From assembly GCA_050298055.1 (NCBI GenBank), contig JBNKTL010000019.1, forward strand, positions 23,649 to 87,648: a stretch of DNA of 64,000 bases. The letters run 5' to 3'. Below the pieces are notes generated by a model. It worked only from the letters and a program-made list of their open reading frames with translations. It was not told the origin of the DNA and made no database searches. Within the stretch, counting starts at the first letter, position 1; each line of letters begins with the position of its first letter. The position numbers and the translations under genes are program-made. Shown in pieces: positions 1 through 64,000 of the stretch. This DNA is from Spirochaetota bacterium (lineage in GTDB: Bacteria > Spirochaetota > UBA4802 > UBA5550).

Positions 1-236
1 AGTTTCCATTCCTTTGTCAGTTTGTCGCGGTATTCAATCATCTCAGGGATTTTATAGTTTGTATCAATATGTACTAACGGAAACGGGACATGGCCGAAAA
101 AAGCTTTCCGTGTAAGCCAGAGTAATACCGTAGAATCCTTCCCAATAGACCAGAGCATGCAGAGATTTTTAAAATTTGCATAAGCTTCTCTGATTATATG
201 TATACTGATATTTTCAAGTTGATCAAGCCGATCCAT
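1..236 (-). CDS. cysD: Sulfate adenylyltransferase subunit 2 (5' part only; runs off the window start)
   Basis: Not in the ORF track; manual translation from ATG at 236 gives [59 protein letters not shown]..., with the CysD PP-loop SIGKDS and LVHIDT motifs; directly downstream of cysC. Confidence 0.9.
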
Positions 237-252
237 TCAACTCTCCACTTTC

Positions 253-987
253 CTAGTTAAAAGTATATTTTTGCATCCTGTTGATAGAGCCAATGATTTT
301 TTTTACCGAATCATTAACATCCATTTCATCAGTCTTAATTGTAATCTCAGGATTTTCAGGTACTTCATAGGGATCATCAACTCCGGTAAAATTTTTAATT
401 TCTCCGGAACGGGCTTTTTTATATAAACCCTTCGGATCCCTTCTTTCACAAATTTCCAGAGACGCAGAAACATATACTTCAACAAAGTTATTTGTAATAC
501 TTCTTACAAAGTTTCTTGTTTCTTTATAAGGCGAAATGAATGAACAGATGACGATTGTTCCCTGTTTTTCTAACAGTGAAGCAATGTAACCCACTCTTTT
601 AATATGATGATCACGATCTTCTTTAGTAAAACCCGTTGACGGAAATATAGACCGTATTGTATCACCGTCAAGATGTTCGACTTTATAACCCATATCTTTA
701 AGTTTTTTTAAAGTCATTTGAGCAAGCGTGCTCTTACCCGATCCGGAAAGACCGGTAAACCACAGAACAAAAGGCTCTGCCTGGTCTTTACCAATCTGGA
801 TAAGATTCCACAATCTCTCATGAAAATAATAAAGCAATAGTTTTATAAAAACTTCAATCCCCCCTATGACAACTGCAACCTGTATTTTACCAACAAACAG
901 GTACACTAACGCAATAGTAGCTAAAGTTGCTAATAATCGCCAGGATAATGTTTTAATTAATGCTCTTGTTCTGGTTTCAAGATACAA
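253..987 (-). CDS. cysC: Adenylylsulfate kinase with N-terminal DUF2061-like membrane domain
   Basis: WFTGLSGSGKST P-loop, LDGD, RDPKGLY, FTGVDDPYE motifs; hydrophobic N-terminal ~65 aa (KTLSWR...YYFHERLW). Confidence 0.92.
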   Translation of the reverse strand: MYLETRTRALIKTLSWRLLATLATIALVYLFVGKIQVAVVIGGIEVFIKLLLYYFHERLWNLIQIGKDQAEPFVLWFTGLSGSGKSTLAQMTLKKLKDMGYKVEHLDGDTIRSIFPSTGFTKEDRDHHIKRVGYIASLLEKQGTIVICSFISPYKETRNFVRSITNNFVEVYVSASLEICERRDPKGLYKKARSGEIKNFTGVDDPYEVPENPEITIKTDEMDVNDSVKKIIGSINRMQKYTFN

Positions 988-990
988 CTA

Positions 991-2130
991 TTATACCCTT
1001 TCCTTTTTTAAAAAACTCTCTATTAAATTTATAATTTTCTGAGCTGCCAATCCTTTGCCATATAGATCTATCCAGTTATTATCCTCCCTTTTCCAATTAA
1101 TCCCAATAGAAGCGAGTATATTTTCAATATTATTCCCCGCCAATTTCGCCCATCCTGCCTCAACAAGTTCAATCCATTCAGTCTCATTCCTTGCAATAAC
1201 AGATGGTGTTTTAAAAAAATAACTTTCCTTCTGTACACCGCCCGAATCGGTTAGAACAACCCTCGCATTCTTTTCAAGAATAACCATTTCGGTGTAGGAA
1301 ACAGGTTCCGCTGTAACAAGATTACCAGGTAGTTTATCATTTATCAGATTATAAAGTTCAAGACATTTCCTGGTCCGTGGGTGAATGGGGAAAAATACCT
1401 TTTTACCCGAATTTGCAAGCTTTATTAATGATTTCCATATATTTTTCAGTTTATTTTCATTATCAGTATTCTCAGCTCGATGTATGGTCACAAGGACAAA
1501 GTTCTCAGGTTCAAGGTCATATTTCCCAAGTATTTCACCGGTTTTGTTTTCAACTCTTTCATAAACCTCCAATGCAACATCAAACATTACGTCACCCACA
1601 TTGGCTATCACTGGATTATGATCAGATGAAAGAGAATATCCCTCTTTGATAAGGTTCTGAATAGCTGTTTCTGTGGGACAGAAAAGTACCGATGAGACAT
1701 TATCGGTAAGGATCCTGTTTATCTCTTCAGGCATTTTCTTATTGTAGCTCCGCAGTCCCGCTTCAACATGAGCTACTGGGATGTGGAGCTTTACAGCAGC
1801 AATGGCACCGGCAAGCGTAGTATTGGTATCACCATATACAAGGACCATTTCCGGTTTTTCATCAGCCAGGACCTTTTCAATCTCTATAAGCATCTTCCCG
1901 GTCATTTCACCATGACTTCCGGAACCTACTTCCAGGAAATAATCCGGTTCAGGGATCTCTAGTTCAGTAAAGAATACCTCGGACATATTGAAGTCGTAGT
2001 GCTGGCCAGTGTGAACAATCTTCTCCCGGTATCCCGCTTCTCTCAATTTTTTCGAAACGATGGATGCTTTTATAAACTGAGGTCTGGCACCGACTATGGT
2101 TAGTATCTTATCCTTGATATTGTTCTTCAT
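991..2130 (-). CDS. wecB: Non-hydrolysing UDP-N-acetylglucosamine 2-epimerase (WbpI/WecB-like)
   Basis: GARPQFIK, HTGQHYD, GDTNT, HVEAGLRS, PEEINR, TDSGGVQKE motifs. Confidence 0.92.
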   Translation of the reverse strand: MKNNIKDKILTIVGARPQFIKASIVSKKLREAGYREKIVHTGQHYDFNMSEVFFTELEIPEPDYFLEVGSGSHGEMTGKMLIEIEKVLADEKPEMVLVYGDTNTTLAGAIAAVKLHIPVAHVEAGLRSYNKKMPEEINRILTDNVSSVLFCPTETAIQNLIKEGYSLSSDHNPVIANVGDVMFDVALEVYERVENKTGEILGKYDLEPENFVLVTIHRAENTDNENKLKNIWKSLIKLANSGKKVFFPIHPRTRKCLELYNLINDKLPGNLVTAEPVSYTEMVILEKNARVVLTDSGGVQKESYFFKTPSVIARNETEWIELVEAGWAKLAGNNIENILASIGINWKREDNNWIDLYGKGLAAQKIINLIESFLKKERV

Positions 2131-2219
2131 ATGATAATTACATACTGAAATGAAAGCCTTTCATAAAGACATGACGAGTGACTTATAGTTAAAAAGAACT
2201 GAGAAATCCTTATAAATCA

Positions 2220-3338
2220 TTACTTGCGGGATCCTTCCTTAATTGCGTCAATAATTATATTCTGATCATATTCTTCCAGGTACCCGTGCATTGGCAGGCT
2301 GAATATTTTTCCCGATATTTCTTCACTTACAGGAAAATCACCCTTTTTATATCCAAGACTCTCATATGCTTTGAGGAATGGGAGCGGAGTTCTATAATAG
2401 ACCATTGCAGGGATATTATTGTCGCTGAGATGAGACATGATTTTTTCACGTTTATCAGAAATCACTGAATACTGAGCCCATGCGGAAACATTCCCATCCT
2501 TAACAGATGGTATTTTTACAATATCCTGTAATCCTTCATTATATCTGCTTGCCACAGCCTGCTTTCTGGTAAGTTCATCAAGAAAAATATCAAACTTTGC
2601 AAGCATTATTGCAGCCTGTAGCGTATCCAGCCGCCCATTTACTCCTATTCTAATATTATCATACTTATCTTTACCCTGTCCGTGTACTCTGATAGATTTT
2701 AGTTTATCATATATTTCTTCACTGTCCGTAAAAACCATCCCCCCGTCTCCATAGCATCCGAAAGGTTTTGCAGGAAAAAAGCTTGTTGCCGCAACATTAG
2801 TAAGGGAACAGTTTTTCTTTCCTTTATAAGAGCCTCCAAATGATTGAGCTGCATCCTCAAGGACAAAGAGGTTATTTTTTTTTGCTAATGCGTTTATTTC
2901 ATTAAAATCTGCCGCCTGACCGAAGAGGTCTACAGGTATAATTCCCCTGGGTGTTAAATTATTTTCATTTTTAACCTTTTCTATCGCTTTCTCAAGCTCT
3001 CCCGTGTCAATATTGAAGGTATCCTTTTCAATGTCGACAAAAACAGGTGTAGCTCCGAGCAGGCTAATAACCTCAGCCGTTGCGATAAAGCTGAAAGCGG
3101 TTGTAAAGACAGCATCTCCCGGACCGATATCATATGCCATCAGGGGCATTAGGAGAGCATCGGTTCCGCTTGACACTCCAACAGCATACTTGGTACCGGT
3201 ATAATCGGCAAGTTTCTCCTCAAGCTCACTGACTTCCGGACCGTTTATATACCTTCCGTGATCCAGGACTTTTTTTATATTTTTTTCAATATTATCACGT
3301 ATACGTTCCTGTTGTGATTTAAGATCAATAAATTGCAT
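2220..3338 (-). CDS. DegT/DnrJ/EryC1/StrS PLP aminotransferase (WbpE-like)
   Basis: SGTDAL, EDAAQSFG, SFFPAKPFGCYGDGG (PLP lysine), NGRLDTLQAA motifs. Confidence 0.9.
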   Translation of the reverse strand: MQFIDLKSQQERIRDNIEKNIKKVLDHGRYINGPEVSELEEKLADYTGTKYAVGVSSGTDALLMPLMAYDIGPGDAVFTTAFSFIATAEVISLLGATPVFVDIEKDTFNIDTGELEKAIEKVKNENNLTPRGIIPVDLFGQAADFNEINALAKKNNLFVLEDAAQSFGGSYKGKKNCSLTNVAATSFFPAKPFGCYGDGGMVFTDSEEIYDKLKSIRVHGQGKDKYDNIRIGVNGRLDTLQAAIMLAKFDIFLDELTRKQAVASRYNEGLQDIVKIPSVKDGNVSAWAQYSVISDKREKIMSHLSDNNIPAMVYYRTPLPFLKAYESLGYKKGDFPVSEEISGKIFSLPMHGYLEEYDQNIIIDAIKEGSRK

Positions 3339-3414
3339 TTGTTCAAAACCTCATGCTATTTCATTAGTTAAAATTAAATATAATTCAATGAATTTATCCA
3401 TAACCGGCAGAGAA

Positions 3415-4389
3415 CTACCTGCTTAACTTCTCCATTAAGTCTATACCCTCCAGAACCTCTTCAACTGAAGGAAAAAGCTCAAAGTTTCCCTGCACAATGT
3501 GTTCATACATTTTATCATGTCCCCTCAGGTGTCCGTCATTTTCCGTAAAATCGATGTCCGGTTTTTCCAGACCATCCACATCCCAAAAACTTATGGTATT
3601 AAGATTAGTTCCGGTTAAATGCACTGTTCCTTTCTTCCCTATTATACTCATCTCAGTAATGTAGTTCTCCCTGAATGTGCTTATAGTCGCATTAAGTGTT
3701 CCAACTGTTCCCGATTTAAATTTAAAAACAGCTGAAATCGTGTCTTTTATATCAAGATTCCTCAAATCCCCATTAAGTCCCTTGTAGTCGTCCAGGTTCC
3801 CAAAGAAATAGAGCAGCATATCAACATAATGGCTTGCCTGAGTGTAGAGAATTCCCCCATCCATATCCGGTGAACCATGCCAGTCAACCTTAAAATACTC
3901 ATCATTCCTGTTCCAGAAAATATTCACATTAAACTGGAAAATTTCACCAAAAACACCCTTTTTTATCAGCTCCCTTATAAATTCAACAAGAGGATTATAC
4001 CTGTTCTGGTATACCGGAAGGAGAATTTTTTTATTATCTTTTGCAAAAGAAAAAAGGTCCATTGTTTCCGTTACAGTGAGGGCAATCGGTTTTTCACAAA
4101 CAATACAGGTTGCATCAGATTTTTCAATGGATGTTTTTATATGTTCAGGGTGTAAACCTGAAGGCGTAGTGATTGAGATCACATCGACGCCATTAATCTC
4201 AGAAATTTCTGTTACATGTTTTATACCGAGTGATTCGGCTGTTTCCCTGGCTTTTCCCTCATCAGAATCACATACTACAGAGATCTCTATCCCCTCTGTT
4301 GAATTTATCGCATCAATATGCCGTTTTGCAATACGCCCGCATCCAACAAGGGCGACTTTTTTTCTGGTCATAAATTCGTCCTTATCCAC
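3415..4389 (-). CDS. Gfo/Idh/MocA oxidoreductase (WbpB-like 3-dehydrogenase)
   Basis: GCGRIA Rossmann motif, CEKP, DGG-x-L-x-Q-x-SHY motifs; position between wbpA-like and wbpE-like genes. Confidence 0.85.
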   Translation of the reverse strand: MDKDEFMTRKKVALVGCGRIAKRHIDAINSTEGIEISVVCDSDEGKARETAESLGIKHVTEISEINGVDVISITTPSGLHPEHIKTSIEKSDATCIVCEKPIALTVTETMDLFSFAKDNKKILLPVYQNRYNPLVEFIRELIKKGVFGEIFQFNVNIFWNRNDEYFKVDWHGSPDMDGGILYTQASHYVDMLLYFFGNLDDYKGLNGDLRNLDIKDTISAVFKFKSGTVGTLNATISTFRENYITEMSIIGKKGTVHLTGTNLNTISFWDVDGLEKPDIDFTENDGHLRGHDKMYEHIVQGNFELFPSVEEVLEGIDLMEKLSR

Positions 4390-4446
4390 TTAAAATCAAA
4401 ATATTTTATTGATGATATTGTTCTATCATCAAATATCACTTTCAAC

Positions 4447-5784
4447 TTATAATTTATAAATTTTTTCCCCATCATCAATTCCATGAGTGGCATTTCTTAA
4501 ATCAACAACCAGGTTGGCTCTGTCAACAATACTTTTAACATCAAAGACAGAGTGATTCGTAGTAAAAACAATACAATCCATTTTTTCGATCAATTCATCC
4601 GTTAAGTCAGAATTATTATACTCTCTCCCTTCCGAAGTTGAAATATTTTTGATATAAGGATCATGGAAATAGACTTCACCCTTCTTCTTTGCCACTTCAT
4701 CAATTATTTTTAGCGCCGGGCTCTCCCTCTCATCATCAATTTCAGGTTTGTATGCCACACCGAGGAAAAGGATCTTTGAACCATTAATTGATTTTTTATG
4801 ACGATTCAGTGCCGTATTGATTTTAATTGACATTCTGTGAGGCATCAGGTTATCTATATGGCCTGCAGTGTGAATCATTGTCAGATCAAACTGGTAGTTT
4901 TTTGCAATATGCTCCAGGTAAAAGGGATCAAGAGGTATACAGTGGCCGCCAATACCCGGTCCGGGATAAAAAGGCTGGTATCCGAATGGTTTTGTCTTTG
5001 CCGCTTCAATAACCTCCCATATATCGATATCCATTTTTCCGGAAAGAAGCGCCATTTCATTAATAAGGCTGATATTAATAAGCCTGTATGTGTTTTCAAG
5101 AATTTTCACCATTTCGGCAATCTTCGGAGAACTTACAGGATGCACTTGCTGTATGGCCTTTTCATAAAGAGCAATTCCGATCTCATTAGCGTCTTTACCA
5201 AAACCTCCGACCACTTTAGGTGTATTCTCTGTCTTATGGATATGATTCCCCGGATCAACCCTTTCAGGAGAATAGCAGAGCCAAAAGTCTTTCCCACACT
5301 CCATTCCCGATTCCCTTTCAATAATAGGCTTCATGAAGTTTTCAGTTGTTGTTGGATAAGTTGTGCTTTCAAGAGATATAAAAGTCCCCCTTTTCATATT
5401 CTTTCCAATATCAATACATGAATTTTCAATATAAGTCATATCCGGTTTTTTAAACTTATCCAGGGGGGTGGGAACACAGATAATGATAATATCACACTCT
5501 TTTATAACTGTTTCATCAGTGGTTGCCTTAAGAAACCCATCGTTAACAACATTCTTCAGTTCATCATTACTGACATCACCAATATAGTTCTTTCCTGAAT
5601 TCACAAAATCAGCCTTCTTTGAAGATTTTTCAATCCCAATAACATTCAGTTCTTTTTTAGCAAAAAGAACTGCCAGGGGTAATCCCACATATCCCAGCCC
5701 AAGTATCCCGATTTTGACTGTCTTATCTTCAATATTTTTCAATATTTCTTCTTTCAAAGAACTATCTGCATCTTTAGTATTCAC
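4447..5784 (-). CDS. UDP-N-acetyl-D-glucosamine 6-dehydrogenase (WbpA-like)
   Basis: GLGYVGLP, CVPTP, ESTTYP, SPERVDPG, GGHCIPLDP, AYKP-x-DD-x-RESP motifs. Confidence 0.9.
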   Translation of the reverse strand: MNTKDADSSLKEEILKNIEDKTVKIGILGLGYVGLPLAVLFAKKELNVIGIEKSSKKADFVNSGKNYIGDVSNDELKNVVNDGFLKATTDETVIKECDIIIICVPTPLDKFKKPDMTYIENSCIDIGKNMKRGTFISLESTTYPTTTENFMKPIIERESGMECGKDFWLCYSPERVDPGNHIHKTENTPKVVGGFGKDANEIGIALYEKAIQQVHPVSSPKIAEMVKILENTYRLINISLINEMALLSGKMDIDIWEVIEAAKTKPFGYQPFYPGPGIGGHCIPLDPFYLEHIAKNYQFDLTMIHTAGHIDNLMPHRMSIKINTALNRHKKSINGSKILFLGVAYKPEIDDERESPALKIIDEVAKKKGEVYFHDPYIKNISTSEGREYNNSDLTDELIEKMDCIVFTTNHSVFDVKSIVDRANLVVDLRNATHGIDDGEKIYKL

Positions 5785-5844
5785 ATGTTCTCTCCATACT
5801 CATCATCTATCAGCTGTAATGTAAAATCCCAACAACCTAATTTT

Positions 5845-6417
5845 TTACTTTTCTACAACCGGGACTAAAACTCCTTCGGCTTCCCTATACTCATTACCGC
5901 ATTTGTGACAATTAAGCACACTCCCTTTCAAAACCTCTCCACACTTACAGACCCAGCCGCTCCTCAGAGCAGGGACCCCTGTCATGAGCGCATACTCCGG
6001 AACATCTTTGGTTACAACAGCACCGGCACCGATTAAAGCATATTTTCCTATGGTAATTCCGCAGACAATTGTTGCATTTGCTCCTATTGTAGATCCCTGC
6101 TTTAACAATGTTTTTCTAAATTCATCTTTTTTTTCAACAAAAGCCCTGGGATTAATAACATTTGTAAAAACCATTGAAGGACCGCAGAAAACATCATCTT
6201 CAATTTCCACACCTTTATAGACAGATACATTGTTCTGGATTTTACAATTATTCCCGACTTTTACATTTGGTCCAACAACAACATTCTGACCTATTACACA
6301 GTTGTTTCCGATAATTGTATCAGATAATATATGTGAAAAGTGCCATATTTTTGTGCCATTTCCAATTATAACATCTTCATCAATGAAACTGCTTTTATGA
6401 ACAAAATTTTCAGACAT
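5845..6417 (-). CDS. Hexapeptide-repeat N-acetyltransferase (WbpD-like)
   Basis: [36 protein letters not shown] motifs; C-terminal CxCG...CxxC. Confidence 0.88.
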
Positions 6418-6626
6418 AAATAACCTTAACCCTTTAACAATAAGTTTCCACTTTCCAAGGTGTATTTACTATTTTATTATGTTTTATTATAGTTGTTTAC
6501 GATAAATTGAAAAAAAGAAAAAGGGAATTTCCCAGCTCATTTTACACAAAAATTTTTAATAATTAAGCTACAAAAGTGAACTTTTTTATAATGAATATTA
6601 TACTGTCAACTTCTTTTGCATAAACA

Positions 6627-7676
6627 TCACCTATAATACTCTCTGTACCACTCCACAAACCTGTTAATCCCTTCCTGAAGGGGAGTATCAGGTTTGAATC
6701 CCACATCCTTTATCAGGTCATCAACATCGGCATAGGTTTCAAACATATCCCCGGGCTGCATGGGCTTCATGTTTTTCTTCGCTTTCTTCCCCAGGGCTTT
6801 TTCTATGGACCCGATAAAATCCATGAGATTTTCCGGTGAATTGTTTCCGATATTATAGACCCTGTATGGCGCGTTTGATCTACCTGGATCAAAATCATCG
6901 ATATCCCGGTCATTATTCCCTGTTGGCGGATTATCAATAACTCTTACAACACCTTCAACGATATCATCGACATAAGTAAAGTCCCTTTTCAGGTTACCGT
7001 CATTGTAGACATCTATGGCTTTCCCTTCCAGGATGAGCCGGGTAAATTTGAAATAAGCCATATCAGGCCTCCCCCAGGGTCCGTAAACAGTAAAAAACCT
7101 GAGCCCCGTAGTGGGTATACCGAAGAGATGGCTGTAGGTATGGGCCATGAGCTCGTTTGACTTCTTGCTGGCCGCATAGAGGGTGATGGGATGGTCTACA
7201 TTGTCCTTTGTGCTGAAAGGAATTTTTTTATTCAGGCCGTATACAGAGGATGTGCTGGCGTAGACAAGGTGCTTTGTCCCGCCATACCTGCAGCACTCCA
7301 GGATGTTCATAAAGCCATTGATATTCGAATCTATATAAGCATAGGGGTTCTCTAATGAATACCTTACGCCAGCCTGGGCCGCCAGGTTGCAGACAGCATC
7401 GAACTTCTCTTTCTCAAAAAGTTTCGGCAGGTTTTCCCGGTCACCCAGGTCCATTTTAACAAACCTGTAATTGTTATGCTTTACAGACCTGACCGGAACA
7501 TTATATTGAATATTATCCTTCTCAATTCCTGTCTCTTTAAGACGGCCGTATTTCAGTTCCGTGTCATAATAATCGTTTATGTTATCAAGACCCACTACAG
7601 TATCTCCCCTTTCGAGAAGTTTTTTTGCCGTATGAAACCCGATAAAGCCCGCTGTTCCCGTAACCAGTATTTTCAT
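6627..7676 (-). CDS. NAD-dependent epimerase, UDP-glucuronate 4-epimerase type
   Basis: [37 protein letters not shown] motifs. Confidence 0.9.
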
Positions 7677-7827
7677 CTATTACCTTTCTTTTTCATTGTT
7701 TTTCTCAAAGAATCCAATCAAATATTTCCAATTTGTACTGAAGGTCAAGACATTTATTATTTCATTGCAGTTATCAAAATAACCTTGATAAAATTTGATA
7801 CTCAAAATATATGTATGGGGAATATAA

Positions 7828-7872
7828 AGATAACTGATATGTCCCCGCTAACAAAGGCGGCAGGGACATATT
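7828..7872. repeat. Degenerate copy (core hairpin) of the ~140-bp MITE family
   Basis: GATAACTGATATGTCCCCGCTAACAAAGGCGGCAGGGACATAT matches cores at ~44304-44346, ~53648-53688 (reverse) and ~59735-59773. Confidence 0.8.
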
Positions 7873-7928
7873 ATTGATTTTTTAGTAAAATACATATAAT
7901 CAAGGCTTAAAATAAATTAAAATCTTCT

Positions 7929-7960
7929 CCCTCTCTTTCAAGGTGAGGGCCGGGGTGGGG
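7929..7960. repeat. REP-like GC-rich palindrome (CCCTCTC...GAGGG-CCGGGGTGGGG)
   Basis: Same motif as the longer copy at 8951-9012. Confidence 0.6.
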
Positions 7961-7964
7961 TCAA

Positions 7965-8912
7965 ATGGTCCGGGTAAAAAACCTGAAAAAACACTTTAAA
8001 ACAAGGAAGAGCGGTCTTTTCGATAAACCGGGGACTGTTCGTGCACTGGACGGTATCGATTTTAGCATTAAGAAAGGACAGACCCTGGGGATGGTGGGCG
8101 AAAGCGGAAGTGGAAAGACAACTGCCGCCCGGTCAATACTTCGCCTCATAGAACCGGATGAAGGGGAGATTATCATTGATGACGTACATGTACATTCTCT
8201 CGAAAAAAATGAACTCAGGGAGTTCAGGAAGAACATGCAGCTGGTTTTCCAGGACCCTTACAGTTCCCTCAACCCGCGGATGACCATAGGAAAGATAGTA
8301 TCCGAACCTCTTCGGATACACTCGATTTTAAGAAAAAATGAAATTTCAGACAGGCTTGATGATCTTCTTGAGATGGTGGGCCTGAAACCGGAACATGCCG
8401 GGAGATACCCCCACGAATTCAGCGGCGGCCAGAGACAGAGAATCGGAATAGCCCGGGCCATCGCCCTTAATCCGAAATTTATCATACTGGATGAACCGGT
8501 GTCAGCCCTGGACGTTTCCATTCAGGGTCAGGTCCTCAACCTCCTCTCTGACCTCCAGGAAAAACTGGGCCTCACCTATCTCTTCGTAGCCCATGATCTT
8601 GCTGTTGTTGAGCATATGAGTGATGAACTTGTGATCATGTACCTGGGACGAGTTGCTGAGAAGAGCACAAAGAAAGGTATATATGAAAATCCCCTGCATC
8701 CCTATACAAAAAGCCTCATGAAATCCATACCTGAGATCAGACCGGAAAAGAGGGGGATAACGGCCCTCAAAGGGGAGATCCCCTCACCGGAAAATCCGCC
8801 GCCAGGCTGCTATTTTCATCCCCGGTGCCCCCGTGCCATGGATATTTGCAAAAAAGAATACCCCGAAAAAAGAAGTGTCGGGGAATCGGAAGTTGCCTGT
8901 CATCTCTACTGA
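7965..8912 (+). CDS. Oligopeptide/dipeptide ABC transporter ATP-binding subunit (OppF/DppF-like)
   Basis: GESGSGKT Walker A, FSGGQRQRI signature, LDEP Walker B, C-terminal GC-x-FHPRC...VACH. Confidence 0.92.
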   Translation: MVRVKNLKKHFKTRKSGLFDKPGTVRALDGIDFSIKKGQTLGMVGESGSGKTTAARSILRLIEPDEGEIIIDDVHVHSLEKNELREFRKNMQLVFQDPYSSLNPRMTIGKIVSEPLRIHSILRKNEISDRLDDLLEMVGLKPEHAGRYPHEFSGGQRQRIGIARAIALNPKFIILDEPVSALDVSIQGQVLNLLSDLQEKLGLTYLFVAHDLAVVEHMSDELVIMYLGRVAEKSTKKGIYENPLHPYTKSLMKSIPEIRPEKRGITALKGEIPSPENPPPGCYFHPRCPRAMDICKKEYPEKRSVGESEVACHLY

Positions 8913-8931
8913 TAAAAGTAATAATAAATTG

Positions 8932-9903
8932 ATGAAGTTAACTAGATTACACCCCCCCCTCTCCCTTCCTTCTCCTTCAAATCTCTGGGAGAGGGGGCCG
9001 GGGGGTGAGGGCATAAAAGTTCAGAAAGAATCGATTCCTACAAGAAAGAGGAAATATCTTCTATTATTTCTTTTTATAATAATTTCAATTCCGGCCGTTT
9101 CAGCAGAATTTGACATCCATGACCTGGTACGCCTTCTTCAGGAATCCCCGGAAGAAAAAGTCCCAAAAGAATATATGGAAACGAGGGACGGTATTCTCTT
9201 CCTGAGCGGAAAGAGCAGGGCCGCAGAAGCAAACAACAGGGCGGCAGAATTAATGAAAAAAGGAAAGTTTACCGAAGCTGAAAAAATATTAACCAGGGCC
9301 CTGAAGCATGACGCTCTTTTTTTCCCGTTCAGATTTAACCTTGGGATCTGCTATCTCTATCTCAACAAACTCAAAATGTCCCTGATAAACTTTACAAAAG
9401 CCCAGCAGGTCTTTCCCGAATACTCAAGAACATATTTGAGGATAGGCTATATCTATCAGCGCTGGAACATGGAGAACAAGGCAATCTCATCTTTCCGTGA
9501 AGCATTGAGGAGAAACAGGAAGGAGCTCGATACATTTATCCTGATCGGTGACATCTACTTCCAGAGGAACCAGCTGGAACTGGCAAAAAAATATTACGAA
9601 ACATCACTGACTGTTGACAACAGGTTCCCCAATGGGCTCCTGGGGCTTGCAAAAGTCCTCTTTAAAAAAGGAAAATACATCCAGTCTATTGTACAACTGA
9701 AAACAGTAAAAACCGACGGCAAATACGACAAGGCCCTCCACTTCTACTACGCTGAAGCCTCATTTAAGCTCCGGGACTATAAAAAAGCCGCAGAAGAATA
9801 TGAGAAACTGCTGCAGTTCAAGAACGATAAATTCTTTCTCACCTACTCCAGGGAGTTAATCAAACACAAGCTTGATCTGAGCAGGCGGTTTACAGGGCAG
9901 TAG
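8932..9903 (+). CDS. Exported tetratricopeptide-repeat protein
   Basis: Several TPR-like helical repeats and a signal-peptide-like segment (KYLLLFLFIIISIPAVSA); start moved to ATG 8932 to avoid overlap with the ABC ATPase gene. Confidence 0.7.
   Translation: MKLTRLHPPLSLPSPSNLWERGPGGEGIKVQKESIPTRKRKYLLLFLFIIISIPAVSAEFDIHDLVRLLQESPEEKVPKEYMETRDGILFLSGKSRAAEANNRAAELMKKGKFTEAEKILTRALKHDALFFPFRFNLGICYLYLNKLKMSLINFTKAQQVFPEYSRTYLRIGYIYQRWNMENKAISSFREALRRNRKELDTFILIGDIYFQRNQLELAKKYYETSLTVDNRFPNGLLGLAKVLFKKGKYIQSIVQLKTVKTDGKYDKALHFYYAEASFKLRDYKKAAEEYEKLLQFKNDKFFLTYSRELIKHKLDLSRRFTGQ
8951..9012. repeat. REP-like palindromic element inside the 5' end of the TPR gene
   Basis: CCCCCTCTCCC (8955-8965) pairs perfectly with GGGAGAGGGGG (8987-8997), followed by CCGGGGGGTGAGGG. 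Confidence 0.75.
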
Positions 9904-10052
9904 GTCCATATTCAAACTTCTCTCATAGGATATTGCATAACATATGCCTGAGTCCCCCTCTATTTTTTACGATTTTGATTCATTAGTTTATTGACTTTTT
10001 TTTATACATCAATACTTTTTATTATAGATGATAAGACTTTGAAGGTATTAAA

Positions 10053-10262
10053 ATGAAGAATATGAAATACACGGTTTGGAAAGAAGATAAGTTTTTTGTA
10101 TCTCAATGTCTCAATGTTGATATATCCAGTTTTGGATGCACTATTGATGAAGCTGTGAATAATCTCAGGGAAGCCCTGGAATTATATTTTGAGGATAATG
10201 AAAACCCGGTATATACAGATATTGAGAATGTCATGATCGGTGAGTGCCTGGTTAATGCCTAA
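10053..10262 (+). CDS. hicB: HicB-family antitoxin (short, no C-terminal DNA-binding domain)
   Basis: SFG-x-TIDEAVNNLREALELYFE signature; overlaps hicA. Confidence 0.85.
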   Translation: MKNMKYTVWKEDKFFVSQCLNVDISSFGCTIDEAVNNLREALELYFEDNENPVYTDIENVMIGECLVNA

Positions 10263-10461
10263 ACTTTATTCTTCAAAAGAAATTATAAATATTCTCGAAA
10301 ATAAAGGGTTTATTTTTAAATCTCAAAAAGGAAGTCACTGCAAATATATTAAAGATAATCGTATTGTAATTGTACCGCATCCAAAAAAAGAAATACCCTC
10401 TGGAACATTTTCATCTATTTTGAGACAGTCGGGGCTTAATAAAGAGGATTTTTTAATATAA
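10255..10461 (+). CDS. hicA: HicA-family mRNA interferase toxin
   Basis: GF...QKGSH (catalytic His), VIVPHP-x-x-EIP-x-GT-x-x-SILRQSGL; ATG at 10255 overlaps the hicB stop. Confidence 0.88.
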   Translation: MPKLYSSKEIINILENKGFIFKSQKGSHCKYIKDNRIVIVPHPKKEIPSGTFSSILRQSGLNKEDFLI

Positions 10462-10517
10462 AAACTCAAGTTATTTGAGCCCGTATCAGTTATTTCCATA
10501 AGAAATGTATTGTTAAA

Positions 10518-11627
10518 TCAATAAAACGTGATTTTATTAATAAACGAATAAGGAATCCTTAATAAAATCGGCTGATAGATTGCCGGGTTTATATATATGG
10601 CATAGATATTTTTTTCCGTGGAAAATATCTCCTTCCCGGAGTAGTAGATGTAGAAGATCCGCGTCTTGATCTCCGGGAGTTTATCCGGCAGATAGACTGT
10701 GGCAGGTTGTATCTTTTCCAACCGGGAAAAATCCCGGAAAGCCGCCAGGTTTATCCAGCCGCCGCTCCCGCAGAAAATAACCAGGTACTTTTTCAGGAAC
10801 TCATTGTATGAGAGTGAAGGCTCACCGAATACTTCACCAAAATATCCATGGGCATCCTTCAGTTTCTGTGACCACGAACCGTCTTTTTTCAGGAAGCTGT
10901 AATTTTCTCTCTTTTCTATTCCCGCGGGTCTTACCCGGGCAAAATACCCGTTGACTTTTTTTCCGGAACTCCCATGTCCTATGAGGTAGAGGTATCCATC
11001 TTTTAATATCACAGAGTCCCCGAATACGGGTTCATTTTCCCTGAAGATCCTGCCGATCTTCCTGAAATTCACTCTGTCACCCGGTTTCCATCCTGCGGGA
11101 ATATCCCAGTATGCCAGACCCGTACCAAAAACAGTGAAAGGGAGAACTCCTTTCCTTTTTTGCATTTTGACGATAATATAGTAGAGATAGAGTCGTTCTT
11201 TGATTTTAATTCCGTCAATTGCCCATATTTTGTAATATGCTCCGTCATTTCTCTTTTTCGGATCAATGAAGCTTGTGACTTTGCCTTTTTTCTTTAAGAA
11301 TTTGAATGTAAGATCACCGATCTTTTCATTATCGGGATATTCGGTAAAGGCAAGGGAATTGCTTATCATCCCTTTAAACCGGGCTGAATTTTCAAAGGTC
11401 ATACTCGCGGTCACATCTCCTTTCCACTCCCCGAACAGGGTATCACCGAAGGTCCAGAGAACATATCTTTTGTCTATGGGAACCGGCGTACATCCGTCCT
11501 GCCCGGCAACATCTGCCAGCCGGCTTTTCCCGAAAATACCGAGATTTTCAACCTTTTCCGGTGAAGTACAGGATGCAAGGAACAGGAATGTTAATATTAG
11601 AATTATTTTCTTTTGATTAAAAATCAT
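10518..11627 (-). CDS. Lipoprotein, DUF4185-like (putative beta-propeller glycoside hydrolase)
   Basis: Lipobox FLASC; GQDG, WTFGDT, EPSLSYN motifs. Confidence 0.6.
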   Translation of the reverse strand: MIFNQKKIILILTFLFLASCTSPEKVENLGIFGKSRLADVAGQDGCTPVPIDKRYVLWTFGDTLFGEWKGDVTASMTFENSARFKGMISNSLAFTEYPDNEKIGDLTFKFLKKKGKVTSFIDPKKRNDGAYYKIWAIDGIKIKERLYLYYIIVKMQKRKGVLPFTVFGTGLAYWDIPAGWKPGDRVNFRKIGRIFRENEPVFGDSVILKDGYLYLIGHGSSGKKVNGYFARVRPAGIEKRENYSFLKKDGSWSQKLKDAHGYFGEVFGEPSLSYNEFLKKYLVIFCGSGGWINLAAFRDFSRLEKIQPATVYLPDKLPEIKTRIFYIYYSGKEIFSTEKNIYAIYINPAIYQPILLRIPYSFINKITFY

Positions 11628-11641
11628 CTATGTAACAAAAA

Positions 11642-11710
11642 AGTTACGAGTTTCAAGTTCCGAGTTTTTTGCAGAATTAACATGGAACTTGAAACCAGCA
11701 ACTCGAAACT
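11642..11710. repeat. Inverted pair of heptamer tandem arrays
   Basis: AGTTACG-AGTTTCA-AGTTCCG-AGTTTTT facing AACATGG-AACTTGA-AACCAGC-AACTCGA; perfect 12-bp stem 11650-11661/11684-11695. Confidence 0.75.
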
Positions 11711-11712
11711 AA

Positions 11713-13029
11713 TCAATAATTAACCCTGGCCCCAAGCATTATTTCAACAACAACCCCCTCCGTATCATGGGCAGCAAGAGCATCAAAGGCGCCCCCGGGG
11801 AAGAAAAAGCCCGCGGTAAGAAACAGAGAGAGCGCTTCCCTGTAGATATACTCTGCCCTGAAATCCGCTTCACTTCCCAGCCAGTTACTGGAATTTCCAT
11901 TAAATTCAAATTCCTTTGTTGTCCTGAAATCCAATCCCTTAAAGACCATGGTAACGGAATCGAAGAGGGCATATCGTATTCTCATGCCATATCCGTAGAG
12001 ACCATACCAGCTGGACTCACCGCTCCCTCTGAAAGCAAGCCCCCCCTGGTCATCAACCACAATAAAAGAAAAACCATGAGAAGACTTAATGTCCTGAAAT
12101 GAATTTTTATCAAATGCATTTGACGCATCTCCTGTGGCCCCCTCGGCAACAGCGGATACCTGGAAACTCCCCACCCGGTACCCGGCATCAATCTCCATGA
12201 GGCCTGCGTTTATATCGGTTTTGTTAAACCTGGATGTTGTTCCATTCCAGAGATAAAGCTTTCCCCGGTTATAGATCCCGCCCAGTTTCAGGTGAAATCC
12301 GCCTGCAAGGATCTTATTGTGAAAACCGATCCAGTGAAGTCCTGACTTTCTCTCATCACTGCCACCGGCAACATCCTCATATGAATCCCGCTCATAGACA
12401 TAGTAAATCTCATTGGTCATGGTCGGAATGAATTTTATCTTCATCCCGCCAAAGTAAATATTATCGTCGGAATATTTCGGAGGGTCAGAGTTGTTCCCGA
12501 AGCTGTCGTCAGCATCATCGTAAGCTTTGACAACCGCGGCATAAACATTCAGGCTGTTCTTCATAAATGAATGATCATACTGCGCCCCTGAAGCGTCCCG
12601 GGCAAGGATATACCCTCCGGGAAGACTGAAGGGACGCAGCCCCAGTGAAAATTCTGAACTTTCAGTAGGGTTTATGACCATATAAACATCCCTGGTCACA
12701 AGATTTGTCTCTCCACTCCCTATGGCAAAACCGCCTTTTCCCAATTTTGCGCTAACATCAAAAACCGCCCTGATCTGAACATTGGGAAGGGCCTTAAGAT
12801 AAAACCTGTTTCTGAAAAAGAGATCTTCATAATATGCGTTCTTATAATCATCAGCATAATCGAAGTTATTCCCCACCTGTGATTTGCTTGTAAGGTTCCA
12901 GTGCCTGATACGAAGAAATCCGGAAAGATCAAGGTTTTCAAGGGTGGGATCTATTTCAGCTGAGAACAATTTCGGAACAACAGGTGATAAAATCAGAACA
13001 AAAGCAGCTATGTATATAATTCTCTTCAT
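11713..13029 (-). CDS. Putative outer-membrane beta-barrel protein (alginate-export-like)
   Basis: Signal peptide from ATG 13029 (MKRIIYIAAFVLIL...), alternating amphipathic strands, C-terminal aromatic residue (ARVNY). Confidence 0.6.
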   Translation of the reverse strand: MKRIIYIAAFVLILSPVVPKLFSAEIDPTLENLDLSGFLRIRHWNLTSKSQVGNNFDYADDYKNAYYEDLFFRNRFYLKALPNVQIRAVFDVSAKLGKGGFAIGSGETNLVTRDVYMVINPTESSEFSLGLRPFSLPGGYILARDASGAQYDHSFMKNSLNVYAAVVKAYDDADDSFGNNSDPPKYSDDNIYFGGMKIKFIPTMTNEIYYVYERDSYEDVAGGSDERKSGLHWIGFHNKILAGGFHLKLGGIYNRGKLYLWNGTTSRFNKTDINAGLMEIDAGYRVGSFQVSAVAEGATGDASNAFDKNSFQDIKSSHGFSFIVVDDQGGLAFRGSGESSWYGLYGYGMRIRYALFDSVTMVFKGLDFRTTKEFEFNGNSSNWLGSEADFRAEYIYREALSLFLTAGFFFPGGAFDALAAHDTEGVVVEIMLGARVNY

Positions 13030-13043
13030 AATGTTTTTTACTC

Positions 13044-13868
13044 TTATTTCTGGTCGTATTTTTTCAGCCATTCTTCAATCAGCCCTTCTCTTATTAATTC
13101 TTCAATGAACACATCGACCTGGTTTTTTAAAATTGTGTCCCCAAAGGGAAGGCCCGCGCAGATCTTCTCAACAAGGCTCCCCCCTGTGAGAAGCCTGTAG
13201 GGTGTTCTGTATGACGCGCTGGTGCTGTAAAGATACTGCAGGTAAAGTGAATCGTGAACAAAACCGTGAGCTTTCCCCGATTTCAGCATATTGAGCCCTT
13301 CCTCAGTGGTCTTTACAATGACTTTCGGCATATTGGGCATCTTATTATTGAGGAGGTATTCATAGGTGCTTCCCTTCTTTACGGCAAACCGGAACCTGCT
13401 TATTCTCTTCAGGTCCCAGATTGTCTTGATAGGGCTCTCCTCAAATTCATCTCCAAACCTGGTCTGCGGCAATACTCCTTTAACAACAAGCACTCCGGGG
13501 GAAAGGGTAATATAGGGTTTGGAAAACCAGATATATCTTGCCCGTTGAATATTTCGAGAAAACCCCGCAATGACAATATCCACTTTTCCTTTTCTGAGAG
13601 CGGGAAGAAACTCACCAACTGTCATGGGAACCTTAACAACCCTGACCCCCAGAAATTCACCAAGTTTCTTTGCCATTTCAATTTCCACACCCTTCTTTCC
13701 CGAATGAAAATTCAGTGGCGGATAGTGTGTTGAAATCCCTATCCTGATGACTTTTTTATCCATGATGCTTTTATAAACCTGGCCCGGGTTATAGCTGTCA
13801 GCATTCAGGGAAATACTTATTAGCAGAACGGTTACCGGTAAAAATATTCTCCGCTTTAAAATACGCAT
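13044..13868 (-). CDS. Amino-acid ABC transporter substrate-binding protein (family 3)
   Basis: IRIG-x-x-x-x-YPP, G-x-EIEMA, GKVDIVIAG, FSKPY, VKKGST motifs; start at ATG 13868. Confidence 0.8.
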   Translation of the reverse strand: MRILKRRIFLPVTVLLISISLNADSYNPGQVYKSIMDKKVIRIGISTHYPPLNFHSGKKGVEIEMAKKLGEFLGVRVVKVPMTVGEFLPALRKGKVDIVIAGFSRNIQRARYIWFSKPYITLSPGVLVVKGVLPQTRFGDEFEESPIKTIWDLKRISRFRFAVKKGSTYEYLLNNKMPNMPKVIVKTTEEGLNMLKSGKAHGFVHDSLYLQYLYSTSASYRTPYRLLTGGSLVEKICAGLPFGDTILKNQVDVFIEELIREGLIEEWLKKYDQK

Positions 13869-13981
13869 TTCGACCTCTGTTGAACCTGTATTATGACGTT
13901 GATCGTAACATCGATTCAACATCAAAAAAGTACATTAATCAAGGAAAAAAATGAAATATTATAATAGATGCTACTTAGCTA

Positions 13982-14195
13982 TGTCATAGCGAGCGCAGCG
14001 TGGCTCATCTCGATACGATCCTGCTCACCGGGCAGCCAGGAAACGGCGTGTTGATATGCAGGATCACTCGATGAGCATCAGTTGTGTTCCCCGAGTGATT
14101 TGCCGCTTTATTGATACAGTGCTTTGTGTTTTAAAATACGGCAAATTGTATCGAGGGGAACGGATCATTGCGTCGTTTCGCTTCTCATGATAACA
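13982..14195 (+). other. Structured palindromic element with a four-way-junction core; candidate ncRNA or RPE-like repeat
   Basis: Stems 14009-14018/14146-14155, 14019-14024/14058-14063, 14064-14070/14092-14098 and 14099-14105/14139-14145 abut with no unpaired junction bases; G-U pairs favour the + strand. Confidence 0.55.
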
Positions 14196-14203
14196 GAGTC
14201 TTC

Positions 14204-14235
14204 AACTCGGAATTTGGAACACGAAACCCGGAACT
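14204..14235. repeat. Heptamer tandem array
   Basis: AACTCGG-AATTTGG-AACACGA-AACCCGG-AACT, same unit type as 11679-11710. Confidence 0.7.
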
Positions 14236-17200
14236 CTACTCTATCCTCAACCGGGAAATTTCCACCTTGTAGAGATTATGAGTGTTATTAAGCATCTTCT
14301 TGACGTTCTGGATCAATTCCCTGTCTGTTGATCTCTTCTGGACGTACATTTCAATCTCCTTGAGTTGTTTGCCCAGCTTCAACCCGATATCTTCAAGGTC
14401 ACCGGCGATTGAAATCGAAGAAGTCGCCGTTGTCTTAAGTCTCAGTTTCTTAAGCTCCTGTTCAATCTGAGAATCCTGTTCTTTCTTCTCCTCTTCCTCT
14501 TTAATCTTTTCTTCAATCAGACTATTGGCAATTTCATGGAAATTAATGGGGTTGATAACCTCAAAGTGTTCATATCCTGAAGAGTAACTGGTATAAAGCA
14601 TTTCAGAAACAGGATTTACCGCAAAAGCCTTCTCTACGATGTCAAGGGTATTCCGGTCCAGAATTATCCTGTTATCAAGTATATCACTGTTTGAAGCATC
14701 CATGCTGAAAAAGGGAAGATGAATGATCTCATCATTGAGCAGATCCACTTCACCGGTGATAATCTGCATTTTTGTTTTAATGGATTTATTTACGATCCTT
14801 GACCGGGTAAATGTATTAATATTTTCGTTTATGAGAAGTGACGTTTCTATGGCCGGAATTGTATCGACAAAAATTGCCACAATACCCCGGCTGCTCATTC
14901 TTGATATGATGCCTTTGTTATCAAGTATATCCTGTACCATAAGAGTTTTTATTTTTAAATTCAGGCTGATGAGTTCGGATATGTCAATCTCATCTATATC
15001 CTCCTCATAGCTGATATTGATATTCAGTAATGTGACTTTTCTCTTTTTAAGATTACTGACCTCAATAATTTCCTGTTCGGTTTTTGGTTCAATATCTCCC
15101 AGATCAGGCGCTTCATACTTTCTGAAAATATTAACGATAAAGCTGTCGACCTCCTTCAGATCTTCCTCGGGAAGCATTTCGAGAACTGAGATTATATCGT
15201 CTGTGATACCATACTCCTCTTTCAGCAGTGATACAAGGAAGAATGAAAATTCAACAGACCTCAGGTCCCCGAGAATCGTCAGGATTTCTCTCTGAATGCT
15301 CTTATTCTTGATAATAAGCATATCCCTGATTGACTTGAGAGCTTCCTTGTTCCCCAGTTTTACGAGCAGGAGACATGAATAGACCCTTATCCTGATACCC
15401 GGTTCCTTGAGGTATTCGGAAAGGTGTTTCATCACCGTTCTCTTGTCAAAGTCGTGGCTTATTGTTGCAATTGAACCGATAGCCCGTACAATATGGTCCT
15501 TTGTATCATTGTCAGTAATTGAATAGAAGAGCTCATGAAGGTATTCAATATCTGCCTCCAGGCCGCATTTTCCCACTCCAAGGATACCCAGTCTCAGGAT
15601 ATTCTGGTTCTTTGTTATGCTGATTATCTTTTTTAAAACCTGGTTGGCTGTGGCATTTCCCTCAATATCCCTCTCAATGAGGATATTGATAGCCAGTTCC
15701 ACAATCTCTGATTCTGCAGTAATATTATTATGGATGAATTCAAGGAGGACATTCAGCGACCGTTGTTCCGTGAAAAGGGAAATCAGCTGAAGGGATTTTA
15801 GTTTCTCACTGTCATTTCCTGTTGTAAGCAGGACCTCTATTTCCCCGAGCATATAAGAGTAGTTTAATACGGAAAGTGTATAGATGGCTTTATCTGTAAT
15901 TTCCGGATCGGGATATTTTTTGAGATAGTTATAGATATTAACCAGTGTGGAAGACGCGTCATTGATATAAAGCCTGCTTATTATTTCACACAGGCGTATA
16001 ATCCTGTTCCTGAGATATCTCTTCTCAAAATTAAGGTCCTCTATCCTGGTTGCCGAATTCTCCCGTGATTTATTATCGGTGTCGAAGAATATCTCAATAA
16101 GGTGGTTGAGGACATTTTCGTCATCCCGATCCAGGTGCTTAACATAGTCTCCTAACTCCCTTACAATATTCCTTATTGCTGACGAGTCATCGTGATTTAA
16201 AAAAGTCAGGATCTTCCTCTTGTACTCGGGATTGAGTTTTTCAAGGATAAAAACCCTTATCTTCTGAAAGCTCTCGGGTAAACTCTTTTCAGCTACATCC
16301 GTTATCATGAACTCCTTTCTAAATGTTTCGAAGTAAGTTTCAAGTGTAACAACAATGTAGCTGTAAAGCTTGTCTTTAAGGATATTGTACTGTCTTGAGA
16401 TCCTCTCCTGCGTGAAAAACCTTGTAAAAATAGTTATGATCAACTCATTCTCAACCGGGAATTCGGTTGTAAGAGCAATGAGATTTCTGAACAGCTTATC
16501 CGGGTCCCTGATCCTGTTGATGTTGATGAAAAGAGCGTAAAGTGTCAATATGACAAGCTTCCTGTCACCGGATGTAAGGGCTTTCATAGTATAGATCAGG
16601 TATTCCCTGTGGTTGCAGGAGATCATGGCACAGATAAAAGCGACCTTTGTCTCAACCGAGTATAAATCAAACCTGGATGAGAGCTTGCCAAGGAGCACCC
16701 TGATATCAAGGAGTATTTTATCTTCATCCTCCTCCGAATAGGTAAACAGGGCCGATTCATCAGTACTGTTTTTTATCGCTTCATCTGTGAGTTTTTTATT
16801 CAGGTCATAGATTGACCTGTAAACAGCGTAACAGAGCCTGTCATCTCCTTCCTTAAGAATATTCTCAAATGTGGATGTGGCTTTGAATTTTGAAAGTGAA
16901 AGGATACCCAGTGCCTTTATCTCCATATCAATCTCTTCACCGGAAACAAGGGAAAGCAGGTAATTCAGCACATCCTCTGACTCTCCTGAAGCCGATTTCA
17001 ATGCCTCAAAGGCCGTGGTTAAAACAGGAAGCTCTTCCGGATCATCTTTCTTTGAATCAATATAGTCAATAATATCCTGTACAATTTCCTCATTCCCGTT
17101 GTCCCTGATGTGAGAAAAAATCAGGATCTTTTCTTCACGTGAAAGATCACTCTTTAAAAGGGGTATAAGGGCCTTCATGACCTCAGGTCTCCTGAACTTT

Positions 17201-17391
17201 ACCAGAACAGATATTGCACTGGACCTGATATAAGGTCCCTTATCCAGTTCCTTTAAGAGGATATCCAACCCGGTATCAGATTTGAGAATACCGAGGATCT
17301 TATGAAATGACAGTCTCTCATAGGGTACCAGTTTAAAACTTCTGCTGATTTCAAGCTTTATTGACTGGAGGAAACTTTTTTCTTTTACCAA
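14236..17391 (-). CDS. Large HEAT-repeat protein with degenerate class III nucleotide-cyclase-like domain
   Basis: Many HEAT-like helical repeats; C-terminal region follows the cyclase pattern but lacks the catalytic aspartates; terminal coiled coil. Confidence 0.6.
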   Translation of the reverse strand: MVKEKSFLQSIKLEISRSFKLVPYERLSFHKILGILKSDTGLDILLKELDKGPYIRSSAISVLVKFRRPEVMKALIPLLKSDLSREEKILIFSHIRDNGNEEIVQDIIDYIDSKKDDPEELPVLTTAFEALKSASGESEDVLNYLLSLVSGEEIDMEIKALGILSLSKFKATSTFENILKEGDDRLCYAVYRSIYDLNKKLTDEAIKNSTDESALFTYSEEDEDKILLDIRVLLGKLSSRFDLYSVETKVAFICAMISCNHREYLIYTMKALTSGDRKLVILTLYALFININRIRDPDKLFRNLIALTTEFPVENELIITIFTRFFTQERISRQYNILKDKLYSYIVVTLETYFETFRKEFMITDVAEKSLPESFQKIRVFILEKLNPEYKRKILTFLNHDDSSAIRNIVRELGDYVKHLDRDDENVLNHLIEIFFDTDNKSRENSATRIEDLNFEKRYLRNRIIRLCEIISRLYINDASSTLVNIYNYLKKYPDPEITDKAIYTLSVLNYSYMLGEIEVLLTTGNDSEKLKSLQLISLFTEQRSLNVLLEFIHNNITAESEIVELAINILIERDIEGNATANQVLKKIISITKNQNILRLGILGVGKCGLEADIEYLHELFYSITDNDTKDHIVRAIGSIATISHDFDKRTVMKHLSEYLKEPGIRIRVYSCLLLVKLGNKEALKSIRDMLIIKNKSIQREILTILGDLRSVEFSFFLVSLLKEEYGITDDIISVLEMLPEEDLKEVDSFIVNIFRKYEAPDLGDIEPKTEQEIIEVSNLKKRKVTLLNINISYEEDIDEIDISELISLNLKIKTLMVQDILDNKGIISRMSSRGIVAIFVDTIPAIETSLLINENINTFTRSRIVNKSIKTKMQIITGEVDLLNDEIIHLPFFSMDASNSDILDNRIILDRNTLDIVEKAFAVNPVSEMLYTSYSSGYEHFEVINPINFHEIANSLIEEKIKEEEEKKEQDSQIEQELKKLRLKTTATSSISIAGDLEDIGLKLGKQLKEIEMYVQKRSTDRELIQNVKKMLNNTHNLYKVEISRLRIE

Positions 17392-17594
17392 TTCCGTTTA
17401 CCTGTATTACACATTTGTCTCATATTTTAATATATTTCATTCTATTTCAAGAACAATTCCAAATGAATGGATGAATAAAAGAATCTTCTCTTTAAAATCA
17501 TATAATGATTATTATGCCAGGCTTCAGTAATTAAAAAGATAACTCTTATGGGGTGAAACCCCCTACATTTTACCATTAAATTTATGAAAACAAA

Positions 17595-17624
17595 TTGACG
17601 AGTTGGAGAGAATATTGTTATATT
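17595..17624 (+). promoter_or_regulatory. Putative sigma70 promoter of the LipL46-like gene
   Basis: TTGACG (17595-17600), 18-nt spacer, extended -10 TGTTATATT. Confidence 0.45.
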
Positions 17625-17709
17625 AACATTTTATTCAAAAAGGGGCTATCAGGAACTCTGTAGTTTTCAAGATTGTGTCCCTTAAAAATGTAAATCAGAA
17701 AGAGGTATT

Positions 17710-18939
17710 ATGATGAAGATGAGAAACTCTATTATTGCTGCTGTATTGATTCTCTCCATGGGATTTGTTTCCTGCGGCGGCGGGAAAGCCGTAAAGAAAA
17801 CAACACGTAAGGGACCGTCAAACAGGGGGACAGCGCAGGGTTACGCGACAATTTTTGATAATGATAAATCACTTGCACGAGACAGGGCAACCGATGATGC
17901 CAAATCCAAGCTGGTAAGAAAGGTTCTTGGTGAGACAATAGAAGGACGAAGCATAATGAAGGATTATGAGCTTGTTGCAAATATTGTTGAGGCAAAATCC
18001 GTAGGTCTTGTAAAGGATGTCAATCTCCTGGAATCGAAACAGCAGGGTAACGAGATGTTTGTTACTATTGAGGGGACGGTAGAGCCCGCCGCGGTCAACG
18101 ATGCGATCCAGGCAGCACTGGAAAACTACGGGCGTCCCAAGTTTATGGTGCTGATAAATGAAACATTTGACGGCAAAAGGAACCTTCCCGGCTTCACAGA
18201 GACCGAGACCATCATGCAGGAAGTTATGGGAGATTCCGGTTTCGAGTTTGTTGATGCCGCAATGACGCAGCAGATGATGAAGAGAGAAAGGGCACGGATG
18301 CAGAACGCAATGGCAGGAAGGGTTAACGAGGATGTTCAACAGCTTCTTCTCAATACTGCAGGGGCGGAAGTCCTTATTCTGGGAACTGCCGAAACACGGG
18401 ACCAGTCGGGGGCCATCAGGGCATATGCCAAGAACATGAAATCAAAATCCGCAATTATCAGGATAAAGGCCCTTGACGTCTATACCGGTAGAATTCTTGC
18501 AACTATCAGCAGGAACGCCCCCGGTATCCATATTGAATCGGCAACAGCTTCCAAAAAGGCCATAGAGAACGCCCTGAAGAAAATTCTCGGCAAGAAGAAC
18601 AGGGATACCGGCAAATTTGAAACGGGAAAGTTCATTAACTCAATCGTTGCTAAATTTGTAAAAGCAGCTTCTGCCAGGGAGATCAATGTACTGATCTCCG
18701 GTCTTGATTATAAGGGGCTTACAAAGTTCAGGAACAACGTATCACAGAGGATAAGAGGAGTTTCCAAGGTTATCTCCAAGGGGCAGATTGGAACAGCAGC
18801 CAGGGTGATGATCTACTTTGCGGGAAAAACAAATGACTTTACCGATGAGCTCCTTGCCAAGGCCGGGAACATGGGATTTGAAATTAATATTAAGGAGATC
18901 TTTCCCAATAAGATCGTGATGACGGCAAAATTGCAGTAA
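17710..18939 (+). CDS. Lipoprotein, LipL46-like (FlgT N-terminal-like domain)
   Basis: Lipobox FVSC; ARDRA-x-x-DA and NYGRPKFMVLI segments recalled from leptospiral LipL46; AGAGG RBS. Confidence 0.6.
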   Translation: MMKMRNSIIAAVLILSMGFVSCGGGKAVKKTTRKGPSNRGTAQGYATIFDNDKSLARDRATDDAKSKLVRKVLGETIEGRSIMKDYELVANIVEAKSVGLVKDVNLLESKQQGNEMFVTIEGTVEPAAVNDAIQAALENYGRPKFMVLINETFDGKRNLPGFTETETIMQEVMGDSGFEFVDAAMTQQMMKRERARMQNAMAGRVNEDVQQLLLNTAGAEVLILGTAETRDQSGAIRAYAKNMKSKSAIIRIKALDVYTGRILATISRNAPGIHIESATASKKAIENALKKILGKKNRDTGKFETGKFINSIVAKFVKAASAREINVLISGLDYKGLTKFRNNVSQRIRGVSKVISKGQIGTAARVMIYFAGKTNDFTDELLAKAGNMGFEINIKEIFPNKIVMTAKLQ

Positions 18940-18951
18940 ACACAATCAGTA

Positions 18952-19000
18952 CCCGGTGAATATATTCCTTCTCCTCAGCCGAAGGCGGCGGAAAGGATAT
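18952..19000. repeat. Direct repeat copy 1 flanking the radical SAM gene
   Basis: CCCGGTGAATA-N10-CCTCAGCCGAAGGCGG; near-identical to 20245-20271. Confidence 0.65.
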
Positions 19001-19035
19001 TGATTTCGTCATCATTAACTGATTAATAAAAAAAT

Positions 19036-19074
19036 AAAGGGCTGTTCAATTGAAAAAAGAACAGCCCTTTTTTT
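19036..19074. terminator. Bidirectional rho-independent terminator
   Basis: AAAGGGCTGTTC/GAACAGCCCTTT 12-bp stem with T and A tracts, between convergent genes. Confidence 0.85.
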
Positions 19075-20193
19075 CTAAACATAGTTCCTGAGAAGAGCAC
19101 TCATTGCTTCATCAAATGAGTTATAACTCTCCTTTAAACTGTTTTTTATCCTCTCAATCTCAGGATCGGGTTTAAAATCGGAAAGAAACCTCACCCGGCC
19201 CGTTCTTCTTGCTGTGATAAATGACTCACGGGAATCTTCGTCCATTTCAAGGAAACGATCGATGGTATCAAGGATCTTCTGTTTATCATGGGGGAATTTC
19301 CCCTCTACATCCTCAATAAGGTTCATGATATGGTCACTGTGAAGTTCTGACTCGATCCCCTCCAGGCTTTGAATAAAGAGCCTGATCTCTTTCACTTTTT
19401 CGATCTCCGACAAAGGATTCCATTTTCCCTCATCCATAAGCACATGCAGAGGTGTACCCGGGATGGGGACGGTACTCCTGAGCCTGATAAAATCGGGGTT
19501 TATCATGTTTATGACCCTGGCTGATTCACGGGCATTCTCCCCGGAATAATCTGCTCCCCCTGATCCCGGCATAAAATACTCAGAGAGTTCAAAACCGGCA
19601 CTCCTTGCTTTGATCCCCGCATCGACCTGTTCCGCGGAAGTTACGCCTTTATCAATTAACTTGAGCACGGAATCCGATCCCGATTCCATACCAACATGGA
19701 TCCTGTTCAGTCCCGCATTACGAAGGAGCTTCAGTTCATCCAGGGATTTCCGGCTCACTGTCCGTGACCGTGCATAGGTTGTGATTCTCTCCACAGAGGG
19801 AAGTTTTTCCCTCAGATGATCCAGTACTCTGACAATATCATCTGTTTTCAGCACAAGGGAGTCGGCATCCTGGAGAAATACACTTTTCATTCCCCAGCTG
19901 TACCAGTACATGACCATTCGAATAAGTGCATCCTCAACTCCCTCTATCCGGATATCTCGGAAGAGAACCTGTTCTCCTGCTTCTCTCTCCTGCTGGAGTA
20001 TCCTTTCTTTGATGAAAGAGATAGAATCGATATCTGAAATAACATCTTCAACAGGTCTCCGTGAGAACTTCCTGCGTTTGTAAACCGGGCAGAAGGCGCA
20101 TTTGTTCCAGGGACAGTTTCTTGTGAGCCGGATAAGAATTGACGCCGCCTCACTGGGGGGCCTGATAGGTCCCATTTCAAAATTACAGTTCAT
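19075..20193 (-). CDS. Radical SAM protein of unknown function
   Basis: IRPPSEA-x-S motif, CPWNKCAFC cluster motif, FLQDADSL, GMESGSD. Confidence 0.85.
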   Translation of the reverse strand: MNCNFEMGPIRPPSEAASILIRLTRNCPWNKCAFCPVYKRRKFSRRPVEDVISDIDSISFIKERILQQEREAGEQVLFRDIRIEGVEDALIRMVMYWYSWGMKSVFLQDADSLVLKTDDIVRVLDHLREKLPSVERITTYARSRTVSRKSLDELKLLRNAGLNRIHVGMESGSDSVLKLIDKGVTSAEQVDAGIKARSAGFELSEYFMPGSGGADYSGENARESARVINMINPDFIRLRSTVPIPGTPLHVLMDEGKWNPLSEIEKVKEIRLFIQSLEGIESELHSDHIMNLIEDVEGKFPHDKQKILDTIDRFLEMDEDSRESFITARRTGRVRFLSDFKPDPEIERIKNSLKESYNSFDEAMSALLRNYV

Positions 20194-20244
20194 TATATTT
20201 TTTGTTAAACCTCTTTAACAATTATATTCTCTCTCTAACCGCTT

Positions 20245-20277
20245 CCCGGTGAATACCTCAGCCGAAAGCGGGGAAAA
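20245..20277. repeat. Direct repeat copy 2 flanking the radical SAM gene
   Basis: CCCGGTGAATACCTCAGCCGAAAGCGG. Confidence 0.65.
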
Positions 20278-20434
20278 CTACAGTTTTTTGTATTAATGAC
20301 CGGAAACTCATTAACTCATTATCATTAATAAGAATAAATCAATTCCGGATGTTACCTGTCAATCAAGATTACAAAAGAGTCAAAAATGATATTTTATAGT
20401 TGATAATATTCTGCTGTATCTGGTAATCTGAGTT

Positions 20435-20806
20435 ATGAAAAAGATCATAATGTTATTACCCATCCTTATCTTCCTCTCCGCAACTCTGCTTTCCTCTTCT
20501 TCTTACGCGATGAGTGAAAATGATAAGATCCTGCACCTTTTGAAAGAGATTGAAGTTTCAGGTTATACCTTTATCAGGAACGGCAATGAATATCCCTCAC
20601 GGAAGGCCAGGGAGCACCTTGAATTTAAACTGAAGAGAGCCGGGAAGATTAAAACAGCGGGTGATTTTATCAGAAAAATTGCGTCCCGGTCTTCATTTTC
20701 AGGTAAACCCTATTATATCAGGATGAAATCCGGCAGGATAATAAAAACAGAAGAGTGGCTCAAAGCAAAACTGAATGAACTGGAAAAACGCCAGAATTCG
20801 AAATAA
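20435..20806 (+). CDS. Exported DUF5329-like protein
   Basis: Signal peptide; FIRNG, A-x-x-HL-x-x-K, FI-x-x-IASRSS-x-SGKPY motifs. Confidence 0.75.
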   Translation: MKKIIMLLPILIFLSATLLSSSSYAMSENDKILHLLKEIEVSGYTFIRNGNEYPSRKAREHLEFKLKRAGKIKTAGDFIRKIASRSSFSGKPYYIRMKSGRIIKTEEWLKAKLNELEKRQNSK

Positions 20807-20859
20807 CGGGAATGCCCATAGTTGTTATTAATCAGTAATTCACTGTAAAAAGTTAACAA

Positions 20860-21165
20860 TTAACAACAGGAGACTGAACCGGAATCATCCCCGCAACCGC
20901 AGGTTGGTTCGGTGCCCTTGATCATGCCCGTTAAAATACCGGCAGCACATCCCACACCCGATTGAACACTTATTGCTCCCTCCCGGCAGTTGAGAGCGCA
21001 GGCGCCGCATTCCATACAGAGGTCCCGGTTGACCAGTTCCGCCTTATTCCCCTTCATTCTGAAAACCTCATGGGGACAGACCTGTGTACAGAGAGTACAT
21101 CCCGTGCATCTTTCACTGTCATACTTTAACGTGGTAACATTTTTTAAATAGGTTAATCCAAACAT
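20860..21165 (-). CDS. hgcB: Mercury methylation ferredoxin HgcB
   Basis: YLKNVTTL start, two CxxCxxCxxxC motifs (CTGCTLCTQVCPH, CMECGACALNC), GVGCA, C-terminal CC; directly downstream of hgcA. Confidence 0.95.
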   Translation of the reverse strand: MFGLTYLKNVTTLKYDSERCTGCTLCTQVCPHEVFRMKGNKAELVNRDLCMECGACALNCREGAISVQSGVGCAAGILTGMIKGTEPTCGCGDDSGSVSCC

Positions 21166-21198
21166 ACGCTCTCCCCAAATAAAAACTCACACAATCTT

Positions 21199-22362
21199 TT
21201 AAAGAAACCTGCTGATAATAAACAATACCAGCCCTGCCGATGCCGCAACTGCCTGTACCGGAACAGCAATCTTCAACTCCTTCATAACTCCGGAGAGTGA
21301 AGTAAATGTTGTTGATCCCGTAAAATTCATGGCAAAAAACGAAGTTATTGAAAGAGTAAGCAGCAGCAGGGACACGAGCTCTACATATCCCCCGCCGTTA
21401 AAACCGGGTAAGAAGAAATAGAGCATGCAATAAAGAAAAATGCCGGAAATAAGACCTTTAAAAGAAAAGGCCCTTCCCGGAATAAAGGGAATCAAAAGTG
21501 GTGTTATGACTGTTCCCGCAAGAAATGCCAGGATGAGGACAAGTAACGGATGGGCACCCCGGCTGATAATATTATCAAGGGAAAAACCCCTGCTGCTTAT
21601 TCCGGAAAGTAAAAGAAAAACAGCAATTGCCATAAAGAGATATTTAAGGGCCAAAGAAAATTCAACCGGTGTCAAAATCAGCCTGCTGATAAATCCGAAA
21701 CGGACTCTCCTCATCTCTCTGTCTGCCTTCATTCCCGCATCAAGAAACCTCTTGATGTCCGCAGCCCTCACCGGACCGTAAACAGGCTTAAAGCCGGTCT
21801 CCCGTGCCACAATATGCGCTGCCACACCGGGAGCGCCAAGCTGGGGGAGGATAACCCTTCTGTGACTGACAACTTTCCCAAGAGAAGCAATTTTTATCCT
21901 TTTAATCATTTCATCCGTACCGAAAGTCCCTTTTCCTGCAGCGCACCATACATTGATCCCCTTTGTATCCAGGACCAGTATCCAGGCATTAATTCCGGAT
22001 AAATGACTTCTCAGGTGATCAAAACTCAGCTTGTAATTAGCTGAAACAAGTACCGGTGAGTTTTTATCAGGATCTCCCGCGGCATAAAGACCCGGTGCTA
22101 TCATATAGTTGTCTCTGCCAATATTGAGCCTTACCTTTACGGTCCCTGCCCGGTCCCGGGCAGAGAGCTGAGTATTAACTTTCGGTATCCTCCCTGCGGC
22201 TGTTTCCACATAACCCTTTACATCAAGATCCCGGTATGAAGTTTTCTGTTTCGACTTCCCATCCGGTCCGCAACAGGAACTTTTTGTGATAACCGGCAGC
22301 GGCTGTGAGCTATTTTTAATGGTTGGCTTCTTTTCCGATATATTCGGTCCTGTTGCTTTCAT
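21199..22362 (-). CDS. hgcA: Mercury methylation corrinoid protein HgcA
   Basis: Cap-helix motif NVWCAAGKGTFG, ANYKLSFD, LPQLGAPGV, five C-terminal transmembrane segments, FTGSTTFTS. Confidence 0.97.
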   Translation of the reverse strand: MKATGPNISEKKPTIKNSSQPLPVITKSSCCGPDGKSKQKTSYRDLDVKGYVETAAGRIPKVNTQLSARDRAGTVKVRLNIGRDNYMIAPGLYAAGDPDKNSPVLVSANYKLSFDHLRSHLSGINAWILVLDTKGINVWCAAGKGTFGTDEMIKRIKIASLGKVVSHRRVILPQLGAPGVAAHIVARETGFKPVYGPVRAADIKRFLDAGMKADREMRRVRFGFISRLILTPVEFSLALKYLFMAIAVFLLLSGISSRGFSLDNIISRGAHPLLVLILAFLAGTVITPLLIPFIPGRAFSFKGLISGIFLYCMLYFFLPGFNGGGYVELVSLLLLTLSITSFFAMNFTGSTTFTSLSGVMKELKIAVPVQAVAASAGLVLFIISRFL

Positions 22363-22369
22363 GCTTTGA

Positions 22370-22837
22370 TTATTCTCCTTTTTGCAGAGGATTACAGCAT
22401 CCCAAAACAGGTTTACTCACTGCAGTGTCCAGAAGCTTTAAAGAGTTAATAACATCTTCCCTTTTTCCCACAGGGATGTTTCCCAGGATTTCTCCTGTAT
22501 ATTCCAGAGAACAGCTGTGAAGTTTCTTCTGAAGATTTAAACCCTTTTTCGATAATACGAGAAAAACCTTTCTTCTGTCATTTTCACTGCGGTTTCTTTT
22601 GACGATTCCATCCCTGACAAGAAGGTCAACCACTCTTGTTAACGTGCTGGTTGCCAGTCCCGTTTCGTCGCTGAGACGGTTCATGGATATCTCTTCATTC
22701 TCATGAATGATTTCAATTATCTGGCACTGTGATACCGTCACACCATGGCAGATCTTTTCGTTCCTGTCTATCCTGTTTACCTTTCTTAAAAGATTTTTCA
22801 GGATCAGTGTAAATTCTCTGTTCTCGTTATTATCCAT
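22370..22837 (-). CDS. MarR-family transcriptional regulator, Cys-rich
   Basis: Winged HTH (STLTRVVD-x-LV-x-x-G-x-V-x-R...DRR...L); ICHGVTVSQC and C-terminal GCC; ends 7 nt before the hgcA ATG. Confidence 0.88.
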   Translation of the reverse strand: MDNNENREFTLILKNLLRKVNRIDRNEKICHGVTVSQCQIIEIIHENEEISMNRLSDETGLATSTLTRVVDLLVRDGIVKRNRSENDRRKVFLVLSKKGLNLQKKLHSCSLEYTGEILGNIPVGKREDVINSLKLLDTAVSKPVLGCCNPLQKGE

Positions 22838-22845
22838 TTTAATAA

Positions 22846-22885
22846 TTGTATACTACAAATATATTATAATACAAGTAAATGTCAA
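22846..22885 (-). promoter_or_regulatory. Promoter and tandem operator of the marR-hgcA-hgcB unit
   Basis: Minus strand TTGACA (22885-22880), 16-nt spacer, TATATT (22863-22858); palindrome TTGTA-N3-TACAA at 22846-22858 and a 10/13 copy at 22862-22874. Confidence 0.65.
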
Positions 22886-23071
22886 GGAAAAAATTTAAAA
22901 ACCGGTTATTGGAATTAGATTGAATAAATAGCTGAGCAGCTGTTATGATGGTAAAATTTCACCCCCACGGGGCCTAATTTTTTCTTGTGAAAAATATAAT
23001 TATCAATTACACTTACCTGTGCTCAGCAACGGAGAGAAAAATTTTACATAACTCAAAAAACGGAGATACGG

Positions 23072-23461
23072 ATGGAAACAATCAACGTTAAATCAGTAAG
23101 CAGCGAAGAACTCATTGAGATAACAGGGGAAGTGAGCAGGATAGTAAAAAACAGCGGGAAAAAAGAGGGGATCTGCATCATCTATACTCCCCATACAACC
23201 GCAGCCATCACCATAAATGAAAATGCAGACAGGACCGTAAAGAGTGATATTTTGAAAGGACTGAAACATCTCGATTTTGAAAGAGTCAGGTTTGATCACG
23301 GAGAAGGCAATTCTCCCTCACATCTCAAATCATCAATCATCGGCTGTTCCGAAACATTAATGATAAACAGAGGTTCTCTTGAACTGGGGACCTGGCAGGG
23401 GATCTTCTTCTGCGAATTTGACGGTCCCCGGTCAAGGAAAGTCCATATAAAAGTTCTATAA
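23072..23461 (+). CDS. yjbQ: YjbQ/UPF0047 family protein
   Basis: PHTTAAITINENAD, HGEGNS-x-SH, LGTWQGIFFCEFDGPR motifs. Confidence 0.9.
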   Translation: METINVKSVSSEELIEITGEVSRIVKNSGKKEGICIIYTPHTTAAITINENADRTVKSDILKGLKHLDFERVRFDHGEGNSPSHLKSSIIGCSETLMINRGSLELGTWQGIFFCEFDGPRSRKVHIKVL

Positions 23462-23477
23462 GGAAAAAAGGAGGCCT

Positions 23478-23933
23478 ATGATGAAGTTATCCAGTTCCGC
23501 ATTTCAGGCAGGTGAAATGATACCTGCAGTCTACACGTGCGACAGTGATAATATATCACCGCCGCTCTCATGGAACGATGTACCGGACAAGACGGCAAGC
23601 TTTGCCCTCATTAACGATGATCCCGACGCGCCCCGGGGATGGGTCCACTGGGTCATATACAATATTCCCGCGGCTTCAACCGGTCTGGAAAAAGGAGTAA
23701 AAACTTCCGGCGTCCTTCCCGACGGCTCCGTCCAGGGAAGGAACGACTTCAGAAAAACCGGTTACGGGGGACCCTGCCCTCCCGGTGGAACTCACAGGTA
23801 TTACTTCAGGCTCTATGCCCTTGATACCCTCCTTGAAAAAACAGAGGGAATGACAAAAACCGAACTACTGGGAAAAATGAAAGGCCACATCCTCGCGGAA
23901 GCCGAACTCATGGGAAGATACAGCAGATCTTAG
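23478..23933 (+). CDS. YbhB/YbcL family (PEBP/Raf kinase inhibitor-like) protein
   Basis: SPPLSW, DPDAP, WVHW, YGGPCPP, HRY-x-F-x-LYALD motifs. Confidence 0.9.
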   Translation: MMKLSSSAFQAGEMIPAVYTCDSDNISPPLSWNDVPDKTASFALINDDPDAPRGWVHWVIYNIPAASTGLEKGVKTSGVLPDGSVQGRNDFRKTGYGGPCPPGGTHRYYFRLYALDTLLEKTEGMTKTELLGKMKGHILAEAELMGRYSRS

Positions 23934-25048
23934 CCTGGAAGGGAAACCATCTCCTGAAAAAGATCATCGTACACGGAACAGATGTTCCCCCAGTCAAATC
24001 TGCCCACCTCTGATCTGAGCTGATCGGTGCATATTGCGGGAAAGTCATCCATCATCTCTTTGAGCTTCACAACAAGCTCTTCTCTCTCCCGGTAAAAAAA
24101 CCTCTTAAATTCATCACCGGGGAAGAGCTCGGGATAGGTAAGCCTGACCGGGAGAAGAGGCACTGTTCTGCAGTACACCGCTTCGGCAATGCTGATACCA
24201 AAAAAGTCCTGGTTTGATGTTACAGGAAGAATATCCGCCATCCAGAGCCACCGGGCATACTCTTTAAAACTTTCCACATACCCGTACTTCACTATTCTGT
24301 CACCATACCTTGCCCTGGCTTTCTCAAATTCAGAAGGAGATTTCCTGAAATTTTCACCCAGAATCGCAAGGCTGAAACCGATCCCCTCCCTGTCTATCTC
24401 TTCCAGGACCCCGAAGAACTCACTGGGATTCTTGTCATACTCCCACCTGTGGTTCCAGAGGATAAGGGGGAGATCACTCTTTCCCCTTTCCGGGATGCTG
24501 ATACTGTCATACCTGTCAAGGGGCAGGCCCAGATGAAGGACCCTGCTCTTTTCACGAATGAACTCCACTTTATCAAGCTCATTGAAGTCGGGAAACTGTT
24601 TCAGGAAACCGGGGAGGGCATCCAGGAAGCTGTTTCTGTGAAATTCCGAGTTAAAAAGTACGTGGTCCGCGGCAAGTGCCGATGAAAAATTGATAAAACC
24701 GTAATGGCTGTCCCTGCTGTTTATAATATCCCTGTCAGCAGGTGACCAGGGATACGTGACCTGATTTTCATGAAAATAGAGGACCACGGGGATATTACGG
24801 CACTCCCTCCTGGTAAGTGAAAGGAAGACAGTGAGATCAAGCATATCCGAAGCGACAATAAGATCGGGCCTTGGGGAAAGTTCTCTGTACATCTGTGCAA
24901 GAGTAACGGCGCCCCCATGCATTCTCCACTTCCAGTATCTTCCGGGCAGGCCCAATACAGTCACTTCATGCCTGCTCTTTTCCCGTATCCCCTCAATCCA
25001 TAATTTATGGGACCCGGTATAAAAGGGTTCGACAAAGAGGATCTTCAT
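23930..25048 (-). CDS. DUF3524 + GT4 glycosyltransferase, homologous to GTDC1/QTMAN
   Basis: EPFYTGSH, WKWRMHGGA, YFHENQ-x-x-YP, FNS-x-FH, WNHRWEYDKNP, QDFFGIS-x-x-EA motifs. Confidence 0.85.
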   Translation of the reverse strand: MKILFVEPFYTGSHKLWIEGIREKSRHEVTVLGLPGRYWKWRMHGGAVTLAQMYRELSPRPDLIVASDMLDLTVFLSLTRRECRNIPVVLYFHENQVTYPWSPADRDIINSRDSHYGFINFSSALAADHVLFNSEFHRNSFLDALPGFLKQFPDFNELDKVEFIREKSRVLHLGLPLDRYDSISIPERGKSDLPLILWNHRWEYDKNPSEFFGVLEEIDREGIGFSLAILGENFRKSPSEFEKARARYGDRIVKYGYVESFKEYARWLWMADILPVTSNQDFFGISIAEAVYCRTVPLLPVRLTYPELFPGDEFKRFFYREREELVVKLKEMMDDFPAICTDQLRSEVGRFDWGNICSVYDDLFQEMVSLPG

Positions 25049-25159
25049 TTTTCAGTTTAACAAATGAAAGCACTTTGTATATTATTTTGTTGACACATGG
25101 TAATTCAATAACATATATTAATCACCTCTGAGTAAAGTGAAAAAATCGAAAAAGAGGAC

Positions 25160-27148
25160 ATGATAATGAAAAGATATATTATCCTTATTACTGCCTTTGC
25201 CCTGCTGCTTGCGGCTTCAGGTGATCTCAGGGCGGAGTGTATAAGCGGCAACTGTAAGGAGGGAAGCGGAACGAAGATATATCCCAGCGGCAGCAAGTAC
25301 ACAGGTGAATTCAAAGACGGGAAAGAGCATGGGAAAGGGACACTCTACTTTTTTAACGGAAGCAGTTATGAGGGCGAATTCAGGAACGGGGAATTCCATG
25401 GTAAAGGGAAAATCAGGTATTCCAACGGAAGTGAATACCAGGGGCAGTTCCTTGAAGGGAAGATAACCGGCGAAGGTGAATTTATCCCCCCGAAAATGAT
25501 GGAAGAGGTCAGGAGCATCCCTGACATCCTCCCGGAGAAGACAGATATTTTCATCACGGTGCCTTCAATATCAGACATCTACCGGCACTTCTCAATAAGA
25601 AGGGACAGAATTTTCGGAAATCCTGTAAAGGAAATATCAAAAATTGAGAAAAACCTCGGTATTAATCCCCTCTCCATCTGGGACCTTAAGTCAATTGGTA
25701 TCGACACCACCAGGGAAACGGGATTTTTTATTTCCGGACTGAAGATAGAGAAAAAGAAAAAACCGGTTATGAATGTTTTCTTATATTTACCTCTTTCCGA
25801 TAACCAGCTCTTCATGCAGAGAATAAAAAGCGCAATTGAGAAAAACGCCCCCAAAGTGACCTTTACTGAAAAAGACGGGTATACGGTTATGGGAAAGGAG
25901 GGGCAGAAAGACAAGATCTATATGATAAAGATAAAGAACTATCTTCTGATCGGTACAAACACAAACGGAGACGCTGTTCCAACAATAAAGAGGATACTCT
26001 CAGGAGAAAGCAACCTTCAAAAGTCAAAGCAATACAGGGATTTTTCTTCACGGTTCAAATCTTCAGGAAAGATATATTGCTACGCTGATATTGAAGGAAT
26101 ATTAAACAACAACAGGGATGCCTTTAAAAAACTTTACAAATCATTAAAGGTATATGACAGGAATTCAATTGAAAAGTTGATGAATGCCTACCAGGACTAC
26201 AGGAACGCCGCTCTCACCCTGGACCTTGAAAACAGTGACTTTAATCTCGATATTTATTACCTGCTCAAACCCCGGGCAAAAACACTTTCACTCTTCAAAG
26301 GAATTATCTTTAACAGAACAAGTATACTGGGAATAGAAAAAAATCCGATTTTTCTGGCTATACTCGGTTTTAATACGGAGCAATACTACAAGTATTTCAT
26401 GTCAATGATGCCCGAAATTTTTTCAAAATCCCTGAAGAAGAAATTCGCGGATATCAGGAAAGAATACAAACTGGATGTTGAAAAGGAGATCATCCCCAAC
26501 CTGGGAGGAAATTTTAACCTGGGAATGTACGACGGGAAGACCCTGAACATGTTCAACTACAACGCTCTTCTCACATTAACCGTAAAGAACAGAAGGACAT
26601 TTGAAAAGGCCATTAAGAAGATAACAAAGACTGTACCGAAAGAGATGAAAATGAGAGAAAAAATCGCCGGGGTCAATACCGATGTCTACTCCATGGGAAT
26701 GGTGAAAATCTATTCTGCCTTTAAAGGTAACCAGTTTATCCTCTCTCCGAGCAAACCTGTTTTTGAAGAGGCACTCAGGGCAAAAAAAACCGGCGGTTTC
26801 ACTAAGACAATGAAAGATAAAAAACTCGTTGCTTCAATGAAAAAGGATATCTCAATGCTCTATATAAATGTTGACGAAGCTGTTCTGGCCTTAAGAAACT
26901 TCGGTCCCATGTCAAAGTTGAATTCACCGGATCTGCAAAACCAGATCAAGAAGTTTGTTTATCTTCTCATCTCCAGCAAAATTAAAAAGACCTTTATTTC
27001 AGGTACTGTGATTGTAAAAACCCGGTTTAACGATCCCTTTTTCATTGGACTTAAAAAGGTTGTTGATGAGGCCAAAAGATTGAAAGCAAAAAGAAGAAAA
27101 TACAGGCACAAAAGAAGAGGAGTTGTCCCTTATCAGAAATCAGAGTAA
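25160..27148 (+). CDS. Exported protein with N-terminal MORN repeats and a large DUF3352-like domain
   Basis: Signal peptide, CISGNC, three Y-x-G-E/Q-F-x-x-G-x-x-x-G-x-G repeats, basic C-terminal tail. Confidence 0.65.
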   Translation: MIMKRYIILITAFALLLAASGDLRAECISGNCKEGSGTKIYPSGSKYTGEFKDGKEHGKGTLYFFNGSSYEGEFRNGEFHGKGKIRYSNGSEYQGQFLEGKITGEGEFIPPKMMEEVRSIPDILPEKTDIFITVPSISDIYRHFSIRRDRIFGNPVKEISKIEKNLGINPLSIWDLKSIGIDTTRETGFFISGLKIEKKKKPVMNVFLYLPLSDNQLFMQRIKSAIEKNAPKVTFTEKDGYTVMGKEGQKDKIYMIKIKNYLLIGTNTNGDAVPTIKRILSGESNLQKSKQYRDFSSRFKSSGKIYCYADIEGILNNNRDAFKKLYKSLKVYDRNSIEKLMNAYQDYRNAALTLDLENSDFNLDIYYLLKPRAKTLSLFKGIIFNRTSILGIEKNPIFLAILGFNTEQYYKYFMSMMPEIFSKSLKKKFADIRKEYKLDVEKEIIPNLGGNFNLGMYDGKTLNMFNYNALLTLTVKNRRTFEKAIKKITKTVPKEMKMREKIAGVNTDVYSMGMVKIYSAFKGNQFILSPSKPVFEEALRAKKTGGFTKTMKDKKLVASMKKDISMLYINVDEAVLALRNFGPMSKLNSPDLQNQIKKFVYLLISSKIKKTFISGTVIVKTRFNDPFFIGLKKVVDEAKRLKAKRRKYRHKRRGVVPYQKSE

Positions 27149-27159
27149 TTCAAATCAGT

Positions 27160-28335
27160 TTATTTTAACCCCGTCCGGGGCTTCTCCTTTCTTTCGGCAT
27201 AGACGAGGTGATATGTCATATCATCAAATCCGTATCCATATCCGTACTCAAATGGAAGGGGCCCCGATGAGTTCATTTTCACCAGCTTTTTTAAATCCTT
27301 CTGATAGTGCATCTTGAAGACCTTCAGGGGTCTGTGATACTGACCGTAATATGATATCTTCCAGACCTTTTCTGACAGGACACTGTGAGGCATTCCCGAA
27401 TCGTCCTGTAATATCGAACTGCTCTTTTTTAAGATAAGGTTTCTTATTCTGAGAAAGCCGAGCCGGTGGTGCATGAGGTATGATGCCGATTTTATTATGG
27501 TTGTATACATTGGCCCCTTTTCAATGAAACGGGAAAAGAGGGGAAACTGCCTTGACCTGTCTGATATGTCCAGCCTGAAAAAGCGGACCCGCCTCAGGAA
27601 ATTCTCCCCCTCCTTCATGAAAATAATCTCCACACCGGGGATCCTGTTCCAGTAGATACCCGCCGGCTTTTTCTCAACTATCTCTGACTTCTTATTGAGC
27701 CAGATCTTCCTCACATGGCAAACCTCGTAACCCTCCCTTGCCAGGAAAAACATCATGATCCCGGTAATCCCGGTATAGGGATTTCTTCCAACCTTTTTCC
27801 CCATATCAAGCGTCACAAAGAAGGCATGCTTCAGAGTAAAGTTGAGTACCCGGGGAAGCCCCCAGAGATACCGGACCGCCCGGTCTGTCCCCAGGTTTAC
27901 CGGGTCCGGTATCGCGCCCACCGGTTCGAGACCGAACATGATGATATCCTTTGCATGGGGGAAAAAAGTCAGGGGATGGAGAACATCCGGTCCGCTGAAG
28001 GGGTAGAAGAGAGCGGTATCGTATTTTTCGGGAAGATGGCTGTTTCTCCAGGCCCGGATTTTCCCCATGTTCCTTGCCAGGTAGTTGTTCCAGCTTTTGT
28101 CTATGACAGTACTGTACCGCCTGTATCTTTTATCGGCTGTGAGCTTGTTTAATATCGATTTTTCAGGAAGTTCCCTCCCCGCCATGAAACGGGCAGTCTG
28201 GTTGCAGAGGGCGGAAGCAAACCTGCCGGGAGTTTTTTTCTTTTCTGTTTTACCCGGTTCATCTGCGCAGATGCAGCTGCAGGTAGCGCTCATAAATAAA
28301 AGACCGTATAAAAGTGTGGTTTTTAGATTCTTCAT
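27160..28335 (-). CDS. Conserved hypothetical exported protein
   Basis: Long ORF; start at ATG 28335 followed by a signal-like segment; LFYPFSGPD, GLEPVG, KSASYL-x-H, QDDSG motifs. Confidence 0.6.
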   Translation of the reverse strand: MKNLKTTLLYGLLFMSATCSCICADEPGKTEKKKTPGRFASALCNQTARFMAGRELPEKSILNKLTADKRYRRYSTVIDKSWNNYLARNMGKIRAWRNSHLPEKYDTALFYPFSGPDVLHPLTFFPHAKDIIMFGLEPVGAIPDPVNLGTDRAVRYLWGLPRVLNFTLKHAFFVTLDMGKKVGRNPYTGITGIMMFFLAREGYEVCHVRKIWLNKKSEIVEKKPAGIYWNRIPGVEIIFMKEGENFLRRVRFFRLDISDRSRQFPLFSRFIEKGPMYTTIIKSASYLMHHRLGFLRIRNLILKKSSSILQDDSGMPHSVLSEKVWKISYYGQYHRPLKVFKMHYQKDLKKLVKMNSSGPLPFEYGYGYGFDDMTYHLVYAERKEKPRTGLK

Positions 28336-28366
28336 GTTTATCTCTGTCGTTGACTCCTTTCGGGTA

Positions 28367-29908
28367 TCAGGCCGTATTACTGTCGTTGTTATCTTTTTTC
28401 CCGGTAAAGTGGACAAGGAGCAGTACAAGAGCGAAGAGAAGGTACCCCAGCGAGATCTTTCCCGCCATCCCCACACCAATTTCCGATGAGTGAATAAAAC
28501 CAAAATATGAACAGATGATCAAGGGGAGAGTCCAGTAGAACGACCTGAGAAAATCCTTCTCAATGAGGTAGACCGCGACCGCGCTGAGAAACATCGCGGA
28601 GAGAAGTGCCCCCTCGGAGAATGTCAGTATCCCCTTCAGCCGGGGAAGGGCTTCGGCGATGATCCTATTTGACTCCGCCGTGGATTTTCCACCGCTGCTG
28701 TTTATGAACTGCCTGAGGAGGTTTACTCCCCATGCTGTGATCGCGGGCATAAGCCCCAGAGCCACTGCCGGAGCGTGCTCCCGGGGTGTTGTCTGGAAGG
28801 CCTGTGCTGTAATGACGATCCCAATCCAGAGAAGAATGGGGTAACCCGCTTCAAGAGGTATGGCCGCAGCTATGATACTCATCATCCCCGAGAAACAGAT
28901 CAGGGTAACCACCGCACCGTTTATCACAGAGTAACCTGCCCGGGCGCCCAGCCCCTTCCAGCCGGGATGGCCGATATAGACCGTAGTAGGGAAAGGAGAA
29001 CCGAACAGGGACCCGACGATTGTACCGATACCGTTCATTGCGAGTGCAGGCATAGCCGGATAGCTGTCCCCTGCGGCCGAGGCAGATTCTATGTTCTGTA
29101 AGGTGCCAAAAAAACTCATGATTCCCATGGGTATTGATACAGAGAGATAGGGCATGATCTTTGCCAGTTCAACACCGCTTAAAATTTCCGTAAAGGCCAA
29201 GCCGGGAAAGGAGAAAGAGACACTCTTGACAGATTCGGCAAGCGCTTCGCTGTTCATTGCCCCCGTAGTCCATGCGATCAGGGAGCCCGCAAGAAGGGCA
29301 TAAAAGCCCGCGGGAATCCTGAAAGGGAGCCTTACCCGGGAAAAATATTCTACCAGAATCAGCGCCAGTGGGATAAAGGCGATAACCGGCTTGTCCCAGA
29401 TCTTGACGGTATGTTCCAGGGCGATAAAGACAATGGCGATCCCCGCAAGTGTGGAGAGCAGCGCGGCCCGGGGGGATATCTTCCTGATCCTGTCCCCGAT
29501 GAAAGCACCGGCCCCCTCGAATATTCCGCTGATGAAGGCGCTGATAACCCCGACCTTCCAGGCAAGCCAGGGGTCCTTTGTCCGGACAAATACAGGGACT
29601 ATTATCAGGAAAAAAAACGCAAAAAGGCTTACGGTATTGATCCCGTAAGGAAGGGCGGCAACATCAAGCCTCTTCTCTTTATGAGCGAGCTTCCTGGCCT
29701 GGTATGAGTAAAAGATATTCCCCGCCAGTACAGAGAGGGCCGTTCCGGGAAGTATCCATCCGAAGACAAGTTCCGAAGGCATCCCTATTGATCTGCAAAG
29801 CCCCGTGATAATCAGGAGATTTACAAGGTTGTCAATAAAGAGCCCGATAAATCCGTCAACATCACCTCTGACAAAGAGCGGAAACCTGAACTCACTGTTT
29901 GCTGTCAT
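28367..29908 (-). CDS. NCS2-family (nucleobase:cation symporter-like) permease
   Basis: GD-x-DGF-x-GLF-x-DNL, ALPYGIN, GSPFPTTVYIGHPGWK motifs; about 13 hydrophobic segments. Confidence 0.85.
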   Translation of the reverse strand: MTANSEFRFPLFVRGDVDGFIGLFIDNLVNLLIITGLCRSIGMPSELVFGWILPGTALSVLAGNIFYSYQARKLAHKEKRLDVAALPYGINTVSLFAFFFLIIVPVFVRTKDPWLAWKVGVISAFISGIFEGAGAFIGDRIRKISPRAALLSTLAGIAIVFIALEHTVKIWDKPVIAFIPLALILVEYFSRVRLPFRIPAGFYALLAGSLIAWTTGAMNSEALAESVKSVSFSFPGLAFTEILSGVELAKIMPYLSVSIPMGIMSFFGTLQNIESASAAGDSYPAMPALAMNGIGTIVGSLFGSPFPTTVYIGHPGWKGLGARAGYSVINGAVVTLICFSGMMSIIAAAIPLEAGYPILLWIGIVITAQAFQTTPREHAPAVALGLMPAITAWGVNLLRQFINSSGGKSTAESNRIIAEALPRLKGILTFSEGALLSAMFLSAVAVYLIEKDFLRSFYWTLPLIICSYFGFIHSSEIGVGMAGKISLGYLLFALVLLLVHFTGKKDNNDSNTA

Positions 29909-29929
29909 CGCTTTTACCCGTCACTGTTC

Positions 29930-30970
29930 TCAAAAAAGACCGCCCTGGTTATCACTCCCGTTGCTCTTGATAAAATCAAGACCCAGGTGGTTATAGGCTG
30001 TTTCCGTTGCGCAGCGCCCCCGGGAAGTTCTCTGGAGGAGCCCCATCTGCACGAGAAACGGCTCATAGAAATCCTCAAGGGTATCGGTCTCCTCACCTAC
30101 GGATATGGCAATGGTTTTGAGGCCCACGGGACCTCCGTTGTAGTTCCCTATTATCACCGAAAGGATTTTCCTGTCCATCTCATCCAGCCCGAGGTTGTCA
30201 ATCTCAAGTTTCTCAAGGGCATACCTGGTTATCTCAATATCAATCCTCTCTTTTTTGTTTACAGTGGTAAAATCGGCAACCCTCTTTAAAATCCGGTTTA
30301 CGATCCTCGGAGTCCTTCTTGACCTTCTGGCTATCTCGAAACCCGCGTCATCGCTTATGGAGCAGCCAAGGATACGGGCGGTTCTCATTGCTATGAGCTT
30401 CAGATCATCGGGAGTATAGTAATCGAGCCTGAGCGGGATCCCGAACCTGTCCCTGAGGGCGGACGTGAGAAGCCCTGTCCGCGTAGTGGCCCCGATGAGG
30501 GTAAAAGGAGCCAGGTTAATCTGAATGCTCTTCGCACCCACGCCCTGTCCTATGATGATATCAATTGTCCTGTCCTCCATGGCGGGATAGAGTATCTCCT
30601 CCAGGGCAGGAGACAGCCTGTGGATCTCATCGATAAAGAGTACATCATTCTCCTCAAGACCGGTAAGGATTGAGGCAAGGTCTCCCGCTTTTTCAATGAC
30701 AGGGGCGGAAGTGCTCCTGATATTGACACCCAGTTCCCGTGAAATGATATGTGCAAGGGTGGTCTTCCCCAGTCCGGGAGGACCAGCAAGAAGGACGTGG
30801 TCAAGGGACTCTTTCCTCATCCGGGCAGATTCTATGAAAACCTTCAGGTTGTCAGTTATCCTGCTCTGACCGATAAACTCCGAGAGTTTTTCCGGTCTGA
30901 GTGACTTTTCACTCTCAACCTCCTCAAGATCAAGCCTGTGGGTACTGAGAATTCTTGATTGTTCTTCCAT
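29930..30970 (-). CDS. ruvB: Holliday junction branch migration helicase RuvB
   Basis: [49 protein letters not shown] motifs; start at ATG 30970. Confidence 0.97.
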
Positions 30971-30983
30971 GGATTGTATCAGC

Positions 30984-31463
30984 TTACTTTTTCTGACTCG
31001 AAGGCTGCTCAAACTTCTTCATTGCATTGAGAATGGAAGCCGCTGTTTTCAGGGTAAGAATCTTCCCCCTCAGTTCATCATTACTCATCATCCTGGCAAT
31101 ATTGGCCAGGGTTTTTATATGCTGGGTCAGCTTCATTTTCGGGACAAGAAGCAGTATAACAATACTCACGGGGCCATTATCTATGGCATCAAAGTCTATA
31201 CTGTTCTTGCAGAGGGCCAGTACTATGACCAGTTCTTCAACCCTGGGAGTAGTGCAGTGTGGTATGGCAACACCGTTGCCAATACCTGTACTCATGGATT
31301 TTTCTCTCTCAACGAGAGCATTCCTGACTACATCCCTGTCATCAGGATTAATATCCTTGTTCTTCACTGCAAGGTCAACCATTTCATCAATCAGGTCCCA
31401 GCGGTTTTTCGACTTTGCGTTCAGTATAATATTATTTTTTTTAAGACTATCTGATAAAACCAT
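30984..31463 (-). CDS. PTS IIA component (fructose/nitrogen-regulatory type)
   Basis: ERE-x-x-MSTGIG-x-GVAIPH (phospho-His), FDAID motifs. Confidence 0.88.
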
Positions 31464-31719
31464 CAATTATAGTATAGTAATAATATTAATTTAAAGATCT
31501 GAAATGAACATACGTTAAATTATTCTCATCAATGAAATTAGTCAAGTCTATAAAATTGAAAATTCTAACTCATGCCTTAATTTGATATCACTATTTTTTT
31601 ATTGACTCTATCTCCATTATAAAATATTAATACTAACAAAAAAACCAGTATAAGAATGACCGGGTAACGGTCCTCCTGTTAGATATATATTTTGAAAGAT
31701 TTAAAAATGAGAGGAAGAA

Positions 31720-32052
31720 ATGATAAAAGTAGAAGATAAGGGTGATGGATTCTTTATTATCAGTATCGTTATGCAGGAAGTTCACACTCTTGATGTCCCT
31801 GACCTGAAAGATAAACTTCAGAATGCCATAGTTGACAATAAAATTGAAAAGCTTGTTCTGGATCTTTCAAATGTAAAGATGATTACCAGTTCAGGCATAG
31901 GCATATTTCTCAATATTAACCAGACACTGAAGTCGAAGATGAGACTGGCGGCTGTTAACGATGATGTGAAAAAAGTTCTGGAACTAACAAAGGTATCATC
32001 TGTGATTAATATGTATGAAACAGTTGACGAAGCCCTGAACAGTATGAGTTAG
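31720..32052 (+). CDS. STAS-domain anti-sigma-factor antagonist
   Basis: LVLDLSNV-x-x-ITSSGIG motif, VLELTK, EAL C-terminus. Confidence 0.85.
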   Translation: MIKVEDKGDGFFIISIVMQEVHTLDVPDLKDKLQNAIVDNKIEKLVLDLSNVKMITSSGIGIFLNINQTLKSKMRLAAVNDDVKKVLELTKVSSVINMYETVDEALNSMS

Positions 32053-32077
32053 CATTTCAGTAGGATATTTTCCCGCT

Positions 32078-32099
32078 ACCACGGGTTTAAGCCCGTGGT
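32078..32099. repeat. REP/IS200-end-like hairpin
   Basis: ACCACGGGT-TTAA-GCCCGTGGT stem-loop with no T tract. Confidence 0.5.
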
Positions 32100-32191
32100 T
32101 CCCTGAGCTTTCATTGATTGATCACAATCCTAACCGTTAGATAAAACTTTCATTATAATCAGAAAAGAGAAACATAAAGAGGAAACCGTTA

Positions 32192-32941
32192 ATGGATAGA
32201 AACAGGATACAGAAGATCCTGGAAGATGTGAAAACCGGTTCGATGGATACATATACAGCCCTGAATGCACTGAGAAACCTGCCTTTCGAGGACCTGGGAT
32301 ATGCAAAGATCGACCACCACAGGTCACTCCGGACAGGATACCCGGAAGTCATATTCTGCAGAGGGAAGAGTGTTGAAGAGATAACCGGAATTTTTCAGGA
32401 GATGTCCCGGCACAACAATACCATAATCGCAACCAGGGCCGAAAGAGATGTCTATGAAGCGGTAAAAAAAATAAGGAATGATTCGGTCTATAATGAGAAA
32501 GCGAAACTTCTCACTACCGGGAAAACTCCGGACCCGGTTTCTCCGTCAATAATTGCTGTTGTGAGCGCCGGGACATCTGATATACCCGTTGCCGAGGAGG
32601 CCGCGGCAACCGCAGAGGCCCTGGGGAACAGGGTGGAGAGGCTCTATGATGTAGGCGTTGCGGGTATACACAGGCTCCTGGACAACATGGAGCTCATCAT
32701 CAACTCAAGTGTCCTGGTTGTAGTAGCGGGAATGGACGGCGTTCTTCCCAGTATTGTGGGAGGTCTTGTTGACAGACCGGTTGTCGCCGTGCCCACAAGT
32801 GTGGGCTACGGGGCAAGCTTTGACGGTCTGGCGGCACTTCTTACAATGCTCAACAGCTGCGCACCGGGTGTAGCTGTGATGAATATCGATAACGGGTTTG
32901 GCGCCGGATATTTTGCCAGCATGCTCAACAGGGATAAATGA
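32192..32941 (+). CDS. larB: Nickel pincer cofactor biosynthesis protein LarB
   Basis: D-x-HR-x-x-RTG-x-PEV, AGTSD-x-PVAEEA, DVGVAGIHRL, AGMDG-x-L-x-S, PTSVGYG, NIDNGFGA motifs. Confidence 0.93.
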   Translation: MDRNRIQKILEDVKTGSMDTYTALNALRNLPFEDLGYAKIDHHRSLRTGYPEVIFCRGKSVEEITGIFQEMSRHNNTIIATRAERDVYEAVKKIRNDSVYNEKAKLLTTGKTPDPVSPSIIAVVSAGTSDIPVAEEAAATAEALGNRVERLYDVGVAGIHRLLDNMELIINSSVLVVVAGMDGVLPSIVGGLVDRPVVAVPTSVGYGASFDGLAALLTMLNSCAPGVAVMNIDNGFGAGYFASMLNRDK

Positions 32942-34125
32942 AAACCGCGTATTTCAACTGCTTTGCCGGTATAAGCGGCGATATGATAACAGGGGCTCTC
33001 CTGGATGCCGGGGCCGACTTCGGTCACCTGGAATCAGAACTGAAGAAACTGGAAATCACCGGCTTCGGAATAAGTGCGGAGAAGGTGAGTAAAAACGGGA
33101 TTGGCGGAACAAAATTCAGTGTTAATATAACCGGAGAACAGCCATCAAGAAAACTCCCGGAGATAGAGAAGATCATTAACTCAAGCAAACTGGGGAGCAG
33201 TATCAAGAAAAAGTCACTGGAGATATTCCGGCTTTTGGCCCAGGCTGAATCCTCCGTCCACAATATTCCCCGGGAAGAGATCCATTTTCACGAGATAGGA
33301 GCGGTTGATACAATTATTGACATTGTATCCGCATCCGTTGCCCTGGAAAACCTCGGGATAGAGAGGGTCTTCTCCTCGCCCCTTCACCTGGGTACAGGAT
33401 TTGTCGAGACACTTCATGGAAGGCTTCCGGTACCGGCACCTGCAACTGTGGAGATCCTTAAGGGAAAACCGGTCTATTCAACGGGGATAAAATCAGAGCT
33501 AACAACCCCTACCGGCGCGGCTATAATCTCGATAATTGCGGAAGAATTTTTCAGCATCCCCCACATGAAACTTGAGTCAACAGGTTACGGTGCCGGGACC
33601 CGGGACCTACCCATACCGAATCTTTTAAGGGTCGTTATCGGGGAATCCATTAAAGAGAGGCACCCTGCAGATACAGTCATCTGCCTTGAGACCAACATTG
33701 ATGACATGAACCCGGAATTCTACCAGGATGTAATGGATAAGCTCCTGGGAAACGGGGCCCTTGACGTCTACCTGCAGCCGGTGATCATGAAAAAGTCAAG
33801 ACCGGGAAATATCCTTACGGTACTTGCCGAGCACCGGGACGAGGAAAAACTTGCCCATATCATTTTCAGGGAAACAACAACTTCCGGAATAAGGATAAGC
33901 AGTCTGAAGAGGAGAAAACTGGCCAGGGAAACAGGAAGCGTGGAAACACCTTTTGGTGAAGTGGCTGTAAAGGTTCTCTCCGGTGAGGGAAAGATCATTA
34001 CACTCTCCCCGGAATATGAAAGCTGCAAAAAAGTATCGGAAGAGATGAAAGTCCCGGTAAAGGATGTTTACTACGCCGCAAAAGCTGCCGCAGATCATAA
34101 ATACGGTAATTTAAAAAATTCATAA
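32938..34125 (+). CDS. larC: Nickel pincer cofactor nickel insertase LarC
   Basis: GISGDM, HFHEIGAVD, PVPAPAT, ELTTPTGAA, ETNIDD, MKKSRPG, PEYE motifs; ATGA overlap with larB. Confidence 0.93.
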   Translation: MKTAYFNCFAGISGDMITGALLDAGADFGHLESELKKLEITGFGISAEKVSKNGIGGTKFSVNITGEQPSRKLPEIEKIINSSKLGSSIKKKSLEIFRLLAQAESSVHNIPREEIHFHEIGAVDTIIDIVSASVALENLGIERVFSSPLHLGTGFVETLHGRLPVPAPATVEILKGKPVYSTGIKSELTTPTGAAIISIIAEEFFSIPHMKLESTGYGAGTRDLPIPNLLRVVIGESIKERHPADTVICLETNIDDMNPEFYQDVMDKLLGNGALDVYLQPVIMKKSRPGNILTVLAEHRDEEKLAHIIFRETTTSGIRISSLKRRKLARETGSVETPFGEVAVKVLSGEGKIITLSPEYESCKKVSEEMKVPVKDVYYAAKAAADHKYGNLKNS

Positions 34126-34132
34126 AAAAATT

Positions 34133-35620
34133 TCAACCCTCAAAGGCTGCAGACATCTCATACCTGTTCTTAATATTTTTATGGAACTGGTTGAACTTTT
34201 CTTCACTGTTAATCCCGAAACGCTCAAGAACATCATCCTCAAGGTAGTAGTAGTAATACTTTCTGTCCTCAATCCCGATAAGCATGTTCGCAAGATACGT
34301 AACGAAAACAATATCCCTGTTCCCGGGACTGGCGCTGAGCGGAGCATGGTGGTGCTGTATCGATTCAACGAGATAATCGGGGAAGTTCCATTTCCTGGCG
34401 ACCAGTTCACCGATGCTTGAGTGGCTGATGCCGATTGAGATCTCTTCAAGTATCGTGGAGGTCTTTATCTTCCTCTCTTTTACCTGGTCTGCAATCTGGT
34501 TTACAAGCGCCTTGTTGGTAGAAAGGATGATAATCTTCCCCAGGTCATGAAGCAGCCCCGTAAGAAACGAATTATCGAGAACCTGCCGCTTTTTCAAGGT
34601 TGCGGCAATTGCCCTTGAATAGAAGGCGACCTTGTTGCAGTGTTCCCAGATCTCCTCATATTTGGCATACCTCTCATTCAATATCTTTCTGGCGTTACTT
34701 GCAGTAAGGATGCCATTTACATTTTTCAGACCAATGGTCATTACCGCGTCATAAACAGATTCTATCCTCTTACCCGGGACAAATCCCGCCGAATTTGAAA
34801 GTTTGATGACATCTGCCGAGAGTGCGGGATCGAGCTGGATCTTTCGGGAGATAAGATCGATTGATGATTCGGGATCATTGCAGAGCTTTTGCAGCTGAAT
34901 AATATTTTCCGGAAAGGTAGGAATCCCCTGAACATCTTCAATTATCTGGTCCCGTACTTTTGTGGTTATCATTGGCGGTCTGAGTTGTTTCGGGATAAAG
35001 ATCGTTGTAGAGGTTTCTCTGCCATTTGAAGTCAGTGTAAAAGTTGTCGGGTCTATTCCCATGCTCTTCAGGAAAAGAATGGTTAATACAATGCCAAGCC
35101 CGGCACCCTCAGTATCGTCCTCGGTTTCGGCATAAGCCTCTGAAAAATCGCTGTATTCAATGGCCTTTTCTATCCTGAGGTTTACCCTCTCCAGTTCCCT
35201 GGGAAGGATCGGAGCATTATTGGCTATGACCACATGCAGGTCATCACCTTCAAATGTAAAATCTAAATTGATGTAGTAATCACTCTGCATTATCTTGTCC
35301 TGAAATTGTGGAAGATCGCCAATAACATTCTCCTTGAAGTCCGTCATTCCCCGGTCATAGCTTACTGTATCCTTTATATCAATATCATGTATTCTGAAAT
35401 ATATCCTCTTGGCATTTGCCTTCTGGGCATTAACAACAACTTCACGAAGAATTGTAACGATAGAGTTAAGAAGGAAAATACGGTCCATTTTTGCCAGCAG
35501 TTTCGCCATAATTGTATTAATAAACATTATATTCTCTTTACTGGCAAATTTGAACTTGAAATTAAATGGAGCACCATTTTTTATTTTCTGTTCAATTTCC
35601 TTCTTCTGAGGTACATTCAT
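34133..35620 (-). CDS. HATPase-like + HDOD domain signalling protein
   Basis: N-terminal E-x-x-x-NA-x-K and GAGLG boxes; C-terminal IP-x-FP, DPAL, NSA, GLLHDLGK, WNFP, HH motifs. Confidence 0.8.
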   Translation of the reverse strand: MNVPQKKEIEQKIKNGAPFNFKFKFASKENIMFINTIMAKLLAKMDRIFLLNSIVTILREVVVNAQKANAKRIYFRIHDIDIKDTVSYDRGMTDFKENVIGDLPQFQDKIMQSDYYINLDFTFEGDDLHVVIANNAPILPRELERVNLRIEKAIEYSDFSEAYAETEDDTEGAGLGIVLTILFLKSMGIDPTTFTLTSNGRETSTTIFIPKQLRPPMITTKVRDQIIEDVQGIPTFPENIIQLQKLCNDPESSIDLISRKIQLDPALSADVIKLSNSAGFVPGKRIESVYDAVMTIGLKNVNGILTASNARKILNERYAKYEEIWEHCNKVAFYSRAIAATLKKRQVLDNSFLTGLLHDLGKIIILSTNKALVNQIADQVKERKIKTSTILEEISIGISHSSIGELVARKWNFPDYLVESIQHHHAPLSASPGNRDIVFVTYLANMLIGIEDRKYYYYYLEDDVLERFGINSEEKFNQFHKNIKNRYEMSAAFEG

Positions 35621-35966
35621 ACTCTATAACCTGATATTATGATAATTCTATCACCCAAAAAAGTCCAGCACAAAGCCGGATTAAAACATTTATCATCTGT
35701 TATTTTAATGGTCAAGTAATTAATAATGCTAATTTGTAACAACTCGATATGGATAATATTTACCTGTTATATCTTTATGCATACGACTGTTCTTCTCCAT
35801 AGCTGAGAATAATGCAAATTTAATGATAAAAAATACCTTGCATAAATTGAGAACACTCATAGGATGAAACAAGAGATAAAGGAAGGGAAACAATTTGAGT
35901 TCTTGACCTCTCATGTCGATTTATTAATATGGACTTTACCATCTTTTACTGGAGACCGAACCTGAA

Positions 35967-36926
35967 ATGCTTGTAAAACTCTGGGGTGTAAGAGGATCCA
36001 TCCCATCTCCATTAGGGAATGCCGAATATAAACAGAAAATTAACAGAATGCTGGAACATGCAGTCCGGCAGGGATTAAAGGACGTATCCGAAATTCCCGG
36101 TTTCATTAACAGCCTTCCAGATGACCTGAAATTCATTTACGGGGGAAATACAACCTGTGTAACTGTCACTTCTGATTCGGGCAAAACTTATATCCTGGAC
36201 TGTGGGACGGGTATAAGAAATCTCGGCTATGATCTTATGAAGGGGCCCTGCGGTGAAGGAAAAGGTATCCTCGACATTTTTCTTACTCACAACCACTGGG
36301 ACCATATCCAGGGGCTTCCCTTTTTTACACCAATTTATATAAAGGGAAACATTCTCAATTTCTATTCTCCCTACGATAACCAGGAAGAATATCTTAAAAC
36401 ACAGCAGTCTTTTCCTTTTTTTCCCGGGCTCTGGGAACAGACCCCATCGGAAAAAGTTATCCATAAGCTTGACAGTGAAAATTTTACACCTCTTGAAATT
36501 GAGAAAGACCTTCTGGTTGATTTTTACCCTCTCAACCATCCCTTCGGAAGCTACGCATACAGGTTCAGGTATAAAAATAAGACATTTATACTGGCTACAG
36601 ATGCTGAGTTTACAGGAGAGGTCCTGGAGCAGATAGGTGATCAGACAGACTTTTTCTTCAATGCAGACCTGCTTATCCTTGATTCACAGTATACTCTTCA
36701 GGAGTCATTCCTGAAAATTGCATGGGGACATACAAGCTATACCATGGCGGTAAACTGCGGTGTCCGATGGGGTATTAAAAACCTGGTTCTCACTCATCAT
36801 GAACCTGCATACTCTGATTCCCGGCTCTATGAAATCCACAAAATGGCCCTTGAACACAGTCAGCTTATTCACAATGACTCTACAAAAATACATATGGCCA
36901 AAGAAGGAATGGCCTTTAAACTTTAA
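35967..36926 (+). CDS. MBL-fold metallo-hydrolase (ElaC/phosphodiesterase-like)
   Basis: WGVRGSIP, YGGNTTC, DCGTG, THNHWDHIQG (HxHxDH), WGH, HHEP motifs. Confidence 0.88.
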   Translation: MLVKLWGVRGSIPSPLGNAEYKQKINRMLEHAVRQGLKDVSEIPGFINSLPDDLKFIYGGNTTCVTVTSDSGKTYILDCGTGIRNLGYDLMKGPCGEGKGILDIFLTHNHWDHIQGLPFFTPIYIKGNILNFYSPYDNQEEYLKTQQSFPFFPGLWEQTPSEKVIHKLDSENFTPLEIEKDLLVDFYPLNHPFGSYAYRFRYKNKTFILATDAEFTGEVLEQIGDQTDFFFNADLLILDSQYTLQESFLKIAWGHTSYTMAVNCGVRWGIKNLVLTHHEPAYSDSRLYEIHKMALEHSQLIHNDSTKIHMAKEGMAFKL

Positions 36927-36934
36927 TCTCTACA

Positions 36935-37768
36935 ATGAACCATTCCCCGGATAAAATGAAATCACCGGCAAAAATAACCAGGATTGCGGCATTTTTTATT
37001 ATAGCTTCACTCACGGTTCCATTAGTCCAACTCAGAGCACAGAGGACTAAATCAAGTCTCCGTGCGGGACAGCAGCGTTATGCAGAAAAGGGTCTCAAGG
37101 ACAACAGGTATTTTTTCTATTTCATAAACTCATCTCTATCAAACTTCGGCGTGGAGAAAGATCAAAGAATCTATAAGGAAGCCGTATTGAGGGACATCCT
37201 GTCACAGCTGCTCTACATGAAATTCCTCTTCACAGAGTCCTTTGAGCAGATAAGAGAATCACAGGAGATACTCATAGGCCTCTACAGGAATACCATTATA
37301 AGGGACATCAGGATAACCATGAAGCTTCTTAACGACTACGCTCCCCGGGTTATCAAGTCAAAGGATGACAAGGCCAGGCTTTATTTAAGACTCGGGTACA
37401 GGGACTCTGCTGTTGCAAAACAGTACATGATCATGGCGGATAACTACAGGGAAAAACTCTACTCCCTGAGACTCTACAAATATGTAAAGGCAATCAAAAA
37501 GGCAAAACATGGCAAGCGCTATGCATTTCTTTCCGCCATACAGTGCAGGCTCAAAGACAAGGAGAAAGTCATTGGCCTCAGGTGGAAGTCCTTTGATGAT
37601 CTTGAGAAACTACTTGTCAGATTTTACCCGGAAAGGATAGAATTTCTTCGAAAAATCCATTACGACAACTACTATCGAACAGCCGGGAAGAAATCTCTCT
37701 ATGATAGTGTATGGGAAAATCCGGATTTCCATGAACTTCCTGACTATGAAAAATACATGAAAAAATAG
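36935..37768 (+). CDS. Hypothetical exported helical protein (spirochaete OmpL37-like, tentative)
   Basis: Signal-like N-terminus, all-alpha character; family assignment from recall only. Confidence 0.45.
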   Translation: MNHSPDKMKSPAKITRIAAFFIIASLTVPLVQLRAQRTKSSLRAGQQRYAEKGLKDNRYFFYFINSSLSNFGVEKDQRIYKEAVLRDILSQLLYMKFLFTESFEQIRESQEILIGLYRNTIIRDIRITMKLLNDYAPRVIKSKDDKARLYLRLGYRDSAVAKQYMIMADNYREKLYSLRLYKYVKAIKKAKHGKRYAFLSAIQCRLKDKEKVIGLRWKSFDDLEKLLVRFYPERIEFLRKIHYDNYYRTAGKKSLYDSVWENPDFHELPDYEKYMKK

Positions 37769-37778
37769 TGATTCCGTT

Positions 37779-40055
37779 GTGAGACTGCAGATAATTTTCA
37801 CAATAACCCTTGTTCTTTCCTGCTCGGGGAATTCTCCGGGGGAAAATCTCTCCAGAACAGGTTTCACTATACCTTCCAAAGAGATAATAAAAATCTACAG
37901 CGGCAGAAAACTCTCATACCATGAACACTTCGTAGTAGCATCAGCTTTAAAAAAGGAAAAAAGATACCTCGAATCTGTTTTCCATTACCTGAATAGCTGT
38001 TACACAAAAGCTCCGTTTGAGAAAAATCTGAAATTATTCAACAGTAAAATTTTACGGTCCCTTGAAACCGAAAATGGGAGAACAGAGCTCTTTGAGGATG
38101 CCGCATACGAAATTGCTGATATTACTTACAGGTACAGAAGATACAGCGAAACCGTGAAAATTCTGAAACAGCTTTCTGAAAATAAATCGGGTCTCCACCT
38201 GGATGCCGTTCTCCTCAAAGCAGAAGCATATAAAAAGCTGAAGATGCCTGAGAAGGGAATGGATGTTCTGAAAAAAGCACTGACCCTCTATAACGACATC
38301 CCTGCAGTATCCTTTTTGAGGATACGGATTGCATCAATCCATGAAAAAAAGGAGAAGTGGGATTCTGCGTTCAGGGAATACCTTAAAATCGTGGAACTTG
38401 ATGATAAGAGCTGGCAGGCCAGGGCAGCTTCAGGAAGAATCAGCAGTATCTTAAAGGGCAAAGAGATAAGTCCCGGGAACAGAAAAGAACTCTTTCTCAC
38501 CGCAAAGGCCCTCTCCATAAATAGAGAGTATGAAAAGTCCCTGTCTCTCATAGAGAGAGGAGGATACTCAGGAAAAAAAGAATATCTTCACCTGGCGGTT
38601 AAAAACCTCTGCCGTACCGGAAAAGAAAAAAGTCTTTTGTCCCTCTTGAGTCAGAAGAGAGAGAAAAAATTTATTCTTGAACTTAAAAAAACAGCCGCCG
38701 CTGAATACGGGAAAATGAAAAAGAGGAAAAATTCCATTGCCCTTTACTCGCAGATTGCCGTCTCGGGCACTGAACCCTATAAGAAAGACGCCCTCAAGAA
38801 AATTGCCCGGTATTATTCACTGAATGAGAAGAGCATGGGAAGCATGTTCATTACAAAATTTTATAAGAGTTATCCCGAAGACCCGCTGTCAGGGAAATTG
38901 CTCTGGCTGAAGGGAAAATCAGCTTTACAGAAAGAAGACTATCGGAAAGCAGCAGGATTTTTGGAACAATCTCTTAAGATATCACCGGGAGGGAGCTACT
39001 CCGAAAACTGCAGGTTCTGGCTCTACAAGATCTACTCCAAACAAAAAAAGAGCAGCAGGGCAACAGCAATTCTCCAGGATATTGTCCTGAAAAATCCCGG
39101 CTCATCATATACAATGATCCTTCTTAAGAGGCTTCTTAAGGGAATGTCAATTCATGAAATTAAAAAATCTTTTGGCAAAACAGGAATCGGTTCAAAAAAT
39201 GATCAGAGACTCTTTTATTACTCACTCATTTATTTTAAAAATGCAGAGATTTCTCAAAAGATAAAGTCACCTGGTTTTAGAATATCTGATAAAATCGGGA
39301 AATACAGAAAAGCCTACAGCGATATCACAGGATTTGCCATAAAATCTTCCCGGAGAAAGAGAATTGAAAAACTTGAACACTATTTCAGAATCGGATATAA
39401 CCGTGGGCTTAAGCGTGAAATCTACAGGCTCAGAAACGAAAACATTGATCCGGAAAACCTCTCTCTTGCCCTGTCACACTTCGGACTTAAGTATTCAAAT
39501 TACTACTACTTGGCATACTATTCCCTCCTCACACTAAAAAATCGAAAACTTGCGGTGGATCCCTTTTTCATGCCCCGGAAGTTTTTGAAAATACTCTACC
39601 CCGCTCCTTATAAGGAATGTATGAGGAATATAAGCAGAAAATACCGGCTTGAGAAAAATATGCTCTATTCTCTTATACGAGCAGAATCATTCTACAGGAC
39701 CAGCGCGGTGTCACGGTCAGGTGCAGTGGGACTTATGCAGCTTCTTCCATCCACCTCAAGAGATATCGCCAGAAAACTTAAACTGAAAAATTTTACTCTT
39801 ATGGATCCCTGCACATCACTTGAGATTGGATCAAACTATATTAACTGGTTAAAAAAATATGTGGGAGACACCAGGACTAAAATCCTCGCTGCTTACAATG
39901 CCGGACCGGGACGGGTAAGGAGCTGGAAAATCCTGATGGAACAAAACAGTGACCCGGACTTTGCCATAGAGTTAATCCCTTATGATGAAACGAGAAGTTA
40001 CGTACTCAGGATCAATAAATATATTGAATACTACAGGATGATATACGACCGATAA
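37779..40055 (+). CDS. Lytic transglycosylase (Slt) with TPR repeats, lipoprotein
   Basis: Lipobox VLSC; IRAES, AVS-x-x-GAVGLMQL, AAYNAGPG, IPYDETR-x-YV motifs. Confidence 0.88.
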   Translation: MRLQIIFTITLVLSCSGNSPGENLSRTGFTIPSKEIIKIYSGRKLSYHEHFVVASALKKEKRYLESVFHYLNSCYTKAPFEKNLKLFNSKILRSLETENGRTELFEDAAYEIADITYRYRRYSETVKILKQLSENKSGLHLDAVLLKAEAYKKLKMPEKGMDVLKKALTLYNDIPAVSFLRIRIASIHEKKEKWDSAFREYLKIVELDDKSWQARAASGRISSILKGKEISPGNRKELFLTAKALSINREYEKSLSLIERGGYSGKKEYLHLAVKNLCRTGKEKSLLSLLSQKREKKFILELKKTAAAEYGKMKKRKNSIALYSQIAVSGTEPYKKDALKKIARYYSLNEKSMGSMFITKFYKSYPEDPLSGKLLWLKGKSALQKEDYRKAAGFLEQSLKISPGGSYSENCRFWLYKIYSKQKKSSRATAILQDIVLKNPGSSYTMILLKRLLKGMSIHEIKKSFGKTGIGSKNDQRLFYYSLIYFKNAEISQKIKSPGFRISDKIGKYRKAYSDITGFAIKSSRRKRIEKLEHYFRIGYNRGLKREIYRLRNENIDPENLSLALSHFGLKYSNYYYLAYYSLLTLKNRKLAVDPFFMPRKFLKILYPAPYKECMRNISRKYRLEKNMLYSLIRAESFYRTSAVSRSGAVGLMQLLPSTSRDIARKLKLKNFTLMDPCTSLEIGSNYINWLKKYVGDTRTKILAAYNAGPGRVRSWKILMEQNSDPDFAIELIPYDETRSYVLRINKYIEYYRMIYDR

Positions 40056-40088
40056 TTATTCTGTTTATAATTTCCAGCGGTCAATGAG

Positions 40089-40116
40089 TTGACATAAAAA
40101 CAACTATTTGATAAAT
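40089..40116 (+). promoter_or_regulatory. Putative sigma70 promoter of the FecR-domain gene
   Basis: TTGACA, 16-nt spacer, TAAATT with TG extension, 9 nt before ATG 40125. Confidence 0.45.
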
Positions 40117-40124
40117 TTTATCAT

Positions 40125-40832
40125 ATGAAAAGAGAAAGAACTATCAGGCTGATCTTTCCCCTGTTCATCTTTATTTTTTTCTCTGTTTTGAAACTCTCTG
40201 CATATGAGATAGGGAAAATAATACAGTCAGAAGGTAAAATTGAGAGGTCCTCCATCACAACCGGAAAACGGTATCCTGTAAAAATCGGAGGATCGGTACG
40301 ATACGGACAAAGGATAAGAGTCGGCAAAGACTCTCTTCTGGAAATCCTTCTCAGCAATGGGACAAGCCTTTTCATAAGAGAAAACTCACTTGTCTATCTC
40401 TTCAACATAAGGATGAAAAAAAAGGACCCCCCGACAAAACTTAAACTGGCCCATGGGAAAATCACTGTTACACCAAAGAGACTTTTCACCGACAGGTCAC
40501 TGATTCTGACAACTCAAACTGCTGCCATAAGTGTTGTGGACGCGAAATTTTCGGTTGTTGCAAGTGAATATGAGACAAAGGTGCTGGCTTATAACAGTAA
40601 AGTCGGGGTTGCAAATATCAATCCTGCAATTAAAAAAGCATTCGTAATTATTGAAGGGGAAGAAGTATCAATCAGGAAAAATGCTCCGCCATCCCTGCCC
40701 ATAAATGTTCCTTCGGGAATGATCAGGTTCTGGCTGGAAAATCACAATATTACTACTGATTTTAAGTATATAACAAAAAACACCAGGGAAGAAGGTATTA
40801 TTGACTGGCTGCTGAGAAAAAGAGAATTCTGA
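40125..40832 (+). CDS. FecR-domain exported protein
   Basis: I-x-V-x-x-DS...GT-x-L-x-I-x-ENS and T-x-TAAISV patterns; N-terminal hydrophobic segment. Confidence 0.65.
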   Translation: MKRERTIRLIFPLFIFIFFSVLKLSAYEIGKIIQSEGKIERSSITTGKRYPVKIGGSVRYGQRIRVGKDSLLEILLSNGTSLFIRENSLVYLFNIRMKKKDPPTKLKLAHGKITVTPKRLFTDRSLILTTQTAAISVVDAKFSVVASEYETKVLAYNSKVGVANINPAIKKAFVIIEGEEVSIRKNAPPSLPINVPSGMIRFWLENHNITTDFKYITKNTREEGIIDWLLRKREF

Positions 40833-40854
40833 TATACCAGGGTCATGAGAACAG

Positions 40855-41682
40855 ATGTCCAAAAATATTTTAAAGGAGTCCTTTTTCGGTATACCACTCA
40901 TCCTGGCTCTTTTATTAATACTCCCTTTACCGGCTTTCCTCTCCTGCAAAAGTAAACGAATAATTATCGAAGAGAAGAAAAAAAGAAGAGATATCGGTCT
41001 TGTGGTCTACAAGTATAAATCAGGCAACTGGGAAGAGCGTATAGATGCAGTAGATGAAATTTCAGGTTATGACACTCATCCCCATTCCGTCAGAGCACTC
41101 AGACTCCTTGTTGAAGCAACATATGATAATCATTCCGCGGTGAGGATCGAAGCAATAAAAAAGCTTGCCGGTTTCCCTTCTCTCGTCTCTACAAACAGGC
41201 TCTCTGAACTGGCCCTGGAAGAAAATAATTCCAATGAAAAATGGTACGCGCTTCGTGTACTTGCTCTTTACAGAGATCCCCTCCTGGCACCTGTTTTTAT
41301 AAACGGGTTAAAAAGCAGTGACTGGCTCATACGGGATATTTCAATATCAGGAATTTTAATGTTAGATAAAACTTTTCTTGAAAAGTCCATGCTCAGTCAG
41401 ATCATTCTGGCACTGAGAGATCCTGCCCTGAGAGTAAGACTTACAACCCTGAACAGCCTTAAAGTCAAAAACAAGGTTCTCTATAATGAAATAAAACAAA
41501 TCCTTGAAGAAAATATGAAGAAAAAAGTTTTAATCATCGCTTCATTAAAGGCCCTGAAAGGCTACAGGCTGGATCCGGAAACAAGGAACAGGATCATACA
41601 CTATCTTACCGACAATAACAGTGAAATCCGAATACTTGCTCTCAGGGTTTTACAGGAAGAAGAATCAATGAAAAAAAAGTAA
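40855..41682 (+). CDS. HEAT-repeat lipoprotein
   Basis: FLSC lipobox; repeated D-x-x-x-x-VR-x-x-A units. Confidence 0.65.
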   Translation: MSKNILKESFFGIPLILALLLILPLPAFLSCKSKRIIIEEKKKRRDIGLVVYKYKSGNWEERIDAVDEISGYDTHPHSVRALRLLVEATYDNHSAVRIEAIKKLAGFPSLVSTNRLSELALEENNSNEKWYALRVLALYRDPLLAPVFINGLKSSDWLIRDISISGILMLDKTFLEKSMLSQIILALRDPALRVRLTTLNSLKVKNKVLYNEIKQILEENMKKKVLIIASLKALKGYRLDPETRNRIIHYLTDNNSEIRILALRVLQEEESMKKK

Positions 41683-41706
41683 CAGCGCAACAGGAATAAA
41701 GAACGG

Positions 41707-42417
41707 TCAGTTCTGTTTCTCCTTTGACTTGAAAACTCTGTTCTTGTTGTCCATCATGTCTTTTTTATATTTTTCCCTGAATGTTTTTTTGCTCTCTTCA
41801 TCAAGCTGAAGATCATGCATAATGAACATATTTTCTTTCGCCCTTCTATAGTAATATATGGCAGTGATAAGTTCCCTTGGTGATGCAAGTGTGGCATCTT
41901 TAAATCTCACATAGATATCGTTCCCTCTCTGAACTGCAAATCGCGCATTGTTGAGGAACTTTCTGGCCTGCCTGTCATCCTTTTCACCTTTAAGAGAACT
42001 TTTGAGGTCCTTCTTAATATTGAGTTTTATGCTCTCTTTCAAAAGTCTGTCCGATGTTTCATAATACTGCCTGGCAAGCTTCTTTGCCATGCTGAAGATA
42101 TCCTTCTCATTTGCCAGGAACTTTTCAGCAGAATCTTCAAATTTATTCTGAAAATAGAGGGCGCTTGCCTCTGCATAATTATCAATCAGTTTATCGATTT
42201 CAGCTTCACCTCCGCCGAAGTTAACAATTGCAGCTGTGAGAAGTTTAATGTTTCTGAAGTTTTCATAGCTCAGACGCTTAACCAGCGGTATCGGTTTATA
42301 TTTTTTCGGGGGACCGTATAAATATTCAGAACCTCCCCCTGACTGAGCCTGGAGATTGAGATTTAAAACCGTAATAAAGAATAAAATGCCTGTAAATATG
42401 TGAAATCCTTTTCTCAT
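41707..42417 (-). CDS. Hypothetical exported helical protein
   Basis: Signal peptide, GGAG RBS, all-alpha character. Confidence 0.6.
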   Translation of the reverse strand: MRKGFHIFTGILFFITVLNLNLQAQSGGGSEYLYGPPKKYKPIPLVKRLSYENFRNIKLLTAAIVNFGGGEAEIDKLIDNYAEASALYFQNKFEDSAEKFLANEKDIFSMAKKLARQYYETSDRLLKESIKLNIKKDLKSSLKGEKDDRQARKFLNNARFAVQRGNDIYVRFKDATLASPRELITAIYYYRRAKENMFIMHDLQLDEESKKTFREKYKKDMMDNKNRVFKSKEKQN

Positions 42418-42457
42418 TATGCTTCTCCCTGTTTCCCTGGTATTATGTACAAAAAAT

Positions 42458-42519
42458 GTAACTACTCATCTTAATAGCTAAAATAACGTTTATTTATAGC
42501 CATATAGCCGGTTTGTTAC
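42458..42519. mobile_element. Internally deleted MITE copy (62 bp)
   Basis: Left end GTAACTACTCA, right end TAGCCATATAGCCGGTTTGTTAC; flanks CAAAAAAT/CAAGATAT (6/8 identical). Confidence 0.6.
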
Positions 42520-42629
42520 CAAGATATTTATCTAATTTGATAATCTAATATATTTAAATCAATAAAGTCAAGAAAAATTGTACTTATGCCCTTTAAAAAT
42601 TACTTGAAAATTGTTATAGCTGGCTGAGA

Positions 42630-44234
42630 ATGCCTCACTTAAATGAAATGAATAAAAAAAGAAAAATAGAAATTTATGATACTACTCTCAGAGATGGCGC
42701 CCAGACTGTAGGGATCTCCTTCTCAGTCCAGGACAAGCTCCGCATTGCGGCAGCTCTTGACAGGGCAAAGATCGATTATATCGAAGGGGGGTGGCCCGGA
42801 TCAAATCCCAAGGATGACCTTTTCTTTAAAGAGATAGTAAAGGAAGAGCTTCAACACTCTGAAATTGTAGCATTCGGAGCAACAAAAAGGCATAACCTTT
42901 CATTTGAGGATGATATCCTTCTGCGGGCTCTTGTTGACTCTCAGGCAGATGTTATTGCCATCGTTGCAAAGACCTGGGACTTCCAGGTTATAAACGCCCT
43001 GGAGATAGAACTCAAAGACAACCTTTCCATAATAAAAGAGACAATCGTATATCTTAAAAATATGGGAAAAAAGGTCTTTCTCGATGCCGAGCATTTTTTT
43101 GACGGGTATAAATCATCCCCCGATTACACTCTTGAATGCCTGCATACAGCAGTGGCAGCGGGAGTTGACGCGCTTATACTCTGTGACACTAACGGCGGGA
43201 CAATGCCGGATGAAGTCCAGGGGATCGTAAAGAGAGTCGTAAATGATACGGATAGAGACATTGGAGTACATTTTCACAATGATACGGGAGTGGCTGTGGC
43301 AAACTCTCAGGCAGCCGTCCTGGCAGGGGCATCTTCGGTTCAGGGGACAATAAATGGATACGGTGAGAGGTGCGGCAACTGTGATCTCACAACACTGATT
43401 CCCAACCTTTTCTTCAAGATGGGCTATGCATGCAGTCCTTCTGACAGGTTGGAGATTTTAACGGAGCTCAGCAGATTTGTGAGCGAAACCGCTAACCTTG
43501 CTCATAATGAGAGAATGCCCTATGTGGGCGACAACACCTTTGCTCATAAAGCGGGTATTCATGTTTCAGCCATACAGAAGGACAACAGGACTTATGAACA
43601 TATTGATCCATCCCGGGTCGGTAACAGAAGAAAGATTGCCGTATCAGAGCTTTCCGGAAAGAGTAACATCACACTCAAATCCAGGGAGATGGGTATAAAC
43701 CTTGAGGGTGATGTTGAACTTCCCCGGGAGATTCTCCAGAAACTCAAGAGCCTGGAAGACAGCGGTTTCCAGTTTGAATCTGCGGAAGGCTCTTTTGAAC
43801 TTATTATCAGGGAAGCAACTGGAGAGTATGTCCCCTTTTTCAAGCTTAAAGGTTTCAGGGTCATAACCGAAATGCTGGAAAACGGGGAGATGGTCTGTGA
43901 AGGCACAATTAAAGTTGAGGTTAACGGTGTCATCGAGCATACGGCAGCTAACGGGAACGGCCCGGTGAGCGCTCTTGACAACGCACTGAGAAAGTCACTT
44001 GAAAAATTTTATCCCAGTATTAAAGATATCCACCTGACAGATTATAAAGTAAGGGTCCTCAACGAGAAGGACGGCACATCAGCCCTGGTCAGGGTCATCA
44101 TAGATCAGAAATGCGGAACCGATCACTGGGGTACTGTAGGTGTATCAACAAATATAATCGACGCCTCCTGGCAGGCAATAGTTGATGGAATAGAATACAA
44201 ACTCTTCAAAGATCTGAAAACTCAGAAAGATTAA
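42630..44234 (+). CDS. cimA: Citramalate synthase (LeuA/CimA family)
   Basis: DTTLRDG-x-Q, EGGWPGSNPKD, DAEHFFDG, CDTNGG, H-x-HND, GYGERCGN, FAHKAGIH, GNGPV-x-ALD motifs; start may be 42648. Confidence 0.9.
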   Translation: MPHLNEMNKKRKIEIYDTTLRDGAQTVGISFSVQDKLRIAAALDRAKIDYIEGGWPGSNPKDDLFFKEIVKEELQHSEIVAFGATKRHNLSFEDDILLRALVDSQADVIAIVAKTWDFQVINALEIELKDNLSIIKETIVYLKNMGKKVFLDAEHFFDGYKSSPDYTLECLHTAVAAGVDALILCDTNGGTMPDEVQGIVKRVVNDTDRDIGVHFHNDTGVAVANSQAAVLAGASSVQGTINGYGERCGNCDLTTLIPNLFFKMGYACSPSDRLEILTELSRFVSETANLAHNERMPYVGDNTFAHKAGIHVSAIQKDNRTYEHIDPSRVGNRRKIAVSELSGKSNITLKSREMGINLEGDVELPREILQKLKSLEDSGFQFESAEGSFELIIREATGEYVPFFKLKGFRVITEMLENGEMVCEGTIKVEVNGVIEHTAANGNGPVSALDNALRKSLEKFYPSIKDIHLTDYKVRVLNEKDGTSALVRVIIDQKCGTDHWGTVGVSTNIIDASWQAIVDGIEYKLFKDLKTQKD

Positions 44235-44256
44235 GCTGCTCAAATTAATTAAATAT

Positions 44257-44398
44257 GTAACTACTCAGCTATGTTTAAAAATAGATATGTTATTGAATTA
44301 AGAGATAACTGATGTGTCCCCGCCGATATCGGCAGCAGGGACACATAGCTGTTATTTTATTAAATATGTAAATTTTGGCCATACAGCTAAGTAGTTAC
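44257..44398. mobile_element. Complete MITE (142 bp) with 14-bp TIRs and central hairpin
   Basis: GTAACTACTCAGCT...AGCTAAGTAGTTAC (13/14); flanks TTAAATAT/ATAAATAT (7/8, probable TSD); central ATGTGTCCC...GGGACACAT stem. Confidence 0.8.
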
Positions 44399-44416
44399 AT
44401 AAATATAAGGTAAACA

Positions 44417-45223
44417 ATGTCAGATAAACCTATAGGGATATTCGATTCCGGTGTTGGCGGATTAACAGTCTGTGAAGCCATACATAGCAGGCTTAAAAAT
44501 GAAAATATCATTTACTTCGGTGACACCGGAAGGTCCCCTTACGGGACACGGTCAAACGAAACAATAATAAGATACTCAAAAGAAATTACTTCTTACCTTA
44601 TTTCACGGGACGTGAAGATGATTGTCATCGCATGCAATACCGCATCCGCGGCTGCCCTTGAATCAATAAAAAATGATGTGAACATCCCTGTTATCGGTGT
44701 AATAGAAGCCGGCGCCCGGGCTGCATGCAGCAGAGTAAAAAACAATGTTATTGGTGTTATCGGAACAAGAGCCACTGTAAACAGTCAATCATATAAAACG
44801 GCTATAAAAAAAATAGATCCTGAAATCAATGTGGTTCAGCAGCAGGCGACACTTTTCGTCCCTCTGGTAGAAGAAGGGATGACTCATGGTGATATTGCAC
44901 GATCAACAATTAAGGAATACCTTCAGGGAATGTATGATAATAACATAAGAACACTGATACTTGGCTGCACCCACTTTCCCCTTTTGAAAGATGCTATTAA
45001 TGACATATATCCCGATATTGACCTTATTAATACCGGTGTAGAAATCGCATATGAAGTTGAGAATATTCTCAAAGAAAAAGGTCTTGATAATAAAACCGCA
45101 AATGATAACAAGGTAAATATTGAACTTTACGCATCAGATATAACCGAAACGCTTATGAAATTGAAAGATCTCTTTTTTCACACAAACGGTTCAACAATTG
45201 AAAAACTAATAATAACCGGATAA
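44417..45223 (+). CDS. murI: Glutamate racemase
   Basis: FDSGVGGLTV, PYG, ACNTAS, LGCTHFP motifs. Confidence 0.96.
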   Translation: MSDKPIGIFDSGVGGLTVCEAIHSRLKNENIIYFGDTGRSPYGTRSNETIIRYSKEITSYLISRDVKMIVIACNTASAAALESIKNDVNIPVIGVIEAGARAACSRVKNNVIGVIGTRATVNSQSYKTAIKKIDPEINVVQQQATLFVPLVEEGMTHGDIARSTIKEYLQGMYDNNIRTLILGCTHFPLLKDAINDIYPDIDLINTGVEIAYEVENILKEKGLDNKTANDNKVNIELYASDITETLMKLKDLFFHTNGSTIEKLIITG

Positions 45224-45229
45224 AAAAAC

Positions 45230-46300
45230 ATGAAGAAACGAACAATAACAGTAACAACTCTCCTCATCATTGCGGTATCGTTACCCCTGAGATCATGGGA
45301 ACCCTATGACAGGGTTATCGCAATTGTAAATACGATACCAATAACCGAAAGTGATGTTGTTGCTCGTTTAGAGCAGCTCCGAAAACTGAAACAGATAAAA
45401 AGAAAAAATCTGGCATATGAGAAGAGCAGAATTCTGGATACTTTTATTGAAAATGTCCTGGTTGATGAAACTGCAGCCGAACAATCGATCATTGTTTCCA
45501 ATAAAAAAATTATGGGTCATATTGATAACATAATAGCACATTATCTCAGCACGCAGGCAAAAGACAAAAAAGAACTGGACAAACTGACAAAACAGGTATC
45601 ACTCAGAATTCTGGACAAACTGAATGGCGATCTGTCAAAAAAAGATAAAAAGCTTGAGAGACTTACTTCAGAATTTATTTCTTTTGTTGAAAAATCAAGA
45701 AAAACAAACTTCTTTATGTTCACGGAAGAAATTAGAATAAATATTACAAAACAGCAACTGGTCCAGATTGCCATCGGATTGTCCCCTCCTTCAAAAAAGG
45801 AGGTAGAGGACTGGTTCAGGAAAAACAAAAAAAAACTTGGGTTTGAGATAAATGCAAAACATATCCTTATTCGTCCCAAAGGAAGATCTCTTTCGGCGGA
45901 GAGAAATGCCAATAAATTAATTGAAAGTTTGCGTGCCAGAATAAGAAAGGGAGAATCCTTTGAAAAGCTTGCCGCAAAATATTCAGAGGACAAGGCTTCC
46001 GCTGTTCAGGGGGGAAGCCTTGGCTGGGTAAATATCGCAACACTGGATCCTTATTTTGCCAATGCGGTCTACAGAATGAATCGGAGAGGAGAGATATCCC
46101 GTGTATTTAAATCAAGTTTTGGTTATCATATAGTTAAGTATATTGGGAGAAGACCGTTAAAACTGGAATCCGTTGAAAGAATGATAATTTCCAAGTTGTA
46201 TAATGACAGGATGATGGAACAGTTTAAAAAATGGGTACTTGAAAGAAAAAGCAAATCTGCCATTCAGATCTTCATGAAAAATTATGTTAAAGCAGGATAG
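45230..46300 (+). CDS. SurA-like parvulin peptidyl-prolyl isomerase
   Basis: DRVIAIVN, HILI, FEKLA-x-x-YSED, GG-x-LGW, S-x-FGYHIV motifs. Confidence 0.85.
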   Translation: MKKRTITVTTLLIIAVSLPLRSWEPYDRVIAIVNTIPITESDVVARLEQLRKLKQIKRKNLAYEKSRILDTFIENVLVDETAAEQSIIVSNKKIMGHIDNIIAHYLSTQAKDKKELDKLTKQVSLRILDKLNGDLSKKDKKLERLTSEFISFVEKSRKTNFFMFTEEIRINITKQQLVQIAIGLSPPSKKEVEDWFRKNKKKLGFEINAKHILIRPKGRSLSAERNANKLIESLRARIRKGESFEKLAAKYSEDKASAVQGGSLGWVNIATLDPYFANAVYRMNRRGEISRVFKSSFGYHIVKYIGRRPLKLESVERMIISKLYNDRMMEQFKKWVLERKSKSAIQIFMKNYVKAG

Positions 46301-46315
46301 GAAGTATAACGAACT

Positions 46316-47788
46316 ATGGATATTCTCCTCTTTCTTGATGAAGGAATAACCGATGAGCATCTTACATTCAAGGGCAGCTATCTTCCCGATCAGATGAACA
46401 GCCTTACTCATAGTGTAAACGCAAAAAACATCTACTTTTCAATTCATAAATCATACAGGGGCAGACTGAGAGATAACAATAACACCATAGAGAGAGACAA
46501 TATTGACAACAACAGGTTCTGGAAAGAACTTCTCGAAAAAACCGGCTCCGATCATATTATCAAAATTTATGCCGATTCACCTTTCCTCGATGCAAAAATC
46601 ATCAGTGAAATGGCCGATCTTCACACTGAATATATGGCTGAATATACATTTTCCGAAAACCTTCCCTCCGGTTTAAGCTGTGAGATTATATCAGGAGAAT
46701 TAATTAACGCTCTTCCCAATACAGACAAGGAAACACTTTCCCTGGGCAGTGTTGTAAAATCCAACATTAACCAGTTTGATATCGAAATCTATTACAAAGA
46801 TCCTGATATCAGAGACAAGAGACTCTCATTCAGATCGAGCTGCAGCAGGAACCGGGCAGTAATGGAAAACATCTTTGATTGCGCAAACTCTGTTCCGGAG
46901 TATAAGGATCTCCGGAAACTTATTAATGAAAATCCCGGTGTACTTTACATAGGTCCCTCATACCTGGAGATTGAACTTACCGGTACCTGTGACCTGAAAT
47001 GTATCTTCTGCTACAGGGAAAAGCTTAAAAATAAACATGGGGACCTCCCTGTGGGCCTCCTTGAAAAAACAGTTAAGGAAATGAGAGAATTCAAACTTCC
47101 CTACACTGTCTGTTTCGGCGGATCGGGAGAACCTCTTATGCACTCCGAATTTTACCGCGCAGCAGAGATTATTCTACAGGAAGACCTTGTCGAGCAGCTT
47201 ATCGTTGAAACAAACGGTATACTGGCTGACGCAAACTACCGGAACTTTGCGGAAGAGAACAGCCCCCGGCTTACCACCATCGTCAATATTAATGGCATGG
47301 ACAGTGAAACCTATTCGCTTTTACATGGCAGTGACCATTTTCAGGTTGTTCTCAACAACCTGGAAGAGCTTAAGAAACGTGTAAAAAACACCGATAATCT
47401 TTTTATACAGGTGATGAAGATAAACGAAACCGATCCCTTTCTGGACAGGTTCTACGACTTCTGGGAAGAGAAGAATGTAAATATCATTCTCCAGAAACAG
47501 AATGTTTACCTGGGAATGATCGAGGATAGAAGGTATTCGGACCTTTCACCTGTAGTCAGAACACCCTGCTGGCACCTTCAGAGGGACCTATATATTCATT
47601 CTGATGGGAAGGTAGGATTCTGCAAACAGGATATTGATCAAGGGATAACAGGTGCGCATCTCAACGAAAGAACACTCCCGGACATCTGGAAACTTCGGGA
47701 GGACCTATTCAACAATGACTACAATGAAAACTATCCCCATAAACCCGATTGCTCACAGTGTGATGAGTGGTACACCTTTAATTTTTAA
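46316..47788 (+). CDS. Spiro-SPASM protein (cytidylyltransferase-like + radical SAM + SPASM)
   Basis: ADSPFLD N-terminal domain, CDLKCIFC, GGSGEP, C-terminal RTPCWHL-x-RD...CKQD...C-x-x-CDEWYTFNF. Confidence 0.85.
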   Translation: MDILLFLDEGITDEHLTFKGSYLPDQMNSLTHSVNAKNIYFSIHKSYRGRLRDNNNTIERDNIDNNRFWKELLEKTGSDHIIKIYADSPFLDAKIISEMADLHTEYMAEYTFSENLPSGLSCEIISGELINALPNTDKETLSLGSVVKSNINQFDIEIYYKDPDIRDKRLSFRSSCSRNRAVMENIFDCANSVPEYKDLRKLINENPGVLYIGPSYLEIELTGTCDLKCIFCYREKLKNKHGDLPVGLLEKTVKEMREFKLPYTVCFGGSGEPLMHSEFYRAAEIILQEDLVEQLIVETNGILADANYRNFAEENSPRLTTIVNINGMDSETYSLLHGSDHFQVVLNNLEELKKRVKNTDNLFIQVMKINETDPFLDRFYDFWEEKNVNIILQKQNVYLGMIEDRRYSDLSPVVRTPCWHLQRDLYIHSDGKVGFCKQDIDQGITGAHLNERTLPDIWKLREDLFNNDYNENYPHKPDCSQCDEWYTFNF

Positions 47789-47809
47789 TCATTATAACCG
47801 GAAATTATC

Positions 47810-48574
47810 ATGAACAAACGATTATCAAAAAATTATAAAAATGTTGTGGCCATTGTCCAGGCACGCATGGATTCTTCACGACTCCCGGGTAAAGCCATGG
47901 TTGACCTTGCAGGCAAACCCATGCTTTATCATGTCCTTGAAAGGGCCCGGGCAATAAAAGGTGTGGAAATGGTTGTCCTGGCAACCTGTCCCGGTGAGGA
48001 GAACCGCAAGCTTATTGAACTGGCAAAGTCCATGGAGATCGAGACTTTTCTGGGACCCGAAGACAATGTCCTGGAAAGGTACTATAAAGCATCTGAAAAA
48101 TATCAGGCAAAGCATATTATACGGATCACAGGAGACAACCCTTTTACAGACCCTGACTACGCGTCCATGATCCTGAACATATCCATTGAATCAAACGCCG
48201 ATATCGCATCAATACCCAACCTCCCCCTGGGAGTTGCCGTAGAAGTCATAAAGAAGGACGCCCTTGATAAGGCCTACTATTTCAGCAACAGGGCTTATCA
48301 TTTTGAACATGTGACACCTTATATCAAGGAACACCCCGAACTCTTTAACATAGAGAAACACCCTGTTACCCTCAAAACTCCCTGTGACAACCTGAGGCTG
48401 ACAATCGATACTCCTGAAGATTATGAACTGGCAAATATCCTTTATAACGAACTCTATAACGGAACTCCCTTTCCGCTCCAATCGGCACTTAATTTCTTAT
48501 TCATCAATCCTGACCTTGCTCAAATTAACTGTAATGTTCACCACAGGCCAATGACTCATTCCAGTAATGGATGA
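47810..48574 (+). CDS. SpsF-like cytidylyltransferase
   Basis: QARM-x-S-x-RLPGK, G-x-E-x-x-VL-x-RY, RITGDNP, EHVTPYI, RLTIDT-x-EDY motifs. Confidence 0.88.
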   Translation: MNKRLSKNYKNVVAIVQARMDSSRLPGKAMVDLAGKPMLYHVLERARAIKGVEMVVLATCPGEENRKLIELAKSMEIETFLGPEDNVLERYYKASEKYQAKHIIRITGDNPFTDPDYASMILNISIESNADIASIPNLPLGVAVEVIKKDALDKAYYFSNRAYHFEHVTPYIKEHPELFNIEKHPVTLKTPCDNLRLTIDTPEDYELANILYNELYNGTPFPLQSALNFLFINPDLAQINCNVHHRPMTHSSNG

Positions 48575-49439
48575 AAAATCTGTAACGATAATTACCGGTT
48601 CCGGTAAAGAGCTGGGGACCGGTCACCTTCAACGGATGCTTAACCTTGCATCCTTTATCAACAGATCCGGAACTTTTAAAGCTTTCCTTCTTCACACAGA
48701 GGGTTCAGGGGGATATCCTGTATGCCCTGATATTATCAGTGTAAGCAAAATTCCTGAAGAGACGTCCCTCATTATAAGGGACATGAGAGATTCACAACCA
48801 ACGGAAATAAAAATACTCAGGAAAAAAGCGCCGGTTCTGGTGGTTGATGACGCCGGAGAGGGAAGGTTTCATGCTGATTACAGAGTTGACCTTCTCCCCG
48901 GGCTTTATGAGGAGAATGATCCCCGGGAGGAACTCTTCCTCTATGGCTATAACTTCACTGATTCAGTAAAATCCATTACCGACAAATATATTGAGAAATC
49001 TAACGACCTTCTCATATACGGAAAAGCATTTGGCAACAGCTCTTTTGCGGATGAATTAACCGGGTATCTTCCTCACAGTATTAAATTTAAAATTGCAGAT
49101 TCCGGAATTAAATCTTCATATGCAGAAACACTGATATCATCAAAGATCATACTCACTCATTTCGGGATTATGCTCTACGAGGCCCGCCTTTCCCGTTGCG
49201 GTCTTGTTGTCATTAATCCTTCCCCTTACCACGCAATGCTTACCGATAAGGTATCTGACACATTTCCCGTTCTGGATCTCGGACTGACCTCCACCCTGGA
49301 CTTTAAAAATGCCGCAGAGTCTATAGTTAATATTATTGATAAACATGAGGGGAACAGGGTAGACATAAGAGCAATATATAAAGTGATTACCCAAAATTTA
49401 AGTAACTTTTATGATATGATTGGTGATATAATTAAATAA
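48567..49439 (+). CDS. SpsG/PseG-like GT-B fold protein
   Basis: G-x-GHL-x-R N-terminal motif, RD-x-RDS, VDD-x-G, THFG-x-x-x-YEA; overlaps the spsF-like gene. Confidence 0.6.
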   Translation: MDEKSVTIITGSGKELGTGHLQRMLNLASFINRSGTFKAFLLHTEGSGGYPVCPDIISVSKIPEETSLIIRDMRDSQPTEIKILRKKAPVLVVDDAGEGRFHADYRVDLLPGLYEENDPREELFLYGYNFTDSVKSITDKYIEKSNDLLIYGKAFGNSSFADELTGYLPHSIKFKIADSGIKSSYAETLISSKIILTHFGIMLYEARLSRCGLVVINPSPYHAMLTDKVSDTFPVLDLGLTSTLDFKNAAESIVNIIDKHEGNRVDIRAIYKVITQNLSNFYDMIGDIIK

Positions 49440-49639
49440 AAAGATGAAGTCATGATGACAGAAAAAAGAATTTACTTACATCACAATTGAATTTCTTCCT
49501 TGGTGTAACAAAATCACCCGTATAACCGACTTATCTCCTGAGAGATTAATTGGCAGTTTGAGAAAAATTGCTTTACTCATGACCGGAACTGAAAATAGTG
49601 TAATGTACAAAGATAAAGTGGGAAAAAACAGGCAAAAAA

Positions 49640-50542
49640 ATGACAAAAAGTTGGGCATTTAGATTAATTATAGCAAACGTTGCCGTATATTTTATTGTCG
49701 GATCACTTTTCCCGGGTGAAAGCCAGATGAAAATAACTTACTATTTCGGGCTGATACCGGTACTGGTTCTTCAGAAAGGCTTTATCTGGCAGATATTTAC
49801 CTATATGTTTCTTCACGGGAGCTTTTTGCATCTCTTTGTAAATATGTATGCTCTGCTGATTTTTGGAATCCCTGTTGAAGATTTCTGGGGGAGCAGGAAA
49901 TTCTTCGGATATTTTCTCTTTACCGGTATCGGAGCGGGTATTACCATCTTTCTTCTCAATATAATCATTGGCGGTGAAGCTGCACAAATCCCCACAATAG
50001 GTGCTTCCGGAGCAATTTTCGGGCTTCTCCTTGCCTTCGGAATGCTCTTTCCCGAAGCTCAGATTCTTCTCTTTTTTGTACTGCCGATAAGGGCTAAATA
50101 CCTGGTTCTCCTCTACGGTGGATTTGAACTTTACTCACTGATGTCAAGCATGGGAAACAGCAATATCTCCCATATCGGTCACCTGGGCGGACTTCTCTTC
50201 GGCATAATATACTTCCTTGTAACCAGGAGAAGGGGGATAAAATTCAAATCAAAAAAATTCAGTGCAGTTATATCCAGGAATAATGAGAAGAAGGAGATAA
50301 AGAGCCCTTCTTATAAACAGGATAACAGGTCCTTTCTCCTTAAAACACTGAATAAAGTAAAGGGAGGAGGAGCAGAAAAACTCTCTGACGACGAGTACCA
50401 GCAGCTCAGGTATCTTACCATAATGCTTCAGGATACCACTGATAAATGTGTTGAAGAAGATTTTAACATTACTGATCCCTACTGTGAAAAATGCGAACAT
50501 ATGGAAGCCTGCCTTATCCGTGAGATAAATAAATATATTTAA
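49640..50542 (+). CDS. Rhomboid-family intramembrane serine protease
   Basis: WQ-x-FTYMFLHG, H-x-x-x-NM, GASG, H-x-GHLGG motifs; C-terminal Cys-containing soluble tail. Confidence 0.9.
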   Translation: MTKSWAFRLIIANVAVYFIVGSLFPGESQMKITYYFGLIPVLVLQKGFIWQIFTYMFLHGSFLHLFVNMYALLIFGIPVEDFWGSRKFFGYFLFTGIGAGITIFLLNIIIGGEAAQIPTIGASGAIFGLLLAFGMLFPEAQILLFFVLPIRAKYLVLLYGGFELYSLMSSMGNSNISHIGHLGGLLFGIIYFLVTRRRGIKFKSKKFSAVISRNNEKKEIKSPSYKQDNRSFLLKTLNKVKGGGAEKLSDDEYQQLRYLTIMLQDTTDKCVEEDFNITDPYCEKCEHMEACLIREINKYI

Positions 50543-50594
50543 ACTCACTTCAATTTAATCTTTACAAGGAAACTCACTTTGTTAATTTTAGCAC

Positions 50595-51029
50595 ATGATA
50601 CCGGTCACCATTAAAGTCGATAAGGGTGCAAAGGTACCCGGTTACCAGACTGAAGGTTCCGCAGGTGCCGATATTTACGCATTTCTTGAAAAAGATCTTA
50701 CGATTAAACCGGGAGATATTGAACTTGTTCCCACAGGAATTTATGTTGAAATTCCTGAAGGATACGAAGCACAGATAAGACCCAGGAGCGGGCTGGCACT
50801 AAAACACGGACTGACACTCCTCAATACTCCGGGAACAATCGATTCTGATTACAGGGGTGAGATTAAAATAATTGTTATTAACCATGGGAAGGAAGAATTC
50901 AGAATAACCAGCGGGATGAGGATCGCGCAGATTGTTTTCAACAAGATATACAGAGGCAGGTTCATTGAAGAGACCGAACTGAATGTAACTGCAAGGAATA
51001 AGGGAGGTTTCGGTCACTCAGGGGTATGA
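50595..51029 (+). CDS. dut: dUTP diphosphatase
   Basis: SAGAD, RPRSGLA, PGTIDSDYRGE, RIAQ, R-x-x-GGFGHSG motifs. Confidence 0.96.
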   Translation: MIPVTIKVDKGAKVPGYQTEGSAGADIYAFLEKDLTIKPGDIELVPTGIYVEIPEGYEAQIRPRSGLALKHGLTLLNTPGTIDSDYRGEIKIIVINHGKEEFRITSGMRIAQIVFNKIYRGRFIEETELNVTARNKGGFGHSGV

Positions 51030-52684
51030 CATCAAAGAAAAATCCGAACATTCAGATTATTCCACTGGGCGGACTGGGTGCTATTGGCAAAAATATCACC
51101 CTTTTCGAATACAATGATGATATCATTATTGTTGACTGTGGTATAATGTTTCCCAGCGTGGAAACACCGGGTATAGACTATATTATACCCGACTTCAGCT
51201 ATATTGAAAAAAACAGGGACCGTATACGGGCCATAATAGTAACCCACGGTCATGAAGACCATATAGGGGCACTCCCCTTCCTTCTCCAGAAAATTACTGT
51301 CCCAATTTACGCAACAAAGCTTACAATTGGCCTGATTCAGAGCAGGCTCTCGGAAAGACCTCCCCGGAAAGATCCCCAGTTTATTGAGATTACTCCCCGA
51401 ATGATATCCACAATCGGTTCTTTTCGGGTTGAATTTATCAGGGTAAATCACTCCATTGTGGGCGGAACAGGTCTTGCCATACAGACTGATATGGGTACAA
51501 TAATCCATACAGGGGACTTTAAAATCGACTTTTCCCCGGTAGATGGAGATGTGACCGATATTTACCGCTTCGCGGAATATGGGGAGAAAGGTGTTCTTCT
51601 CCTTATGTCCGACAGTACAAACGCGGAACGTGAGGGTTTTACCCAGTCAGAGTCAATCCTTGATAACAAGCTTATCGACATCTTCTCCTCGGCAAAGGGA
51701 AGAATAATTTTCGCATCCTTTGCGTCCAACATTAATAGAATTCAGCAGATCCTGGATGTTGCACAAAAATTTAACAGAAAGGTCGCCCTTTCCGGGATGA
51801 GTATGCTCAAAAACGTGGAGATCTCAAAATCACTGGGATATCTCAATATAAAAGACAACCTTATCATCGACATTGCAAAAACAAAGGAACTGCCGGACAA
51901 GAAGCTTGTTATTATCGGCACAGGTTCCCAGGGCGAACCCATGTCAGCAATCTACAGGATGGCAATGGGTACCCACAGGAGCTTTAACATTAAGAATGGT
52001 GATTTCGTTATCATTACGGCATCGGTTATACCGGGCAATGAAAAGATGGTTACAAATGTGGTCAACACCCTTATGAAACTCGGCGCTGAAGTCTATTATA
52101 ACAGGGATTCAGATATTCATGTATCGGGACACGGTTCTGCCAAAGAGCTTAAACTTATGATTTCGGTAACAAAACCGAAATTCTTCATGCCCATACACGG
52201 TGAATTTAAACAGCTGAAAGCCCATGCCAGAATCGCAGAATCTCTGAAAATCAAGCAGTCAAGGATCATACTTGCTGAAAACGGAAGCGTCATCAATCTT
52301 TCCAAGAAAAGCTACAAGATCACCAAAACACTGAACCTTTCCCAGATATATGTAGACGGTACTGAAACAGGGAATATTGACAGCAGTCTTATTCGGGAAA
52401 GACAGATCATGTCCAGTGAAGGCATCGTTGTCATTTCTCTTGTTGTTGCCGAGGGAATGCTGATCCGGGAACCGGAGATCCTTACCCGGGGATTTATCAA
52501 ACAGGAGAACACTAAGATCATTAAAAACCTGAAGAACCTGGCAGAGAAGAAGGTTCATAAGATGCTGGAAAAAGAGATGGCTCCGCAGGAGATTAAAATA
52601 AACCTGAAAAAGGATATAAAGAAATCAATTTTCACTTTAACAAAGCGGAGCGCCCTTGTGGAAATACAGGTACTTGATATTTAA
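51026..52684 (+). CDS. rnj: Ribonuclease J
   Basis: PLGG-x-x-x-IGKN, THGHEDHIG, HTGDFK, DSTNA, GSQGEP, HVSGH, PIHGE motifs. Confidence 0.95.
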   Translation: MTSKKNPNIQIIPLGGLGAIGKNITLFEYNDDIIIVDCGIMFPSVETPGIDYIIPDFSYIEKNRDRIRAIIVTHGHEDHIGALPFLLQKITVPIYATKLTIGLIQSRLSERPPRKDPQFIEITPRMISTIGSFRVEFIRVNHSIVGGTGLAIQTDMGTIIHTGDFKIDFSPVDGDVTDIYRFAEYGEKGVLLLMSDSTNAEREGFTQSESILDNKLIDIFSSAKGRIIFASFASNINRIQQILDVAQKFNRKVALSGMSMLKNVEISKSLGYLNIKDNLIIDIAKTKELPDKKLVIIGTGSQGEPMSAIYRMAMGTHRSFNIKNGDFVIITASVIPGNEKMVTNVVNTLMKLGAEVYYNRDSDIHVSGHGSAKELKLMISVTKPKFFMPIHGEFKQLKAHARIAESLKIKQSRIILAENGSVINLSKKSYKITKTLNLSQIYVDGTETGNIDSSLIRERQIMSSEGIVVISLVVAEGMLIREPEILTRGFIKQENTKIIKNLKNLAEKKVHKMLEKEMAPQEIKINLKKDIKKSIFTLTKRSALVEIQVLDI

Positions 52685-52705
52685 AAATTAAAAACGAGAA
52701 TTATA

Positions 52706-53488
52706 ATGACAATTTCAGAATCCATAATACTTGGAATACTGCAGGGATTAACAGAATTTCTCCCCATCAGTTCCTCAGGGCACCTGACACTGACCCAACA
52801 CCTTTTTGGTCTCGGGGATACACCCCTGGTCTTTGATATCTTCCTTCACTTCGCATCACTCCTTGCTGTTCTGATTTTTTTCAGAAGGAAAGTACTCAGC
52901 CTTATCAGGTCCCTTTACAGCAGAAACATGAGAAACGAAAGGTTTGAGATACTCTTTATCTTTATCAGCACATTGATAACAGCAGCGCTACTCCCCCTGA
53001 CAAAACCGGTTGTTCTTCTCATAAAAGGAAGTCCCGCTTATCTTATATTTACTTTTCTCTTTACTGCGCTTATTTTGATTATTGCAGACATCTTACTTAA
53101 GAAGAATCCGTCGCGAAATTCAATTACTCTTAAGGATTCAATTATTACAGGCCTTTTTCAGGGACTGGCTGTTTTTCCGGGAATAAGCCGTTCAGGGAGC
53201 ACCATTTTCGCAGGACTTACTACAGGTCTCAGGGGTGAAAAGGCTGTAGAGTACTCTTTTCTCCTGGCAATACCCGCAATCCTTGGAGCAGTTGTTCTGG
53301 AAGGGAAAAATCTTGAAAATATCTCAATAGATCCTGTTGTTCTCATCTCCGGATGTATTGCGTCATTTATCGTAAGTCTTATCTCACTTCGCCTGCTCGT
53401 CTTTCTGATAAAAAAGACAATGCTGAAACCATTCTCTTTTTACCTTTTTATAGTTGCATTTTTTGTTTTTTACCTTTTCTGGATTTAA
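52706..53488 (+). CDS. uppP: Undecaprenyl-diphosphate phosphatase
   Basis: QGLTEFLPISSSGH and PGISRSGST motifs. Confidence 0.95.
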   Translation: MTISESIILGILQGLTEFLPISSSGHLTLTQHLFGLGDTPLVFDIFLHFASLLAVLIFFRRKVLSLIRSLYSRNMRNERFEILFIFISTLITAALLPLTKPVVLLIKGSPAYLIFTFLFTALILIIADILLKKNPSRNSITLKDSIITGLFQGLAVFPGISRSGSTIFAGLTTGLRGEKAVEYSFLLAIPAILGAVVLEGKNLENISIDPVVLISGCIASFIVSLISLRLLVFLIKKTMLKPFSFYLFIVAFFVFYLFWI

Positions 53489-53594
53489 ATATTCACTTTC
53501 TTCAGCATATCTTGTAATACTTTTATCATATTTTTCCGAAATATATACTAAGAACCGGAACTGCATTGAACAGGCAGTTTCAGAATGATTAACC

Positions 53595-53700
53595 GTAACT
53601 ACTCAGCTATATGGCTACAAAAAGATATACTTGATAAAATTTTAACAATGTGTCCCCACCGCCTTGGGCGGCGGGGACATCTCAGTTATGTTTTTTTAAT
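53595..53700. mobile_element. Truncated MITE copy, reverse orientation
   Basis: GTAACTACTCAGCTATATGGCTA end plus reverse-complement core TGTGTCCCCACCGCCTTGGGCGGCGGGGACATCTCAGTTA; other TIR not found. Confidence 0.7.
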
Positions 53701-53726
53701 ATTTCAATTTTCATGGAGGAAACAGT

Positions 53727-56216
53727 TTGTTTAAGGAGAAACGATATAATGAAGTCCTGGGGATCCTGATAATTCTCATATCCGTTATTCTTCTCCTCTC
53801 CCTGCTGAGTTTTACTATCCAGGACAGGATCAACCTTGCACAGAACACACCTGTTAAAAACATCATGGGACCCGCAGGCGCCTACCTCAGTCACGCATTG
53901 AGAGATGTTTTCGGTTTTTCATCATTTCTTTTTGTTGTCCTGCTGGTTGCAGCGGGATATGAAACAATACAAAACAGGCGAAGGAATGATATCCTTGAAC
54001 ACACGTTTTCCCTGCTCTTTTTCATGATATGCTCAACTGCCCTGCTGACACTTATGAGCAATAAACCTCATTTCCAGACAGGAGGAGTTACTGGCCACTT
54101 TCTCTGCATGTCTCTTGCCTCCGCTTTCGGTGAAACAGGTTCATTTATTGTCGTTCTTATTCTTAATCTCATTGCCCTTGTCCTTGTAGGTGTTGTCTCA
54201 ATATCAGAATTATTTAATAATCCAGAAAAATTTAAAAACCGGATAGCCACGTCTCTTAATAAAATCAAATCCTTTAAAACCGGGAAAAATAAAGCCCCGA
54301 TGAATTTTATTGAAGAAAAACTCTATTCCCGGAAGAAAAAAATCCCCTGGATAACAAAAAAAACAATTGTCTTAAATTACAGTGAGGAATCGGAAAGTAT
54401 CAGGCAGAGCCTCAAATATCTTGAGATGTCCCTTCCCACAATGACCAATACCGGGGAAGAGGAAGAAAACCAGAGTGCGGCAACTACCGGTGAAGAGGAA
54501 ATGATCTATCATGACGGGTATGAGAGGATAAGTTCAGATGATGATGAACGGGAAACTCCTCCCTATGAAGCAGTTATTGACGACTATAAGATCGAACTGG
54601 ACGATGATAATGATATTATTGAAAAAAGATATATGGAGAAACTTGAAGATGATGTTGAAAAGATCTATAAATCTGAAATAATCGATACTGAAGACCTGAA
54701 TGTGAACCTCCAAAATGAGAATCGTGAATTTGAACCTGATAAGACCTTTGTAGTAAATATGAATGAAAAAGCTCCGGAAAAGATAGGGAAGAATATTGAT
54801 CCAATTGATGACATTTCCATTAATGAAGACTATATAATACCCACTGACTATCTTCACACTTCAAAAGAACAGAGTACCGATAACTGGAAAATCGAAATCA
54901 GTAAAAATTCCCAACTCCTTGTCAACGCACTGGCAGATTTTGGAATTGAATCAAAGGTCATAAATGTTAACCGGGGCCCTGTTATTACCCTTTATGAACT
55001 CCAGATCGCTGCCGGAATTAAGGTAAACCGGGTCGTCGGGCTCGCAGATGATATTGCCATGGCCCTGGCTGCCCTGAGGGTCAGGATAGTCGCACCGATC
55101 CCGGGGAAATCAGCCATCGGCGTGGAGATCCCCAACGGGAAAAGGGAGATCGTTACCCTGGGCGATGTTTTGAAATCCCATGAATACCATTCACAGACAG
55201 GGTATCTCAATGTGGCCTTGGGAAAGGATATCCTGGGACATCCCGTCACACTGGATATTAAGACTCTTCCTCATCTCCTTATTGCAGGTGCAACAGGTTC
55301 CGGTAAATCAGTATGTGTTAATTCAATAATAACAAGCCTTATCTACAACTATGATCCCCGGTACCTCAAGTTCATTCTTGTTGATCCCAAAATGGTTGAA
55401 CTGCAGGTATATAATGGTCTTCCCCATCTTCTCACTCCGGTTATTACCGAATCAAAAAAGGCACAGGTTGCCCTGAAGTGGGTGATCTACGAGATGGAGA
55501 GAAGATACAGGCTCCTCTCGGAATGCAACTGCAGGAATATTGAGCGCTATAACAGCCAGTCTGATTCTCTTTTTGAGGTTGAGAAACTTCCCTATATCGT
55601 CACAATTATCGATGAACTTGCCGACCTGATAATGGTGGCAACCAAGGAGGTTGAAGGATATATAACCCGTATCGCCCAGAAGGCGCGGGCGGTAGGAATA
55701 CACCTTGTTCTTGCAACACAGCGCCCCTCAGTGGATGTTATTACCGGTATTATAAAGGCAAACTTTCCAGCCAGGATTGCGTTCCAGGTCGCGCAGAAGA
55801 CCGACTCCCGGACAATACTCGACCAGAACGGAGCGGAAAAACTTCTGGGACAGGGAGATCTCCTTTACCAGTCTCCCATCAGCTCTTTTCCCGTCAGGAT
55901 ACAGGGGACCTATGTGTCCGAAGATGAAATATTGAATATCGTAAACCACCTGGGAAAGAAATACAGGCCTCAATATATTGATATTACCGAATCAGTGGAG
56001 GAAGCTGAGGAGCAGTTTGAGCAGAACAGCGATGGAGATGAACTCTTTGTGGAAGCATTGAAAATCGTTGAAGAGACGAGAAAGGCATCGGCTTCATATC
56101 TCCAGAGAAGACTGAGTATCGGGTACAACAGGGCCGCACGGATAATTGAACTCATGGAAGACAGGGGTTATGTTGGCCCCCAGCAGGGAAGCAAACCGAG
56201 GGAAGTTTTTATTTAA
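53727..56216 (+). CDS. ftsK: DNA translocase FtsK
   Basis: N-terminal TM domain, acidic linker, PHLLIAGATGSGKS, DPKMVEL, IDELADL, ATQRPSVDV, gamma domain LQRRLSIGYNRAARI; TTG start after GGAGG. Confidence 0.96.
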   Translation: MFKEKRYNEVLGILIILISVILLLSLLSFTIQDRINLAQNTPVKNIMGPAGAYLSHALRDVFGFSSFLFVVLLVAAGYETIQNRRRNDILEHTFSLLFFMICSTALLTLMSNKPHFQTGGVTGHFLCMSLASAFGETGSFIVVLILNLIALVLVGVVSISELFNNPEKFKNRIATSLNKIKSFKTGKNKAPMNFIEEKLYSRKKKIPWITKKTIVLNYSEESESIRQSLKYLEMSLPTMTNTGEEEENQSAATTGEEEMIYHDGYERISSDDDERETPPYEAVIDDYKIELDDDNDIIEKRYMEKLEDDVEKIYKSEIIDTEDLNVNLQNENREFEPDKTFVVNMNEKAPEKIGKNIDPIDDISINEDYIIPTDYLHTSKEQSTDNWKIEISKNSQLLVNALADFGIESKVINVNRGPVITLYELQIAAGIKVNRVVGLADDIAMALAALRVRIVAPIPGKSAIGVEIPNGKREIVTLGDVLKSHEYHSQTGYLNVALGKDILGHPVTLDIKTLPHLLIAGATGSGKSVCVNSIITSLIYNYDPRYLKFILVDPKMVELQVYNGLPHLLTPVITESKKAQVALKWVIYEMERRYRLLSECNCRNIERYNSQSDSLFEVEKLPYIVTIIDELADLIMVATKEVEGYITRIAQKARAVGIHLVLATQRPSVDVITGIIKANFPARIAFQVAQKTDSRTILDQNGAEKLLGQGDLLYQSPISSFPVRIQGTYVSEDEILNIVNHLGKKYRPQYIDITESVEEAEEQFEQNSDGDELFVEALKIVEETRKASASYLQRRLSIGYNRAARIIELMEDRGYVGPQQGSKPREVFI

Positions 56217-57087
56217 TCGCAAAGACCTCAACGGTATCTGAGAAACCCGTCATTTTTGCAAAGATCCTGTAGAGTGGACAAAACAGTCTGTAAACAGGTG
56301 ATTTTTTGTTCAAAACCCTTTCCGGATGAAAACCCGCAGGATTCACAAGAACTTTTCTGAAACCGGTCCTTCGCAATAGTCTCTTCAGTGCTGCCGGATG
56401 GAAGTCAAGGCTGTGGTCTTCCGGATGCGTCTCTATCCACTCTTTTCTGTTCAGGATATAAAGCGGTCCAAAAACAGAGGGAAGAGAAAAAGCAAAGACA
56501 CCCCCCTCTTCCAGAATTGTGTAGATCTGTTCTATGACCGAAACGGGATCCGGTGTATGTTCAATAAAATACCAGGCTGTTATGATAGTGTAAACTCTGC
56601 TAAACTCAATTTTTTCAAAGGGCTCATTCCTCACCCTGATGCCGAATTCATTCTTGCAGTAATCAGATGCAAAGCGGGAAATCTCAATCCCCTCCACTTC
56701 CTTAATCCCCCGATCTGATGCGGCTTTAAGAAAAAATCCCGCTGCAGAACCAATGTCAAGGAGGCTGTGATTGTATCTCTCTCCCCGTTCCCCCTTTAAA
56801 CCAAGAATGGTTTTTATTCTTTCAACAGACAGAGAGTATATGGTTTCGAAGTCTTCGATGTAAGTTTTCCCATACTGTTCCCTGTATTCTTCCAGGAAGT
56901 ATTTCTCATTGTATTCGGGAAGGGTGTGCCCGGCATTGAACACGCTTTTGCACTTCCTGCAACAGTGGAGATCACTTCCAAGCGATTCATGATCACCATT
57001 GCTGCAGACAGGACAAGTTATGCCGTGCGGAATCTCTTTGATTTTAGTTTCAGCCGTTCCTCTTTCTCCTCTTGGCCGGCTCAACAA
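56209..57087 (-). CDS. Class I SAM-dependent methyltransferase with N-terminal Zn ribbon (start uncertain)
   Basis: CPVC...CCRKC, LLDIGSAAGFF motif I, GIEIS, W-x-x-IEH; candidate starts ATG 57117/57114, TTG 57087, ACG 57057. Confidence 0.8.
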   Translation of the reverse strand: MLSRPRGERGTAETKIKEIPHGITCPVCSNGDHESLGSDLHCCRKCKSVFNAGHTLPEYNEKYFLEEYREQYGKTYIEDFETIYSLSVERIKTILGLKGERGERYNHSLLDIGSAAGFFLKAASDRGIKEVEGIEISRFASDYCKNEFGIRVRNEPFEKIEFSRVYTIITAWYFIEHTPDPVSVIEQIYTILEEGGVFAFSLPSVFGPLYILNRKEWIETHPEDHSLDFHPAALKRLLRRTGFRKVLVNPAGFHPERVLNKKSPVYRLFCPLYRIFAKMTGFSDTVEVFAIK

Positions 57088-57544
57088 CGACCTTAACTCC
57101 TCTGATCTTGGCATCATCAAAAGAATGATAAACAAGCTCTGCGCTGAATTCGGGGACTTCAAAGAATGAATAGTTGGAATGTATATCAATCTTTCCGATG
57201 GACTTACCGTCAATCCCGGATCTTTTGACAATTTCCCTTATAAGATCACCGGTATTAATATTATGGCTCTTCCCGATATTAATAAAAAGTCTGGCTCTTC
57301 CATCCTTTACGTCTTCAAAGACAATCTTACCGGTTTCAGTTGTACGGTTGAGAAAAATACCCGATGAAAGATCAAGCCGGGATATATCACCCAGAGCTTC
57401 TTTTAAAAGAGCGGCAGCAATTCTTTTTGAGCCATTGAAAAAGGGGAGTTTTTTCTTCATTATTTTTACAAGTCTTTCATAATCCTCAAGTTCATCATTC
57501 AGTGCAATTTCAAGAACCTTTTCTAACTTTTTTTCCTGATTCAT
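57050..57544 (-). CDS. Stand-alone DbpA RNA-binding domain protein
   Basis: RLFINIGK, GDL, IG-x-IDI-x-x-x-YSF-x-EV motifs; no helicase core. Confidence 0.75.
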   Translation of the reverse strand: MNQEKKLEKVLEIALNDELEDYERLVKIMKKKLPFFNGSKRIAAALLKEALGDISRLDLSSGIFLNRTTETGKIVFEDVKDGRARLFINIGKSHNINTGDLIREIVKRSGIDGKSIGKIDIHSNYSFFEVPEFSAELVYHSFDDAKIRGVKVVVEPAKRRKRNG

Positions 57545-57641
57545 CAATAACCTCGCATTTTTGTACCGGATTGGTACTATCATTGTCATGAAAATCTTAA
57601 TTTCTTATCAGCATAAAAAAAATCAAGCAATTTTCCCACTA

Positions 57642-58292
57642 TCACTCACGGCATTTATATCCAACATTCCTGACAGTCTCTATAAGGGAGTTGAATTCAT
57701 CCCCAAGTTTACCTCTTAACCTTCTTATATGAACATCAACGGTCCTGGTTCCACCGATATATTCAACCCCCCATATCCTTTCCAGAAGATCTTTACGTGA
57801 AAAAACCACTCCCCTGTTCTGTGTCATGAGCTTCAATATTTCAAACTCCTTATATGTCAACTCAAGCTTCTCATTGTTCAGATAAACAGAGTATTCCTTG
57901 GGAATGATCTTGAACTGCCCGATAGTGATACTCTCATCTTCAAGTTCCTTTTTCCAGAGGAACCTGTTTATTCTCATAATAAGTTCCTCATGTTTAACAG
58001 GATAAATAATAAAATCATCGAAAAACCAGTTGTAGTTGATTTCATTTACCTTTTCGATATTAATGCAGAGAAGAACAGGAGTGTCCTGGTTTTTTTTTCT
58101 CACTTTCGAAAGATAGAACTGAACATAATCAGGAGATCCGAAAATATCAAAATCAATAAGTGTCAGGGCATAATCTTCCTTTTTTATATTGTCAATATTA
58201 CCGGTCCCCACTATTTTCATTTCTGACAGAAGGAAAGAAATATCTTCAATAAAATTACTGTTTGATGAAATGAGACAAATTGGTTTATCCAC
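57642..58292 (-). CDS. OmpR/PhoB-type winged-helix response regulator
   Basis: LTYKEFE-x-L, R-x-x-LL-x-x-IWG, RTVDVHIRRLR-x-KL, ETVR-x-VGY; divergent receiver domain; no adjacent kinase. Confidence 0.88.
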   Translation of the reverse strand: MDKPICLISSNSNFIEDISFLLSEMKIVGTGNIDNIKKEDYALTLIDFDIFGSPDYVQFYLSKVRKKNQDTPVLLCINIEKVNEINYNWFFDDFIIYPVKHEELIMRINRFLWKKELEDESITIGQFKIIPKEYSVYLNNEKLELTYKEFEILKLMTQNRGVVFSRKDLLERIWGVEYIGGTRTVDVHIRRLRGKLGDEFNSLIETVRNVGYKCRE

Positions 58293-58297
58293 GGCTG

Positions 58298-59470
58298 TTA
58301 TTTCTCGTTTTTATTCATGCTGCCATTAAAGAGATCCAGGTACCTACCGGCAACAGATGCTGCAGTGAATTTTTTTATATCATTTAAATTATTTTTTGAA
58401 CACTTTTTGTAAAGCCCTTTATCAGATATATATCTTTCAATTGACTTCCTGCAGGCGTCGATATCTCCAACATTAATCAAAAGGGCGTTCTCCTCATGCT
58501 TGAGGAAATCAACCTGTCCGCCGTGATTGGTACATACTATGGGAAGCCCCACATACATGGACTCCATAAAAACAATTCCAAAACCTTCGTGCAGCGACGT
58601 GAGAATAAAAAGATCTGAATTTTTAAGATAGGAATACTTGGTCTCATCATCAACAAAACCAAGAAATCGTACCCTTTCCTCGATTCCCAGTTCCCTGCAG
58701 AGATTTTCAAGAAACTCCTTCTCAGGGCCGTCACCGAGAATGAACATTTTTATCCTGCTGTTATCCAATCCCGCAAAGGCATTGAGTGCAACATCAATAG
58801 CTTTTCTTTTTACGATTCTCCCTATGGTTATAAGCACAAAGTCGTCATCGGCTATTCCCAGGTCCTTTCTTGTTTTTTCCGGAAGTTCGGGAGGATGAAA
58901 TGCCAGGGGTATAATCGAAATCTCTTTGTCCGGATTGTAGTACTTTATAGTATTGTCCCGGGTATTGCTCGACTGAGCAACGATAAAATCCGCGCGGTTC
59001 AGGATAAATTTGACAACTCTTTTAAAGAAAAAATTTCGGTGGGGGGAGAGCTTTTTACTGGGATCATAAATATCCCCCCCGTGGAGAGAAAGAATATTGG
59101 GAACCCTGAAAATCTTTCCCAGGAGATAACCAATAGGTCCCGAAGGAACTGCAAAGTGAGTGTTAATGACATCATACCTGTTCCTTCTCATGAGAAGGAA
59201 TCCCTTTATAAAGGCTCCGGGAAGATACGTCAGCATGGATATAAGAGAAGCAGCATCCCTTGATCTTCTCAGAAGAACCCTAATTCTGTATATTCCGACT
59301 CCATCACTTACTTCATGGCTTTTCAAACCACTGTAGGATGAAGTAAGCACATGCACCTCTGCATGTTTAGCCCATTCAACGGCAAGATCACGTGTGGCAA
59401 CGCCTCCCCCTCCTCCAAGGGGGGGATATTCATAATTAATTATGAGAATTTTTTTTACTTTCCTGTCCAT
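58298..59470 (-). CDS. Glycosyltransferase family 4
   Basis: NYEYPPLGGG, HF-x-x-PSG, GR-x-x-x-RK, GDGP, EGFG-x-V-x-x-E motifs. Confidence 0.9.
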   Translation of the reverse strand: MDRKVKKILIINYEYPPLGGGGGVATRDLAVEWAKHAEVHVLTSSYSGLKSHEVSDGVGIYRIRVLLRRSRDAASLISMLTYLPGAFIKGFLLMRRNRYDVINTHFAVPSGPIGYLLGKIFRVPNILSLHGGDIYDPSKKLSPHRNFFFKRVVKFILNRADFIVAQSSNTRDNTIKYYNPDKEISIIPLAFHPPELPEKTRKDLGIADDDFVLITIGRIVKRKAIDVALNAFAGLDNSRIKMFILGDGPEKEFLENLCRELGIEERVRFLGFVDDETKYSYLKNSDLFILTSLHEGFGIVFMESMYVGLPIVCTNHGGQVDFLKHEENALLINVGDIDACRKSIERYISDKGLYKKCSKNNLNDIKKFTAASVAGRYLDLFNGSMNKNEK

Positions 59471-59685
59471 TATATGAAAATTGGTTTAAATGATAAATGA
59501 TATAGTGCGTAATTTATTTTTATAAATATCGAAAGAACCAGATAAAAATATAATTTGTGTAATATCAATGATTATTTTTTTATTGATAGAACAATTTGTT
59601 GCTTAATTTGTTCTATTCATAATTGCTATTTTAATTGACTGTATTTATTACATATATTATAATTTATATATGCCTAATTACTAAG

Positions 59686-59825
59686 ATAACGACGACTTAA
59701 CTATGTATAAGAATAATCATATTTACTAACAATAATAACTGATATGTCCCACCAACAAAGGCGGCAGGGACACCTTATTAATACTTTATTAAATATGTTA
59801 ATTATAGCAATATATCTGTAGTAAC
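59686..59825. mobile_element. Degenerate full-length MITE copy (~140 bp)
   Basis: Core AACTGATATGTCCCACCAACAAAGGCGGCAGGGACAC; right part TTATTAAATATGTTAATTATAGCAATATATCTGTAGTAAC aligns with the 44257-44398 copy. Confidence 0.7.
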
Positions 59826-59852
59826 AATTTATGATTAAAACATTCACATTGT

Positions 59853-59934
59853 GAAAATTATTTCCCCACAACCAAATCAGGTAGAGATTTAATATTTTTT
59901 ATGATTTGATTCTTGTGGAGAACTGAATAGTTAC
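59853..59934. repeat. Second small inverted-repeat element ending in a related TIR
   Basis: TTCCCCACAACCAAATCA pairs imperfectly with TGATTTGATTCTTGTGGAGAA, followed by CTGAATAGTTAC (59923-59934). Confidence 0.5.
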
Positions 59935-60002
59935 AAAACATTTAAATACTGATGAAACCTTTCAATATTTCGAATTTTGATTAGAGAGATGGTAATTCAA
60001 AA

Positions 60003-61244
60003 TTGAATTCTACAAACAGAGTGAAAAAAAAACCCCTACTGGACAGGATAAAAATACAAAACCAGTATAAGAAGAATAAATTAAAATATGAAAAAATTTT
60101 AAGGGATATCAGCCTGGAGATCAGGAACATCCTGGGAAAAAATAATATCAATTCAACTATAAAACAGAGAGTAAAGACCTTTGACAGTTACTTCCACAAG
60201 ATCCTCAAACAGCACAAAGAAGGCAAAAAAAATATCAAAATTAAGGACATTATCGGAATACGGATTATCTGTCCTTTTCTGGAAGACCTTGATTCTGTGG
60301 AGAAACTCATCTCCGATAATTTCACAATATCCCATCTTCAACGTAAGGGAGATAACAGCTCTTTTGCAGAGTTCGGTTACGATTCAATCCATATGCTCAT
60401 TGAACTTTCATCACCTGTAAAACAAAAGATTCCCTATACAATTAGTGCCTGTGAAATACAACTCAGGACAACTCTCCAGGATGCATGGGCTGAAATTGAG
60501 CATGAACTTATTTATAAGGCAGACTACTCCCTCCTCCAGAATTCAATAAAGAAAAAACTTGCTTCTCTCAATGCTACACTGACTTTATCCGATATTATTT
60601 TCCAGGAAATAAGGGACTCTCAGAAGGAGATAAACCAGCTGAGTGACAGAAGAAGGGAAAGCCTTTACCACAAACTGGACCCGGACAGCAATATACATTT
60701 ACTTAATACACTGTCTGAACCTGAATTCGGAACACGTCAGCCAAGTCACCGGCAAAAACTCCTACCAAAAAATAACCTTGATAAACTCCTCTTTGATGCT
60801 CTTGATGCCCATGGCAAAAATGATTATGGAAGGGCCATAAAAATTTATACTTCGATACTGAACAAAAAACCGGATAACCATATTAAATCTATTATCTATA
60901 ATCACAGAGGCATGGCCTACTTTACACAGTCACAGTACAAAAGGTCTATTAAGGATTTTTCCCAGTCCATAAAGTATGGACCAAACAATCACAGGGCATA
61001 TAACAACCGGGGTAACGCATACAGAATGCTGAACATGTATGAAAATGCTCTTGACGATATTAACCGGTCACTTTTGATAAATACACTGCAGATAGAGGGG
61101 TATTACAGCAGGGCCCTGCTCTACATGGATCTTCATGACTTCTTAAATGCCCTTGAAGACTGCACAAAAGTAATCAATATTAAGCCTGATTACCAGCCTG
61201 CAATAAGACTCAAGACAATTATTCAGTCAAAGATATATAAATAA
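60003..61244 (+). CDS. Small alarmone ((p)ppGpp) synthetase with C-terminal TPR domain
   Basis: RVK-x-x-x-S-x-x-x-K, DIIGIRII, GY-x-SIH, EIQLRT-x-x-Q-x-AWAEIEH; TPR repeats (YNHRG, YNNRG); no HD hydrolase domain. Confidence 0.88.
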   Translation: MNSTNRVKKKPLLDRIKIQNQYKKNKLKYEKILRDISLEIRNILGKNNINSTIKQRVKTFDSYFHKILKQHKEGKKNIKIKDIIGIRIICPFLEDLDSVEKLISDNFTISHLQRKGDNSSFAEFGYDSIHMLIELSSPVKQKIPYTISACEIQLRTTLQDAWAEIEHELIYKADYSLLQNSIKKKLASLNATLTLSDIIFQEIRDSQKEINQLSDRRRESLYHKLDPDSNIHLLNTLSEPEFGTRQPSHRQKLLPKNNLDKLLFDALDAHGKNDYGRAIKIYTSILNKKPDNHIKSIIYNHRGMAYFTQSQYKRSIKDFSQSIKYGPNNHRAYNNRGNAYRMLNMYENALDDINRSLLINTLQIEGYYSRALLYMDLHDFLNALEDCTKVINIKPDYQPAIRLKTIIQSKIYK

Positions 61245-61278
61245 AAAAACAGGCTCCGAAATTCACAGCCTGCTTTTT
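61243..61278. terminator. Probable bidirectional terminator
   Basis: CAGGCT/AGCCTG stem flanked by A and T tracts, between convergent genes. Confidence 0.6.
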
Positions 61279-61298
61279 CCTGAATCTTATTCAGGTTA

Positions 61299-61937
61299 TT
61301 ATTTTTCGGGATTACCCTCCGGTTTTATTCCGCCTTTTGGAAGACTTGTTCCTTCAAATGTTCCGTTTTTAAAATAGCCGGTTACACTGGCACCATCTTT
61401 CCAGGTATATGTTCCCTTACCGTCCATTTTCCCATCCTTCCAGCTGCCGGTATAACTCTCCCCGGTATTCCATTTAAAAGTCCCCTGGCCATTCATGGCA
61501 TCATTTCTCCATTCGCCGTTGTAGGAATTTCCATTTTTCCATTTGTACTCTCCCGTTCCATCCTTCTGATTGTCTTTATATTCTCCGGTATAAATATCTC
61601 CATTCTCATAGGTGAAATAACCCCTGCCGTGTCTTTTATCATCTTTATAGTCCCCTTCATAACTGGCACCGGTTTTCCATGTGGTTGTTCCTTTCCCATC
61701 CCTGAGATTGTCTTTAAATGATCCTTCATATTTATTACCGTCGGTCCAGACAAAGGTTCCGTTCCCCTCTTTTTTTCCATTTTTAAAATCTCCCGAATAG
61801 ATACCTTTGCCCTCAACATTTATCTTCCCTTTTCCGCTTTTACAGTTACCCTCCTCACATCCTTTCGGTTTTTGAAAGGATTCACACCCTGTGTGGATGA
61901 AAACAACAGCTGTAGCAATTATTAATAATTTCTTCAT
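61299..61937 (-). CDS. MORN-repeat lipoprotein
   Basis: Lipobox HTGC; about seven 23-aa Y-x-G-x-[FYW]-x-x-x-x-x-x-G-x-G repeats. Confidence 0.88.
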   Translation of the reverse strand: MKKLLIIATAVVFIHTGCESFQKPKGCEEGNCKSGKGKINVEGKGIYSGDFKNGKKEGNGTFVWTDGNKYEGSFKDNLRDGKGTTTWKTGASYEGDYKDDKRHGRGYFTYENGDIYTGEYKDNQKDGTGEYKWKNGNSYNGEWRNDAMNGQGTFKWNTGESYTGSWKDGKMDGKGTYTWKDGASVTGYFKNGTFEGTSLPKGGIKPEGNPEK

Positions 61938-62034
61938 TTTATTTCTCCGTTAAAATAACAAATAAATTGATCTTCCAGACAGAACCTAAATTGATATATA
62001 GAAATACTTTTTGTCAATTTATTTTTATTAAAAA

Positions 62035-62160
62035 AGGTAACTCAGCGGGTGCGAATTGTTTTTCGTGCAAAATAATTCGCACCAGCCTATGGCAGGGACC
62101 CTGCGGAATTTTAAAGGGTTTCACCCCTTAGACCCCGGAAAAAAGAGATCTCGTTCACCT
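62035..62160. other. Intergenic multi-hairpin element
   Basis: 15-bp stem 62048-62062/62069-62083, palindrome GCAGGGACCCTGC 62092-62104, hairpin AAGGG-TTTCAC-CCCTT 62114-62129. Confidence 0.5.
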
Positions 62161-62175
62161 ACCAAAGTCGTTAAT

Positions 62176-62206
62176 AAAAAAGGAGCTGATCGTAACCAGC
62201 CCCTTT
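62176..62206 (-). terminator. Rho-independent terminator of the OmpL47-like gene
   Basis: AAAGGAGCTG/CAGCCCCTTT stem with T tract on the minus strand. Confidence 0.65.
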
Positions 62207-62234
62207 CTATATTGTCTCTATGATTTTATTTGAT

Positions 62235-63338
62235 TCATTTCTCTGTTAACAGTTTGATTTCTGACTCCGGCGGAGTATAATCAACAAACACCGAAAGTGT
62301 TACCGTATTGCTTGCATTTCCAACTTTATCTTTTGCAATCGCTTCAATCTGGTGTTCGCCATTCTCGGTAAATTCAATCTCTTTCTTATATGGCTGAAAT
62401 TCACCTTTTCCGTCAACTCTCACAAGGACTTCAGCAATACCGGAATCCGCGTCTGTTGCTTTCACCGAATACTTATAATAAATTGAAGCGACCTTCTTTC
62501 CATCCTTATCTACAAGGTTTTTATCCGACTGAATAGAAACAACCGGAGCAACCTTGTCCACATGGATCTTCAGAGATGTTACGGCAGATTCCACCTGTTT
62601 CCCCATTTCATCAACTGCTTTAAAGATAAATTTATCAGAAGCATTATCCACATTGTCCTTGACCCTGATCGTCAGTTCAGTTGGCTTATCAGTGACGACA
62701 AAAAATGACTTATCATAGGTATTGAAATTTGTTCCGTCAGTGGAATATTCGATTGCGTTGACTCCCGCAAGGTCATCCTTGGCTGAAACGGAAAACTTGA
62801 GGTTTTCGGAAGCATAAATTTTTTCCTTTATGACAGCCATGTTTGTTGTAACCACAACAGATGGCGCCGTATTGTCCGTAATAAAATTAAGGACCTTGTA
62901 GGTGTTCTCCTTGTTACCCATTTTATCAATACTGTAATAGGTAATGGAGTGTGTTCCCTCTTCCTTTACTGAAAAAGGGTCACTATAGATGGTAAAATCA
63001 CCTTTGTCAATTTTGTAGAAAATCTTGTCTTCAAGAATGTTATCCTTTGAAGTAAGTTTAAAAAGAACAAGTGAATTAACAAAAGTGATGTATCCGTCAA
63101 AATATGTTTTTGCACTCAGTGCCGGGCTCTGAGCCGGAACTTCTTTCTTTGTCTCACTTTTGTCCATAGCCTTAACATCTTCAGCTGCTTTATCCTCTTT
63201 CGCCTCACCGGGAACCTTATTTGGATCAACAGCTTCCTTCTTGTCGCCTGTAGCCGGTTTGTCCTGTGATAATGATAAAGATGAAAAAGTAAATAAGACA
63301 AAGATAGCTAATATTGCAGAGAATAGTCTATTACCCAT
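62235..63338 (-). CDS. Exported protein with three Ig-like (OmpL47-type) repeats
   Basis: Signal peptide; repeated A-x-D-x-x-[AS]G[VI]-x-x-I...DG...D-x-[VM]GN...D-x-x-[AP]P units. Confidence 0.7.
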   Translation of the reverse strand: MGNRLFSAILAIFVLFTFSSLSLSQDKPATGDKKEAVDPNKVPGEAKEDKAAEDVKAMDKSETKKEVPAQSPALSAKTYFDGYITFVNSLVLFKLTSKDNILEDKIFYKIDKGDFTIYSDPFSVKEEGTHSITYYSIDKMGNKENTYKVLNFITDNTAPSVVVTTNMAVIKEKIYASENLKFSVSAKDDLAGVNAIEYSTDGTNFNTYDKSFFVVTDKPTELTIRVKDNVDNASDKFIFKAVDEMGKQVESAVTSLKIHVDKVAPVVSIQSDKNLVDKDGKKVASIYYKYSVKATDADSGIAEVLVRVDGKGEFQPYKKEIEFTENGEHQIEAIAKDKVGNASNTVTLSVFVDYTPPESEIKLLTEK

Positions 63339-63533
63339 GAGAAAAAACCTCCATCTATTAAATAAACAGTCTATAGTCCATTGAGAATAGGGTATAAGAA
63401 ATATTTATTCAATAGAAAAGTCAAGAAAAAAGAGAAAATTGAATTGATTTTGTTTGCATACACGAAACATCTTTGTCAAATGACTCCGGCTGATCACATT
63501 TAATAAATACTTAATAAATACCAGGAGAGATAC

Positions 63534-64000
63534 ATGTATACCGCGGGAATAGTTACTGTTAGCGATAGATCGTCACGAGGGGAAAGGGAAGACTTGTCCG
63601 GCCCTGAAATTGAAAAATGGTGCAAAGCCAATGGGTTCAGTGTAGAGACCATTGAGGTTGTCGCTGATGAAAAGGATGAAATCAAGGAAAAGCTGATAAA
63701 AATGTCTGACTCCGGATTAAACCTTATTCTCACCACAGGAGGGACCGGTTTCGCCCCCAGGGATGTTACCCCGGAAGCAACACGTGATATTATTGAGAGA
63801 TATGCTCCCGGTTTTGCGGAGACAATGCGGGCCAGATCACTGAAGATCACCGATCATGCCATACTCTCAAGGGCTGTATCAGGGATACGGAAAAGAAGCC
63901 TCATCATCAACCTTCCGGGAAGCCCGAAGGCCGTCAGGGAAAATCTCTCCTTCATTGAAAAGGCAATACCCCACGCAATGGAGCTTCTCTCAGATACGGT
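63534..64000 (+). CDS. mogA: Molybdopterin adenylyltransferase MogA/MoaB family (3' end beyond window)
   Basis: Not in the ORF track; manual translation MYTAGIVTVSDRSSRGEREDLSGP...TTGGTGFAPRDVTPEAT...LSR...INLPGSPKAV; AGGAG RBS. Confidence 0.9.
   Translation, partial: MYTAGIVTVSDRSSRGEREDLSGPEIEKWCKANGFSVETIEVVADEKDEIKEKLIKMSDSGLNLILTTGGTGFAPRDVTPEATRDIIERYAPGFAETMRARSLKITDHAILSRAVSGIRKRSLIINLPGSPKAVRENLSFIEKAIPHAMELLSDT

Follow-up and report, generated by a model that had tools for sequence, protein, structure and literature searches.

A dispersed intergenic repeat with inverted hairpin ends and a predicted four-way-junction core in a Spirochaetota genome

Bacterial MITEs and the ERIC, Correia/NEMIS, BOX and RUP repeats are modular intergenic sequences of 100-250 bp with terminal inverted repeats and strong predicted folds. 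The palindrome-associated elements derived from IS200/IS605 (PATEs) have hairpin-bearing ends, produce no target duplication and follow a one-strand logic. REPINs, each a single long hairpin made of two inverted REP units and their spacer, are mobilised by RAYT tyrosine transposases, as laid out in the parts of Bertels and Rainey 2011 (PMC3116915) drawn on here. The REP super-family of Di Nocera, De Gregorio and Rocco 2013 (PMC3733652) bears a terminal CGTC tag, or TGTC in many repeats, opens its stem with A and T, has a short unpaired tail and occurs in several phyla. The sections of that paper used here describe four families with continuous stems of 8-9 bp, loops of 4-5 nt, spacers of 20-100 bp and a three-base tail that is mostly CCA; inverted dimers of unlike partners are frequent, their conserved spacers may hold stem-loops, and these sections name no dedicated transposase for the CGTC/TGTC-tagged REPs.

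Here we describe a non-coding, multi-copy element of ~215 bp, one copy of which lies in a 64,000-nucleotide stretch (hereafter the window) of contig JBNKTL010000019.1 from a Spirochaetota bacterium (assembly GCA_050298055.1). Its arms share with the CGTC/TGTC-tagged REPs, as portrayed in those sections of PMC3733652, the terminal tag, the AT start of the stem and the inverted-dimer build. They differ from families 1-4 in having a 5-bp outer stem, an internal loop and a GNA mini-hairpin, and the element as a whole differs from the dimers described there in that its spacer is 150 nt long, is predicted to form a four-way junction and also stands alone in other genera. Judged by these sequence features, the arms are REP-like, relatives of the CGTC super-family and not members of its four families. 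Like the REPINs in the consulted parts of PMC3116915, the element is an inverted palindromic pair with a spacer, is non-coding and forms a population of intergenic copies; unlike them it has a TGTC rather than a GTAG tag, its copies number tens rather than hundreds, and the RAYT-like genes of its host are flanked by other repeats rather than by its own motif. Its size, inverted ends, intergenic place, deletion and duplication variants and predicted fold recall MITEs and the ERIC, Correia/NEMIS, BOX and RUP repeats, from which it is set apart by a closed four-way junction with cross-genus covariation and by the finding of neither a parent insertion sequence nor a target duplication, the latter being absent from all 20 elements inspected. 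With PATEs it has in common the hairpin ends, the lack of target duplication, a one-strand logic and a possible short motif at the left end (left flanks ending in RTTRY in 8 of 20, by eye), which could be a target preference or a part of the element; in contrast to PATEs its ends are true inverted repeats, and no Y1 transposase with these ends was found.

The window element (positions 13982-14198) is one copy of a multi-copy repeat and not a lone RNA gene. A BLAST search with the element against its own genome (4.7 Mb, 199 contigs, 44.4% G+C) gave 45 matches, an nhmmer profile recovered 11 full-length copies on 9 contigs together with ~12 partial or rearranged ones (profile positions 2-222 corresponding to C19:37630-37846 for the window copy), and R1, a covariance model built from the 11 cores, gave 24 matches. 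Copies in the host are roughly 70-88% identical, and when they are aligned with 50 nt of flank the similarity starts at (C)TGTCAT and stops at ATGACAGAG(T). With gene calls that were crude (longest ORFs of at least 90 aa), all loci are intergenic except one ambiguous case on C14. An earlier note on the window had offered two readings of positions 13982-14195, an unannotated structured RNA antisense to its neighbours or the single-stranded form of a non-autonomous mobile element, and the second of these fits a dispersed intergenic multi-copy repeat with inverted hairpin ends.

The window copy has the architecture that had been proposed for it: P1 and the three hairpins lie at the positions given in Table 1 and tile the interior exactly, with palindromic arms at 13982-14000 and 14171-14195. 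On the + strand of 13982-14195 the junction is the minimum free energy (MFE) fold predicted by RNAfold, at -79.5 kcal/mol (z -3.35), and 0 of 200 shuffles, whose energies were -63.5 +/- 4.8, folded as well; the - strand reached -66.8 (z -3.19, 1 of 200 shuffles as good). With DNA parameters the corresponding values were -37.2 for the + strand (z -2.64, 2 of 200 shuffles) and -33.0 for the - strand (z -2.04, 4 of 200). At least five G-U pairs had been claimed for the + strand, and the MFE fold of the 156-nt core holds 9 among 55 pairs on that strand against 5 among 52 on the other. Both flanking genes are indeed on the - strand, an ORF at 13044-13925 encoding a family-3 solute-binding protein (SBP_bac_3) and one at 14236-17391 encoding a HEAT-repeat protein, and the element itself is overlapped only by spurious ORFs of 44 and 55 aa. 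A TATAAT is present at 13960-13965 as the earlier note had it, but it is flank and not element, because the similarity between copies starts only at (C)TGTCAT, and the left flanks of the copies are unalignable. The 3' box of H1 is degraded to GTTGATAT in the window copy.

Table 1. Coordinates of the window element and of related loci (window positions unless a contig or locus is named)
Feature	Position	Strand	Remarks
Whole repeat unit	13981..14198	.	Bounds from the alignment of 11 copies with flanks
Left arm, L type: TGTCAT-AGC-GAG-[GC GCA GC]-GTG-GCT(C)AT, TGTC-tagged hairpin unit	13982..14008	+	Opens 11 of 11 full copies
P1, 5' strand CTCGATACGA	14009..14018	+	Partner 14146-14155; 97% of cells paired in 11 copies
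H1 hairpin, base TCCTGC/GCAGGA, variable interior	14019..14063	+	Local version of the module YGAGT-[stem-loop]-RTATCGARAT found across the order
H2 hairpin, outer TCACTCG/CGAGTGA, inner GAGCAT/GTGTTC with G-U pairs	14064..14098	+	Fold and 11-copy alignment
H3 hairpin TTTGCCG/CGGCAAA	14099..14145	+	98.9% of cells paired in 11 copies
P1, 3' strand TTGTATCGAG	14146..14155	+	Pairs with 14009-14018
Right arm, R type, same hairpin unit inverted	14156..14198	+	Reverse complement CTCTGTTATCATGAGAAGCGAAACGACGCAATGATC; conserved end ...ATGACAGAG(T)
Y1_Tnp genes of the host genome	C45:23809, C13:35481, C26:23258, C22:84359, C5:71226, C30:28408, C37:46974
150-151-bp MITE-like family, example loci	L186:1501 (- strand), L199, L172, L180

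Both ends of the element are inverted copies of one hairpin unit, CTGTCAT...ATGACAG, which consists of a TGTC tag, an AT-led outer stem, a GNA-looped inner mini-hairpin and a short tail. The outer stem has 5 bp (AT and three covarying bases) and is followed by a large internal loop and the mini-hairpin; the reverse complement of the right arm, for example, dissects as CTGTCAT-CAT-GAGGA-ACGAAGT-GACGTA-ATG-ATC. In units such as TGTC-AT-AGC...GCT-AT and TGTC-AT-TGC...GCA-AT, from the host and from other genomes, the triplet after TGTCAT always pairs with the triplet before ATC, and six such triplet pairs occur (TGC/GCA, CGC/GCG, CAT/ATG, AGC/GCT, TCT/AGA and CGT/ACG). The inner mini-hairpin likewise shows two-sided changes (GC..GC, AC..GT, GT..AC) or gives way to a longer hairpin. 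Tails run C(T/C) and then varying bases, as in ATCTGT, ATCC or ATCTC, compared with the three-base, mostly CCA tail of the four described families. The same ends, including the same 25 nt at the start, close ~10 shorter elements of 93-154 bp with differing interiors, and the host genome holds ~35 elements with TGTC-tagged hairpin ends in all. The resemblance of the arms to GTCATTGCGAG-type palindromic repeats, which the earlier note had remarked on, is real, and the unit also stands in other spirochaetes and in other phyla. Of 400 other spirochaete genomes, 7 hold it by a looser pattern (reversed control 0). The right-end pattern had 11 loci: 4 in one Chloroflexota MAG, others in MAGs of Dehalococcoidia, Sebaldella and Methylotenera, an arm-like match in a Bacteroidales MAG, and 3 (in two Clostridia MAGs and a Caulobacterales MAG) that match little beyond the pattern itself.

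The repeat leaves its mark on the assemblies. Contigs of four DNA runs break inside it, where copies pile up, and in a second run of the same study the contig pieces of the locus reach 14017 and restart at 14108. A joint from 14026 to 14141 in the run contigs looks like the deletion-derivative copy on C14. Neither an empty site nor an insertion polymorphism was seen among these runs, whose contigs simply break in the repeat. At C17:41353 a left arm is fused directly to an inverted right arm beside a truncated core copy, an arrangement that suggests rearrangement between copies. The host is represented only by a fragmented MAG of 199 contigs, which might raise the idea of an assembly artefact, or of a palindrome arisen by chance; this idea is already refuted and carries next to no probability, given the recovery of the locus in second-run contigs, the spread of 11 full copies over 9 contigs, the failure of all 200 shuffles to fold as well and the homologues in other genomes.

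Within the host genome the copies tell of conservation and not of covariation. Cores are 75-94% identical in pairs (mean 86%); across the 11 copies the per-column identity is 0.96 in core stems versus 0.82 in unpaired columns, and 0.89 versus 0.82 when all paired columns are taken (p 0.025). The proposed structure pairs in 94.5% of cells and three G-U pairs are conserved on the + strand, yet covariation among these 11 copies is nil (score 0.095 versus 0.097 in shuffles; RNAalifold covariation term -0.16 for the own-genome copies).

Other genera supply the covariation. BLAST with the element found nothing in 40 relatives from other genera, and we surveyed the order (122 genomes, 121 of them others; the class-level set is the same 122) with R1 under strict filters and with a sequence pattern. 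Under strict filters R1 matched 4 of the 121 other genomes at 27-34 bits, and a laxer rerun on G016, G035, G014 and G005 reached a best score of 45 bits. The cores in these four genomes have no TGTCAT arms and sit beside unrelated genes. They keep the P1 boxes CATCTCGATAC and GTATCGAG, with the TCGATAC box conserved across genera; they also keep YGAGT and RTATCGARAT on either side of the H1 tip, and CACTCG and CCGAGTG in the outer part of H2, whose inner stem covaries. The H1 tip, inner H2 and the whole of H3 differ in sequence in other genera and are still paired, and MFE folding returns the same closed junction for the copies of G016, G005 and G014. In a cross-genus alignment of 12 rows, which was fitted to the structure of the model and leans towards pairing and G-U, 33 of 45 pairs had changed on both sides; without one reverse-strand row, compensatory changes remain at 31 of 45 pairs (69 cells), compared with 15.5 +/- 2.4 pairs and 21.3 +/- 3.7 cells after shuffling; in 0 of 1000 shuffles were the observed values equalled. 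Cut down to a single row for each genome (5 rows), the alignment retains 22 pairs with two-sided changes. Homologues of the core thus do carry compensatory changes, and the fold is conserved with them in at least five genera.

The compensatory changes, together with a one-sided wobble in the same alignment (31 G-T versus 10 A-C cells), argue for a structure formed by a single strand. The fold of the interior is kept by compensatory changes and the H1 module recurs in a shell with different ends, and therefore it is the folded single strand that is selected. With moderate confidence we read the element as a REP-dimer-like or MITE-like non-autonomous mobile repeat whose single-strand fold is under selection. 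By analogy with REP/REPIN and IS200/IS605-type systems, it would spread as DNA through a trans-acting enzyme that recognises the folded single-stranded ends; the need of each copy to fold in order to be propagated would preserve the structure, and neighbouring transcripts would be affected, if at all, only as a side effect.

RNA would account for the wobble bias no less than single-stranded DNA would, and a functional RNA, be it a multi-copy small RNA or a cis-acting module, formed by the + strand of the core and passively carried by repeat shells, would equally explain the compensatory changes in at least five genera. The + strand is the stabler in 17 of 21 copies (2 ties, 2 reverse), the G005 copy (L096:1501-1652) folds with a z of -9.78, the core exists without TGTCAT ends and the H1 module occurs elsewhere in a different shell, all of which would suit such an RNA. 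We nevertheless consider it unlikely. The antisense RNA gene proposed in the earlier note is not supported by the ~23 host loci, which lie in either orientation and have neither a promoter nor a terminator common to the copies; at the 13 loci between same-direction genes there is no orientation bias (7 same, 6 opposite), nor is there a strand bias relative to replication by local GC skew (12:10). Rfam families gave no match at gathering score for the whole window, at E up to 10 for the element or at E up to 1 for the foreign copies. Foreign copies, too, occur as tandem, overlapping inverted or half units, as repeats commonly do and RNA genes seldom do. Most hairpin tips are GNA-type triloops, and GNRA tips are absent: of the 29 perfect hairpins in 12 foreign copies, 18 end in triloops, C-GNA-G triloops number 8 on the sense strand versus 2 on the other, and GNRA occurs in 0 of 3 tetraloops. 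GNA triloops closed by C-G are a mark of unusually stable DNA mini-hairpins. The lack of a common promoter or terminator, the random orientation, the tandem, half and inverted arrangements and the GNA triloops together argue for DNA over RNA.

The element could also act as double-stranded DNA, as an array of host-protein sites in the manner of BIMEs or as a supplier of promoter parts, through the boxes TCGATAC/GTATCGAG. TATCGAG does occur three times per element, with extra tandem copies in the C36 copy and in foreign flanks. In support of isolated boxes as binding sites no enrichment was seen outside elements, where CTCGATAC occurs 133 times against 136 expected, and we set this candidate aside. 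The window copy contributes to a promoter-like site that matches at 11 of 12 positions (13987-13958, - strand), composed of the element end ATGACA, an 18-nt spacer and the TATAAT of the flank, and facing the solute-binding protein gene, which starts at 13925. As a property of the family, such a hybrid promoter was rejected: a -10-like hexamer stands at the right spacing at 9 of 73 ends, compared with 4-12 at other offsets. Neighbouring genes at 21 loci are in the same direction at 13, divergent at 8 and convergent at none, which would suit a regulatory site, but convergent spacers make up 12% of intergenic length and their avoidance (0 of 21) is not significant (p about 0.07-0.11). A role as duplex DNA would moreover leave the compensatory changes and the wobble bias unexplained, and we regard it as very improbable.

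For the mobile repeat that we favour, we searched for the enzyme. In the host's own genome the distance between two ends never exceeds 250 bp, as it would in an autonomous copy, the assembly being so fragmented that absence is unproven. An all-versus-all comparison of the 4255 ORFs of at least 150 aa in the same genome found no multi-copy transposase family. Among side results of the comparison, two six-copy families of small ORFs (about 150-170 aa, e.g. C14:9594-10049 and C15:78275-78742) have an N-terminus that by eye we take to resemble a ribbon-helix-helix antitoxin, and a two-copy ORF (C45:18902-20197 and C4:134746-136041) presumably encodes a group II intron reverse transcriptase, again judged by eye. 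The host has 7 RAYT-sized genes for Y1-like transposases (Table 1). As candidate partners these were rejected, with the motif within 1.5 kb of 0 of the 7 loci; GCTCTGA(C/G)C-type strings lie upstream of or near 5 of the 7, and the genes on C13 and C37 have other short repeats on their flanks. Elsewhere the outcome was the same, a full unit being present at 0 of 9 Y1_Tnp loci in 4 other motif-bearing genomes; a loose pattern had four matches near those 9 loci, none of which continues as a unit. Genome G339 has the motif and no Y1_Tnp gene. In G005, a small GIY-YIG nuclease domain stands directly downstream of the clean four-way-junction copy at L096:1501-1652, a single case. A GIY-YIG nuclease was also discarded as a partner, the one small GIY-YIG gene of the host having neither core nor arms nearby.

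The H1 module of the core occurs across the order. A pattern for it (TCGATAC..GAGT..RTATCGAR) matched 24 of the 121 other genomes of the order, compared with 1 match in all for the reversed control, and had, for example, 16 matches in G016, 18 in G357 and 11 in G318. Folded copies in G016, G318, G385 and G029 are 150-151-bp elements that carry the module between inverted ends like GGGGCTGTCCCAAAAG (Table 1), and similar module copies occur in G357, G285, G321 and G253. The GGGGCTGTCCCAAAAG-type end pattern has ~40 matches each in G016 and G318, mostly in pairs ~133 nt apart; in G357 it does no better than the reversed control. No long version of the 150-151-bp family was found in those assemblies, and a search of the host genome for its shell found none. 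Taken as loci, 34 distinct pattern matches include 20 with at least 4 anchored pairs between the boxes, and among these 20 there are at least 9 distinct stem sequences; the remaining 14 seem irregular or due to chance. Two metagenome loci have the 5' half only (P1 box, H1 and the 5' box of H2).

The core is a local elaboration of a hairpin module common to several small repeat families across the order, and what is new beyond a routine repeat family is the four-way-junction spacer and a covarying hairpin module that occurs order-wide in at least two shells. One may go further and suppose that the core, above all its TCGATAC ... YGAGT-[stem-loop]-RTATCGARAT module, belongs to a new class of functional single-stranded nucleic acids and travels in shells with TGTCAT arms or GGGGCTGTCC inverted repeats. 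It could, for example, serve the putative mobilising enzyme as a cofactor or as a recognition element, in the form of RNA or of single-stranded DNA. We hold this proposal to be distinctly doubtful.

On a practical level, the region calls for annotation as a repeat element rather than a new RNA gene, and so do ~23 host loci and the related elements that about one in five genomes of the order contain. Common to distant phyla, the TGTC-tagged hairpin unit has no known enzyme, and the ~35 elements of the host offer a compact set in which to hunt for one. Whether the folded form is a transposition intermediate or an RNA matters more generally, as the answer would show how REP-like elements without a known transposase persist.

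Searches of wider collections returned little that resembles the element. Plasmid and phage collections gave no match, apart from two weak phage matches to the arms (E 0.2 and 0.8) to which we attach no weight, and 39 pattern matches in viral contigs, 0 of which were confirmed by the covariance model, are read as chance. In metagenome contigs the genome-specific pattern found nothing and the generic pattern found 4 loci, namely two repeats of the G016 locus and two half units, while a literature search by sequence strings met only unrelated primers. Directly after the window copy, at 14199-14235, lies a separate dispersed repeat of 37 bp (CTTCAACTCGGAAT...CCCGGAACTC), for which BLAST gave some dozen short matches at other places in the genome (query 240-276) and at both ends of which the run contigs break, leaving loose ends at 14199 and 14235. 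Strings resembling this 37-bp repeat, CTTYAAC.. and ..CCGGAAC, flank several other copies of the element.

Follow-up and report, generated by a model that had tools for sequence, protein, structure and literature searches.

A MarR-family regulator with conserved cysteines precedes hgcAB in a spirochaete and may respond to trivalent metalloids

The control and the purpose of hgcAB are open questions in mercury biogeochemistry. In a 64,000-nt stretch of a Spirochaetota contig (JBNKTL010000019.1; hereafter the window), a small cysteine-bearing regulator gene lies directly ahead of hgcA and hgcB, raising the question of what kind of repressor this is and which signal it would read. In Pseudodesulfovibrio mercurii ND132, arsenic- and SAH-responsive control of hgcAB by ArsR has been reported (bioRxiv 10.1101/2022.10.17.512643), and the accessible part of that preprint agrees with the earlier note on this locus, which took the characterised hgcAB regulator to be ArsR-type. 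The accessible text of another study associates arsR-like genes with reduced expression of hgcA (PMC11984097). Here we describe a regulator of a different family, which we read, with a probability of roughly 55%, as an autorepressor that acts at a tandem dyad and is released by trivalent metalloids.

The marR, hgcA and hgcB genes share one orientation (Table 1), with 7 nt between the marR stop and the hgcA ATG and 33 nt between hgcA and the adjoining hgcB. HgcA proteins carry a cap helix of the pattern N(V/I)WCA(A/G)GK, which NVWCAAGK satisfies here, and the N-terminal extension of this HgcA contains a CC pair. HgcB has two CxxCxxCxxxC motifs and a terminal CC. The earlier note had described this arrangement, with its 7-nt spacing, an hgcA ribosome-binding site in the 3′ end of marR and a cap-helix HgcA paired with HgcB, and the ORF positions, the sequence and the NCBIfam scores together bear it out. 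By these family cut-offs hgcAB is genuine, with Hg(II) methylation as its predicted function. The cassette is flanked by yjbQ, which is divergent, and by a DUF5329 gene, which is convergent. Contigs of a second DNA run from the same study cover the greater part of the locus and show 4 differences.

Table 1 Features of the marR-hgcA-hgcB locus (positions in the window)
Feature	Coordinates	Strand	Details
Predicted -35 box TTGACA	22880-22885	-	promoter match 11/12
Upstream operator-like box	22861-22875		8/12 to GTTGTA-N3-TACAAC; 16 bp from main box
Predicted -10 box TATATT	22858-22863	-	16-nt spacer; straddles both operator-like boxes
Main operator-like dyad	22845-22859		core TTGTA-N3-TACAA at 22846-22858; 10/12; over likely transcription start
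marR	22837-22370	-	155 aa; Cys30/38/109/147/148
hgcA ribosome-binding site AAAGGAG	22381-22375	-	within last marR codons, 12 nt from ATG
hgcA, corrinoid methyltransferase	22362-21199	-	387 aa; NF040863 438 bits, cut-off 275
HgcA cap-helix motif NVWCAAGK	21954-21931	-	
hgcB ribosome-binding site GGGGAG	21176-21171	-	
hgcB, 2x[4Fe-4S] ferredoxin	21165-20860	-	101 aa; NF040864 119.3 bits, cut-off 99

The regulator belongs to the MarR superfamily and not to ArsR/SmtB. It scores above the gathering thresholds of PF12802 (50.2 bits) and PF01047 (45.9 bits) in a Pfam profile search, no ArsR HTH_5 model is among its profile matches, and its predicted winged-helix structure superimposes on MexR with a Z score of 15.7 (rmsd 2.7, 134 aligned residues; VIA-align). 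The layout parallels that of ND132, where, in the accessible part of the preprint, a Cys-bearing repressor, ArsR2, is likewise co-oriented directly before hgcAB; ArsR2 is nevertheless an ArsR/SmtB protein and unrelated to the MarR found here.

The earlier note looked to the recurrence of both the marR-hgcA linkage and the operator motif in relatives, and both recur. Among 122 genomes of the class, hgcA scores above the cut-off in 63, and the gene directly upstream and co-oriented with it is a MarR in 11 and an ArsR in 27; the remaining loci have a divergent ArsR (1), too little sequence (2) or something else (22). No locus in these 63 genomes holds a MarR and an ArsR together in the slot before hgcA. 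Outside the class, a 401-genome phylum sample contains 31 hgcA genomes, with a MarR in 19, an ArsR in 1 and an Acr3-like gene (by eye) in 4. In samples whose counts each include a centre genome picked for having the MarR, a MarR precedes hgcA directly in 8/17 Acidobacteriota, in 5 of the best-scoring 30 of 45 Desulfobacterota (17 of these 30 have no recognisable regulator there), in 19 of the best-scoring 30 of 38 places in the Syntrophomonad class and in 1/2 Opitutales.

The same linkage emerges when the search begins from the MarR. A pattern derived from hgcA-linked spirochaete MarRs found 292 relatives in 185,579 species genomes, and the 80 ranked most like those MarRs were kept. The downstream gene is hgcA at 75 of these 80 loci, arsN2 at 2, an IS5 transposase at 1 and an unknown gene at 1, and one locus lacks DNA on the downstream side. 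Since the ranking is biased towards proteins linked to hgcA, 75/80 is an overestimate for the family as a whole. The cap helix is present in 74 of the 75 MarR-linked hgcA, and 45 of the 80 loci are non-spirochaete by title, with hgcA downstream in 41. Judged from gene order, the marR-hgcA linkage is conserved in several phyla. An unnamed 'putative transcriptional regulator' precedes hgcAB in 112 genomes of several phyla according to the accessible text of PMC7438021, where 'MarR' occurs 0 times and the Fig. 6 legend draws this regulator separately from arsR; it may belong to the same MarR family, because MarR is the sole regulator recognised upstream of hgcA in the Acidobacteriota sample.

Ahead of marR, TTGACA-16-TATATT (22885-22858) is the best promoter match within positions 20000-24000. 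The palindrome first described at this site is present, as is its imperfect copy 16 bp away (22862-22874), which agrees with the TTGTA-N3-TACAA core box at 10/13 positions, and both overlap the predicted -10 box as claimed. As stand-alone evidence we rejected the exact palindrome as too common and weakly above chance: it occurs once in the window against 0.09 expected, a count that 8 of 100 shuffles reach, and six times in the genome, with similar numbers for other spacer lengths (0-9). The significance of the dyad lies in its conservation and in its being the top-scoring tandem site of its own genome. Scored against GTTGTA-N3-TACAAC, a consensus chosen by eye from early loci, a dyad of at least 10/12 is found at 60 of the 80 MarR loci and at 0 of 24 ArsR-led hgcA promoters (which score 6-9/12); among the 4040 regions upstream of ORFs in the genome that carries this locus, 12 reach that score. 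A second box lies at +/-16 bp in 45/67 scored loci.

ArsR-led spirochaete hgcA promoters bear a different dyad, ATCGTA-N3-TACGAT (by eye), while the MarR-type dyad appears at 10-11/12 before the MarR in 4 of 5 plasmid ars-type loci and at 12/12 ahead of a MarR that heads arsM (L005). The dyad tracks MarR, not hgcA, as expected of an autoregulatory operator, and MarR autorepression at the tandem site is very likely. Of 145 sites of at least 10/12 in the genome, the marR-hgcA site is the top-scoring tandem, and no other tandem site in that genome scores as high; the regulon is therefore probably local, consisting of the marR-hgcA-hgcB operon alone. Gene order and operator-like sequence together mark the regulatory module as real and conserved. 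By eye, a related dyad whose half-sites lie 2 nt apart precedes three MarRs of the non-Cys type (L006, L007 and L009); it scores 7-8/12.

The cysteines of the regulator bear on its signal. In the accessible part of its description, AdMarR_ars of Achromobacter sp. As-55 is an autorepressor released by As(III)/Sb(III), its full response needs Cys36, Cys37 and Cys157, and C36S weakens its response to As(III) (bioRxiv 10.1101/2021.08.12.456183). We represented it by a proxy from Pseudomonas nitroreducens (L093), one of the five plasmid relatives in ars-type contexts, which has all three cysteines. A gap-free alignment at 29% identity places Ile29 on Cys36, Cys30 on Cys37, His31 on Tyr38 and Cys38 on Cys45. 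MarR_ars Cys37 is thus matched by Cys30, Cys36 is absent, with Ile29 in its place, and Cys157 corresponds approximately to Cys147 of the C-terminal CC, where the tail alignment is loose. This CC lies within a low-confidence tail (pLDDT 53-61) that is probably mobile.

The MarR fold and the autoregulatory layout of MarR_ars are also found here, and the same dyad stands before the proxy and its relatives; for AdMarR_ars itself the accessible text offers no operator sequence. The regulator differs in having an extra conserved cysteine, Cys109, in forming a separate lineage, and in heading hgcAB between yjbQ and a DUF5329 gene, whereas MarR_ars heads arsV/arsN/arsP in an ars operon. A tree built with the cysteine columns left out supports its lineage at 96/96; it fixes the lineage itself and not its nesting within MarR_ars, which depends on deep nodes. 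Because two membership features of MarR_ars are lacking and the tree is firm for the lineage alone, we call the protein MarR_ars-like and not a member. This likeness narrows the candidate effectors, which the earlier note had put as a thiophilic metal(loid) or redox signal, down to the trivalent metalloids As(III), Sb(III) and methylarsenite.

The lineage comprises 26 members, 33-79% identical to this MarR. Cys30 is kept in 26/26, Cys147 in 25/26, Cys109 in 24/26 and Cys38 in 16/26, while none of the 26 has a cysteine at position 29 and position 31 varies (Tyr in 15, Cys in 6, His in 4, Phe in 1). The earlier note had proposed Cys/His ligands; the conserved Cys30, Cys109 and Cys147 uphold the cysteine part, but His31 is not conserved (4/26). 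As a ligand or a replaced cysteine His31 was rejected, since the gap-free alignment places it on Tyr38. The candidate ligands are Cys30, Cys109 and Cys147/148, not His31. All three genomic contexts found for this lineage (G000, G009 and L096) contain hgcA, one coming from a metagenome scan; at E<1e-50 the 401-genome phylum search gave no contexts beyond G000 and G009. A compensatory role for Cys109 was also considered. The raw counts fit it, with Cys109 in 38/56 proteins with a single loop cysteine vs 10/182 otherwise, but a test on phylogenetically independent pairs fails (median p 1), and the idea was set aside.

The relatives of the regulator point toward arsenic genes. Plasmid searches with this MarR and with a relative return the same set at the top, and all five regions opened are ars-type contexts (arsN1, ArsP permease by Pfam, acr3, arsD, arsA). 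In the MarR tree, a protein heading arsM (L005) is sister to one heading hgcA (L025; 99/97), one heading arsN1 (L094) is sister to another heading hgcA (L253; 100/99), and two MarRs heading arsN2 fall within the main hgcA group (91/96). Within the family of the host, marR-arsM-nnrU-like in G003 corresponds to marR-hgcA-hgcB-nnrU-like in G026 and G006, with flanks that are 57-59% (MarR) and 55-56% (last gene) identical; by this gene order, arsM and hgcAB occupy the same slot. The MarR heading arsM in G003 shares Cys30, Cys109 and a C-terminal CC with this MarR, which makes the layout at least consistent with arsenic-gene control.

Because MarR relatives head arsenic genes, arsenite-like metalloids are a likely on-switch, and we hold a trivalent metalloid to be the effector with somewhat better than even odds. 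Against this, an ars-like gene lies within 4 kb at only 9/75 MarR-hgcAB loci, several of them weak ArsC matches, and at 2/75 under stricter thresholds. The genome itself also carries arsR-acr3 on another contig (C4), and queries with ArsP, ArsN, ArsA and ArsD gave no match in it.

A different signal could act through the same autorepressor and operator, namely a divalent thiophilic metal (Hg(II), Cd, Zn, Cu or Co) that would occupy a pocket like the zinc site of AdcR/ZitR and either release or tighten DNA binding. Cys30, Cys38 and Cys109 appear to fall in this pocket (the loop joining helices 1 and 2, together with helices 2 and 5), whose ligands are given in the accessible text of PMC6372160 as Cys30, Glu41, Glu107 and Glu24, His42, His108, His112. 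An alignment of the family profile to AdcR (34-147 on 36-151) puts Cys38 near Glu41 and Cys109 near His112 (+/-2), which keeps a divalent-metal effector alive, and five cysteines could make four-coordinate sites. This mapping comes, however, from range offsets and not from residue-level alignment; it gives Cys38, Gln39, Lys104/105 and Cys109 at the ligand positions, where the His/Glu-rich ligand set of AdcR/ZitR appears to be absent, and identity in structural alignments is 11-17%. Among hgcA-linked MarRs at large, Cys38 is kept in 109/117 and His39 in 105/117, but this MarR has Gln39 and only 16/26 of its lineage keep Cys38. ZitR holds Foldseek rank 1, yet the Foldseek ranks are tied and VIA-align puts ZitR/AdcR at 31-50 among generic MarRs, so ZitR was discarded as the closest structure. 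Around the five plasmid relatives, the annotated neighbours include ars genes and no metal-uptake or mer gene. We consider a divalent metal an unlikely signal.

Still less probable is a redox or sulfur switch, in which the cysteines would form a disulfide or persulfide and hgcAB would track oxidant or sulfide status. Oxidation of a cysteine can switch MarR proteins, as at Cys80 of E. coli MarR, and the C-terminal CC sits in the probably mobile tail. HgcAB bear a corrinoid and Fe-S clusters and are oxygen-sensitive, and one relative (L130) adjoins a cysteine-synthesis cluster (by eye). Against this, the non-hgc relatives of known context head arsM, arsN1, arsN2 and arsP, with no peroxide or sulfur genes, and the tested founder AdMarR_ars answers As(III)/Sb(III) in the accessible part of its description. 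That the MarR would only damp its own operon, its effector site decayed or hgcAB captured behind an ars-type promoter and effectively constitutive, has in its favour the missing founder cysteine, the few ars genes nearby and the hgcA loci with no recognisable regulator in front (22/63 in the class; 17 of the best-scoring 30 of 45 in Desulfobacterota), but retention of Cys30, Cys109 and Cys147 across proteins of such divergence implies selection on these residues and makes it improbable.

Under the metalloid-released autorepressor that we favour, marR, hgcA and hgcB would likely form a three-gene operon with one transcript from the 22885-22858 promoter. One MarR dimer per box would cover the -10 region and block RNA polymerase. 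About 14 nt separate the likely transcription start from marR and no Shine-Dalgarno sequence precedes it, and translation of marR may be weak and nearly leaderless. A thiolate site could be assembled from Cys30 in the helix 1-2 loop, Cys109 in helix 5 and either Cys147/148 or Cys38, with Cys109 perhaps replacing the missing Cys36 of MarR_ars. By analogy with AdMarR_ars, arsenite, antimonite or methylarsenite would bind these cysteines and lift repression. A more speculative extension, which we regard as doubtful, is that HgcAB is selected for arsenic or antimony chemistry, such as metalloid methylation or defence against methylarsenite, with mercury methylation a side reaction; several arsenic-sensing MarR lineages would then have been placed before hgcAB in many phyla independently of ArsR, hgcAB would be able to take the place of arsM in one operon, and the Cys30/Cys109/Cys147 site of this lineage rebuilt for the native signal.

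Part of this picture is already in print, and the locus is less new than the earlier note implied: a MarR before hgcA is on record in two isolates and the arsenic link is known through ArsR. A single sentence of PMC10349881 mentions a MarR gene ahead of hgcA in each of Dethiobacter alkaliphilus and Geobacter daltonii; the accessible text of that study leaves out the subfamily, operator and effector of these MarRs. These proteins occupy the same slot and, in supplementary file 3 of that study, have a loop CC and a C-terminal CC; by eye, their loop cysteines are adjacent and the helix-5 cysteine is lacking. In the literature searched, which took in few subscription journals, nothing among the matches listed ties an hgcA-linked MarR to MarR_ars or gives an operator. 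What this locus adds is a lineage with a single loop cysteine and a conserved Cys109, together with the arsM/hgcAB swap. A regulator of this kind is present in two methylators that are in culture. A second repressor family, with an operator and arsenic-gene kin, takes the arsenic link from one strain to a comparative pattern. Were the hgcAB genes of spirochaetes, syntrophs and acidobacteria inducible by arsenite or antimonite, co-contamination would predict the expression of methylmercury genes.

The gene or genes behind one MarR regulator appear to be exchanged within the host's family. In G003, arsM is flanked by the MarR gene and an NnrU-like membrane gene, and in G026 and G006 the same MarR and NnrU-like membrane genes flank hgcA-hgcB. 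At the operon itself, yjbQ and a MORN-repeat gene are the neighbors both in the window and, as seen at locus L002, in a further genome, G009, and the locus is therefore syntenic in two genera. An IS5 transposase lies directly downstream of a CC-type MarR in locus L190, where the contig ends before the former target.

Coordinates of the features described
Source	Coordinates	Feature
G003	L134:4030-6172	MarR, arsM, NnrU-like
G026	L131:4664-7537	MarR, hgcA-hgcB, NnrU-like
G006	L132:4251-7184	MarR, hgcA-hgcB, NnrU-like
Window	23072-27148	yjbQ, MORN-repeat gene
	L190:4699-6021	MarR, IS5 transposase
Own genome	G000:C4:80374-81872	arsR-acr3
Own genome	G000:C30:12000-14938	MarR, methyltransferase, radical SAM
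Window	22237-22362	HgcA N-terminal extension
L085	G107:C2:1958355-1959330	Split hgcA

With the queries used, the only clear arsenic genes in the window's source genome are an arsR-acr3 pair on contig C4, separate from marR-hgcA-hgcB. On contig C30, a thiolase gene is directly followed by a MarR that is short at its N-terminus and has no clear start. This MarR, which looks like a truncated regulator, is followed in turn by a methyltransferase with weak ArsM likeness (39% over 165 aa) and by a radical SAM gene.

Other genes occupy the slot before hgcA elsewhere. An Acr3-like gene, named by eye, directly precedes hgcA in L107, L113, L115 and L129, with arsR close by in some, and a small AbrB-type gene fills the regulator slot in L042, L236, L238, L240, L242 and L255. 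In genus g8 (L036, L037, L043, L046, L047, L052, L075 and L085), hgcA has no regulator and is divergent from genes that by eye are hemerythrin-like, flavodiiron-like and small ferredoxin genes.

In L085, hgcA is split over two frames, which is a frameshift or an assembly error, and the open hgcA frames of 707 aa in L107 and 697 aa in L221 may represent read-through or fusion. HgcA of the window carries a ~58-residue N-terminal extension with a CC pair ahead of the family model, and similar Cys-rich extensions are found in many relatives.

The MarRs of L006, L007 and L009 lack Cys; the related dyad that, by eye, goes with them has a spacer of 2 nt and a second copy at ~14 bp. Directly after TTGAC in most of 24 ArsR-led hgcA promoters (L024-L084), we read by eye the dyad ATCGTA-N3-TACGAT, which differs from that of the MarR-led loci (GTTGTA-N3-TACAAC) and is the likely operator of the spirochaete hgcA-linked ArsR.
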